A stretch of DNA of 64,000 nt from Mobula hypostoma (taxonomy: Eukaryota), in the NCBI RefSeq assembly GCF_963921235.1, contig NC_086108.1:37388001-37452000 (forward strand), read 5' to 3'. Below are positions 1 through 64,000 of the stretch, piece after piece (position 1 is the first letter of the stretch; each line of letters begins with the position of its first letter). Under the pieces are notes generated by a model. That model had not been told where the DNA came from and did no database searches. It saw nothing but the letters and a program-made list of their open reading frames with translations. Both the position numbers and the translations under genes were made by a program.

Positions 1-514
1 TTCATCCCTCAGGGGCATGAACACTGGAATCCAGCCCATTTCTCAAGTCACTTTGTAAAACCTACCACTGACTCAGCTTTATCTGAACCTTTTTTTACAA
101 GGCTCATTGATAAATTGTATTTATGAAGTAACATGGATATGATTACCATGTTACAGATGTTCTATTTTATATACACACACTATTATTGACATAGTGCAGA
201 CAAATTTGACAAGGTAATGACAAATACTCTGAATTTTTCCTGAGCTTCAGTTTGCATAGTTCTTTAATTTCCATTTGTACTGATGATTTTAGCCTTGAGC
301 ATGATTTTCTTGATTTTCAAGGACTTACAATGCTTTTTAGTGATGTGACCTTAATTTTCTTGGAACTTACAATGAAATAAATATTTCGTGTCAGCACAAA
401 ACTGGAAATGTATTTAAATGGAACACCTACTGCATCCCATTGTGTGAGATTTGCTATTCATTTGCTAGGATACCATCTATTTGGCTGTGATTTGTTCAGA
501 TCTGTATAGAGTTA

Positions 515-1330
515 AAAAATACACATGGACTAAGATGGTAACTGTCCTGTGCTATCACCAGTGGGATCATCAGTTGATTTGCCACCTGTCTTCAGGAGTT
601 TCAGCCCGCTTATGGTCAAGACTCCCTCGAGGTGGTGGGCCAGCAGTGCTAAAGCACCACCTCCCACCGGTGAGCTTAAAAACTTGGCATCTGCCTCTAT
701 CAGAGTTGTTGGTCACTTCCATCCAATAGAGAGTCTGCTCTTCAGGTGTCTATGCAACTACTGAAGGGTTTGCAAGATATGTATACACTGTCTGACTATC
801 TGCCCCTCTGGACATACTTGGTCCACACCCATGCTGGTCCTTTCTCTGCTGCCTCAGCTACAGCCCTGCTGGTTGACTTGATCTCTCTTCTAGTGAAGTC
901 AAGGTCATGCAGCCACTTCTGGAGAGTGAACACAATAAACCCACGGCAGCCTACTTCGAATGGATAGCATGAGACCTTCCACCCTCTGTCTCTGCACTCT
1001 GGTCTTAATTCTGCATACTTGGTTAACTTGCGCTCATGGGCTTCATCGATGTTGTCTTCCCAGGAGACTGTGAGTTCACCAATAACCACTTCTCTACTGG
1101 TGTCAGACCATACGATAACATCTGGATGCAATGTGGTGATAGCTATTTGCTCCGGGAAACAGCCTTTCCCATCCAGGTCGGCCTTGACACACCAATCATT
1201 GGCTGATGAAAGTATGCTTGATCGTGAGCCTGTGCTGTACACCCTTGACTTGGAGCCTTCTTTCACAAATGATATGCGATGTTCTGTGCAGCATAGTTAA
1301 AACTAAAGTGGAGGCTTTCTAACACGCTGA
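515..1330 (-). mobile_element. 5'-truncated restriction-like-endonuclease (RLE) non-LTR retrotransposon, HERO/NeSL-type: C-terminal RLE domain plus 3' UTR
   Basis: ORF 796-1266(-) has the PD-(D/E)xK-type RLE signature HPDVIVWSDTSREVVIGELTVSWE...ERKLTKY...PFEVGCRGF. Outer boundaries are approximate. Confidence 0.8.
561..635 (-). ncRNA. Candidate rearranged (non-circularly permuted) hammerhead ribozyme with a kink-turn, in the RLE element 3' UTR
   Basis: Minus strand reads CCACCU-CGA-GGGAGUC-UUGA-ccauaa-gcgggcu-GAAACUCCU-GAA-GA-C-AGGUGG-caaa-UCAA-CUGAUGA-ucccac. All three hammerhead core strands and their pairings are visible by eye. Confidence 0.55.
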
Positions 1331-1461
1331 GCATGAAGACTCACTATTAGCTACAGACCTTCAGCAGTTACTAAATTAAGTTTATGAAATGCGCATTAAC
1401 TAAAGAATCACATCAAACGAAGTTTGTCAAAACATTTGGTATGAAGTTTATTTGTTTATTT

Positions 1462-1703
1462 ATTGAGCTACAGCGCGGAATAGGCCTTTGAGCTACGCCA
1501 CCCAGCAAATCCCACAATTTAATGCTAGCCTAATCAGGAGACAGTTTACAATAACCAATTAACCTACCAACTGGTATCTCTTTGGACTGTGAGAGAAATC
1601 CAGAGCACCTAGACGAAACCTACGTGGTCATGGGGAGAAGATACAAACCCCTTACAGACAACAGCAGGTTGCTGGTAACGTAATGCCTTGTGCTTACCAC
1701 TAT
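1462..1703 (-). mobile_element. V-SINE/HE1-like SINE remnant
   Basis: Reverse complement contains the V-domain-like core gtctgtaaggggtttgtatcttctccccatgaccacgtaggtttcgtctaggtgctctggatttctctcacagtcc. Confidence 0.65.
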
Positions 1704-1719
1704 ACTATTAGATCAGAAG

Positions 1720-4700
1720 ACCGTAAGACATAGGAGCAGATTAGGCCATTTGGCCCATTGAGTCTGCTCCACCATTCAATCATAGCTGATACCTTTTGTC
1801 CTCTCCTCAACCCCATTTCCCCGTTTTCTCCCTGTAACCTATAATGCCATGTCCAATCAAGAACCTATTAATCTCTGCCTTAAAAACACCCAATGACCTG
1901 GCCTCCACAGCTGCATGTACTAACAAATTCCACAAATTCACCACTCTCTGGCTAAAGAAATTTCTCCGCATCTCTGTTTTAATTTGACACCCCCTATCCT
2001 GAGGCTATGCCCCCTTATCAAGGATGGGAGCTCAACGTTCAGGGATATTCAATATTCAATATTCAGGAGGGATAGACATGAAAGAAAAGGAGGTGGGCTG
2101 GCGTTGCTGGTTAAAGAGGAGATTAACGCAATAGAAAGGAAGGACATAAGCCGGGAAGATGTGGAATCGATATGGGTAGAGCTGCGTAACACTAAGGGGC
2201 AGAAAACGCTGGTGGGAGTTGTGTACAGGCCACCTAACAGTAGTAGTGAGGTCGGAGATGGTATTAAACAGGAAATTAGAAATGTGTGCAATAAAGGAAC
2301 AGCAGTTATAATGGGTGACTTCAATCTACATGTAGATTGGGTGAACCAAATTGATAGAGGTGCTGAGGAAGAGGAATTCTTGGAATGTATGTGGGATGGT
2401 TTTTTGAACCAACATGTCGAGGAACCAACTAGAGAGCAGGCTATTCTGGACTGGGTTTTGAGCAATGAGGAAGGGTTAATTAGCAATCTTGTCGTGAGAG
2501 GCCCCTTGGGTAAGAGTGACCATAATATGGTGGAATTCTTCATTAAGATGGAGAGTGACATAGTTAATTCAGAAACAAAGGTTCTGAACTTAAAGAGGGG
2601 TAACTTTGAAGGTATGAGACGTGAATTAGCTAAGATAGAATGGCAAATGACACTTAAAGGATTGACGGTGGATATGCAATGGCAAGCATTTAAAGGTTGC
2701 ATGGATGAACTACAACAATTGTTCATCCCAGTTTGGCAAAAGAATAAATCAAGGAAGGTAGTGCACCCGTGGCTGACAAGAGAAATTAGGGATAGTATCA
2801 ATTCCAAAGAAGAAGCATACAAATTAGCCAGAGAAAGTGGCTCACCTGAGGACTGGGAGAAATTCAGAGTTCAGCAGAGGAGGACAAAGGGCTTAATTAG
2901 GAAGGGGAAAAAAGATTATGAGAGAAAACTGGCAGGGAACATAAAAACTGACTGTAAAAGCTTTTATAGATATGTAAAAAGGAAAAGACTGGTAAAGACA
3001 AATGTAGGTCCCCTACAGACAGAAACAGGTGAATTGATTATGGGGAGCAAGGACATGGCAGACCAATTGAATAATTACTTTGGTTCTGTCTTCACTAAGG
3101 AGGACAAAAATAACCTTCCAGAAATAGTAGGGGACAGAGGGTCCAGTGAGATGGAGGAACTGAGCGAAATACATGTTAGTAGGGAAGTGGTGTTAGGTAA
3201 ATTGAAGGGATTGAAGGCAGATAAATCCCCAGGGCCAGATGGTCTGCATCCTAGAGTGCTTAAGGAAGTAGCCCAAGAAATAGTGGATGCATTAGTAATA
3301 ATTTTTCAAAACTCGTTAGATTCTGGACTAGTTCCTGATGACTGGAGGGTGGCTAATGTAACCCCACTTTTTAAAAAAGGAGGGAGAGAGAAACCAGGAA
3401 ATTATAGACCAGTTAGCCGAACGTCGGTGGTGGAGAAACTGCTGGAGTCAGTTATCAAAGATGTGATAACAGTACATTTGGAAAGCGGTGAAATCATCGG
3501 ACAAAGTCAGCATGGATTTGTGAAAGGAAAATCATGTCTGACGAATCTCACAGAATTTTTTGAGGATGTAACTAGTAGAGTGGATAGGGGAGAACCAGTG
3601 GATGTGGTATATTTGGATTTTCAAAAGGCTTTTGACAAGGTCCCACACAGGAGATTAGTGTGCAAACTTAAAGCACACGGTATTGGGGGTAAGGTATTGA
3701 TGTGGATAGAGAATTGGTTAGCAGACAGGAAGCAAAGAGTGGGAATAAACGGGACCTTTTCAGAATGGCAGGCGGTGACTAGTGGGGTACCGCAAGGCTC
3801 AGTGCTGGGACCCCAGTTGTTTACAATATATATTAATGACTTGGATGAGGGAATTAAATGCAGCATCTCCAAGTTTGCAGATGACACGAAGCTGGGTGGC
3901 AGTGTTAGCTGTGAGGAGGATGCTAAAAGGATGCAGAGTGACTTGGATAGGTTGGGTGAGTGGGCAAATTTATGGCAGATGCAATTTAATGTGGATAAGT
4001 GTGAAGTTATCCACTTTGGTGGCAAAAATAGGAAAACAGATTATTATCTGAATGGTGGCCGATTAGGAAAAGGGGAGGTGCAACGAGACCTGGGTGTCAT
4101 TGTACACCAGTCATTGAAAGTGGACATGCATGTACAGCAGGCGGTGAAAAAGGCGAATGGTATGCTGGCATTTATAGCGAGAGGATTCGAGTACAGGAGC
4201 AGGGAGGTACTACTGCAGTTGTACAAGGCCTTGGTGAGACCACACCTGGAGTATTGTGTGCAGTTTTGGTCCCCTAATCTGAGGAAAGACATCCTTGCCA
4301 TAGAGGGAGTACAAAGAAGGTTCACCAGATTGATTCCTGGGATGGCAGGACTTTCATATGAAGAAAGACTGGATGAACTGGGCTTGTACTCGTTGGAATT
4401 TAGAAGATTGAGGGGGGATCTGATTGAAACGTATAAAATCCTAAAGGGGTTGGACAGGCTAGATGCAAGAAGATTGTTCCCGATGTTGGGGAAGTCCAGA
4501 ACGAGGGGTCACAGTTTGAGGATAAAGGGGAAGCCTTTTAGGACCGAGATTAGGAAAAACTTCTTCACACAAAGAGTGGTGAATCTGTGGAATTCTCTGC
4601 CACAGCAAACAGTTGAGGCCAGTTCATTGGCTATATTTAAGAGGGAGTTAAATATGGCCCTTGTGGCTACAGGGATCAGGGGGTATGGAGGGAAGGCTGG

Positions 4701-7090
4701 GGCAGGGTTCTGAGTTGGATGATCAGCCATGATCATAATAAATGGCGGTGCAGGCTCGAAGGGCCAAATGGCCTACTCCTGCACCTATTTTCTATGTTTC
4801 TATGTTTCTATGTCCGAGACTCCCCCACCGTGGAAACATCCTTACCTCACCTACTCTGTCTAGGCCTTTCAATATTAGAAAGTTTTCAATGAAATCCCCC
4901 TCATCCTTCTGAATTCCAGCGAGTACAGACCCAGAGCTATCAAACGTTCTTCGTATGATAACCCTTTCATTCCTGGAATCATCTTCGTGAATCTCCTCTG
5001 GACCCTCTCCAATGCCAGCACATCTTTTCTCAGATGAGGAGCCCAAAACTCTGCACAGTACTCAAGGTAAGGCCTCACCAGTGCCTTATAAAGCCTTAGT
5101 ATCACATCACTGCTCTTGTATTCAAGACCTTTTGAAATGAATGCTAACATTGCATTTGCCTTCCTCACCACTGACTCATCCTGCAAGTTAACCTTTAGGG
5201 TCTTCTGCGCAAGGACTCCCAAATCCCCTTGCATCTCAGAATTTTGGCTTTTCCCCCTGTTGAGAAAATATCTGTACATTTATTTTTGCTACCAAAGTAT
5301 ATGACCATGCATTTTCCAACATTGTATTTCATTCTTATCCATTCCCTAATCTGTCTAAGTCCTTCTGCAGCCTACCTGCCCCTCCACCAATCTTCGTATC
5401 ATCTGCAAACCTGGCAACAAAGCCATCTATTCCCTCATCTAAATCATTGATATACAGCATAAAAAGAAATGTTCCCAACATCTCCCCTGCAGAACACCAC
5501 TAGTCACTGGCAACCAACCAGAAAATGATCCTTTTATTTCCACTCGCTGCCTCCTACCAATCAGCCAATGCTCTAACCATGTTAGTAACTTTCCTGTAAT
5601 ACCATGGGCTCTTAACTTGGTAAGCAGCCTCATGTGTGACACCTTGTCAAAGGCCTTCTGGAAGTCCAAATATACAACATCCATTGAATCCTCTTTATCT
5701 ATCCTACTTATAATCTCCTCCAAGAATTCCAACAGATTCATCAAGCAAGATTTTCACTTAAGGAAACCATGCTGACTTTGTCCTATCTTGTCCTGTGTCA
5801 CCAAATACACCATAACTTCATCCTTAACAATTGACTCTAACATCTTCCCAACCACTGATGTCAGGCCAACTTGTCTATAGTTTCCTTTCTGCTGCCTTCC
5901 TCCTTTCTTAAATAGTGGAGTGACATTTGCATTTTTCCAGTCCGCTGGCATCATGCCAGAGTCCAATGATTTTTGAAAGATCATTACTAATGCCTCCACA
6001 ATCTCTACTGCTATTTCTTTCAGAACCCTAGGGTTCAGTTCATCTTGTCCAGATGACTTATGCACCCTTAGGTCTTTCAGCTTTTTGAGCACCTTCTCCC
6101 TTGTAATAGTAACTGCACTCACTTCTCTTCCTTCACAAACTACAACAACTGGCATATTGCTAGTGTCTTCCACAGTGAAGATTGATGCAAGATACTCATG
6201 TAGTTCATCTGCCATCTCATTGCCCCATTACTATTTCTCCAGCTTCATTTTCTCATGGTCCTATATCCACTCTTGTCTCTCTTTCATTTTTACATACTTG
6301 AAAAAGCTTTTACTATCCACTTTGATAATGCTTGCTTGCTTACTTTCATATTTCATCTTTTCCCTTCTAATGATTCTTTTAGTTACTCTTTGTAGGTTTT
6401 TAAATGCTTCCCAATCCTTTATCTTCCCATTAATTTTTGCTTTGTTGTATGCCCTTTCTTTTGCTTTTACATTAGATTTGTCTTCCCTTATCAGTCACAG
6501 TTATAATATTTTGCCATTTGTGTATTTCTTCATTTTTGGAATACCTCTATCCTGCACCTTCCTCATTTTTCCCAGAAATTCACACCATTTCTGCTCTGCT
6601 GTCATCCCTGCCAGTATCTCCTTCCGGTTTACTTTAGCCAACACCTCTTCTCATACCACTGTAATTTCCTTTACTCCACTGAAATATTGCTACATCAGTC
6701 TTTACTTTCTCCCTATCAAATTTCAAGTTGAATTCAATCACATGGTGATCACTGCCTCCTAAGGGTTCTTTTATCTTAAGCTCCCTGATCACTATTTATC
6801 ACCCATATTACCTGTTCATTTCATATCACCCTGTCCAATATAGCTGATCCCCAAATAGGCTCAACGACAAGCTGCTCTAAAAAGCCATCTCATAGGCATT
6901 CAATAAGCTCACCTTCTCAAGAGCCATTTCCAACCAGATTTTCCCAATGGTTAAAATCTCCCATGACTATCATAACATTATTTTTGTGACTGTTGTAATC
7001 TGTGGTCCGCATCCCAGCTACAGTTGGGAGGCCTGTAGGTTTCAGCCATCAGGTTTCTTTTACCCTTGCAACTTCTTAAGTCAGCCCACA
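1720..7090 (-). mobile_element. Older degraded CR1 LINE (ORF2 EN/RT to 3' UTR), split by a younger CR1 at 2017-4811
   Basis: Frameshifted ORF2 pieces at 4875-5279, 5439-5744 (YLDFQKAFDKV) and 5754-6215. The 3' portion continues at 1720-2016 (...gctatgccccctt | gtccgagactccccc...). Confidence 0.9.
2017..4811 (+). mobile_element. Young 5'-truncated CR1 LINE with uninterrupted ORF2 (partial APE endonuclease + RT) and (TTTCTATG)n tail
   Basis: Open frame to 4713 with GDFN and SDHN (EN), YLDFQKAFDKV, GVPQGSVLGP and FADD (RT), followed by a 3' UTR and the tail ttttctatgtttctatgtttctatg. Confidence 0.95.
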
Positions 7091-8359
7091 AGCTCTCTAA
7101 ATTCTCTCTTCAGTACCTCATTTCTTTTCCTTCCTATGTCATTGGTACCAATATGTACCAATACCTACTATTGTGCCACCTTTGCCTGAACTTGAATTTG
7201 AAATACCAGCAATTTTTACTGAGTGGTAACTAAATTTTTATTCTGGATTCTGAATAATACTATTCTGAAGCAATTTTTATTTTTGGATTTTAATATGCTC
7301 CATGAGTTTTATTAATCCTGGCACTCTACAAATAAGTTTACTGTTAACTTTTATTTGCACTGTATCTGCTGAATTAATGAATAATTCTTTCACATTGTCT
7401 TGATTTTTGTCTGTTATTTGCTTTATAATTATTATAAAACATGAAAGCATTTTTACACTCAAAACCTGTGATGGGAAAAATTGTTTTCAAGTGACAGATG
7501 GAGGCCACTGATGAGAAAGGCAAACACTGCATTTAGCAGGACAGCTATCCAAGAAGAAAACAAACTCCCAAGAGAAGCAAAGGATCAGGTTATATGTTGG
7601 TATTGAAAATTAAGAAGTGCAACGTACTGCCCTCAGTTGCTGTCTATTTGGAATTTCTATCTTCATCACGATGTGGATTTCCTCCTGAATCACCAGTTCA
7701 CTTCCACATCCCAAGGACATGCTGTTAAGTTAATTTGATATTGTAGCTTGAAACTTTCATAGGGAAATAATGAAAGAATCAAAAGTGAATGGATGAACAT
7801 GTACTGTATGAGAAAAATAAGCTGTAAGGGTACAGGAAAATAAGAAGTGATGGAATAAGATTTCAGCTCATTTCTATAGTGCTTACAGCTAATTAAATCT
7901 TTTCAATGAGCTGCATTGCATTAATATTGGGTAGTACTGAGAACTAAATAGCAGAACAAGTGCACATGTCTCCCTCTGTCTGCCTACTTAGCACCGCCTG
8001 CACTTTCTGTGAAAGAGTCTTCACATCCCATATTAGCCCATGAGTCCTCTCAGAGCCACAGATCAGGAGTTGGAAGCAAGTCATCCTCAATCATGAGAGA
8101 TGCTTAAGAAAAAGAAATAGAAGAAAAGTACAATGACTATTGTGCTTACTCTAAGCTCCCACAAAGAGGAGTGTAATAGAAGTGTTACTTATGATGGAAA
8201 TCAGTCCTTTGACCCATTGTGCCCATGCAAGCTATCAAGTGTCTTTCTATACTCCTACCATTTTCTAGTTGCATGGCCTGTAGACTTCAATGCCTTGCTA
8301 TTTGTGGCACTACTCTTATGAACACAGCTGGCTACCTCAATTAAATAGAGAGAAACACC

Positions 8360-8695
8360 CTTTAGTTCAAAGTTCATTCATTATCAAAGTAGGAATATGT
8401 CACCAGACACTACCCTGATTTTTTTCTTGTAGTCATTCACAGGAGAACAAAGAAATACGATAGAATCAATGAAAACACAAAGTCTAACACATGTGAATAC
8501 AAAAAGAAACAAGTAATAATAATAACAGTAATTATAATAATTATTATTAATAATTAAATGCATAAATAAATAATTAATTAAGACTGAGAACCTGAGTTGT
8601 AGTCTCCTTGAAAGTGAGTCCAAAGGTTGTTTTCAATGATCAGTTCAGTTTTGTGGTGAGTGAAGATGTCCATGCTGGTTCAGGAGCCTGAAAAG
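8360..8695 (-). mobile_element. Rex1/Babar-type LINE 3' end fragment
   Basis: Similar to 18780-19040 (caaagt...ttattatcaaagta...tcacca tail; gagtgaag...ctggttcaggagcctga). Confidence 0.55.
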
Positions 8696-10606
8696 GCATA
8701 CTGACCAGCTCTGATTAACCTTTGCCTTTCCAAATGCAGATTGGATATCTCCCTCTGATCTTTTTCCAATCATTTCTCTGCTACTGGTGTTAGATACACT
8801 GGCCTGTAAACACTTTGCTTATCCCCACTGCCCTTCTTCAATAAAAGCACCATTTTTGCCAGTGAGAAATTGTGAATTCAAATCCTGTCCACTTCCGCTC
8901 TTCTTTGCCCAGCTAAGCACAAGTATCATGCAATAGTCTACGTGGCTATTACAAAGGCCTTTTGATTTATCTGATTCAAAAATGACGTATTTTCTTTTTC
9001 ATTTTAATCCAGGGTTGCAGTTAACTTGATAGTTAATTGTTCATTAGGCCTAAATTAAAATCAGTTTTGAACTGTTTTAAAAATGTTGCGTGAGGAATTG
9101 GTATTGGAAGATAACACTGGAAATAATTGTTGTTGAGTTAGAGGGTGCAGATGCAGTCATGGTTTAGCATCTTATCTGAAGGACCTTGGCCTGCAGCACT
9201 TCCACAGTACTGCATTGGACTACAAACCTCGATTTTTCAGAAGAATAAAATGGTTTCTTTAAGTAACTACATTTGTAGGATGTGTGATTACCAACACTGT
9301 AAATCTTTAGGGGAGATGAGCAATTATTCCTACAGATTCTGTTTCCTTTGATGGCTAAGGATTCACAGCAGTTACGGCAAGGTGAAAACTCATCAGGCCT
9401 TCTGTTGGCATTGCTGTTGGAAGTTCAAGAATCAGTTTCCTTGACGAGAGTGAACTCTGCTTAGAATTTATAATGAATTTCACATCAATGTCAAAGACAC
9501 AAGGAAAGAATAAATAAAACTAATCAAGAATCTTGTGAAGCAGGTTGAAGACCAAGTGAAGGAAGAAATGCATTTATGCTGCATGATTACATTTTGATCA
9601 TTCCGGTATAACTAGCTGAAGGTGAAAGGTCAGTGATAATGTGCAGATTTGAAAATACAAATACTTGCTCCAGTCAAGTGCAAAAATTACGCGTGTAGCT
9701 GGTTTGACAACTAGCTGAAACATCATGAAATTAAAAACATTTCATAGCGTGAACACTAGAAAATTTGACAAGCTATTTTGTCTTGTATTTTTGTTTGAAT
9801 GAAAATTACTATTATTTCTTATTCGGTAAGATTTTAAAGAAGGCCAAATAAACACCCTAGTCAGCTGTGGACCTGGATGAAAATAAAAAAGAAAAAAATA
9901 ATTTCTGAATAGATTAAAAATATCTTTGTAATGGCCATCTAGATTGTTGTATGATGCCTGTGCTCAGCTGGGTAAGAGAATGCGGACATGGTCAGAACGG
10001 ATTTGAATTCACATGGTCAAAATGCACAATAGGAGCCTGAAAGTTTGAAGATTGCATGTCCTACACTCTGCTTTGGTGTGGTAAATTTCAGAGAGGGGAA
10101 TTCCTGATACATGCTACCTTAGGAGGCAACGAGATTGGCAGAAAGAGTGGGTAATTGTCTTCTGAGGGAAAAAAAATAAACAATATGGGTCTTTTCTCAA
10201 ATGAGTTTAGAAGCATTAGAAGTGACCAGATTGAACTATACGAGATACTTAAGAAGATTAGCAAGGCATATCTCGGACTGGTTGGTTTGACTAATGGTAA
10301 ATGCTAGGAGAGATAGGGAGCTAGTCCATAAAGCTGATAAGCTGATGCTGCTATTTACATTGGCTACCATAGCGCCAAAGCTGGAATCATTGATTTTGTG
10401 CAAACAAGCATAGTTGGAAAATACAACTGATACAGTAGAAGGGAGGCATGTCTGTCCATCTGTGGCTGAGCTAGAGTTAATGAACTTTGTCACATTCCTG
10501 CTCTCTTTTCCCCATTTTCCTTTGTGGTCATATCAAAAGAGCTTTATGTGCTGTTGGTACATCTGATTCCTTTATTATTCCTAAGGGAAAACATTACTCA
10601 TAGAGT

Positions 10607-11463
10607 TGTAATGCCCTGGTTAAGATTTCCACTGCTATGCTGTAGGTATTTAATTTTAGCAATTTTATGCAAAATCAGTGTGTCCTACTGATAGAATATT
10701 TTAGTTTCAGCTAAAGATAAAAAGCCCTGCTGTTCAACTTAGGAATGTTGTATCAGCCAGTCAGAATGGTGGGATCTGGAGTAAGTTCGAGAGAAAGTGG
10801 GGTGGAGAGAGATTTGTGATGGACAGTAGTCCAGTTTGGGGTCTTCTGGTGGGAGCTGCAGAATGGGACAGAAGGGAAGATGCTGCAGAATATCATTAGA
10901 AAGAGAGTCCCATTTCAAGAAGTGTTTTGTGCAGATGAATAGTTCCAAGGAGGAAGATCAATACTCCTGAGAGCGAGAGAGAGCCAATTTGTTCAAGATG
11001 GTCTTCAAGGAGAGTTCAAAAATGTGGTGGGTGTTTTCTTGCAGACCAAGGGTCCAGCGTGTGAGTAAGAGATACACCCCTGTATAACCAGCTTTGGAAG
11101 AGACGAGCTCCAACTGTTATGTGCACATTGGATTGGTTTAACTGTAATGGGTTCTTTTCTTTACTTTTTCCTGTTAACTGTTTAATAAAGCTGAAATTGG
11201 TAAATATACCTTTTATAATTTCATGCAGTGTACAATCTGTTGGTTCTTGCCGATCAATAACCGTGTATGGGCTGTACTTACACAGCATTCTCTCAAATCG
11301 AGGTTTCTTTTAATGAAACATCACGACATTCCTGCTTAGTTGAACTCCAAATCATACCAGATCTAGACGTATATTGTTTATGAAAGGTGGCCTTCTCCCT
11401 GTCGAGTCACATGGCTGTTTGCCGAGTTACCTATTGAGCCAAGTTTGTGGTGAGAGGGTTTCA
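10607..11463 (+). mobile_element. Solo LTR (Gypsy-type) with 4-bp TSD GAGT
   Basis: Starts TGTAATGCCCTGG and ends GGTTTCA. GAGT lies at 10603-10606 and 11464-11467, with an internal AATAAA. A homologous inverted copy is at 31857-32723. Confidence 0.85.
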
Positions 11464-11934
11464 GAGTCATAGGGTTAAACATCATTTGAATGGGCCCTTC
11501 AGCCCAACACATCAATGCTGACCATGGTGCCCAAAAGCTAGTCCCATTTGCCTTTTTGGCTCATATCCCCCTAACCTTGCTCTCTCCCAATAAGAGCTCC
11601 TTGTGTCCTCTGCTGGATTCCTTGCATTCCCTTCAGGCATCCCTATATCGGTTGCTGAAGCACTGTAAAATACACTGATGGACCTTCAGTGGCAGCAGGC
11701 TTTGTGCCTCACCCCCGTAGGGAGGATGTTATTGCATCCCTCTTCCCTATAAATAGTGTGAGTGACTTGAGTGCGGGATAGAAGTGTGTGAGGTGTGGCC
11801 ACATGTCAGTTTGCCTGAATGTGTGTGTGTGAGTGAAGGTTTAAGTGGCTGTGTGAATCTATTCCTCTGATTTCAATTTTTATGACAGACAATTTGTTCA
11901 TCTGCATTAGTGGTATGTTTTCAAACTAAAAGAA

Positions 11935-13873
11935 AAATCAAAAAATCAAATCAAGTTTAGCTATCATTCAAACCATACATAAGATATGGCTGAATGAGAC
12001 AACATTCCTCTGGGCCAAGGTGAAAAACATTCAAAATAGCGAGCAGCCATTCAAAATAGAGAGTAACATAAATCAAACTAGTGAGCAAAGCAGCATATTC
12101 ACTCAAAGAAAAACATATGCATAGTCCAAGACCCTGAGCCACAATGTCCGACAAAACGGGACAACAATTTTTTTTTTAAAAGTGTTGCTTCCTCAGAATT
12201 TTTTTTTGTTTATGATAGACTGCTTGAAGATGAACACAAATATAATTTCAGACTACTTGTATCACATAGGAATTTGGAGAAACAACAAATTAACTTCTAT
12301 TGAATAGAATGTGTTTAATTGCATAATGGTGCTGATGCTTTGCAATAGTTCAACTAAGTTAAAATATTTTGTTAATGATTTTCATTTGTATTCAGTGTCT
12401 GAGGCTTCTTGCTTAAGTATCCAACAATAATTCGCCAGCATTGATGGATTCCAGTTCCCTGGTGTCTTTTCTCCATGTGTCTTGGTGAAACCTTTCACCA
12501 TGCTTGTCACTAACAGCACCAAGATTTGCAGGGAAGAAGTCTAAATGGGAATGCAGAAAATGAATCTTTAGTGACATGTTGCATTTCATGGTTTTATATG
12601 CTTGAAGCGTGCTTTCAACCAGCTGCATGTAGTTTAGTGCTCTGTAGATACCGAGAAAAATTTCAGCAACTTCCTTGAATACCTTCCAGGTGATTTTCTC
12701 TGGTCCCTCTAGAAATTCTTCAAATTGCCTGTCATTGATGACCTGTTTGATTTGCCAACCAACAAAAATTCTTTCCATAATCTTGGCATCAGTTATTCTT
12801 GGAAGCATCTGTCTCAAATATCAAAATCCTTCATAAAAATTTTTGTGCCTGGTGATAGCAAATTCCATCCTTACAGCCCTGAACCCAATAATCATTACTA
12901 AAACCTGTCCTGCCCTGCAGCAGCCGCACCGACTTAGCGTGCCCAGGCACGCCTGGACAAGATAGGAAACTTTCCAGCTTACATTGTAGGCAACATTTTA
13001 ATTGACTTGAATTATGAATTGAAATAATAAACATAAGTTTATTAAAAATATACTGTGTGATATGGACATTTCATGGTGACTTTCATGATCAGTAGCCCAA
13101 AATTCATAAGATACACATAAAGGTATTCAGGAAGTAAAATCTCTGTTGCCCTGTTGTCCAAAATCTTTGCAATCGGTGATACGGTCTGCCGGAAATGTGC
13201 AAAGACATGCAATCCAGTGTGTCATTCCACCCGCTTGAGCATAGGAGGACAGCGGTGATGAGAGAGGCCAGGCCCCAGCTGAGCGTGGACACCACACTGT
13301 AATGCTTCTGCGTCTTCTCACCTGGTCTGTAGCAGCAGGCAAGCCTAAGGCTTGAGGCCTAGTCCTTGCTACAACTGAGGCTATGCAGCTCCCATGTCAT
13401 CTCCCCCTCCACCAGACAAGGGTAATAGGCCTGCAACAATTTACAGTATCACTGTCCAACAGAATCTTGCAATCGCAAGTGAAGTGTCTGAGACAATCTC
13501 CAACAATTATACTGCACCAACTTCAATGTTTCTGAGTAGCAAGCAGCAACACGGTCTGCAGCCAGGTCAGCTCCTCTGACATCCTGACAGGTGCCTCCGA
13601 TGTCCCAACAGTCTCCTTTCCCAATATCCCAGCTGGCTCCTTCTTCAACATCCAGGCCGACCTGTTCAATACCTCGGCAGCTTCGCTGCCAATACCAGTC
13701 CAGCTAATCCGATCAACAAGCAGCTCACTGATGGAGTAGCCCTGCAGTACCCGATGTTCCTGGAGTAGAATTGCTTTTGGATCATATAAAACAAACTTTA
13801 CAATGAGAAAAGCACCTTTGGTTGGCCTTCGAGAGGCTGCTGCATTTACATGCACTGCTGTCTTACCAGAAGT
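11935..13873 (-). mobile_element. Probable non-autonomous LINE-derived element with Rex1-like 3' tail, interrupted by a DNA transposon
   Basis: Rex1-like tail (aaatcaaatcaagttt on plus) at the left end and a GC-richer body at 13155-13873. No recognisable protein. Confidence 0.35.
12155..13154 (-). mobile_element. Internally deleted DNA transposon, probably Chapaev3 (CMC superfamily)
   Basis: ORF 12413-12817(-) has MSLKIHFLHSHLDFFPANLGAVSDKHGERFHQD. An upstream piece LLGSGL*GWNLLSPGTK (about 12843-12893) is fused directly to it. The ends are imperfectly inverted (acgggacaaca... / ...tgttgccctgt). Confidence 0.7.
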
Positions 13874-15299
13874 TTTTTTAATTTATAAGAATTGTACCTG
13901 TGATTTGGGTAGCCTTTTTGCTTTGTGTTTTATGAATGTTGTGTTTTTTAAAAATAGCTTGTAATTTGGAAATATTTAAGATAAAAATCCTGTGTGACCT
14001 TAGAATATATATTAAGAATGTTGTTTTGAATTAAACATGTATCCCTGTAAATAGACGAACAGTTTTTTAAACTACTTTGTTAGCTGGAATTACTTTTTCC
14101 TTGATAAGGAGAAGGAACCCCCACTTAAATAGAGGGTATTGGCACCTAAACTCACTGTGGAGAACAAACAGGGAAGCAAATTAATCTTCGTAGATTGGGT
14201 AGTTACAGCATAATCTCCCTTTAGTGAGAGTACACGTGGCTATTTGTATTCAATAGAGCTTAAGGTCTGCATTTGCGTTTAGAACTTCGTGATCAGCAAA
14301 CTCAATACCATCACAACAGCATAACCACATGCACGTCATTGCCTTCACCAAAAGGGTCTCAAGAAAGATCCAAGATGGGCACCTTGGCAATTCCATTGGA
14401 AGGCACAGTTCGTTAAGATTAGATCCCATGTACAAATAACTTGGGTCTCCTGCTATGAAAGGGAAAGAGTTCCAAAGACTTAACATTGTGTTACAAATAA
14501 AATGAAGAATGCTGTAATTAGTCAAGAGGTTCTATCAGTCTGGGAGTCACGTTGGATTACAGTTGGGAGGCATGTGACACTGTGAGGGTCAAACAGATCA
14601 ATTACATTTGATCTTTCTAAATGCTTTTGAAGAACTGATCTGGGCCTAAAATTTGATAAATCCTTTACCGATGACAGTCGGTGTTGTGAAAGCAAAAATA
14701 AACTTAAATAAAGAAAATCTGGGTGACATTCAATACGCGTACTTTAATAAAAAGGATATTTCTGCTATTGAAATGCACTACCTGATTGCAGAAGAATAAG
14801 ATAAAACACTTCTGCTCTATTGTTAGTAAGGGTAATATAATCACAAATTGAAACTTCCATCTGTGTATGAATCACATCTTGCAAAGCCATATCCTATAAT
14901 CATTTTTATCCTATGTTCCAAGGTGGTCTATACTGAATAATAAAACAAGCATTTCAAAACTTCTGATAACATACACACATGAATCAATTAGATCTATAGT
15001 TGAATTTGTATTGGGATGTGTGTAAATCTATGCTTGAAAGTGGAAGATATATTTAAGAGCAGAATTTTTGTATTGCTTTGGATCCAGTTTACCATTGTTT
15101 GGACTATCCAACTTGGAGAAAAGGCTATGAATCATCACTGAAAGAGTCTAGTTGACATTAATATTTCTAGTGATTCAGGAACGGCCTTAGGCCTCAAAAC
15201 CTTTTGGTTGTCACTATTACTTTGTTAATTCTATTAGATGCACAATAAAGCAGAAATGATGCAGTTTGCCTTTGGACAATATTCACAATTCTACTATAA

Positions 15300-16820
15300 G
15301 GTATATAACTATATAACAATTACAGCAGAGAAACAGGCCATCTCGACTCCTCTAGTCCGTGCCGAACGCTAACTCTCACCTAGTCCCATCGACCTGCACT
15401 CAGCCCATAACCCTCCATTCCTTTCCTGTCCATATACCTGTCCAATTTAACTTTAAATGACAATATCAAACCTGCCTCAACCACTCCTGCTGGAAGCTTG
15501 TTCCACACAGCTACCACTCTCTGAATAAACAAGTTCCCTGTCATGTTACCCCTAAATTTTGGTGCTTTAACTCTCAACTCACGTCCTCTTGTTTGAATCT
15601 CCCCTACTCTCAATGGAAAAAGTCTATCCACATCAACTCTATCCCTCTCATATTTTAAATACCTCTATCAAGTCCCCCCTCAACTTTCTACGCTCCAAAG
15701 AATAAAGACCCAACTTGTTCAACCTTTCTCTGTAACATGGGTGATGAAACCCAGGTAACATTCTAGTGAATCTTCTCTGTACTCTCTCTATTTTGTTGAC
15801 ATCTTTCCTATAATTCGGTGACCAGAACTGTACACAATACTCCAAATCTGGCCTTACCAATGCCTTGTACAATTTCAACATTACATCCCAGCTCCTATAC
15901 TTAATGCTCTGATTTATAAAGGCCAGCATACTAAAAGCTTTCTTCACCACCCTATCCACATGAGATTCCACCTTCAGGGAACTATGCACCATTATTCCTA
16001 GATCCCTCTGTTCTACTGCATTCTTCAATGCCCTACTATTTACCATGTATGTCCTATTTTGATAGCTCTACCAAAATATAGCACCTCACATTTATCAGCA
16101 TTAAAATCCATTTGCCATCTTTCAGCCCACTCTTCTAACTGACCTAAATCTCTCTGCAAGCTTTGAAAACCTACTTCATTATCCACAACTCCACCTATCT
16201 TAGTATCATCTGCATACTTACTAATCCAATTTACCACCGCATCATCCAGATCATTAAGGTATATGACAAACAACATTGGACCCAGTACAGATCCCTGAGG
16301 CAGACCACTAGTCACCAGCTTCCAATCTGACAAACAGTTATCCACCACCACTCTCTGGTGTCTCCCTTCCAGCCACTGCTGAATCTATTTTACTACTTTG
16401 ATATTAATGCCGAACGATTGAACCTTTCTAACTAACCTTCCCTGTGGAACCTTGTCAAAGGCCTTACTGAAGTCCATATAGACAACATCCACCGCTTTAC
16501 CCTCGTCAACCTTCCTAGTAACCTCTTCAAAAAAATTCAATAAGATTTGTCAAACATGACTTTCCACACACAAATCCACATTGACTGTTCCTAATCAGAC
16601 CCTGTCTAGCCAGATAATTATATATATCATCTCTAAGAATACTTTCCATTAATTTACCCACCACTGACGTCAAACTTACATGCCGATAATTGCTAGGTTT
16701 ACTCTTAGAACCCTTTTTAAACAATGGAACAACATGAGCAATACGCCAATCCTCCGGCACCATCCCCGTTTCTAATAAGATTTGAAATATTTCTGTCAGA
16801 GTCCCCTGTTATTTCCACAG
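15300..16820 (-). mobile_element. CR1 LINE, 3' half (RT + 3' UTR), frameshifted
   Basis: ORF pieces at 16527-16763, 16040-16351 (PQGSVLGP, YADD), 15648-16046 and 15380-15631. Confidence 0.92.
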
Positions 16821-16944
16821 ATCGTAGAGCTCTAAAGGCATGGAGGCTCGATTCTGCTGTTAAGCTCTTCTCACCTATTCCCAAGATCAGTACATAATGG
16901 TGAAGAAGAACTATGACTTTCTGCTTAGTAACTTGGTGAGTACT

Positions 16945-17125
16945 AGTGTCTCAGTCAACATCATTGAAACAAGTATCTGGTCATTATCAAGTTGTTGTCT
17001 TTGGAAAATTAACTTACTGTCTATTAATTTGCTGCTGTGCCTCTTACAACATTGAAGGCATTTCAAAGGAGAGGTGTTTCGCTGGATGTATTGCCCTTTG
17101 AGGTCACTGAAGAATTTGAGGGAAA
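16945..17125 (+). mobile_element. Ancient Deu-domain SINE remnant (SacSINE1/AmnSINE1-like)
   Basis: caacatcattgaaacaagtatctggtcattatcaagttgttgtctttgg resembles the Deu core as I recall it. A matching tail-like piece is at 20600-20672 (cttcattggctgtggaagcc...tactatatcaatgcaa). Confidence 0.5.
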
Positions 17126-18779
17126 CAAACCAGATGCAGTTCCATGTTTTTCTTTTGCTTACTGTATACCCTTCATACTTGGAACAGATGTGGGGCAAAG
17201 CAGAAAGAAGCTTCATTGGTATACTTCACAGAAAATGGGAAAGGGTGTCAGTCCATTTTGTGACAGGTTTGTATCATGATTGTCAATCCACAACAGGTCC
17301 CCATGACTCACAGGTGTCTGGCAGGCAAATCCCCATAGAGGTGAATTCCTGTTCAGGTGACCTCCTGTTAGCTGTTGCTCCTCCCCTCACTTGACCAACC
17401 TTGCTGGGTGTTTATTAGCTAATATTTTAGTTGGAAGAAAAGAAGGATCTATAGAGAGAAGTATAATCTATCAGAGGGAGTCCTCATATCAGTTGTGTTG
17501 ACTTTTGCTAAGCACTCTGATGTGCTGTCTCTGCTCAGAATGAAGGTTGAAACTCTATGAATTATCAGCTAAGGCACCTTCTGCCTTAACGTTTGTGCTT
17601 CCCATTACCCTTGTGCTGTTCTGATGGTGCTTTCACTGAGTCTAATGGGCAGTGCTGTCTTCTTCCGACTTCCCAGCTGCTGGGATCTCCCCAGGAGCCA
17701 GTGTTGGGTTACATCCGGCAAAGGTACAGCAGTTCCAATTCAAACATATGAGAGTTGGGGGTGCTAGAAGAATGATAAGTGGCTTTGATTTTAACAAGTA
17801 TTTTAGTTAGTTTTACTAATTATGATAACTGATTTTTATTGTGTGCATGCACTTTTATGCTTTCTGTTTGGAAAGAAACAAATTTAAGTAACATACCCAA
17901 AACGGCAAGTCAGTTGTCTATGCTACCTGTATTGCTGTGAATCTCCAGCAATTTGTATGAATTGCTCAAGATTTCCAACATCTGCAGAATCCCTTTGTGA
18001 TTAATATTATTATGTTTGTGTACCTGTCCGAGGTGTCAGTAAATGTTTGTGACTATCAAGGGCATTGCCAATTTCCATGGCCGCAGCCAAGCAGAGAGCT
18101 TTGGCAAAAACAGGGTAGAGTCTCACCAGCTGACAAAGGTGCTCAGTAAGAATGGCTGGCTTCATGTACTGGATAGACCATTTTCTGCATTGAACCATGT
18201 TGATGTGCTGGGAGTCTACGTGGAAGCCTTCATCAAGGGCCATATGTGACCTGGAGCAGGAAGCCAGTGACTTCGAGGCAAATGAAGATCTCTCCTGGGA
18301 CTTGAGAGTCATTCCCAGATCATCAAATCTTGTATGTCCACCTATCTAAAACCTTCCTTTCACTTCTATTTTGACACTTTTGTGGCCTAAATACACATGC
18401 TTTCAATACACTTTTATGTGCTTTATTAGATGACTTCATAAAGTATTTCTCCTTGCCGTCATTTAACCGTGTTTCTACAAAATGGTTTTTGATATTAACT
18501 GTCCTCTTGCCCAGAAATTAGAATGCGCCTGATTTTGTTGTGTTGGCAACAACTTTCTTCCCTAGCACGAAATTTGCAAAAGTAGTTTGAAAGGTTTTTG
18601 AAACAGCATTGGAATTAATGTGTAGGACTTAGCATCGTTGATGGGTCTATATTTCCAATTCAGACAGAGGAGAACCAGTGTCTCTGTATGCCTATTGCAC
18701 CCCTCCTTCATGATAGTAGAATGTTAAATTAAATAAACACATTTACATATTACTGTTTGACTATATTACTATAGAACTC

Positions 18780-19210
18780 TCAAAGGTCAAAGTAAATTTA
18801 TTATCAAAGTACATATATTTCACCATGTACAACACTAAGATTAATTTTCTTGTTGGCGTCACAGTAAATACAAGAAACACAACAGAATCAGTGGAAGATT
18901 GCACCTAACCAATGTGCAAAAGTCAACAAAAGGAAAGAAAAAAATAATAAAAGAAATAAGCTCAAAGGTTGTGGGGAACATTCAGCGATATGGTAAGTGA
19001 ATTTGAGTGAAGTTATACCCTCTGGTTCAAGAGCCTGATGGTTGAGGGGTGATAACTGTTTCTGAACCTGGTGGGGTAAGTCCTGAGGCTCCTGTACCTC
19101 CTTTCAGATGGCAGCAGCAAGAAGGGAGCATGGACTGAATGGTGTGGGCTCTTGATGATGGATGCTGCTTTCCTGTGACAGTGCTCTATGCAAATGTGCT
19201 CAATGGTGCC
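18780..19210 (-). mobile_element. Rex1/Babar LINE 3' end
   Basis: Reverse strand encodes a RKAASIIK..H...LLLPS.RRYRS-like C-terminus, followed by a 3' UTR with aataaatttactttg tail. Confidence 0.75.
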
Positions 19211-19849
19211 TGTTCTTACATTATTTTAAGGCTGTGGGCTTTATTGAAGCATGGTTCAAGATCATACTTTGACCTTGTAAAGTTATGCTGGTCATGGTAG
19301 AAAATACCAGAATCTCAGTGAGCTGTGGGCGGATTTATACTTTGGATGAGTGAGTTCCCCACAAATGATTGTCCTGGGAGAAGAATTACAAATTTGTTCC
19401 TTACTTTAAAGCACAATCATTTTTATTTTCAGAAATTGTTAACCTTAATTGAATAAAATATCCTAAACCTTGTGTTTGAGGCATACAGCCACACAGCAAT
19501 ATTCCCTTGAGTATTTATGGTTAAAACAAAATAACACATTTATTTATATTGCACAATATAGTCTATACCTATGTATTTCATCCTCACACTTAGTTAAAGC
19601 TTTTTTAATTTGCTTTTTACTTGATTGAGCACACATAATGGAAGTAACTAATAAAATGCATAAAAAGGTGAAAAGTATAGTTCCGGTAGGGCACTGATCT
19701 ATGAGTCAGAAAGTTGAAAGTTCAAGTTGCAGTCAAGAGACATCAACACGAGATCCAAGCTGTCATGGCACTATCAAGTAATGGCAAAAGATTCTTTGGT
19801 GGTGTTTTGAGCAAGATTAAGGGAATTATCTCTGGCTATCTGGTCAAAT

Positions 19850-20266
19850 TGTATTCCCATCTGTTACTCATTTTTATGCACACATTCTTTCTCTCACTCT
19901 CCTTTTTCTCCCTCTGTCCCTCTGAATATACCTCTTGCCCATCCTCTGGGTCACCCTCCCCCCCTTGTCTTTCTTCCCGGACCTCCTGTCCCATGATCCT
20001 CTCGTATCCCCTTTTGCCTATCACCTGTCCAGCTCTCAGCTCTATCCCTCCCCCTCCTGTCTTCTCCTATCATTTTGCATCTCCCCCTCCCCCTCCAGCT
20101 TTCAAATCCCTTACTCACTCTTCCTTCAGTTAGTCCTGACGAAGGGTCTCGGCCTGAAACGTCGACTGCGCCTCTTCCTATAGATGCTGCCTGGCCTGCT
20201 GCGTTCACCAGCAACTTTGATGTATGTTGCTTGAATTTCCAGCATCTGCAGAATTCCTGTTGTTTA
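19850..20266 (+). mobile_element. Penelope-like element terminal-repeat region carrying a minimal hammerhead ribozyme
   Basis: CT-rich tract followed by tagtcCTGACGAagggtctcggcctGAAACGTCgact. Same family as 22375-22505, 26480-26660(-), 37040-37170 and 55010-55500(-); the last carries a GIY-YIG C-terminal remnant. Confidence 0.75.
20131..20168 (+). ncRNA. Minimal type I hammerhead ribozyme motif (Penelope-type)
   Basis: Stem I agtc(20132-20135)/gact(20164-20167); CUGACGA 20136-20142; stem II agg/cct; GAAAC 20156-20160; GUC triplet 20161-20163; palindromic ACGU in place of stem III. Confidence 0.75.
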
Positions 20267-20989
20267 CGTGACATTAACTTTTTTTGGGACTTTCAAATGC
20301 AAAAATTGACCTTATGGTTACTTCCTGATAACTGATTGCCCTTCTAAAAGTAGTGGCTATGGCTCAGTCCATCACGGGTGAAGCCTTCCCCACCACTGAG
20401 CACATTTACACAGAACTGTATTTGCTCAGTTTATTGCCTTTTGCACACTGGTTCAACACTTTAGTTGATGAGGTCTTTCATTGATTCAGTTATGGCTATT
20501 ATTCTATCGATTTATTGAGTATGCCCACAAGAAAGTGATCTCAGGGTTGTATAAAGTGACAAATATGTACATTGATAATACATTTACTTTGAACTTTGAA
20601 AGGACTTCATTGGCTGTGGAAGCCTTGAGCTACCTTGAGGCAGTGAAAAGTACTATATCAATGCAACTCCTTTCACTCAGGATTCTGATATGCTAAAGAT
20701 TTATTCTGTGTTCTCCTTATCCCTTTTCCTTCGTATCTATTCTTCCCTTGCTTACTGGCCTCATTGTGAACTTGAAAATAAATCTTGAAAAGGTTTCTGA
20801 ATCCTGAGTGAAAGAAAGAATTGCACTGATATAACACTTTAAAGGAGACAAAACACATTTGTTCATCTCCCTCTTCTTTGTTCATGTTAGCGTCTATTTC
20901 TTAACACTCTCCCACTGTTCAGCTGCTGAACACATAGAGGCTCTTTACTACATTGGAGGAGGAGGGCAATTTCCCTGAAAATGCATTGA

Positions 20990-21945
20990 CAAATAATAAA
21001 TAACCTGAATGAAAATGTAGAATAGTGGGTTAGTAAATTTGTAGATGACACCAAGATTGGTGGAGTTGTGGATAGTGTAGAAGACTAACAAAGTATACAG
21101 CATGATATAGTCTAAATGCAGGTCTGGGCAGAGAAATGGCAGATGGAGTTTAACCCAGATAAATGTGAGAAGTTGTACCTCAATAGGGCAAATGCAAGGA
21201 AACAGTAAACTATTAACGGCAAGATCCTTAACAGTGTTGCTGAGCAGAGGGATCTTGGGATCCAAGTTCATAGCTCCTCGATAGTGTCGATGAGGTGGTT
21301 AAGAAGGCTTATGGAATGCTTGCTTTTATTAGTCAAAGGATTGAGTTCAAAAGTCAGGAGGTTATGTTGCAACTTTATAAAGCTCTGATTTGGCCACATC
21401 TGGAATATTGTGTCCAGTTCTGGTCACTCCATTACAGGAAGGATTTTGAGGTTTTGGAAAGAGTGTAGAAGAGGTATACCAGGACTCTGCCTGGTTTAGA
21501 TGGCATGTCCTACCTTGAGAGGCTAGATAAACTTGTGTTGTTTTCTCTGGAGTATCAGAGGCTGAGAGAAGATCTGATAAAGGTTGTGAGAGGCATAGAT
21601 AGAACGAACAGAGAGTATCTGTTTTCCGGGGTTGAAGCTTCTCATACCAGAGGGCATGCATCAAAGGTGAGAGGGACTAGTTTCAAGGGGTATGTGGGGT
21701 TAAGTTTTTTACTCAGAGAGTGGTGGATGCCTGGAATGTGCTGCCTGGTATGGTGATAGAGACAAGTACTTCTGAGGCTTTTAAAAGACATTTGGATAGG
21801 TGCACGGATGTAAGGAAGACGGAGGGATATCAACATGGTGTAGGTTGGAGGAATTAGTTTTTGTCTGTTTTTGATTTGCTTTTTAGCTGGTTCAGCACAA
21901 CATTGTGGACCAATAACCTGTTCCTGTGCTGTACTGTTCTGTGTT
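20990..21945 (+). mobile_element. CR1 LINE 3' fragment
   Basis: Degenerate SKFVDDTKIGG and LWPHLEYCVQFW motifs. The 3' UTR is shared with 51830-52045 and 25315-25500(-). Confidence 0.85.
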
Positions 21946-22039
21946 TGAATTATTCTTATTCAAACAAGCACCTACTCAGTAAGTTATAACTTTACACAGT
22001 ATAGAAATAGCCCCTCAGTGTAAATAGACATCAGATGCT

Positions 22040-22290
22040 AATTTTACACTAATTCCTCTCCCCACATTCCCATCAACTTTTCCAAGATATAATCACTCAC
22101 TCATTCACTATGGTCAATTTTATTAACCTGTCAACCTTCTGGTTTTGGACACAGGAGGAAACTGGAGCATCTGAGGGAAACCCACGTGGTTACAGAACAG
22201 GTAAACTTCACACAGGCAGCACCAGAGGTCAGGATTAACCCCAGGAACCTAGACCAGAGGCATCAACTCAATCCGCTGTGTCACTGTGCC
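22040..22290 (-). mobile_element. V-SINE/HE1-like SINE remnant
   Basis: ggaggaaactggagcatctgagggaaacccacgtggttacag...aaacttcacacaggcagcaccagaggtcaggatt is the reverse of a V-core plus tRNA-like head. Confidence 0.55.
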
Positions 22291-22504
22291 AGCTCAATTC
22301 ATAGCGGATACATTATCAATTGCCAAATGAGCATTTGAGAAGTATAGGAGACAATGGCAGCTTACCTGAGTGGGGCTGCTAAAGGGTCTCGGCCTGAAAC
22401 ATCGACTGTACTCTTTTCCATACAGGCTGCCTGGCCAGCTGAGTTCCTCTAGTATTTTGTGTGTGCTGCGTGGATTTCCTGTATCTGCAGATTTTCTCTT
22501 GTTT

Positions 22505-23480
22505 ATGGTAATTATATGTAACCTCTCCATCACAATGATGCGACCTACTATCACAGAGAGGTAGGTTGTCTTGCAGCAATGGGTGCTCATACCAACTTGG
22601 AGCTTAATGCTATCCACACAGAGGAAATAAAGGTTGACTTCTACCAACGACCCCTTACCTGCTCTCCACTTCCTTGGAAATTAATGGTCAGGTTGTGTCT
22701 GTGGTCGAGTCATTCGAATTTTTGGTGTTTACCATTACCAATACATTGAATTGGGACAAACACATTACATTCATCACTAGCAAAGCCCAGCAGAGATTGT
22801 TCTCCTTTCACCAGCTTAGAAAACTGAACATCTTGGAGCGTATCCTGATGAATTTTAACTCGGCATCATCTAGAGAACTGTGACCACCTCTATCACCGCT
22901 TGGTGTCCCGCTGCCTCCTCCTTCTCCAAGTCCAGGTTGCACTGAGTGGTCCACTCAGCGGAGAAGATCATTGGCTGTCGCTACCGACAGTGAAAGACCC
23001 ATTCATCTCCACAGCGAAGAAGAGCTGGAAAAATTACTGCTGTCTCCACCCACCTTAGCAGTCACCTATTGTATTCACCAAATTGCCATGGGAGGTGCTG
23101 AAAGTCCATCACCACCAGGACCACACATCATCCCCGAAGCTTCTTTCCTGTAGCTATCCAGTTTCTCAAAAAAACTCACTCAGCTGTAATACCCTCACTG
23201 TCCCTGCACAACATCTTCCCTGCTCATTTTGTTCTGTTGATAACTATTGAGTCTGTCCGTATGTTCGTATTTATTTAAGTTTGATCAATGATGTTTGCGC
23301 ATGTGACTGTTCTGCTAATTGTTGACTGTTCACGGCTTATTGCACTATCATCTTGTAAATTGTTGGTTGTTGTTGTGTGGTCTGTTATGGTATTGTCCTG
23401 CGTATTATGCTTGGTACTGAACCACAATCAGTTCTGGTATGTTTCACATACTGGCAATAAAGTGAAACTGATTCTGATTT
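22505..23480 (+). mobile_element. Diverged Rex1/Babar-like LINE 3' portion
   Basis: ORF 22674-22883 (VSVVESFEFL..TITNTLNWDKHI...KAQQRLF) and tail aataaagtgaaactgattctgatt. Confidence 0.7.
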
Positions 23481-23706
23481 AGATATTGACTAAGTAACTG
23501 TAATTCTACAGTACAAACATTACTAAAATATGTACGAGACAGTTTAAAAAGATGACTTAAAAATTCAGTTGAACATCTCTAGTTGGCTTGCACAGTTCTA
23601 AACAACAGGATGACTAATCAGGTTACAGACAATTTTGTTATTTATATCTATTGTGCTCCTGCGCAAACACAAATGATCCAGCTCCTGAAATGTGTGCTTC
23701 CATATA

Positions 23707-25069
23707 CAGTGGGTTCCAGTCAATTGGGACATGGTGCGATCAGTACATTTTGGCCCAATTAAATGGCTGTCCCAATTAACTGAAGTTTCATGGAAATAGT
23801 TAAAAAGGTATAAAAAGACAAACTACCATTTAACTGAGTAACACGTTATGTATTTAAATAAAATACAGAACAAATTAGAACAGTACCAATGCTACCACAG
23901 ACCTATAAAAAATGTTCATAATTTTTATCGAAGCAGAATTCATCTGGTGTGTACTGCCATATATGGGGTGTCCAAAGAGGGACAGCATCTCTGATGAATG
24001 GGCTTGTTGTATCCATTCTGGGGCAGCTCACTCGTATTTGGTCCCCTCCAGACACTCAGCTCTCTCACGTGGCTCCAAGTAGCTGTTAGCATGAAACAGC
24101 GGTCACACCCTGGTGCACTGCTTCACCAGGCTGAGAAAACCAGTTGAGGGAAGCCAGCGGGCCTCATACCCTGGTGAGATAGGGATATGCCTGTCCTAGC
24201 ATGTGAAGTCAGCTCTGATGGACTGGGTGAATGTGATCATAGTGAAATCCAGCGGTTAAGATGCTGGTTCTGCAACACTTTGTTAAGAATAAAGAGCATA
24301 TTAGGGCACAGAAGAGGGCATCATTATTCACTGCAACCAAGGAAGACCCCAGTTAGTGATGACTACTTGTACCACAGGACCCGGACTTCTGAGGTCAGGA
24401 GGGTGGACCTGACCCAGTACATGGCTTTTCCACTTTGAAAACTCTTCCACACAGGTTTCCTTGACATTGTCAGATAACCAACATGCTGCCATGTTCTTTT
24501 GATTGACTGTAAATAAATAAAATTGTCACAGACACCTAGTGCAGATTGTGGACTGCCCTCATACAATGCTTTTGATGAGTACATCCCCAAAATCTTCATT
24601 TTCATTGTAACATTCAAGATGATTGTTGATACCTTCAAATTCTTTGTAGTTCCTGATTTGTTGAAGTAGTGAAATTGTTTCATTTTCACTCCCAGCCGTT
24701 TCTGACGAATCCAAGCCTGAATACTTGAAACTACTGTGAACAAAACAGTTCTAAATTGTCTTATTGCTTATTTCTCATCAAATATCAGTGACAAAAATCA
24801 TTGGTTTTTGAATACAAACACACCACAAGTGGCATTATTTAAAAACTATTTGATCTAAGCTTAGTGTAGTGTCTAATGGCCACGTAAGTTCATGGTACTG
24901 ACACTAGTCAGAAACTGTTCAGCAATAGTTTTCTGTCCCAATTAAGTGGTATAGTGTCTCGAATAAACAAAGGGAATTCAACTATTACCTCAATTTGTTT
25001 CTTTCTTCTTTAAGAGTTGGCCCAAATATGCTACTACCCTGATGAATCAATGGACCAATTATTCTACTG
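23707..25069 (-). mobile_element. Tigger/pogo-like (Tc1-mariner) deletion derivative flanked by TA, with a nested RTE-derived insert
   Basis: TA|CAGTGGGTTCC... and ...TTCTACTG|TA termini, repeated subterminal cccaatt motifs, and an acidic transposase-tail-like remnant on the minus strand around 24560-24700. Confidence 0.6.
23961..24483 (+). mobile_element. Short non-autonomous RTE-derived element with imperfect TSD and an HDV-like 5' fold
   Basis: Flanked by TACTGCCAT (23952-23960) and TGCTGCCAT (24484-24492). The 5' GGGGTGT pairs with ACACCCT at 24105-24111. Confidence 0.55.
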
Positions 25070-26104
25070 TATTACTAATGCAAGCACTATTCAAGTTAAG
25101 GATGTGACATAAGGAGATTGCATTATGGGATTGTAATGGATCTGAAAGTGAATCAGCCCAGAATCTCCTTTGGTGGCAAGGTTGGTGATAGTTCAGTATC
25201 CAAACTTCCAATAGAGAGTTAACGCCAACTTTTGCCAGAAATCCAACTGGGCAAGGGGAGAGTCTGGTCATTCACTGGTCAAGATGGTTCTAAGCCTTTA
25301 CTTGCTTCATAGAAAATAGAACATAGAACAGTACAGCACAGCAACAGGTCTTTCAGCCCACAATGCTGTGCTGAACCAGCTAAAAGCAAACCAAATACTC
25401 CCAAGCACTAATCCCTCCTACCTACACCATGTCCATATCCCTCCATCTTCCTTACATTCGTGTGCCTAACCAAATGTCTCTTTGAAACCTCTAATGCATT
25501 TATTGTCAGTCATGTCATTTTCACCATTTTACTGGAATAAATGCATCTACTCATGCGGAGAAAATAAAACAATTAAACATTTTCTCGTCCAGATATTGGC
25601 CCTGGAATGCACTAGAAGAGAATGACTTTGTATTTATTAATTGAAGAAGGCTAGGAGCATATTAAAATCTACACCAAAGTTGATACAAGTGTTCAACAAT
25701 CTTAAGCTTATCCTGGTACCAATGCATGTTTGGGGTAAATTTGAGCCTACAGTCAGTCAGTTTATCTTAGTTCGATCTTTCTATTTTCTTTAAAATCTAT
25801 GACATAATTTGTCACCAAGTAGGAAACAGCTGATATCAGACTGAATCACTAGCAACTAGAAAAATTTTTAACAGAGTGGGTAACGTCAATGAAAATTATA
25901 TTAAGGTAAGGAACCACTGGAATCCATCAATCCTAACTCTGCCCTCTCTTATTTTATCTATTAAGAGATCAAAATATAAAGGGTGAAAAATGCAGCTTTT
26001 TGTCACTAGCACCAACTTCATATGTGTCAACGGTTCATTAATTCAGAAGAATCAAATGAATGGAGTGAGTACAAACGACAGTGGATTTCTTTGCACCTGT
26101 ACCA

Positions 26105-29100
26105 ATATTGACCTTGGTTGGTACTTATTATTGTCATATGTACAAAAGTGCGGTGACATCTATTTATATCATTTCATCACATCAGTGTATTCAGGTACTA
26201 CAAGGGAAAACAATATCAGAATGCAGAATAATGTATTAGAGTAACAGAGAAAGTGCCATGCAAGCAGACAAACAGGTGCAGGGCCATTATGAGGTCAAAG
26301 AGTATATCTTATCATACTAGGGAACTGTTCACTAGTCTTAAACAGTAGGATAGAAGCTTTTGTTGAACCACATTGTATGTGATTCAGGTTTTTGTATCTT
26401 CTGCCTAATGGGAGAATAGACATGAGAGAACATCTAGGGTGAGTGAGCCTTTGAATTTGTTGTGGACTCGAGAAAGTCTGATGATGCCGGAAATCCAAAG
26501 CAACGCACACAAAATGCTGGAGGAACTCAGCAGGTTAGGCAGCGCCTATGGAAGTGAACAGATAGCCGATGTTTCAACCCTTGTCTCGGCGCAAAACGTT
26601 AACTATCTGTTCATCTCCATAGATGCTGCCTGACCTACTGAGTTTGCCAGCATTTTGTGCATCTTGATTTGATTACATTGGCTGTTTTAATGAGGCAGCA
26701 AGGAATGTAGACAGAATCTATGGGCTAGGTGCCAGTTTCTGTGATGTCCTGAGCTATATCCATGTCTCTCTACAGCTTCCTTCAGACTCAGGCAGGGCAA
26801 TTGCCATACCAAGCTGTAATGCATCCAGATAGGATGCTTTCTAGGGGGCATCAATAAGAAAAATTAGTGAGGGTCAAAAGGAACATGCCAAATTTCTAGA
26901 GTCTCCCAAGGAAGTAATGGTGCTGGGGTGTTTTCTTCATCATGGTGTCTAAGGTTGGATCAGGATATGATTGTTGATTTCAGAAAGGAGAAGGAAGGCA
27001 AACATGGGTCAGCCTACATGGAAGGGATCAGCAGCTTTAAATTCCAGGCCTTCAACGTATTGGATGTCCCAGTACATGGGTACAATTGCAAAGAATATGC
27101 ACCAATGTCCTTACTTCCTTAGAAGGTTAAAGAGGTTCAGCTTGTCATTGAACACTGTAACAAGCTTCTACAGATCTGTTGTTGAAAGTATCCTGACTGG
27201 TTGCATCATGGCCTGGTCTGGCAAATTGATTGTGCAGAAATGCTTTTATCCTCACTTTGAAAGGGATAGAACTACAGCTATGAGGATCCTAGAAGCACCC
27301 GGTGACCCAGTGATCTCTGTCTGGGAGGCTGACATCAGGCTGTCTTTCAACAGGGTGAACCCTCACAAGGTGACAGGCTCTGATGGAGTAAAACTCTGAA
27401 AACCTGTGCCAACCAACTGGCGTGAGTGTTCAAAGACATTTTCAATCTTTCATTGTTACAGTCGGAAATTCCCGACTGCTTCAAAGGGCAACAACTGCAC
27501 CAGTGCCAGGAGGAGCTGGGTAAGCTGCCTTAACAACTATCACCCAGAAGCATTCACACCTACAGTGATGAAGTGCAGTGAAAGGATAGTTATGGCTAGA
27601 ATCAACTTCTGTCTCAACAAGAACCTGGACCCACTGCAATTTGCCTATTGCTACAATAGGTCCATGGCAGATGTGATCGCATTGGCTCTTCATGCGGCCT
27701 TTTATCACCTGGACAATACAAAAACTTTATGCCAGAATGCTGTTTATTCACTACAGTTCAGTGTTTAACACCATCTTTCCTACAGTCCTGACTGAAAAGC
27801 TACAGAACCTGGGCTTCTCTTGGTGACAAGAGGGCACACAAGAGCATGATATACCAGCTAGATGAGTGGTGTCACAGCAAAAACCTTGCACTCAGCCGCA
27901 GTAAGACCAAAGAACTGGTTGTGGACTTCAGAAAAGGTAAGATGAGACAACACATACCAATCCTCATAGAGGGATCAGAAGTGGAAAGATTGAGCAATTT
28001 CAAGTTCCTGGGTGTCAATATCTCTGAGGAACTAACCTGGACTGAACATATCAATGCAGCTACAAAATAAAAAAGCATAACAGTGGCTATATTTCATTAG
28101 GAGTTTGAGGAGATCTAGTACATAACCAAAAAATACTTAACTTTCTACAGATGTGCTACGGAAAGTGTTCTAACTGGCTGCATCACCATCTGGTATGGGG
28201 TGGGGGGCTACTGCATAGGAACAAAGTCAGCTGCAGAGAGTAGTAAACCTAGTCAGCTCCATCATGGGAACTGGCCTCCATGGTATCCTGGACATCTTCA
28301 AGCTCAGTGCCTCAGAAAAGCAGCATCCATCATTAAGGACCCACATCACCCTGGACATGGCCGTCTTTTCATTGTTATTGTCAGAAAGGAGGTACGGAAG
28401 CCTGAAGGCACACACTCAGTGATTCAGGAACAGCTTCTTCCCCTCTGCCATCTGATTGCTAAATGGACGTTGAACCTGTGAACACTACCTCACTACTTTT
28501 CGATTTCTGTTTTTGTACTACTTATTTAATTTGTGTAACTATTTTATACATATATATATTTACTGTACTTCTCAAGTTTTTTCTATATTATCATGCATTG
28601 CATTGTACTGCTGGCGATGCTTCGAAAAGGTGGGCTCCATCATTAAGAACCCACATCACCCTAGACATGCCGCCTTCTCATCAGGGAGGAGGTACAGAAG
28701 CCTGAAGGCACACATTCAGTGATCCAGGACTGGTTTTTACCCCTCTTACATCCTATTTCTGAATGGACATTGAACCCATGAGCACTAGTTCACCCCCTTT
28801 TTATTTCTTTTCTTTTTGCATTGCTTATTTAAGTGCAATTATACTTTTACTGTAATTCTCAGTTTTTTTGCATTGTACTGCTGCCACAAAGTTAACAATT
28901 TTCATGACCTATGCTGGTGAGATTAAGCCTGTTTCTGATTCTGATTCTGAGTGTAAAGAGTAGTGGACTCTGCCCAATTCATCAAGGGCACATCCCTCCC
29001 TACCACCGGTAATATCTACAGGAGGCACTGCCTCAGTAAGGCAACGTCTATCATCAAAGATCCCCACCATCTGACCAAGCCACCTTTACGCAGCTACCAT

Positions 29101-29435
29101 CCGTCAGGAGGTACAGAAGCCTGAATTTCCACCCCACCAGGTTCACAAACAGCTACTTCACTTCAACCATTCATTTCTTGAACCAGCTGAAACAGCCCTA
29201 ATCACCACAAGTTATCAGCACCATGACTACCTTGACCTCCTTGCACTAAAATAGACTTTGTATTTTTATGCTCCTGTTGTGCTTTCTTGTATAATTCATG
29301 ATCAATTTGCTCTCTTGTGAATCCTACTTATACACTGCTTCGTGACTGTGATGCTGCTGCAAGTAAGATTTTCATTGCTCCTGTGCATGCATGTACTTGT
29401 GCATATGACAATAAACTTGATTTTGACTTTGACAA
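26105..29435. mobile_element. Cluster of Rex1/Babar fragments: one minus copy (26105-26930, with a Penelope-type piece inside) and several plus-strand pieces
   Basis: ORFs with LDPLQFAYCYNRSMADVI and LVVDFRKG..FKFLGVNISEELTW. Three successive ASIIK(D/N)PH..RRYRSL-type 3' ends near 28320, 28630 and 29040. Confidence 0.8.
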
Positions 29436-31856
29436 ATTACAATGACAACTACACTTACAAAACTATATTTGTTGTAAAACACATGTGAGGACCCTAGTGA
29501 GATTTTTTTTGATTATGTTGGAAAGGACAGGCATAATACTTAATGGAAATACCCAGGCAGTATCTATGGAGAAAGAAAAACATTTTCACATTGATGACCC
29601 TTCATAGGAGCAGAATTAGGCCACTTGGCCCTTCGAACCTGCTCCACATCCTATCATGCTGATTTATTAACCCTATCAACACCATTCTCTTGCCTTCTCC
29701 CTGTAACCTTTGACAACATTACTAATCAAAAACCTATCAGCCTGCGCTTTAAATATACCCCAGGAATTGGACTCCACAGCAGTCTGTGGTCTTGAATCAT
29801 TCATTCTCCTTCTCTCTGCAGAGATGGTTCTCACCTGCTAGGTATCTCCAGCATTCTCTTTTTCTGTTTAAGATTTCAAGCACTTTCAAATTTTTTTTAC
29901 AGTGATTCATAATGGGATAAGAGCCAGAGACTGTCAATTTGAAGGTTAACCCCTCGGCCTCTATTCGTGACACAGTCATCCATTGTTTAAATTTCTGTAA
30001 CAATGTTACTAATTTATAAAATCTACTCCATTATGCCAATGTCAAGGAATTGTGGCAAATGTTTGATGAGTCTAGTACTTCCCTTTGCATTCATTAAGAC
30101 TTTTAGGGAAATGAATAGTCAACATTACGTTTGCCACAAGATCCCAAGAGAGAAATTAATTGCAGGCTGCCTTCTCTTTCTGCTTTTTCTGCATTTTCAT
30201 ATATTTATCTCCCTTGACAGGAGGCTCAGTTGGCACAAATTATGTTGATGGTTTCATTTTTGCCTCAGAAAATTTAAGACACAGCTCCAGCTGACATGTC
30301 AATGCTGTTACTTTAGTTCAGCGTTAAGGGGATCACATATTAAACTAGGATCATTTTGTTTGCATATCTTTGAAAACAGAGCATGTATGTTCAACTTTTA
30401 GCTTTGGGGTTTCTTTTTCCATCTTTCACACAGAGATAACATCTGACAGCTGTAATAATTTTGGCTAGGACGTCCTTTCTTAGTAAAATATGCTCTTGTT
30501 GCTAGCATAACTTAAGGTATTACACAGACTGGAATCAGCAACATTTCACTAAAATGACAACGTCTTAAGGAGGAACAGATAGCAGCACCATTTTTGCAGT
30601 ATTTGTGAGGGAAAAAAACAAAGTATTTAATGCACATTTGTTGTCAATGCAAAATATGTAAGCTGCCCCATATTGTAAAAAGTGGCAAGTTATTAAACAA
30701 TTTGTTGTGCTCTGCAAATAAGCTCCAAATAAAAAACATAATCTCATTGTCTACCCCCTAATGTGTTTCAAGTCATTACTACACTTCTGTCAAAAAAATG
30801 CTATTAAACTCATTACTTTAACTTCAGCAGATGATCACTTCAAATAAACTTCACAAAACGTCTCATCAAAACAAAAAGCTGTTGTGATAAGCTGGAAGAA
30901 ATAGCCATTACAAATCCATATTGGTTGGATCCGCTCAGCCAAAAAATTGTGATGATCTAGTCATGATGAAGACTATTTGTAGTGGGTGCATCTGACCTCT
31001 AGCTCTACTCAGGACTCAGCATTGATTAATAAAGATAATTTAAAAAATGAAAATAGGGCTTCATCAGGGTCAACCGGGTGGTGTGGTTGCAGGGCTCCAG
31101 ATGAATTACTGAGAGGCCCCTCCATACATAACTGCAGAATTGGGCATCGCCTCCATGTTGTAGGGAGCTGCACAGCAGCAGAATGGTGCTATTGGGATAG
31201 GTGTAGGGGTGCTTGGGGTTAAGGTAGTGAGTGAAGGGTGATGGTTTGGATCAAGCATGATTTGACTTAATGTGCTTTAGTCACTTTATCTTTAGTTTGA
31301 AAATTATGTGTCTAAAGTGAGATGAGGTGAAGTCAGCTGAATCAACTAATGCAGCTTGGAAGCTTGAAAAGAGGGGCCCAGAAAACAGAGCGTGGTTAGT
31401 ACACACACTCCTCAAAGTGGAGCAGCCTCTGGGCAGTGAGGGAGTTTTAATGAGTCAGTTCTGCAGGAGAATCACATTTGTGTGCATCAGGTAGTGGGCA
31501 GATTAGTAATATCTGTAAAAGTTTGTGAGAGTGAGGCTTTGTAGGGCATTTTGGGTGAGTGGAATGCATCATGTTGAAGGTGGCATTCCCCTGGAGACTA
31601 TGTGTTCCCAGAGATAACTTCAGCTGAAGGCCCATGTTTCTGAGCTGGGACAGCAACTGTAGGCTATCCATGAGGCTGAGAATTTTGTATACAGCACATT
31701 GAGGGAGATGTGCAATAGAAGTTGGAGCACCTGGGTGACAGACTGGGAGGATGAGGCAGCTAAGGTTTGAGACTCTGAATCAAACTTACTACCTAACAGA
31801 TTTTCTTTTTTGGATACATTAAAACTGATAGCTCACCAGAATTAGGAGTGTGTACA

Positions 31857-32723
31857 TGCAACTCTCTCACCAGGCTCGAATACAAACTTGGCTGTCTCTG
31901 TCTCTGCTAGCAACCAAATAACTCAGTGGCGATAAGGCCACCTTTTATCAGCAATGTACGTTTAGGATTGGTATGATTTGAGGTTCAACCAAACAAGAAA
32001 GCTAGGATGTTCTGATTAACGAACATTGATTGTAGTGAATGCTGTGAAACTACTGTCCGATACACAGTTATCGGTCTCCAAGAAATAACAGATTGTACAC
32101 CAGCATAAAATTATAAAAGAGTATATTTACCAATTTTCAACATTATCAAACAGTTAACAAAAAAAGTAAAAGGGCTCATTACGTTTAAACCGATCCAATG
32201 TGCACATAAACGTTGGAGCTCATTACTGAAATAGTCAGGTGTATCGCTTTACTCACACAGTTCTACGTGCAGGACACCAGTCACAGTTCGAACTTCCCTT
32301 GAAGACCATCTTGAATGAACTGGCTAACTCAGGAGTATTGGCACTTCCTCCTTTAAAACATTCATCTGCACAAAGCACTTCTCACAACAGGGTCTTTCCT
32401 TCAAGCAGCATTCTGCATCTTCCCTTCTGCCCTGCTCCACAGCTCCAACAAAAAGACCCCAAACCAGACAACTGTCCTTCAGAAATTTGATCCCGTCCAG
32501 CCCTTTTGATTTTCCAAGACAATCCCACTGAGCAGATAGTTACAATACGTACCAAGACAATCTGGATAGGCTGACATAAATTTCCTAAGTTGGACAAAAT
32601 GGCTTCCTAGTGTTAGCCAAAACCAAAACACTCTAATTAGCAGGACACACTGCTTCTGTAGAAAACTGTTAAAGTAAAAATACCTCACAGCATAGCAGTA
32701 GAAACCTTAACCAGGGCATTATT
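31857..32723 (-). mobile_element. Solo LTR, inverted homologue of 10607-11463
   Basis: Reverse complement starts ataatgccctggttaaggtttctactgctatgctgt (cf. gtaatgccctggttaagatttccactgctatgctgt) and ends ggtgagagagttgca. No clear TSD. Confidence 0.8.
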
Positions 32724-32729
32724 TTCAGA

Positions 32730-35700
32730 TAGAGATGCCTACTCTTCCTGATTTTTATAAATGACTTGGACGAGAAAGTGGAAGGGTGGGTTATTAATTT
32801 TGCTGATGACACAAAGACTGGTGGTAATATAGATAGTATAGCAGGTTTTCATTGATTACAATTGGACATTGATAGGATACAGAGCTGTGTTGAGAAGTGG
32901 TTGATGGAGTTCAGTTCAGAAAAGTGTGATGTGATAGACTTTGGAAGGTTGAACTTGAAGGCAGAGCAGCATTTCATGCAAAAAGATGCTCAACAAGACA
33001 AGAGCCCATGGTATTACTGAAAATATATCAGCATGGATAAAATAATGGCTGACTGGCAGGAGGCAAAATGTAAGAATATAGGTAGCCTTCTCTAGTTGGC
33101 TGCTGTTGACTAGTTGTGTTCCGCAGGGTTTGGTGTTGGACTGCTTCTTTTCACGTAATATTTCAATGATCTGAATGATAGAATTTGTGGCTTTGTAACC
33201 AAGATTTCAGAAAATACGAAGATAGGTGAAGGGGTAGGTAGTGTTGAGGAAGTAGAGAGTCTACTGAGGAACTTAGATTATGAAAACACACAATGAAATG
33301 GCAGATGGAATATAATGTTGGGAAGTATATGGTCATGCACTTTGGTAGAAGGAGTAAAAGCACAGACCATTTTCTAAATGAGAGAAAATTCAAAATTCCG
33401 AGGTGTAAGGGGACTTGGGAGGTCTCGTGCAGGATTCCCTAAAGGTTAGTTTGCAGGTTGTGTCAGTGGTGAGTGCTGTGTATTTAATATTTCAATAATA
33501 TTTGAATAATTATATATATACACATATATTGGTTGATTAACCATTCTTGTTTGTTTAAATAATTGTGGGTTATATGTAAAAATATGGTAATTGCATACGT
33601 CATCATGCTCCACATGATACATGTGCACCTCACTTCAAGTAAACTTACACTACACCTGTATTTCAGATTCCCTGCATGTTCCTCTGAATTAGTTTAATGT
33701 TTTGAAGTTACAAGACAAACCATTGGTGACAAGGTATTTTAAAATGACCCCAAGATGGCTACCGACCTGTAAAATGGCAGCGAGACATCTGAAATAAAAT
33801 AAAGTGCAGCGGGAACATTGGTGAGTAAAATGGCACCCCAGCACATTGAGAAACAGTCAAGCTTAAAACGAAAGCAACCGACAAAAGTTCTTCGGAAGTA
33901 AAGACACAGTCAACTTTTTTTAAAGGCAAGAAACAGAAAAATTCAGGGTTAATAAACTGTGAGTACCAGGTGATACTATCATTAAAAAAAAATCAAAAAT
34001 GGCTGGGATGGCTGGTTACATCAGAAAGATTGGTGAGTTTGATTGAACATTGGGTAATTGTCTCATATACACTGAGCTATTGGAACAGTATTTTGAAGCA
34101 AATGAAATAACCAATGAGAAGCAGGTGCAAATTTTCCAAGTCCATTCGGGATAAGAGCATAGAGTTTGCTTCGATGTTTGACTCCCCCAACTAATCCACC
34201 AGAAATGAGCTTTCGTGCTACTGTAAAAGTAATTTAGGTACATTTAGAACTGAAATCATTGTTGATTGCAGAACGCTTTAGGCTTCACAAGTGGAATCAA
34301 AAAGAAGGGAGTCTATTTCAATATACATGGCTGAATTGCAGAGATCGTCTGAGCACTGTCAATTTGGTAATGGGCTTAATGATACACTAAGAGATTGTTT
34401 AGTTTGTGGAATATTAAAAGAAAACATTTAAAAACAGCTCCTAATTGAAGCACAGCATACATTCAAACAAGCAATGGAAATCGCTGTTTCAATGGAAACC
34501 AGAGAAAGAGACATAATTCAGTTGCAGTCAAGAATGAAAGTGAGCATGAACAAAATTGCATTGTCTGAGCAGAAAATGGCCTGGCTGAACAAATTGCATT
34601 GCTATTATAGTAGGGATTCACATGCATCAGACCAATGCAGGTTTAAGGGCAAAACTTGCAGAAAACGTGACAAAGTTGGACATGTACAAAGCGTATGTTG
34701 GGCAGACAAAATTAAATGGACTGCTCAGGGAAGAGAAAATGCTAAAAAGGCAAGTTGTCGTTTCAAAAAGAACTAATCTGCATGCTGCTGTTGAAAAATC
34801 TGAAAATGTTGAGAATACTACAGAATAGTGCAGCCTTGTGATTTACAGTGTGAAAATTAACAACAGACAAGCAATATGGCTTTCTCTAGAAGTGAATGGC
34901 AAATTAATTAAAATGGAATTAGACATTGGTCCAGCTGTTTCAGTCATTCCACAATATGAGTTTGAGAGGCATTTCAAAGATACCAAACTGAAGCCTGCAG
35001 ATATCCAACTAAGAACTTACACTGGAGAAAAGATAACTCCTGTGGGAATGACATTCATGACAGTAAAATACAACAACCAATAAGCCATATTGAGCTTGTA
35101 TGTGGTTAAAAACAGGAGGATAAGCACTGTGGTGATGGGATTGGCTGAGCCAACTACAACTTGATTGGAGATCCATTCACAATTTGCATGCCATATCCCA
35201 ACAGAGTTGGGAACTGTTGCCCAACAGAGGACAAACAGGTGTTGGTGCCAACTTCTGTGCCTCTGGTTGGAAAACATATTAGACCAATGAAGGACCATGG
35301 TGCTCAGAGGGATTGTGTCAGTGATGAAAGCAATGATCCAACTACAAACAGTTTTTGTAGGCAACATATCGAGAAAACTTCTGGTATGTGAATCAGGCAG
35401 TTACTTGTGAAATGTGGCTTGGTTTTAAGCTGGAAGAGAGTTTGAGGATCTTCAGGAAAGTTGTAAGCATTTCGCTTTGGTGAGCATTAAGATCAGGAAT
35501 CTACACTGTGTGCATTACGGTTATTGCATGAACTTCAGGTGGGATACAAAAAGTAGATGAAAAGACCAAAGCACAGCTGGATGAATGGAAGGTTAAAAAG
35601 AAAGGAGTCAATGGAGGTACGAAAACAGAGGATTCTTTAGATATTTTGTGGATGTGGAAACCAAGAGGAGAGATCAGATTGTAAAGGGAGCAACTGAGAA

Positions 35701-36640
35701 TAATCCAGTGAACTAAATGGATCTTCCCAAGATCAAGATTCACAAGTTAGAAGAAAAAGGAGGAAAGTGAAGGAAAGAAAGAATGTGTATGATAGAGAAT
35801 GATGTGAAATAGAAAATGAATGTGAGAAAGAAAAAGGGACTGAAGTAGATCCATGAGGAAAAAGAGAAGAAAGGTGTTCAGAACTATCAGAACCATTCTC
35901 TGCAGTCTCAGAGTTATCTCCTATAATCACCACGGAGGAGGACCAGAACCTGAGATTGTTTTCACGGCAGCAAATTCACCAGCCCAGCAGAGTGGTCCCC
36001 CTCATCAGGAAAGATATAACCCACAAGAGTAAGGAATTCTCCACAGTGATTAAATCTTTAGGCCTGAATAGGACAATTTAAAATTTACTATGCTGTGGAT
36101 GCCTGTATATAATAGTTGTATTATATAGTATACTGCATATATAGATGAGATGCATTCTATATTGAGTGGGAGTTTATAGCTAAGTAGGGAGGAGAAGTGT
36201 TGTGAATTTAATATTTCAATAATATTTAAGTAATGTTATATATACTGTATATTGGTCAGTTAAGCACTCTTGTTCACATAAATAATTAATTATGGGTTAC
36301 ATGTAAAAATATGTTTATTGCACACATCATTATACCATCATGTGATACATTCATGCCTCGCTTAAAGTAAACTAAAACTACACACATATTTCAGACTCCC
36401 TGCCTGGTCCTCTAAATTAGTTTAATGTTTTAAAGTGATAAGACATAACTGCGAGGAAGCCAAATGCAATCTTAACAGTCATTTCAAGAGGACTAGAATA
36501 TAAAAACAAGGATTAATGCTGAGACTTTATAAGACACTGGTGAGGCCTCACTTGGAATATTGTGAGCCGTTTGGGCCCCTTATTTAAGGAAGGGTGGAGA
36601 GGGTTCAGAGGAGGTTTATGAATATGAGAGAGTAATGAAA
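32730..36640 (+). mobile_element. Degraded CR1 fragments; the second is interrupted by the Gypsy element at 33474-36450
   Basis: RT motifs (FADDTK) near 32800. The host frame joins across the insertion as cagtggtgag|gaagccaaatgc (VVRK.NA). Confidence 0.75.
33474..36450 (+). mobile_element. Gypsy LTR element, Mag-like, non-autonomous (gag + protease only)
   Basis: LTRs 33474-33722 and 36198-36450; TSD GTGAG/GCGAG; PBS-like TGGTGACAAGG at 33724; PPT agggaggagaag. Degenerate gag (AERFRLHKWNQKEG), Zn knuckles and protease (MELDIGPAVSVI). No RT or integrase recognised. Confidence 0.85.
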
Positions 36641-39600
36641 ATGGGTCTTGTGCTGATGACACAAAGGTTGGGGGAATACTAAAATGTACAAAGGATAATT
36701 TTGTACAGCAGGATGTTGCCTTTCCAACAGGCAACATTGATATATCTGCTTCTGAAACACTTAGTAGATGAACATAATGTCGTAAGACTTAGGGTAGTTA
36801 CGGAAAAGGAGAAATAAAAAATAATTTGAGTGGAATGAGAGTAACAACGGATTTGACCCATATAGACTTGAAATAATTGTTGATAGTAGAAACCTAACAG
36901 AGAAATGAGCTGTATCTGTGGAAGACGAAATTCAGCTATGGATGAGGCACATTCATATGCAAATTCAAGGAAGAATAACATCTCCTACGATCTCTGCATA
37001 ATGAAATATTTACAAAAGAAGAAGATTAAAAAAGCAGTCTTGATAAATGATCTTGGCCTGAAACATTGAGAGTTTATTCTTCTCTGAAGATGCTGCCTGC
37101 CCTACTGAGTTTCTCCAGCATTTTGTATGTGTTGCTCTGGATTTTCAGCATGTGCAAAATCTCTTATGTACATCGGAAGTGTTTATGTATGACTACAAGT
37201 GAAAACCAGTCTGATCACAATCAGGAGGACAGTTAAAATTAAACTTAAAATAAGAGACTGTGCAAAACTTTGGCTGGGACAGTCACAAACCCAGCTGTGA
37301 AAGAAGGAGGATTAGACGTGGGGCTATCAATTCCATCTCATAAAAACCCAGTGCTACAGAAATGCCAACAGAAGCTCGGAAGACCTAATCCCTGGGAGAG
37401 GAAGGATCTTTGAAGATGGACTACACCTGGGAACAAGCTGAAAACTGGCTCAGGGTAGAGGATTCTGGTGAGCTGTTGTTAGCAGCCTCTAGGAGTGATG
37501 GGCTAAGCATAAAAAGAAGGAAGTGTGCAAAGGGGGTGTGTAAGATAAGATTAGCTGCCAGCATAAATGGCAAGTTAAACTTCTGTGTACTATCTCTTGT
37601 TTATATGTAGGCATGTAAGCAGGAAATAATAAATAAAATAGTGGAGCTTATCAGTAACATTGAGAGAAATGGGAACTTGAAAATGGATGCAGAGGCTGAA
37701 GATTAGGTAATAATGTATATTTATTAAATGTTACATAACAGTATATAGTAAATAAGTATTTCCATTAATAAACGCATATTTCTGAAGGATAGCAGAAGCA
37801 GGGGACCACTGGGCATGGATGCACGTCACTGGAATATTCTATTTATTTCAAGCTATGTCTCCTCTCTCAGCACAGGAGGTCCTGGAGGACTGGTGAATTG
37901 CTAATGTTGCATCTCTATTTAAGAAGGAACAAGGGAAAACCTTGCGAACTGTAGACTAGTGAGTCTTACATCAGCTGCAGGGAAATTGCTGGAGAAAATT
38001 CTTGGGAATAGGATATCTGAGCAATTGGAAACCCATCGCCTAATTTGGGAAAGCCAGCATGGCTTCGTGCTGGACAAGTTATACATTACCAACTTGATTG
38101 ATTTTTTTTGACAAGGTGACAAGAGAGATCGATGAGGATAGGGCAGTGGGTATCGTCTACATCGATTTTAGTGAGGCATTTGACAAGGTCCCTCATGGGA
38201 GGCTAATCCAGATGCATGGAGTCCATGGCAAATTGGCTGTTTGGATTCAGAACTGGGTTGCACATAGAAGACAGAAGGTAGTGGATGAAGGGATTTATTT
38301 GAGCTGTAAGTCTATAATTAGTGAAGTTCCACTGGGATCTCTGCTATCTGTGATGTATATAAATGACCTGGTTGAAAATGTGGATGAGTGGGCTATTAAA
38401 TTTGCTGATGAAACCGAGATTTTGGCTGAGTTGTGGGTAGTGTAGAAACCTTGCAAAAAATACAGCACAGTGTAGACCAGTTAACAGATATACGTAGAGA
38501 AATGGCAGATGAAGTTTAACTCAGAAAAATGTGGAAGTGTTGAACCTTGATAATGCAAATGCAAGGTGACAGTATGTTGTTAAGGGTAAGATCCTGAACA
38601 ATATTATTGAGCAGAGAAATCTTGGGATCCAGGTTTATAGCTCCTTGAAGGTGACTACACAGGTTGATGAGGTGGTTAAGAAGGCTTATGGAATGCTTGC
38701 TTTTATTAGTCAAGGCTTTGAGCTCAAAAGTCAAGAGGTTACGTCGCAACTTTATAAAACTCTGGTTAGGCCATATCTGGAGCATTGCATACAGTTCTGG
38801 TCACCCCACTATAGATAGGATGTTGTGACTATGGAGAGGGTGCAGAAGAGGTTCACCAGGTTGTTGCCAAGTTTAGAGAGCATGAGCTGTCATGAGAGGT
38901 TGGGTTATCTTCTCTGGAATGGCAGAGGCTGAAGGGAGATTTGATAGAAGTTTATAAGATTATGAGAGGTATAGATAGAGTAGACAGGATGTACCTGTTT
39001 GCCGGAGTTGAAATGTCTAATACCAGAGCGCAAGCTTGAAAGGTGAGACGGGGTACATTCAAAGGGGATGTGAGGGGTGTAATGTATGGATCTATTTTCC
39101 TTAATGCAATGACTGAACATTGACTGATAACTATGCATGTGCATTGATCTGATGTCTATGTATGCGCATTGATCTGTTCACTCTCTCTGCAATATGAATA
39201 TACCAGTTAAAGCCACCTTCGTGCACATGCTTTTGCATAATTGATATTAGTTGCATAGACACGACAAATTGGTGATCAGTATGAACCTGAATATCAGTAA
39301 ATATTAGCACTGCACCAACAGTTATGAGACTACTGAATTCGGAGGAAAGGAGAGTGACAACGAGAGGAGAGAATGAATCAGTACGTACCTGTCACGGACA
39401 TGTGAGTAACTGCACAGTACACAGTGAAAGATGACCAACTAGCAAAGTTAAAGTGAAAATAACATGACAGTGGCCTTAGTCAGAAAAGCTGACAAACTTG
39501 ATAGTGCTAATGCGGGCTGGGAATCATATATCAAGAGAATTGAACTTTATTATAATGCCAATGACGTGGATGAGGAAAAGAACACCACCATGCTTCTTAG

Positions 39601-39991
39601 CTTAAGGGGTGCTAGAAAGTTCAGCAAGCAAGACGTTCGATGAAATTGTTGCAATTTTAGAAAGTAATTTGAGCCCTAAACCACAAGTAATAGCTGAGAG
39701 ATTTAGATTTCACAAAAGGAACCAGCCAAAGGATGAAAGTATTTCTGAATACATTACAGAACTACGCAAACTTTCCCAGCTCTGTGACTTTAGAGATGGA
39801 TTTTCTGATGCTCTAAGGGACAGGTTGTATGTGGCATACATGGTCAAAGCACTCAAAAGAGGCTACAGTCAGAAAGAGACCTAACCTTAGAATAGGCACT
39901 GACCATTACAATATCATTAGAGACTGCAGCAAAGGATGCAGCAGAAATTCAAAAAAAAGAGTTTAGCATGTGAAATACACAAAATGTCCCT

Positions 39992-40985
39992 TCTCTTGTC
40001 CATCGAAATCCGATGATGATGTCCACTCCTTTAACGGTGAGATCTTTGATGACTATACAGTCCTATCCTGGACCCACAAGCTCCATTGCAGGTGGGACAT
40101 GTATATGTAGTAGTGGTGAGGGAGTTAGATATGGCCCTTGTGGCTAAAGGGATCATGGGGTATAGAGGGAAGGCTGGTGCAGGGTTCTGAGTTGGATTAT
40201 CAGCCATGATCATACTGAATGGTGGTGCAGGCTCGAAGGGCCGAATGGCCTACTCCTGCAGCTATTTTCTATGTTTCTATATTTCTATGGTGACAACCAT
40301 AGCTGCGTTTCTCCTGGCTCTCTTCTGCTGTCTTCTTTCTATCTCCAGAATATGAACCCCGTCCCCACATAGCTGTTGCCCAGTGGTACAGTCAGCAGCA
40401 ATCTCCTCCAAGTCCTCGGGCCTGATCTTGCACTTCCTTAAAGCATTCTTCATCTGATCCCTATAGCGCTTCTTTGGCCCTGCAGCTGAGTGTCGACCAT
40501 GATGTAGCTGGCCATATAACACTCTGCGGGGTAGCCAACATGGGGGTATCCTTATCACGTTCCCCAGCCACTGCAGCTGACACTGGGTGATCATGGCCTC
40601 AATACTTCTGCAGTTGGTCTATACAAGTATTTCAGTGTGACGCACCCGCTCACACCAGGTAATTCCCAGGATGCGCTGGAGGCAGCTTATGTGGAAGCGC
40701 TCCAAGGACTTGATGTGACGGCTGTAGGTTACCCAAGCTTGACAGCTATAAAAGGAGGGTGGTGACACAGACTGCTTGGTATACGGCAACCTTTGTGGAC
40801 GGACGAAGGCTCCTGTTCTGAAAGACTCTATGCCGAAGTCTCCCAAAGGCAGCTGATACCTGTTTAATGTGGCTCTGGATGTCATTGTCAATGCCGCTAT
40901 CCTCAGAGAGAATGCTCCCCAGATATTTGAAAGATGGCACTACAGACAGCTTTCAATCACCAATAGCGAACCTGAAAATGTGATG
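39992..40985 (-). mobile_element. 5'-truncated RTE-clade LINE with 11-bp TSD AAAATGTCCCT
   Basis: FKYLGSILS, QLQWLGNVIR and a C-terminal CPTCNGACGSRIGLYSHQRSH zinc finger. TSD copies at 39981-39991 and 40986-40996. Confidence 0.92.
40118..40289 (+). mobile_element. CR1 3'-end stub inside the RTE, same subfamily as 2017-4811
   Basis: Closely matches 4641-4812 including the tail. TGGTGA is duplicated at 40114-40119 and 40288-40293. Confidence 0.92.
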
Positions 40986-41776
40986 AAAATGTCCCTGAAT
41001 GGAGCAAAAAAACAAAAAGTGTTATCAATGTGGCAAATCCTGCTATGATGCAGATGAAGGTTGGTTCAAAGAAAAAGTTTGTAGAAAGTGTCACAGACAA
41101 GGTAACATGGAAAGAATGTGCAAGTCAGACAAAAAGCACAACCATAGAGAAAAACCACACAGAGTGAATAGTTTCAAACACGAACTTAAGCAAATGCTTA
41201 AAGTGACTGATGAGAAATGGAATCAGACAACACAATCCAACAAGTGTGATCTGTCATGCCTAGAACTGCATAGCATTACTGAAGCAGATCGTGAAATCAT
41301 ATAGATCACAACAGATGTGTCTGGTGTAAAACTGAAAATGGATACAGGGTCAGCTTTGTCCAGAATTCCCAAGGCTGACTACAATAGATTGTTTTCTAAG
41401 CTACCTTTAGAAAAAAATCTCAGTGATGCTAAAGCCCTAAACAGGCAAAAAAGTCTGTCCCAAAGGCAAAATGAAAGTAAATGTGATGTACTGAGGCAAA
41501 ACATAGCAGTTAGAACTTTATGTGTTGAAAACTAGAAGGCCAGCATTTTTTGGACGTGAATGGTTGAGAAAGATCCAACCAGACTGGCACACAATCGAAA
41601 CTCTCAATGTGCCATCAACAGGCAACTGTAGCCCAAATGGTAGCACTAACCAGAGACTGTCACAGCTACTTAATGCTAATGAGAAGGTGTATGAGACAGG
41701 TATTGGTAAACTCAAAGGCATGAAGGCCAGAATTGAACTGGATGAAGCAGCAACACCAATATTCCATGAAGAGTAT

Positions 41777-42598
41777 TGTGACGGGGTCCTGAGTTACCCC
41801 TATGAACTGTTTTCGATTACCCCTATGAACTGTGCATTAGAAAAGAGAGAGGGAGAGTTATTTAACACCGACATCTTGTTTTTAAGCGAGAGAGAGAGAG
41901 AGGAAAACTGCTCACAGTTTGTTTATACTTCCTACAAGGACATTGCCTGCTTGTACATTCTTACAGACAGAGAAGGGAGGAGCTGTTTGAATGACAGTTG
42001 GTACTCATTACGAGGAGATAAATAGAAGGTCAGATGATAGACCTGAAACACATGGTTTTGGACACTGAATGAGCTTTGTTGTGCCTGCAGAAATGGTGGG
42101 TTTGGAGGATCAATCTGGCAGATCGATCAGTAGCTCTTGCAATGTGAAAAGGGCTTGACCGGTGGGGAGTTATTTGTGTGTCCAACCCTTGCCTGGGTTG
42201 ATAACTCCACTACAGAAGAACAGTGCCCTTTGTTGTGGTCACAGTGGGTGACTTCTAAGGGAATTCGGAGGACAACAGGAAGATCGACGGCATCAGCTCA
42301 CCTGAAGACTCAAATCTCTCCCTCTTTCTCTCTCCATCACTACTCAACTCAATACCACGAACTGAACTGAACTTTACTCATCATTGTATCTATTTACCCC
42401 TAGACTCGGAGAAGCTTGGTTTTCATATATTTCTGCACTTTTATATATAAACATTCATTGACAATCTGTTTGATTTATCTGCATTTATATTACTGTATTG
42501 TGTAGTTACTAATAAATCATATTAGTTAATAGCAATACTGGACTCCAAAGTGTTTTCCATTTCTGCTGGTTCTTTAACCCGTCACGGGGTACGTGACA
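41777..42598 (+). mobile_element. Solo LTR with perfect 4-bp TSD GTAT inside Gypsy A pol
   Basis: TGTGAC...GTGACA; GTAT at 41773-41776 and 42599-42602; AATAAA near 42511. The host frame rejoins as PIFHEEY|PVPYVVYPKV. Confidence 0.9.
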
Positions 42599-45217
42599 GT
42601 ATCCAGTGCCTTATGTAGTATATCCTAAAGTGGATGCTGAACTTCAGAGCTTGGAGGTATCTAGCATTCTCTCCAAGGTTGAGTGGAGTGATCGGGCCAC
42701 ACCCATTGCCCCAGTGATCAGGAAAGAGAAGGCTTGGGCTGTTTGCATACATGGGAATTTCAAAGTGAGCATCAGCCCGGTGCAGTATCCCCTGTCATGA
42801 ATAGAAGATAGTTTTGCACCTTTGGCGGGTGAGGAGAGGTTTTCAAATATTGACTATCACAAGCCAATCTGCAAATGGAGATTGAGGAGTCAAGCAGGAA
42901 GTTCCGCAAAATCAACACTCACAAGGGACTGTTCCAGTATAACCATCTCGTCGTTGGCGTCACATCAGCTCCAGCAATTTGGCAAAGATCAATAAACCAA
43001 GTGCTCCAAGATATCCCAGGAACACAATGCTATCTTGATGACATTATTGTGACTGGCATGAATGATGAAGAGTACCTGCAGAACCTTTGTAAAATGTTTA
43101 CCTATCTGAGCGCAAGGAAGAGTAATGTCAGTTTTTCAAGAATGAAATCTCATACTGTGGACATATCATTGACAAGCATGTTTACATAAGTCACAAGAGA
43201 AGATTGAAGTGGCGCTGCAGGCACCCAAACCAGAAAATGTGTCACAGCTCAGGTTATTCTTGGGCCTTGTAAACTACTAATACTGGTTTCTCCCAAACAT
43301 TGCTACAGTGCTCCACCCATTGAACACCCTTTTGGGAATGATCAGAAAGATGTGAAAGAGCATTCAAGGAAACAAAGAGAATAATAACATCAAATGGACT
43401 GCCTCACCCATTATGACTCCTCTCTGCCCATCAAACTTATGTGTGATGCGTCCCCTTATGGCATTGGTGCCGTTTTGTCAAATGCTGTGAAGGATGGATC
43501 TGAACATCCAATTGCATTTGACTGACTAAGTCAACAGATGAGCATAGAACACAACTATGTACAGATTAACCAAGAGGCCCTTAGTCTGATATGGGGAGTA
43601 AAGAACTTCCACCACTACCTCTATGGATAAAAGTTCACTCTAGTGACAAGCTATCAGCCTCTTCTGTCCATTTTCAATCCCAGAAAGGAAATCCCAGTGG
43701 TGACTGCTACCCAGTGACAGCATTCGACACTTTTTCTAGGAGCCCACTCTTATGACATAGAGTTCAAGGGTATCAACAACACAGACGGCTCGTCACTTCT
43801 TCCACTGTTGACAACTGAAGAAGCAAAGTCTTCATTCTGTGACCCAGCAGAAACGTTCCACACAGCATTGGTGGACCAGTTGCCGGTAACAATTTCTGAA
43901 ATGGCAAGAGAAACAAGGAATGACCTGACATTGTCAAAAGTTTATGAAATCACTGTGCAAGGATGGCCAGCTCATGGTAATCCTATGTTTCCAGAGTTCA
44001 CAGTGAGACGAGAGCAACTGTCTGTATGTCAAAGAACCCTGATGTATCGATGATGTGTTGTGGTTCCCACTAAACTGAGCACCAGAGTGTTAGAAAATCT
44101 GCATGGAGAACACCTGGGTACAGTCAAGGTGAAGAGTCTCACCCGGAGCTACGTGTGGAGGCCGGGAAAAGATAGACAGATTGAAGACTTGACCAAAAGC
44201 TGTTCAGGATGCCAAAAAGTTCAAAATGCACCCCCACAGGTACCATTACACCTATGGAAGTGGTCATCTTCACCATGGCAAAGAGTACACATTGACTCTG
44301 TTGGGCCACTCATGGACACCGTGTTTCTGATTGTTGTGGATGCCCATTCAGTGGCCTGAGGTTAACCAATGAAGTCAACCACATCAAAAAAGACTGTTTC
44401 CACTCTGAAAACTACCTTCTCCAGAAATGGCTTACATGGACAAATTGCGAGTGATAGCGGACCACGATACACGTCAGAAGAGTTCAGACCGTTCATGAAG
44501 AAAAATGGCATCTAGCATTTCAAGTCAGTCCCTCACCACCCAGCAATGAATGAGTTAGCTGAAAGGTTTATCCAAACCTTCAAGAAGTCCATTAAAGCTA
44601 TGGCAGGGAGGATATTTCCCTACAGCACAAAGTGGACAACTTCCTTTTTGTGTATCGAAATTCTGTTCATTAAATGACAAATCAAACACCTGCGATGCTG
44701 TTCATAAGCAGGTATCTGAGATCTCACAAAGACCTCCTGAAACCAGATCTATGGTGGGAAATGTAGAGTAAACAGTTCAGCCAGTTGCCAAGTAAATCAG
44801 CAAGGAACCTTAAGGTTAGATGTGATTACCAAGAAGACAAGTGGACACTCGGTAGGATAACTACAAGAGCTTGACCGCTGATGTACACTGTGGATGTTGG
44901 AGATCATACATGGAAACATCATGTGGACCAGGCAGTGGATGCTGAGCTGAAGAACACACCTGAGTCGATTGCATCCAACAAGACAGAGGCATTACAGCCA
45001 TTGGACTCGCCTCTCAGTGATGATCATGTCACCAACAGCAACGTGACATCACAGAGGAACTTGTCTTTGCCAAGACAACTGCCAAACTTGATGCTGCTCC
45101 ACAGGTCCAGATGTGCTATCCTGAAAGAAACAGAGAGCCACCCAAAAGATTGAATCTTTAATACAGTGAAGTTAGTTGTGGACTGCTATTGTGAAAGCAT
45201 GTTTATTTGAATATGGG

Positions 45218-48200
45218 TGTAACGCCCTGGGAAAGGCTGACACCACAGACACTTAGATTAGCATTGACCTATATACCAACTCTGTCCTTGAGCACATCAA
45301 CAAGTGTGTAGATACAGTGACATCATAAAAACAAAAAAAGTTTTCCCCAATCAGAAACCATAGATGAATGGAGAAGTTCGCCTCCTGCTCAAAGCCAGAG
45401 ATTCAGCCTTCAGGTTTTGAGACTGGGAGGCTTACAGCTCAGCCAGGGCCAACCTGAGGAGGGGAATCTCTCAGGCTAAGCATACAGAGAATCGAGGAGT
45501 ATTTCAACTCCTCGGACCCCCGGTGCATGTGGCATGGCATACAGGTCATTACAGACTTCAAACCATCTAGTACTGTGCCCCCTTCCAGCTCTGCTTCCCT
45601 CCCTGATGAGCTCAATTACTTCTATGCTCGCTTTGACCACGAGAACAAGGAGGTCACCCTCAAAGCGGATCTCCCACCTGGTGAACTATCTCTCTCACTT
45701 TCCACCTCTGATGTTTGCGCCACTCTGAGCAGGGTGAATGTATGGAAGGCAGCTGGTCCGGATGGAATACCTAACCATGTGCTCAGAGTCTGTGCAGGGC
45801 AGCTGGCCGGGGTCTTCACGGACATTTTTAATCTATCCCTGGCCCAGGCAGTTGTCCCCACAAGCTTCAAGATACGCCACCATCGTGCCAGTGCTGAAGC
45901 ATTCCACTGCCATGGGCCTGAATGACTTCCGCCCAGTTGCACTCACCCCCATCACTGCAAAGTGCTTTGACAGATTGGTTCTACCACATCTGAAATCCTG
46001 TCTGCCAACTACCCTGGACGCCCATCAGTTTGCCTATCGCACCAACAGGTCAACAGAGGACGCCATCTGCAAGGCACTTCACTCTGCCCTGACCCACCTG
46101 GACAGCCCCAACTCTAATGTCAGAATGCTGTTCATTGACTTCAGTTCGGCATTCAATACTGTGATCCCCTCCAAGCTGATCACCAAACTTCACCAGCTTG
46201 GTATCAGCTCATCCCTCTGCAATTGGACCTTGTTCTTTCTGACTAACAGACCCCAATCAGCTAAGTTAGACAACCTCACCTCCTCCACCCTCACCCTGAA
46301 CACTGGTGTGCCTCAAGGCTGTGTGCTGAGCCCTCTTCTGTACTCCCTTTTCACCTATGACTGCATTCCTGCACATGGTCCTAACTCCATAATCAAGTTT
46401 GCAGATGACACCACGGTGGTTGGCCTGATCAGAGGGGATGACGAGACAGCCTAGAGGGACAAGGTCCAGCACCTGGCTGCGTGGTGTGCCGACAAAATCC
46501 TGGCCCTTAACACCCAGAAGACCAAGGAGATCATTGTGGACTTCAGGCATGCTAAGAGCCACACTCACGTCCCCATCTACATCAATGGAGCTGTAGTGGA
46601 GTGTGTATCAAGCTTCAAATTCCTTGGTGTCCACATTTCCGAGGATCTCACCTGGTCCCTGAACTCCTCCATCCTGATTAAAAAGGTGCAACAGCGCCTT
46701 TATTTCCTGCGGAGCATCAAGAAAGCTCACCTCTGTCCCAGGATACTGATGGATTTTTACCGCTGTACCATTGAGAGCATACTCACCAACTGCACCTCAG
46801 TGTGGTATGGCAATTGTCCTGTATCGAACCGCAAAACATTCCAGCATGTGGTGAGAACTGCCCAGCGTATTATCGGCACACAATTGCCCACCATTGAGAA
46901 CATCTACCATAAACGCTGCCTGGGCAGGGCGAAAAGCATTATCAGGGATGCATCTCACCCTAACCATGGACTTTTCACTTTCCTCCCACCCGGTAGGCGC
47001 TACAGGAGCCTCCGCTCCCGCACCAGCAGGCACAGGAAGAGCTTCTTCCCTGAGGCTGTGACCCTGCTGAACCTCTCATCACAGCGCTAAGCAGTATTGC
47101 ACCCATATTGTACTGTCTCAATACTTATATATTTGTGTGCTGTAGAACTTACTTTTTATTCGCAGTTATTTTGTAAATAACACTATTCTTTGCATTTCTG
47201 TTTAAATGCTAACTGCTTTTCATTGGCTTTGTATCTGTACTCAGTACAATGACAATAAAGTTGAATCTAATCTAAAAGGTTTCACTGCTAACATAATGGT
47301 CTTTCTGTCGAAGCAGCGTTTGGGTTATGGTTAGAGATAATGGGTGTTTTGCAATGTGAGCCGACCAATGAAGGGAGTGTGTTTTTTGCATTGTGTGCCT
47401 GATACTGGTGTGAGCTGGGTCTTTTGTTCGGTGGGGGGATGAAGGGAGAAGATGCCGGAGAGAAGAAGTCGTAGGACTCGACCCAGAGCGCCAACCTATA
47501 CACATTAGACTGTTTCATTAAAATGGGCCCTTTTCTTTTTTCCTTTTTCTTTACTAACCCTTTAGTCAAATTAAGAATTATAAAGCTAAATCACTTAATT
47601 GTATGTGGTGCGCAGTCTGTTATTTCGCGGTCCTTATTTGTAACAGGGTAACGAATCACACAGCATCCACACAAACGGGGGGTTTTGGAAGGCTTGTGCT
47701 TCAATTTCCCACGTTTGGCTGGGCCGCAGATTGTCTTCCCTATAGTTACGCATTCAGCAGAATCAGAGTGTTTCAATTGTGGGGGCTCGTCCAGGATCGA
47801 TTTTGTTAGGTGCTGTGTGATTGCCCTGAGCATTGATCCAGTGGGTTGTGTGTTTAAGTATGTATCCCTGATGAATTGTTAATTCGAAGTTTAAGTACTG
47901 TTAAAGCTATAGGAAAAGTTACGATTGTGGGGCGAAGGTTGGATAAAATGGTGGGCAAAGATTTTGTTTTAGTCCAGACAAGCGCTGACATAACGGCAGT
48001 TGAACTGCCTGGTACTACTGGGGCTCCAGGAGACCGGGGCTGTGGGCTATCCATACTTTCTGGGAGGAGGAGAGTGTAGGGGAGTGGACCAAATCGCAAG
48101 CCGAGTCTCCCGTAGCTGGGGGCAGAGACTTCAAAGACAGGGTGCTCTCGTTTCTGCAGAACGAGGGGAAGGAATGGTCTGATATAGACGATCCAATGAG

Positions 48201-51200
48201 TCCTCCATTGAGGGACGAGTATTCTGATTTGGCAGTGGACCTTACCACCCTGGCGAATAAATGGCAAAATCCCCAGCTATCTTAGGCTCCGCCTGTTCTC
48301 GGGAACGAAGCCCACCCCTAAAGGGGAGGAGGAGTATGAGACTTGGGCGGAGCAGACCTCCCAGTTGTTAGATGAGTGGCAGTGCTCTGACAACGTAAAG
48401 CAACAGAGATTGGTTGCGAGCTTGACAGGCTGGGCTGTTGATGTAGTGAGAGCCATAAAAGCATAGAAACTCTTTTCCACTTCTGCGGCCTACACGCAAG
48501 CACTAGAAAAGGTGTTTGGCATGACAAGAAGCCCATTGGAGCTCATGATGGGGTTTCAGAACATGTGTCAGGAGGAGGGGGAGAAGCTTTCTGCCTACAT
48601 TTTTTGGCTGGAGAGGCAGCTAAATTGCTTGCAGTGTAGAGGGGCTATTCAGATGGCTGAGGTGGATCTGTTAAGAATGGACCAAATAGCGAAAGGTGCC
48701 CAGTCTTAGAACCTGATTGCTTGGGGTCTCTGACTGTCTCGTAAGATGCGCCCCCTCCCTCATTTGCTGAGCTGATCAGAGAGGTATGGGAGGAGGAGAA
48801 TACATTGGAGGCGCGTGGGTGGGGGGGAGGGCCCTGTCAGCGGGGTAGCCTCCTGTGTTGCAGTGACCACGGATGGCCCATCCAGAGAAGTGATAAAGGA
48901 GATCGTGGCAGAGTTGAGAACTGAGATGACCTGGTTCTTATCAGTGGGTGTGCCCCCCACCTCCTCATATGATGGAGCTGATAGGGAAGCAGACACTCTA
49001 AGGGTACAGACTACGCTGGCAGCCGGGATCCTGCGAGAAGGGTCTCAGGTCACTTTGATATACCTTTTCTTTTACAACCAGTATTTGACGCATTTACCAT
49101 TGACACCACTCAGTGCACTGGAGATCTGCGGTCTTAGTGCGAGTGATTACCCGTATGATGGTTATCTGTCAGTGATGCTGGAGTTTTCAGAGGCAGATGT
49201 GGGAGTGGCTGAGGTTCTTGATACATTAGCGCTGGTTTGTCCTGACCCCATTGAGAAGGGTGGAGTTTCAATCCTTGTGGGGAAAATACTCCTATTGTGA
49301 GGAGGCTAATGAGAGATTGCAAGGAGAGAGCTGGAGAGCTTTCTGGGAACATTGCCTCTTCACCCAGTGTTTTGAGCTGCTTTCGAGGAAGTGCGTGGCC
49401 ACATTTGGCCGGATAATGAGCTTAGATGAGGGACTGTATGGTTCACCCAGTCAAAGCCAATCATGTTACGGCTGGGGAAGTAGCAAGAGTGATGGGAAAC
49501 CCCAAGTTTCCTGAAATCCCTGAGCCGAAGTTATTTGGTGGATGCTCTGGAAGACCAGGAAGAGGTGTTAGGCATACCTGATGGGGTACTGGTGAGGCCT
49601 GAACTGCAGAAGCCCTTGGTTGTACAGAAGAATAGGATGGCAGTGATTCTCAGGAACACAATGAAGAAGGAGGTCACCTTCAAGCAGGGGATGCCCCTGG
49701 CGCATCTCTTCCTGGTGACAATAATGTCTAGTGTCCCTGTGAGACAAGCTGGGGAGAAACTATCTGCGAAAGTGGGAAAGTTGACCACTGAGTCATTCAA
49801 CTTTGGGGACTGTCCGGTACCTGTGGGTTGGAAGAAGAGGTTGATAGAGAAGATGTTGAAGCTGGAAGGTGTCTTTTCCATTGGCGAGTTTGATGTGGGT
49901 TGTTCCAAGAGCACTCATCACACTATCAGGGTGACCGAGGACACCCCGTTCAGAGAAAGGTCGTGGTGACTGGCCCTGAAGAGGTGGAAGACATTTGGCA
50001 GCATTTGTGTAAGTTGAAGGAAGCTGGAATCATCATTGAATCCAGAAGCCCCTATGCGTCCCCAATAATAGTGGCCAGGAAGAGGAATGGGAACGTATGG
50101 ATGTGTGTGGACTATAGGGCTCTGAACAGGCCAGGAAGAGGGTATAGGGTCCTGAGGATCGAAGACGCGCTGCCCTGTCTGAGCGGTGCGAAGTGGTTCA
50201 GTGTGCTGGATTTGAGGAATGGATATTACCAGATCTCCAGAGGTTGGCTGACTGCTCGGTGGTTACGCCCTATATAGTGGAGAGTCAGATGCCAAACATA
50301 CCAGTTTTCTGGGTGAAACCAAAGGATGGGAATGGGCCTGCCAAGATTCTCCATCGGAACCACCTTCTGTCTCTGGGACAAGAGGTGCAGGTTGACCCAG
50401 AGCCCGACCTGGAGCCTACACCTAGTAAGAGGACTCTGCGGAGATGCGGAGCAACTGAAGGACCAACAGTAGGAGAGTTATACCAGCCCCTGCCCTGAAT
50501 GGGATCTGGACTCGGAGTATGAGGAAATGGAGGTGTGGTATATGCTGTCTTTTGCCAACTCCCCACTGATTGAGGAAAAGATTCCCAACCCTTCTCACAC
50601 CGAGTCAGGTGAAATCGGGGGGAACTATCTAAGGATAGTTTAGGTTTCAGCAGAACCATGAAGGAAATGAAGTGGGGCTCAGCCAAGTGGCAGAGAGATC
50701 CGAGTTGCTGGAGGGCATGAGTGATAGACTGGGGGAGGACTCGCCATGTGGACCAGACGTATCCCAAGGAGTATCTGAACCTGAAGGAGTAGATGATGGG
50801 GTAAAGAGGTCTCAGAGAATCAGGAGACTCCCAGATAGGCTGGCCTGTGTAGCACTGGGGGAACAGAGTGTGGCACCTATCATCTTTGTGAGCTATGTCA
50901 TTGCCATTTACACCTGGGGTTGGAGTTTGTGCTTTGTATGAAGGGGTGGCAAATTATCTCAGTGTCATGAGGACATGACGATGTTTGTGGGAGGAGAGTG
51001 TAACACCCTGGGAAAGGTTTCAACGCTAACACAATGGTCTCTCTGTAGAAGCAGTGTTTGGGTTATGGTCAGAGATAACAGGTGCTTTGGAATGTGAGCA
51101 GTACAATGAAGGGAGTGTGTTTTCCGTGTTTTGTGCCTGACACCGGTGTGAGCTGGGTCTTTTGTCTGACGTGGGATGAAGGGAGAAGACGCCAGAGAAA

Positions 51201-51577
51201 AGAGGTCGTAGGACTCGACCCAGAGCGTGGCCATGATTTGAAAAAGCTCGGTAGATCGAAGGAGGATCAGCGAAAGGGGAACCAGGAGCTCCAACTTGTG
51301 TACATTAGACTTTTTCATTAAAATCGGCCCTTTTCTTTTTTTTTGCTTTTTCTTTACTAATCCTTTAGTCAAATTAAGAATTATAAAGCTAAATCATTTA
51401 ATAGCATGCAATGTACTCTCTGTTATTTCGTGGCACTCATTTGTAACAGGGTAACAAATCACACAGCATCCACACAAATGGGGGGGGGGGTTGGGGGCTT
51501 GCACTTCAATCTCTCATGTTTGGTGGCTGGAGATTGTCTTCCTGGACTTACGCAGCCAGCGGAACTAGAATGTGTCA
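45218..51577 (+). mobile_element. Gypsy retrotransposon B with PNMA-like gag, tRNA-Pro PBS and an internal pol deletion
   Basis: 5' LTR 45218-45236 + 47275-47775; 3' LTR 50999-51577; flanks TGGG/AGGG; PBS TGGGGGCTCGTCCAGGAT 47780-47797; PPT gggaggagag. gag LRLFSGTKPTPKGEEEYETW; RT start SPYASPIIVARKRNG...LDLRNGYYQI fused to the integrase C-terminus (PYIV...ILHRNHLL). Confidence 0.92.
45237..47274 (+). mobile_element. 5'-truncated Rex1/Babar LINE inserted in the 5' LTR of Gypsy B, TSD AAAGG
   Basis: ORFs 45527-47090 ([41 protein letters not shown]); tail aataaagttgaatctaatcta; AAAGG at 45232-45236 and 47275-47279. Confidence 0.92.
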
Positions 51578-53204
51578 AGGGTTCATTTGAATAAAGGGAA
51601 ATTGAATGTTCTGTTACAGTTTTATGTTACATTAATCTCAAGGGGGAGGAAGTGTAATATATGGACCTATTTCTCTCAGTGCAATGACTCCTTAGCACAG
51701 ATTATTGGCTAATAACTATGCATGTGCATTGATCCATTCTCTCTCACTCTGCAATGTGAATATACCAGTTAAGGCCACCTCCACATGTGTGCCTTTATTT
51801 TATTGATATGTAGTTGTACAGACACAGCAATAGGTAATGTTTTACTCAGAGAATGCTGGATGCCTGGAATGACCTGCTTGATATGGAGGCTTTTAAGAGA
51901 CACTTGAATAGGCTCATGGATGTGAGGAAGACAGAGGGATACGGACGTGGTGTAAGTAGCTGTGATTCGTGTTTGGGTGTTTTTGATTTGCTTTTCAGCT
52001 GGTTCAGCACAACATTGTGCGCTGAAGGGCCTATTCCTGTGCTGTATCGTTCTATCTTCTAAGTTCTATGTTTTCATAAGTAGAATGTGGAGGCACATGA
52101 AAAGATCCAGAGAAGATTTTTGAGGATAGTTTCCAGAATGAGGGATTGGAGGGACTCGAACGTTCTTCTTTAGAGATGGCGGCTGAAGAGAAATCTGAAA
52201 TCTATAAACGGATGAGCAGTGTGGACAGGGAGGATAGCAGGTGACTGTTCCCATTTATGGAGTGATCGAAGACGAGAAGTCACAGTAGACAAAAACAGCG
52301 AAAGGATTATGAGTGACATAAGGAATAACTGTTTCACACAATATGCTAAATGCACTTTTGGTGTACATGAGTTCCATTGTGATCCTTAAAAAGGCAATTG
52401 GATAGCTATGTGCTGGGGAAAACCTTTGTAAGACTGCAGAGGAAAAGCTCTCATTGAAACAACTGAGTGGCTCTGGTGGAGAGCTGATGCAAATACAATG
52501 ATTAAATGGTGGTCATTTTTGCTACAACCATTCTATAATTTCACAATAAAGATATTAGGCTAATTGATGAACTGAGCATCCAGTCTTCCTCAAGTAGATG
52601 ACTTACAGTATGCATCTAATTTTAATGATTCCTAAATCAAAAGCCTGCCAGACTTTGTCTGTAGTAGATGTAGGTGCTTATCTCTCTGTTTCCATCACTC
52701 TGACTCTATCTTTGCATTGTTCTTATTTTTATTTTATACCACAAGACATAGGAGCATATTAGGCTATTTAACTCATTGAATTTGCTCCACCATTTGATCA
52801 TGGCTGATTTATTTTCCCTCTCAACCCCATTTTCCTGCCTTCTCCCTACTATTGATAGGTTTACCATGGAAGTTCTCTTTGATACATTGCTGCAGAAAAC
52901 TGTCCCAAACACATTCAAAAACCTTACTTCCTTTCTGATGTGAGTTGGTCAATTGTGTAAATGTATAAATCAAAATTTGCTACTAAAATTGCACACGTCT
53001 AATCTCTGTAAGAGAACTAACACGGTGGAAACACTCAGCGTGTCAGATAGCATCTTGGGAAATGGAGTTATGTTTCAGGTCGAAGATCTTTTACCACATC
53101 TGACCTTAGCCTATTCTGTGCATTCACCTATTCTCCATTTCCTGCTAGGGTGTAATAAAAATATAAACATCAATTTAAAATTAAAAGTAGTAACCACTGT
53201 ATAT

Positions 53205-54665
53205 TAACTCCTTAAAAGAAAGTTCCCACTTGCTTCAAAAAGGCAACATTTATACCAGTGCCTAAGAAGGATAATGTGAGCTGCCTTAATGACTATCACC
53301 TGAGAGCACTCACATCTGCAGCGATGAAATACTTTGAGAGGTTGGTCATGTCTAGACTGAACTCCTGCCTCAGCAAGGACCTGGATCCATCGCAGTTTAC
53401 CTATCGCCACAATAGGTCAACGGCTGATGCAATCTCAATGGGTCATCACATGGCCTTAGACCACCTGGACAGCACAAACACCTATGTCAGGATGCTGTTC
53501 ATCGACTATAGCTCAGCATTTAATACCATCTTTCTCACAATCCTGATTGAGAAGTTACAGAACCTAGGCTTCTGTCCCTCCCTCTGCAATTGAATCACCT
53601 TCCTAACCGGAACACCACAATCTGTGTGGATTGGTGATAATATCCCCTCCTTGCTGATGATCAACACTGGTGCACCACAGGGGTATGTGTTTAGCCCACA
53701 GCTCTACTCTCTCTATACCCATGAATGTGTGGCTAGGCACAGCTCAAATACCAGCTATAAATTTGTTGATGATAAAATCATTGTTGGTAGAATCTCAGAT
53801 GGAGACGAGAGGGTACACAGGAGCAAAATATGCTAACTTGTGGAGTTGTGTCGCAGCAACAACCTGGCATTCAATGTCAGTAAGACGAAATAACTGATTG
53901 TGGACTTCAGGAAGGGTAAGATGAAGGAACACACACCAATCCTCATAGAGGGATTAGAAGTGCAGAGAGTGATCAGTTTCAAGTTCCTGGGTGTCAAGAT
54001 CTCTGAGGACCTAACCTGGTCCCAACATATTGAAGCAGTTATAAAGAAGGCAAGACAGCAACTATACTTCTTTGGGAGTTTGAAGAGATTTGGTACACCA
54101 ACAAATACACTCAAAAACCTCTATAGTTGTACCATGGAGAGCATTCTGACGGGCTGCATCACTGTCTGGTAGGGGGGCAGGTGGGCAACTGTATAGGACT
54201 GAAAGAAGCTGCAGAAGGTTGTAAATTTGGTCAGCTCCATCTTGGGTACTGGCCTTCAAACTACCCAGGACATCTTCAAGAAGCAGTGTCTCAGAAAGGT
54301 AGCATCCATTGTTAAGGACCTCCAACACCCAGGGCATGCCCTTTTCTCACTGTTACCATCAGGTAGGATGTACAGAAACCTGAAGGCACACACTCAGCGA
54401 TTCAGGAACAGTTTCTTCCCCTCTGCCATCTGATTCCGAAATGGACATTGAACCCATGAACACGACCTCACTTTATTAATATACAATTATTTCTGTTTTT
54501 TGAACAATTTGTAATCTATTCAATATACGTATACTGTAATTGATTTACTTATTATTATTATTTTATTTTTCTTCTTCTTCTACATTATGTATTGCATTGA
54601 ACTGCTGCTGCTAAGTTAACAAATTTCATGACACATACTGGGGATAATAAGCCTGATTCTGATCT
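53205..54665 (+). mobile_element. Rex1/Babar LINE 3' portion, degraded
   Basis: ORFs 53258-53593 ([10 protein letters not shown]), 53900-54172 and 54227-54433; tail aataagcctgattctgat. Confidence 0.88.
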
Positions 54666-55009
54666 ACGCTTCTCATAATTTAAGTGTCTCGATAAAGCTG
54701 AACCTAATTTTCTTATGTTCACAGGAATAAAGACAAAGCCTGACCAAGTTCTCCCTATAATGTTAGGCCCTCTGGTCTATGAAACATCCTCATAAAAGTT
54801 TTGAAAAGGTTTTTGACAGTGTTATATATTGAGTACAATTTTTACTTTGCATGTGTGTGAATGCTACCAAACATCACCTGAAATTCAGGCTTGGCATCTG
54901 GCATTATACACATCCGCACTCAAAGTGACAAGTATTGGGGAAACATACTAATAAATCAAGATGGTACAACTTTTATTTGGAAGGGGAGAATAAGAGAAAT
55001 AGCAAGTTG

Positions 55010-55500
55010 ATCACAAACACGAGCAAATCTGCAGATGCTGGAGATCTGAAGCAACGTACACACAAAATGCTGAAGGAACTCAGCAGGTCAGGCAGCATCT
55101 ATGGAAAAAAGTAAACATTCGATGTTTTGGGCTGAGACCCTTCTGCAGGCCTGAGAGGGAAAGGGGGAGATTCCTGAATTAAAAGGTGGGGGATGGGAAA
55201 GAGGCTAGCTGGAAGGTGATAGGTGAAGGCAGGAGGGTGGGAAAGGTCAAGGGCTGGATAAAGAATCTGGTAGGTGGGGAGAGTGGACCATGGGAGAAAG
55301 GGAAGGAGGGGGAGACCCGGGTGTGGATGTAATGAGAAGAAGCAAAAGGTCAGAATAGGGAATAGAGGAAGAGGGGATGGGGGAATTTTCTTCATCAGAA
55401 GGTGAAATTGATATTCATACCATCAGATTGGAGGGTACCCAGATTCAATATAAGGTGCTGCTCCTCCACCCTGAGGGTGGCCTCATCTTGGCACAAGAGG
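55010..55500 (-). mobile_element. Penelope-like element 3' end (GIY-YIG C-terminal remnant + degenerate hammerhead)
   Basis: CQDEATLRVEEQHLILNLGTLQSDGMNINF; the core is mutated to CTGCAGAagggtctcagcccAAAAC. Confidence 0.75.
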
Positions 55501-55519
55501 ACTGAACAATGATAGAGAT

Positions 55520-56200
55520 ATAAATTTGATGTTGTGCAGAGGTTTTCAGAATCATAACTGATCCATGCTGACCAAGGTGTCCACCTCAGACAGTTCCAGT
55601 TTACCCATATTCTCCTGCAGCTCATTACATATATCTCTGCTTTTTGATCTTTTCCCTCTCACCTTAAACTAGTTTTAGACTTACCTGCTCTAAGAAGAAG
55701 ACTGCGACAATCCACTTTATAAATGCCCCTCATAATTTAATGAACCTCTATAAGATCACCTGTTAGTCTTCTCTGCTCCAAATAAAATAGTCCCAGCCTA
55801 TTCATTCTCTCCTTATAATTCTAGTCCCAGCAACATCCCCCTTGAAATTTTCCTGCATCCTACCTGGCTTAATCACATGCTTCTTAAAGTACTGTATTAC
55901 GATCAGAAATGCACATATTACAGATAGACTTGTTAATGTCCTGTACTGCTGTAACATTACATCCCAACTCTTGTACTCAGTAGCCCATCTGATGAAGGCA
56001 ACCACACCACATACATTCTAAAAAATCTTGTCTATGTCGCCTCTTTCAGGGAACTATTCCAATCTCTCTGTTCAACAACACCCTGTAGCCTTGTCAATTA
56101 CAATGTATGTCCTGTTCTGGTTTATCTTCCCAAAATGCATCACTACACACTTACCTGAGTTACATTCTTCGCTTAGTTCCCAATTGATCTTCTGTTGTAA
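55520..56200 (-). mobile_element. Old CR1 3' fragment
   Basis: ORF 55802-56005 VAFIRWATEYKSWDVMLQ matches the CR1 post-RT region. Confidence 0.7.
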
Positions 56201-56309
56201 CCTTGGATACAAGCCCCTGATCATGCCAGGGCCCTTTTCCTTCTACTATACAAGGTCTACTGCCTATAGTAACCTGTGTTCACTTACAGCTATGCACTCA
56301 GACACATTT

Positions 56310-59300
56310 TAAAGTATTAGTATGAAATAATTGTTGAGCTTATCATAAATTTAATTATCTTTTAGCTTTTAATAGCAAAAAACTGATATACCAGTACAAT
56401 GATCCAAATATTGTAGACGATGCAATATGCGAGACACACGTGCAATTAAAAAATCATTTAGTTGCGAAACCAAAATTTAATAATTCAACATTTGGCAATT
56501 TGAATAGCTTCTGAACAAATTATGTTATGCAATTAAATGACCAGGAAGGAAATATAAATTACGAACACGTGAATCAAAATAGTATGAGAGAGTACAATTT
56601 TTTAGACACTAAAGTTGCATTATCTTTTCGATTCTTTCATTAAATTATAAAAGAGCATTCCAGACAACAACTTAAGCTATTGATCCTTCGGCTACTGATG
56701 TTTCACGGAATCTGATATTGTTTAAACAGTTTTATGCATGGACAGTATTGTCAGATATATTTGAGTACATTATTAACAACAATAGAGAAGCAGTGTATGA
56801 AGTAGTATAGGACTGGGTGCTTTGAAATGAATCAAAAAGCTACAGTAATGGCTTTAGGGTCCAAAATTAACAGTGATCTGCCAAATCAAAGCAGATATAT
56901 TTTATATTGGAACAACAAGTCAGAAGACAATTGATCCAATAGGCCACTGGATTCCGTTTAGCATCTGCTAATTGCACTGTGCTCCTGCATGCAGCAAGTT
57001 TAATGTGCAAACTTTCTGGTCACAGTCTCCTACAGTTATTTGTGGGAGAGTTAAACATATTTGCAGTTTATATTTTTTTCATGAGAGCTAATATAAGGCA
57101 GGCTAGTGACAAATCAGCCACAAACCATCTTGCCTCATAGCTCTGTTAACTTAATTCCCCTGAAATGTGATATTTTAACTGCACTCTCATGTTTTGTATG
57201 CAGTTTGTTTCTCGTTCAAAGTTTATTGTCTGTTGTCTTTTTTTATACTCAGTTCAGCAAAAACAGATTGAAAAATCTTCAACTGGTCCTAAAATGGATT
57301 ATCAGATTTAAGTTTCATTGCTGCTTAGTGATATTACAAAATGACTGGGTATTTCAATAGTCTTTGCCAGTTCATTCTTTTTGCAACTAAAAGTTGATCA
57401 ACATGCCATGTTTAAATCTCTGTCCATTCTGTTCTCACCATTTGCAAGTTCAACTGCGTTTGCATTAAAAATAACTTGCAAATATTTCATACTTCCCATT
57501 TCACTTAAACATTCCACCACAACTTGATACAAGATAAACACAAATCTTCTGAATGCCTCCAGTTTTTCTTTGGCTTGTATTTCACAATGTTCCTTCAGGC
57601 ATACCATTAGTCACCCTTTATTCCTCACTGACTGGAAACTATAGGCCAAATTTAAACCAACGATGAGCTAGCTTGTTCAGAGCACATCGTAAATTCAAGT
57701 ATGTAACACCCTGGTGAGAAAGTGTCTTGCAAATGTGAGTTTATAATTTGATTCTTGTCATCTGATTGTGTGCTTACAAAGTCGAAAATCAAGATTTGCT
57801 TCCACACTACTACCCTTCCTCTCTTTCTCCAGCTCCAGTTCTCCCAGAAGTTGTAACATTGGATAATCCATGTATTTCTCAAATAGTGTAGTAACGTTAT
57901 TATGAATTTGACAAAAACTGTAGAAAAAATGAGTATTTTTAAAATCAGCAATGAAGATTGAAACCTGAAAAGGTTAATATTGAAGACCAACAAAACAGAG
58001 CACTATTTCTGAAACTATACTTCCCAGTTCCTATTTAGAAATGGTATGAGATTTGTTTCAAAGTTAAAGCGTTCAGATTTAAATAACAGTCAGGTTTAAG
58101 AGTTAATGGTGGTGAGTCTGGTGTTTCTTATTCAAAACATCACTCAATTGTGGAAAGCGCTGCTTCCAAGTTTGATGGCGTTGCCTCCTGGCAGTCATGT
58201 ACATTCCAGAATGTAAATTAGAGGCAGGATTTTGGCTGCCTGATTTGTCCCTGTCCAAATTCAGACCAATTTTTCTGTTCAAGTAATAGATCAGTTATAG
58301 GTTCAGTACTATAGCACTTCAGTTATCCTGCAGAGTTGTTAATTTACCTGTCGGTGAGGTAACCTGTTATATTCTATTCAAGATTCAAGACCACACAATC
58401 ATGTCTTTGTTCACTCAGTCAAAAGCAAAGTAAACAAAAAGTACTTAATATATATTAATATAATTTATATTATGTTACTTTTTTGGCAAATTACATATAA
58501 TACATTTTGTATAATATTTAATAGAAAACATTTAAATAATTTCTTCACAAATATTCAAAAGGACCACATCCAATATTTTATTCGTCATCCTTGTTTACAC
58601 TTTAGATTTATAGAGATGTGGTCTGTGTTGTTCAATACACATCATAGTTGTTGTTATCTGTAGTTACTGTCCTTGGAGGGTCCACTTTTATTTAAAAATT
58701 CTGCAACTTGTCTAAATTCTACAATTATCCATCACGGTGAATAGTTGGAAAATTTTCTTTAATGGTGCCCAGAGCATTTGACACCATTTGGATGATCAAT
58801 GGCATGAAATACAATAGGACCAGGTTACATTGGAAACCTGGAAGATCAGCAGCCTGAAATAAATCCTTATATGATGTCTGTGTACCAGAAAAGTTATTGG
58901 TTTAAAGGAGGACAGAATTTAGACAATTAAATGTTGGTCTTGGTCATTAGGCATTGATTAGGTGTGTTATGGATGCCAGTATTCAACTTTATGGAAATCT
59001 CAGAAACTACTCTATTCTCAGTGAAGTACTACATTGTGACAGAGCTCCACGGTGACATTTCATGACTTCTTGATGCAGCCTCCCCAGCTGTGTTACATTA
59101 AATACTTGCCCCTGGGAAATAAGCTGTGGGAGGGAGTGGTGAGTGAGACTGAGTAGGAGAATTCCTGCTAATGTAAATTCCCCATTGTTCTTCTGAGACA
59201 AGATATGATTTAGTTTAAGGTTTATGAAGTTATTTTATATTGAGAGACCAAAATACAGATAAGTGCAAATGACTTATATATGTGAAATTACTTGTAACAT

Positions 59301-59747
59301 AATACTTGAATACCATTATATGTTAATAACTAGTTGCTTTCCAGTAAACCTGCCATGTTTTCCATTAATAGATACGCTTGTTCATATAGAGGACTCATTT
59401 GCTGTCAGATTTTAATACTCTGCAAAAGATTGCTAGAAATGGAATTAATTTCACTGCATTTCTTGCATTATGTGTTTCCTAGTTATAATAATATTTTAAG
59501 AAACAGGGCCACAATGACAGCATATGGCTAGGAATTAATGAAAAGGTTTAAACTTACCTGAATCACTCAGACTTTGTGAATTAGATGATTGGCCATACAT
59601 TGGTTTAATTGATTCTGTCCCAGTTTATAGTGCTTCCAACAAGCCACTAACAGTAATGTGTTTCTTACCTAGCCACTTTAATGCTGAAAACCCTAAAAAT
59701 TCTCACTGAAGTTTGTTGTAGTATTTTTAATAATGCTGACCCGTTAA
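56310..59747 (-). other. Candidate 3' UTR of the KCNT2-like gene (true end unknown)
   Basis: Directly follows the stop codon; AT-rich with no recognisable TE for about 3.4 kb. Minus-strand AATAAA near 58687, 58577, 57617 and 57222. Confidence 0.5.
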
Positions 59748-59865
59748 CTAAAGCTGGGTGTTTTCCTTTGTATCCCGTCCACCTTCGTTATTTTCACAAG
59801 TGCTGATCTTGAGATTGGGTTTACTGTTTGGGACATAAGCCAAAGGATCAGGCCGGATCAGGTAG
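59748..59865 (-). CDS. KCNT2: Terminal coding exon of a Slo2 sodium-activated potassium channel, most like KCNT2 (Slick)
   Basis: Strong acceptor ttctaattcttcttgtgtctaacag, then C + [41 protein letters not shown]. This matches the KCNT2 C-terminus as I recall it ([14 protein letters not shown]...ETQL) better than KCNT1 (YLIRSDPLAH). Confidence 0.88.
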
Positions 59866-60649
59866 CTGTTAGACACAAGAAGAATTAGAAATTTAATTGA
59901 ACAATTGATATAAAAGAGAAAATAATTTAAACAGGAAGAAAGCTGAGAAATTCAAAGTGCCAATGCCTTACATCTGTAGAAATTTCTTTGGCATTTACTA
60001 TTCATGTGCATTATTAATAAATGCTGAAATTAGAATGCATATCCTCTTATTCCAAGCACTTAATTATATTAAACAACATAATTGAAATCTTTATTTGCTC
60101 TGAAATGGAAATCCATCAAAATGTAAAGGTTTAAGGTTTTATGGAACAGTAATGTATGATAAAAAGAGGACATGGGCGACATTTAATTTTTATATCATAG
60201 AAGTATTAACTTAGTGAAGGTCCATCATATTTAACTCAAGATAAGCTCATCATTCAATTCTGAAAATACTCAGAAACATTAATAAATTTGCTTAAACCAT
60301 TTTGCGATCAATTCTCATAGATCTAATAATTCAATTCAGTAATATTATCATTACGAAAGGCTATTTCCAAGATATTTGGATATTCCTTGACTTTACTGAA
60401 AGAAAACAGTTTCTATCACTATTTAAACCATATTCAGGTTCTATTAATGCAAGAGGAACTGCATTTATTTGACTATTCTACCAGTTCTTTACGTTAATAC
60501 AGATTGTCAAAATGACTCTGGTAAAGTTCAAGATCCATAGTTACTGATAGATTAACTTTGTACGTCACATGTATATTTAAACATACACTGAAAAGCATGG
60601 TCTGTGTCAATGACCAACACAGACTGAGTATGTGCTGGAGGCAGCCCAA

Positions 60650-63600
60650 GTGACATCGGAGCAGAATTAGGTCATTCAGCCCATCAAGTCTGCTCCACCA
60701 TTTTTCATGGCTGACCCATTTCCCTCTCAAACTTTCGTGCCCTGACTAAATCAAGAACCTATCAACCTCTGCCAGTAATACATCTAATGAGCCGGCCTTC
60801 ACAGTTGCCACAGGCAACAAATTCCAAAGATTCACCTCTCTCTGGCTAACAAAATTCCTCCTCATCTCTGTTCTAAATGGACATCCTTCTATTCTGAGTC
60901 TGTGCAATCTAGTTCCAGACTCCCCCACCATTGGAAACATCCTCTCCACATCCATTCTATCAAGACCTTTCAATATTCAATAGGTTTCAGTGAGATCTCT
61001 CCTTATTCTTCTAAATTCCAGTGCATAAAAGCCCATTGCTCCTCAAAAGATAAGCCTTTCATTCCCAGAATCATTCTTATGAACCTCCTCTGAACCCTCT
61101 CCAATATTAGCACTTTTTCTTAAATAGTGGGTCCAAAACTGCTCACAATACTCCTAGTGAGGACTCACCAGTGTCTTATAAAGCCTCAGGAATACATTCT
61201 TACTTTTGCGGTATATTCTAGTCCTCTCAAAATGAATGTCAACATTGCATTTGCCTTCATCACCATTGACTCAAACTGTCAATTAACTTTTAGGGAATCC
61301 TGGACAAAGACTCACAAGACCCTTTGCACCTTAGAATCTTGAATTGTCTCCCCAGTTAGAAAATAGTCTATGTTTTTATTCCTTCTACCAAATTGCAAGA
61401 CCATATACTTCCTGACAATATTCCATTTGTCATCACTTTGCCTATTCTCATAATCTGTCCAAGTCCTTCTGCAGCCTCCCTACTTCCTCAACACTACCTG
61501 CTTCTCCATCTATCTTCATAATCATCTGCAAACTTGGCCACAAAGCCATCAGTTTCATCATCTAATGCTCTACCCATGCTAGATTTGTTCCCGTAATATC
61601 ATGGGCTGTTATCTTGTTAAGCACCCTCATGTGCAGCACTCTGTCAGAGGCCTTCTGAAAATCCATGTGCATAAAATCCACTGATTCTCCTTTGTCTATC
61701 CTTCTTGTTATTTCCTCAAAGAATTCCAACAGATCTGTCAGGCAAGCCTTTCCCTTAAAGAAACCATGCTGACTTTGACCTATTTTATCGTATGCCTCCT
61801 AGTACCCCAAAACCACATCCTCGACAGTTGACTCCAACATCTTCCTAACCACTGAGGTCAGGCTAACTGGCCTCTAATCTCCTCTCTTCTACCTCCATCC
61901 CTTCTTGAAGATTGGAGTGATATTTGTAATTTTCCAGTCCTCCGGAACCATTCCAGAATCTAGCAATTCTTGAAAGATCATTATTAATGGCTCCACAATC
62001 TCTTTAGCTACCTCTTTCAGAACCCTGGGGTGTAATCTATCGGGTCCAGGTAACTTATCTACCTGCCGACCTTTCAGATTCCAAAGCATCATCTCCCTAG
62101 TAATAGCAACTGCAGTCATTTCTGTCCCCTGATACTCTTGACCTTCCAGGATACTGCTAGCATCTTCCACAGTAAAGACTGATGCAAAATACTTATTCAG
62201 TTCGTATATCATTTCCTTATCCCTATTACAACCTCTCCAGCATCATTTTCCAGTGGTCCAATATCTACTCTTACTTCTCTTTTACTCTTTATATCTCTGA
62301 AAAACTTTTTGGTATCCTCTTTGATATTATTGGCTCGCTTACCATCATATTTCATTGTTTTCCCCCCTTATGGTTTTTTCAGTTGCCTTGCATTTGTTTT
62401 AAAATTTTCCCAATCTTCTAACTTCCCATTAATTTTTGCTCTTTTATATGCAATCTTTTTTGCTTTTATGTTGGCTTTGACTTCCCTTGTCCACTACAGT
62501 TGTGTCATCCTACATTTAGAATACTTTTTTGGGATGTATCTATCCTGCTCCTTTCAAATTCCTCCCAGAAACTGAAGCCATTGCTGCTGTTCTGTCATCT
62601 CTGCTAGTATCTGCTTCCAATCGATTTTGGCCAGTAACTCTCTCACACCTCTGTATTTCCATTTACTCCACTGTAATGCTGATGTATCTAACTTTAGTAT
62701 CTCTCTCTCAAATTGCAGAGTGAATTCTCTCATAATATGATCACTGACTCCTAAGGGTTCCTTTACCTTAAGGTCCTTACACAAATTCTGTTCTTTACAC
62801 AACAAGTGTAAAGAACAGTGTGCTCTAGTGTGCTCTACCACAAGTGTAGGCATTCTAAAATTCACTTTCTTGGGATCCAACACCAACCTGATTTCCCCAA
62901 TCTGAATGCATATTAAAATTCCCCATGACTATTGTAACATCGCCTTTTTGACATGACTTTTCTATCTCGTGTTATAATTTGTAGCCCATATCCTGGCTAC
63001 TGTTCAGAGGCTTGTATATTACTCCCATCAGGGTCTTTAAAATTGTTGTAATTTCTTAACTCTACCATAAAGGATTCTACATCTCTCGATCCTAGACACC
63101 TCTTTCTAAGTACTTGATTTCATATTTTACTAATTGAGCCATGCCATCACCTCTGACGATGTCCCTGTTCTTTCAATACAATATGTATCCCAGGATGTTA
63201 AGCTCCCAACTATAATCTTCTTTCATCACAGATCAGTGATCCCCAATTGGTCATACCTGTCAATCTCTAACTGAGTTACAAAATCATCTACCCTATTGTA
63301 TACTCTGTGGATTCAAATATAATACCTTCGTCCCCATATCCATCAACCTTTTCAATTTTGTCCAACTTTTACACAGCAACTCATCCAACTGGCTGCAGTT
63401 TTTCCCTATCATCTGATTGTCCTTCCTGACAGCCTTACTACACACTGCCTCTGCTTGTAAACCAACAGCCCCATCACTCCATTTCCCATCCCCCTGCCAA
63501 ATTAGTTTAAACATTCCCCAATAGGTCTAGCACACCTGCCTGCAAGGGTAGAGGTCCCACGTTGTAACCCGTCCCTTTTGAACAGGTCATACCTTCCCCA

Positions 63601-64000
63601 AAAGAGATCCCAATGATCCAGAAATCTGAACTCCTGCCCCCTGCACCAGTTCCTCAGCCACGCATTCACCTGTGAAATCATTCTATTCTTAATCACACTG
63701 GCACGTGCCACAGGCAGCAATCCAGAGGCTGCTACCCTGAAGGTACTGCTTTTTAGCTTTCTACACAACTCCCTAAGTTCTCCCTTCAGAACCTCCTTGC
63801 TTTTCCTACCAATTTCATTGGTGACAGTACGCACCAAGACTTCTGGCTGCTCACCCTTTCCCTTTAGAATGTTGTGGAACCAATCTGAGACGTCCCTGAC
63901 CTTGGCACCTACAAAGCAATATACCATCCGGGTATCTCTATCACATCCATCGAATCTCGAGTCTACTCCTCTAACTATGGAATCCCTTATCACTACTGCA
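60650..64000 (-). mobile_element. Near full-length degraded CR1 LINE in the last KCNT2-like intron, including ORF1 esterase; runs off the window
   Basis: ORF 63502-63993 has SGNH-esterase-like motifs (I.DSIVRG, GAKVRDV, TNEIG, DGL). EN remnants at 63293-63514 and 62554-62886 (SDH), then 61889-62212 and the 3' end at 60746-60973. Confidence 0.92.

Follow-up and report, generated by a model that had tools for sequence, protein, structure and literature searches.

Permuted hammerheads and the elements that carry ribozymes

In the parts of Eckert et al. (PMC10085705) consulted, the hammerhead is split into three blocks, S, G and C, none of which is assumed to be interruptible, and one of the rearranged forms, type SGC (HRIMA-1 and its variants), was validated from metatranscriptome contigs (supplementary note 1). 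The fold considered here lies on the minus strand of a 64,000-nt stretch of Mobula hypostoma DNA (the window). As far as those parts of the source describe type SGC, the two share the order of cleavage strand, GAAA strand and CUGANGA, all the core letters, a short linker between stems I and II, and an extra helix that joins the other ends of these two stems, here called IIIb. They differ in block C, which in type SGC runs intact from CUGAUGA(U)G into the stem II strand. Here, block C is interrupted, the 5′ strand of stem II being detached from CUGANGA and coming first, and two helices are inserted where the SGC descriptor permits one extra U. Moreover, IIIb is tied to stem III by both of its strands, via a kink-turn (k-turn) or a bulge, and the present fold comes from a retrotransposon, whereas type SGC comes from metatranscriptome contigs. 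The window fails the published SGC descriptor because that descriptor needs a G after CUGAUGA or after one extra U.

The arrangement is not that of types I, II or III either, which are circularly permuted forms of one three-way junction matched by Rfam; no Rfam hammerhead match was obtained at E ≤ 10 in window positions 1–6000. Hammerheads with additional helices have been attributed to Weinberg et al. 2015 in a sentence of PMC13725137 and, as far as that citing sentence goes, they resemble the present fold in having extra helices on a hammerhead core. In the literature covered, no description was found of this strand order, of a hammerhead in such elements or of a circular HERO RNA; Repbase reports, subscription journals and bioRxiv supplements lay outside its scope, Weinberg et al. 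2015 entered through the citing sentence, and the supplement of Eckert et al. was mostly searched by term. In particular, neither the strand wiring nor a hammerhead in such elements is described in the parts consulted of PMC13725137, PMC3088659, PMC6765202, PMC6155905, PMC10162972, PMC4640811 and PMC7650587.

Several retroelements offer parallels, drawn here from the portions of each source that we consulted. Penelope-like elements start reverse transcription internally and leave partial-tandem copies (PMC11167929). They resemble the present element in these copies, in a hammerhead within the terminal repeat and in the internal start that we propose below (PMC11167929, PMC6765202); they differ in having GIY-YIG where this element has a reverse transcriptase (RT) with a restriction-like endonuclease (RLE), and in hammerheads of minimal type I, whereas six helices in a pseudoknotted order are found here. 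In retrozymes, circles are produced by hammerheads (10.64898/2026.07.22.740005). The likeness lies in our proposed cycle, in which two hammerheads would release a unit RNA that is circularised and reinserted, but retrozymes are non-coding and carry type I or III hammerheads, whereas here the element is autonomous and its unit measures about 3.86 kb. Finally, R2 and other non-LTR elements with HDV-like ribozymes (PMC7650587, PMC6765202) also carry a self-cleaving-type motif for the processing of co-transcripts, and an RLE-type non-LTR host is common to the R2-like elements and the HERO-like element. In the R2-like elements, however, the ribozyme is HDV-like and stands at the 5′ end, whereas here a hammerhead follows the ORF and the copies are terminally redundant.

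The host element and the layout of the fold

The host is a HERO-like RLE non-LTR retrotransposon, of which the window contains a 5′-truncated copy of 787 nt at 508..1294 (minus). Position 1294 was rejected as a fixed 5′ boundary of the element; other copies extend further upstream. The copy retains the C-terminal 166 aa of the ORF, the restriction-like endonuclease region (796..1296, minus; PD..E..K motif recognised by eye), with the stop codon at 798-796, and the hammerhead-type motif lies 120–240 nt 3′ of the stop, in the 3′ UTR. Longer copies in the same genome have one ORF with an RT (Pfam RVT_1) and a weak zf-RVT match, followed after the RT by CCHC knuckle and restriction-like endonuclease motifs that were identified by eye; the full unit is likewise found elsewhere in the genome. 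HERO-like is a provisional label for this element, which presumably belongs to the HERO clade. The nearest named proteins to its ORF are unannotated proteins of lancelet, echinoderm and fish. The element is high-copy in its genome, with 1,986 occurrences of the tail motif (about one tenth of them LTR family), and a search of the genome with a diverged protein gave top matches resembling the same family. A different, largely intact LINE lies 630 nt from the HERO-like copy; its open reading frame at 1924-4713 (+) encodes 929 aa that include apurinic-endonuclease and RT domains.

The motif spans 673-555 on the minus strand. The limits of 561..635 given in the initial annotation were too narrow and missed the 5′ strand of a helix, P0. 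From 5′ to 3′, the strand order is P0, PA, stem II 5′ strand, IIIb, cleavage strand, GAAA strand, IIIb′, CUGANGA and P0′. The P0 5′ strand (662..673) forms 12 bp with the P0 3′ strand (555..566), and hairpin PA (642..661; 8 bp and a 4-nt loop) is flush between P0 and stem II. The stem II 5′ strand (637..641) begins with G641, which corresponds to G10.1, and is followed by the IIIb 5′ strand (630..635) and by the non-bulged strand of the k-turn (627..629; 3n C629, 2n G628, 1n A627). Block S (614..626) comprises the stem III 5′ strand (626-621), C17 at 620 and the stem I 5′ strand (619-614); the predicted cut falls after C620, i.e., at 620|619. Block G (594..607) comprises the stem II 3′ strand (607-603), GAAA (602-599) and the stem III 3′ strand. 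Next come the bulged strand of the k-turn and the IIIb 3′ strand (582..593; bulge 593-591, G590, A589, C588, IIIb′ 587-582), the stem I 3′ strand (579-574) with CUGAUGA (573-567; together 567..579), the P0 3′ strand immediately 3′ of A9, and a tail (508..554) reaching to the end of integrated copies, which falls at 505-518 in 98 of 100 sampled places.

The cleavage strand (626-616), the GAAA strand (609-594) and the CUGAUGA strand (577-561) thus stand on the minus strand where they had been annotated, and the letters of stem III, of stem I and of the helix beyond the GA/GA loop are present as described there. In the window copy the core is intact, but it has a G.U at 10.1-11.1, and stem I is shortened to 4 bp because of private changes at 615 and 579. 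Position 603 is U in this copy and C in 70 of 87 copies, and the whole core is kept in 42 of 82 sampled copies.

Two LTR families (G000 L210-L221, L252, L253 and ten of L222-L323) have at their end a copy of the element's tail, matching window 598-516 and beginning immediately after GAAA. One has LTRs of about 850 nt, and SCAN and zinc-knuckle domains are encoded by the opposite strand of one internal region, whose family is presumably Gypsy-like. A6 of CUGAUGA is replaced in both families, by a different letter in each, and one is also without the P0 strand.

Conservation, stem II and the opened core

Relatives were collected by protein alignment and comprise 80 metagenome loci and three contigs filed under prokaryote genomes, 83 foreign loci in all; a search of viral contigs for relatives found none. 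The three contigs (L177-L179), RLE retrotransposon relatives filed under bacterial metagenome-assembled genomes, are probably eukaryotic contamination. GAAA followed by CUGANGA occurs in the 3′ UTR of 34 of the 83 foreign loci. A blind descriptor for the S-G-C core matched 33 of the 83 foreign 3′ UTRs versus 0 of 1,520 dinucleotide shuffles; it matched none of the antisense UTRs, one of 83 other sense stretches (177,387 nt) and none on the antisense strands of the latter. Within the window, it has a single match, on the minus strand (GAAA at 602); the plus strand has no match. The hammerhead core is far beyond chance. Against these same relatives, Rfam 15 gave no family match at E ≤ 1 in the 20 foreign loci searched.

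In a quick protein tree, from which L175 was left out for its short protein match, all 34 motif-bearing rows (33 foreign loci and the element's own family) fall within one branch of 56 rows (SH-aLRT 95), and the motif is present in none of the 27 rows outside it. The branch also contains 22 motif-free rows. Twelve of them have too little 3′ sequence; among the ten with enough, L123, L138 and L149 look decayed by eye, and the other seven are unexplained or broken.

Pairing was compared with controls in which partners were swapped. For the 18 clusters used (core identity below 75%; two of the 20 were left out), stem I is paired at 98% versus 51% swapped, stem III at 94% versus 60%, stem II at 99% versus 67%, PA at 98% versus 51% and P0 at 91% versus 47% (each 0/2,000), percentages that lean upward because registers were picked to maximise pairing; the blind descriptor and an unguided MAFFT alignment are the fairer tests. 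IIIb, evaluated over 20 clusters and subject to the same upward lean, is paired at 99% versus 56%, has 4–11 bp in all 20, and begins 0–1 nt after the stem II 5′ strand in 19 of them; the linker from stem I to stem II is a few nt. Covariation is present in all six helices. Of the stems first annotated, I and III are kept, and the core strands are conserved. Folding of 545-665 alone gives a z of only -0.62 because the 5′ strand of P0 is absent from that segment; with this strand included, z is -3.17.

A different result was obtained for the stem II that had been annotated, which paired 609-605 with 565-561. In the unguided MAFFT alignment of 30 sequences, that helix is paired at 48.6% versus 46.9% when shuffled, with 141 of 500 shuffles as high, and it has been abandoned. 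As 641-638 with 606-603, stem II is paired at 85.0% versus 69.8% (0/500), with 16 cells changed on both sides. G641, GAAA and CUGA.GA are invariant in the same alignment. By the blind descriptor, the partner of the strand 5′ of GAAA lies some 20 nt before the cleavage triplet. This helix reaches 4 bp or more in 29 of 33 loci, versus 772 of 3,300 by chance (upstream region shuffled); a canonical downstream stem II occurs in one of 33 loci, or in 12 of 33 if nine loose registers are allowed. G10.1-C11.1 is G-C in 18/18 clusters, a count that leaves out two clusters lacking the pair. Four loci (L098, L099, L100 and L101) have no upstream G10.1, a C or U opposite C11.1, and a G after CUGAUGA; they look as if the downstream strand supplied G10.1, with the remainder of stem II still upstream.

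In a hammerhead, A9 is followed within 0–2 nt by a strand of stem II. Here, P0 and PA are inserted instead: the strand after CUGAUGA forms the long helix P0, so two extra helices stand flush between A9 and G10.1. The gaps from A9 to P0, from P0 to PA and from PA to stem II are all 0 nt in 24 of 31 loci (three loci of unclear register were left out), and the blind test recognises the full junction in 25 of 33 loci versus 84 of 3,300 in a null where shuffling is confined to the upstream 92 nt. We infer that the chain has been opened between A9 and G10.1, at the point where type SGC tolerates one extra U, and that stem II, the G12/A13-A9/G8 stack, P0 and PA would meet in a perfect four-way junction. 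IIIb appears to be the counterpart of helix “I” of type SGC; since it replaces that helix, the fold would be type SGC in circularly permuted form, with the opening inside block C.

The consensus k-turn consists of a C-helix, a 3-nt bulge, tandem G.A and A.G pairs and an NC helix. The full signature is found in the window and in 13 of the 34 foreign loci (7 of 20 clusters), compared with 208 of 10,000 shuffled loops, always in the same orientation, with stem III as the C-helix and the bulge on the GAAA strand. Six more loci keep three of the four k-turn letters (L175 is a locus of this kind), and in 13 of 20 clusters a bulge, a loop or an incomplete k-turn signature occupies the same place. Thus, the k-turn annotated beyond stem III is complete in the family of the window and in 7 of 20 clusters, and the proposal needs to be relaxed in that the signature is not obligatory. 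What is conserved, as these sequences read, is a bend, of which the k-turn is one way of forming.

Free variation at N7, an H17 that is never G, and an otherwise fixed core are the constraint pattern of an active hammerhead. Among the 34 foreign loci, H17 is A in 16, C in 11, U in 7 and never G, although the annotating script left this letter unconstrained; N7 takes all four letters, and 11.1 is C in 33 of 34. CUGANGA, GAAA and UH are thus all in place, and this catalytic signature is kept while the proteins of the relatives diverge to 33–69% identity. Taken together, we are nearly certain that this is a real and deeply conserved hammerhead-type fold in an arrangement that we have not found described. 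Its non-circularly permuted, pseudoknotted character and its host, an RLE non-LTR retrotransposon with the fold in its 3′ UTR, were both claimed at the outset and are supported, as is the predicted cut after C620, and the pattern of constraint makes it quite probable that the fold cuts itself. If this is true, it is a new hammerhead architecture out of reach of the published permutation searches, which could not find it because they assumed CUGANGA and stem II to be inseparable, and non-circular permutations move from environmental contigs to animal-type genomes with thousands of copies.

Element ends, the two tails and the template

The initial annotation had the cut make the 3′ end of the element, and the copies contradict this. 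For a length-unbiased sample, we took the first 100 exact matches to the tail along one contig; 10 of them were LTR family (9 by another rule). The predicted cut is spanned by 87 of the 90 non-LTR copies, and integrated copies end about 112 nt downstream of it. There is no pile-up of 5′ ends at the cut (0 of 100 unbiased places start at 600-630) and no significant excess of scars, with three deletions nearby versus 1.6 expected; one indel was counted at 623-617 in 249 copies. The 3′ flanks of ordinary copies have no consensus beyond one or two letters.

What precedes the start of the element is more telling. In 39 of 40 cases, the sequence directly before the start is the tail of the element itself, and the junction is fixed; in full-length copies the letters of the tail continue unbroken into the 5′ UTR. 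The extra piece before the start ranges from 12 nt to about 1.7 kb; 19 such pieces reach back past the cut, and 17 carry a whole second ribozyme motif. No complete tandem dimer occurs among the 40 starts within the stretch fetched. Looked at from the tails, an element start follows in 0 of 91 unbiased tails and in 2 of 30 in the first sample. The same tail-to-start junction is seen, with the ORF N-terminus following, in 2 of 18 foreign motif-bearing loci with at least 250 nt downstream. Both ends are present in 36 copies, and in these the number of non-majority letters common to the two tails is 76 versus a permuted mean of 25.7 (0/3,000); the tails of one copy differ by 4.2% versus 5.3%. This is the terminal redundancy, with both repeats from one template, that a circular RNA would leave. 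Given the junctions and the shared rare letters, the template must have continued without a break through the apparent end and through the cut alike. Because full-length copies extend beyond their own start in head-to-tail order, it is likely that the RNA was self-cut and likely that it was rejoined into a circle; the rare letters common to both tails suggest a circular template, and a circle would be the simplest account of the contiguity.

We propose the following cycle. Transcription that reads through a two-ribozyme copy would give an RNA that is cut twice, which would release a unit-length RNA. The k-turn or bulge would bend IIIb back towards stems I and II, and the RNA ends would be held together by the pairing of P0, II, IIIb and III, 29 bp in the Mobula hypostoma family, which would favour ligation. 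Closure of the unit RNA at 620|619 would give a circle, on which the protein of the element would start target-primed reverse transcription at about 508, inside the RNA, and copying round the circle past the element's own start would regenerate the upstream ribozyme. By our estimate, the distance from the far end of stem III to those of stems I and II seems long for a bridge of the size of IIIb, and the same puzzle of bridging length was raised for type SGC by Eckert et al. (PMC10085705, in the part consulted).

On present evidence we lean towards this mechanism as a whole, i.e., the predicted cut, rejoining of the unit RNA and reverse transcription from an internal start. For the broadest statement we would put the chances about even: that a clade of autonomous, protein-coding LINE-type retrotransposons replicates via a circular RNA made by its own active hammerhead, with a core assembled from four strands at a perfect four-way junction, a permutation that is not among the six considered possible, and that the k-turn in part of the clade may allow control of cutting and rejoining by a protein. 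If so, a branch of RLE non-LTR elements, assumed to copy linear RNA from its 3′ end, uses an internally primed cycle like that of Penelope-like elements and retrozymes, which would be relevant to R2-like elements and ribozyme-made circles as tools.

The circle has to be weighed against a linear template on which the fold also cuts. Cleavage would then trim or silence read-through RNA, as a brake on retrotransposition, and the redundancy would come from uncut partial-tandem transcripts or from the RT jumping between RNA ends held by the ribozyme. The RT of R2 performs end-to-end template jumping, which lends this some plausibility. So do two full-length copies, L354 and L355 (G000:C50 and C40), whose 5′ flank is common over 900/900 nt at 95.8% and contains the end of another open reading frame, while their 3′ flanks differ; this fits a linear, uncut read-through template at least once. 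The extra pieces point the same way: 20 of 39 stop within 94 nt of the junction, so that half end before reaching the cut, and four stop at 601-602 and none at 603-648, stops and a gap that do not fit a simple circle. Further counts against the circle are the lack of a 5′-end pile-up or scars and the discordance of the two tails at position 525 in 15 of 34 copies (11 C/T at CpG, 4 A/C). Nevertheless, a linear template does not readily account for junctions that are fixed and seamless at both 508|start and 620|619, for rare letters common to the two tails, or for extra pieces of up to 1.7 kb without complete dimers, which linear inheritance would erode. We consider it possible, if rather doubtful.

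The remaining alternatives are weaker. The fold might no longer cut and serve as a scaffold, bound by the protein of the element or by a k-turn binder of the 15.5K/Snu13 type, that positions reverse transcription; the intact cut site across nearly all sampled copies and the lack of significant scars are what such a role would leave. The constraint, however, has the catalytic pattern, with an invariant core, a free N7 and an H17 that avoids only G over the whole range of protein divergence, and the two LTR families with the tail alone have both lost A6, all of which makes a scaffold unlikely. It is very improbable that, as the earlier model had it, the element carries a regular type-SGC hammerhead whose stem II uses the strand that follows CUGAUGA and whose cut makes the 3′ end. 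The S-G-C order, a chance 4/5 pairing in the element's own family and a G directly after CUGAUGA in 8 of 34 foreign loci would suit such a model, but its stem II is at chance level in the relatives, the CUGAUGA(U)G required by published SGC descriptors is absent from the window, and the copies continue well beyond the cut. Equally hard to credit is the notion that independent insertion of truncated copies, with the start of the element itself as their target, produced the head-to-tail junctions and that the ribozyme has no part in them. Some HERO families are reported to be microsatellite-specific (in the part consulted of PMC4640811), but nearly every start would require a second insertion of its own, the 3′ flanks of ordinary copies lack a consensus, and the two tails of a single copy have rare letters in common. 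The circular template thus remains the reading that we prefer.

Some copies are shortened internally. L360, L361, L366, L370, L380 and L384 are terminally redundant with large internal deletions, four of them with the first breakpoint at 705-763 of the unit, and it is possible that they are non-autonomous derivatives.

In eight foreign loci (L113, L116, L119, L122, L128, L132, L134 and L136), sequences like the A-box and B-box of a tRNA were noticed by eye between the end of the ORF and the ribozyme, close to the 5′ side of the latter. ARAGORN found no tRNA gene in 14 loci, including five of these eight. Seven of the eight lie in one branch, in L116 the B-box coincides with the P0 5′ strand, and these boxes are possibly a promoter within the terminal repeat.
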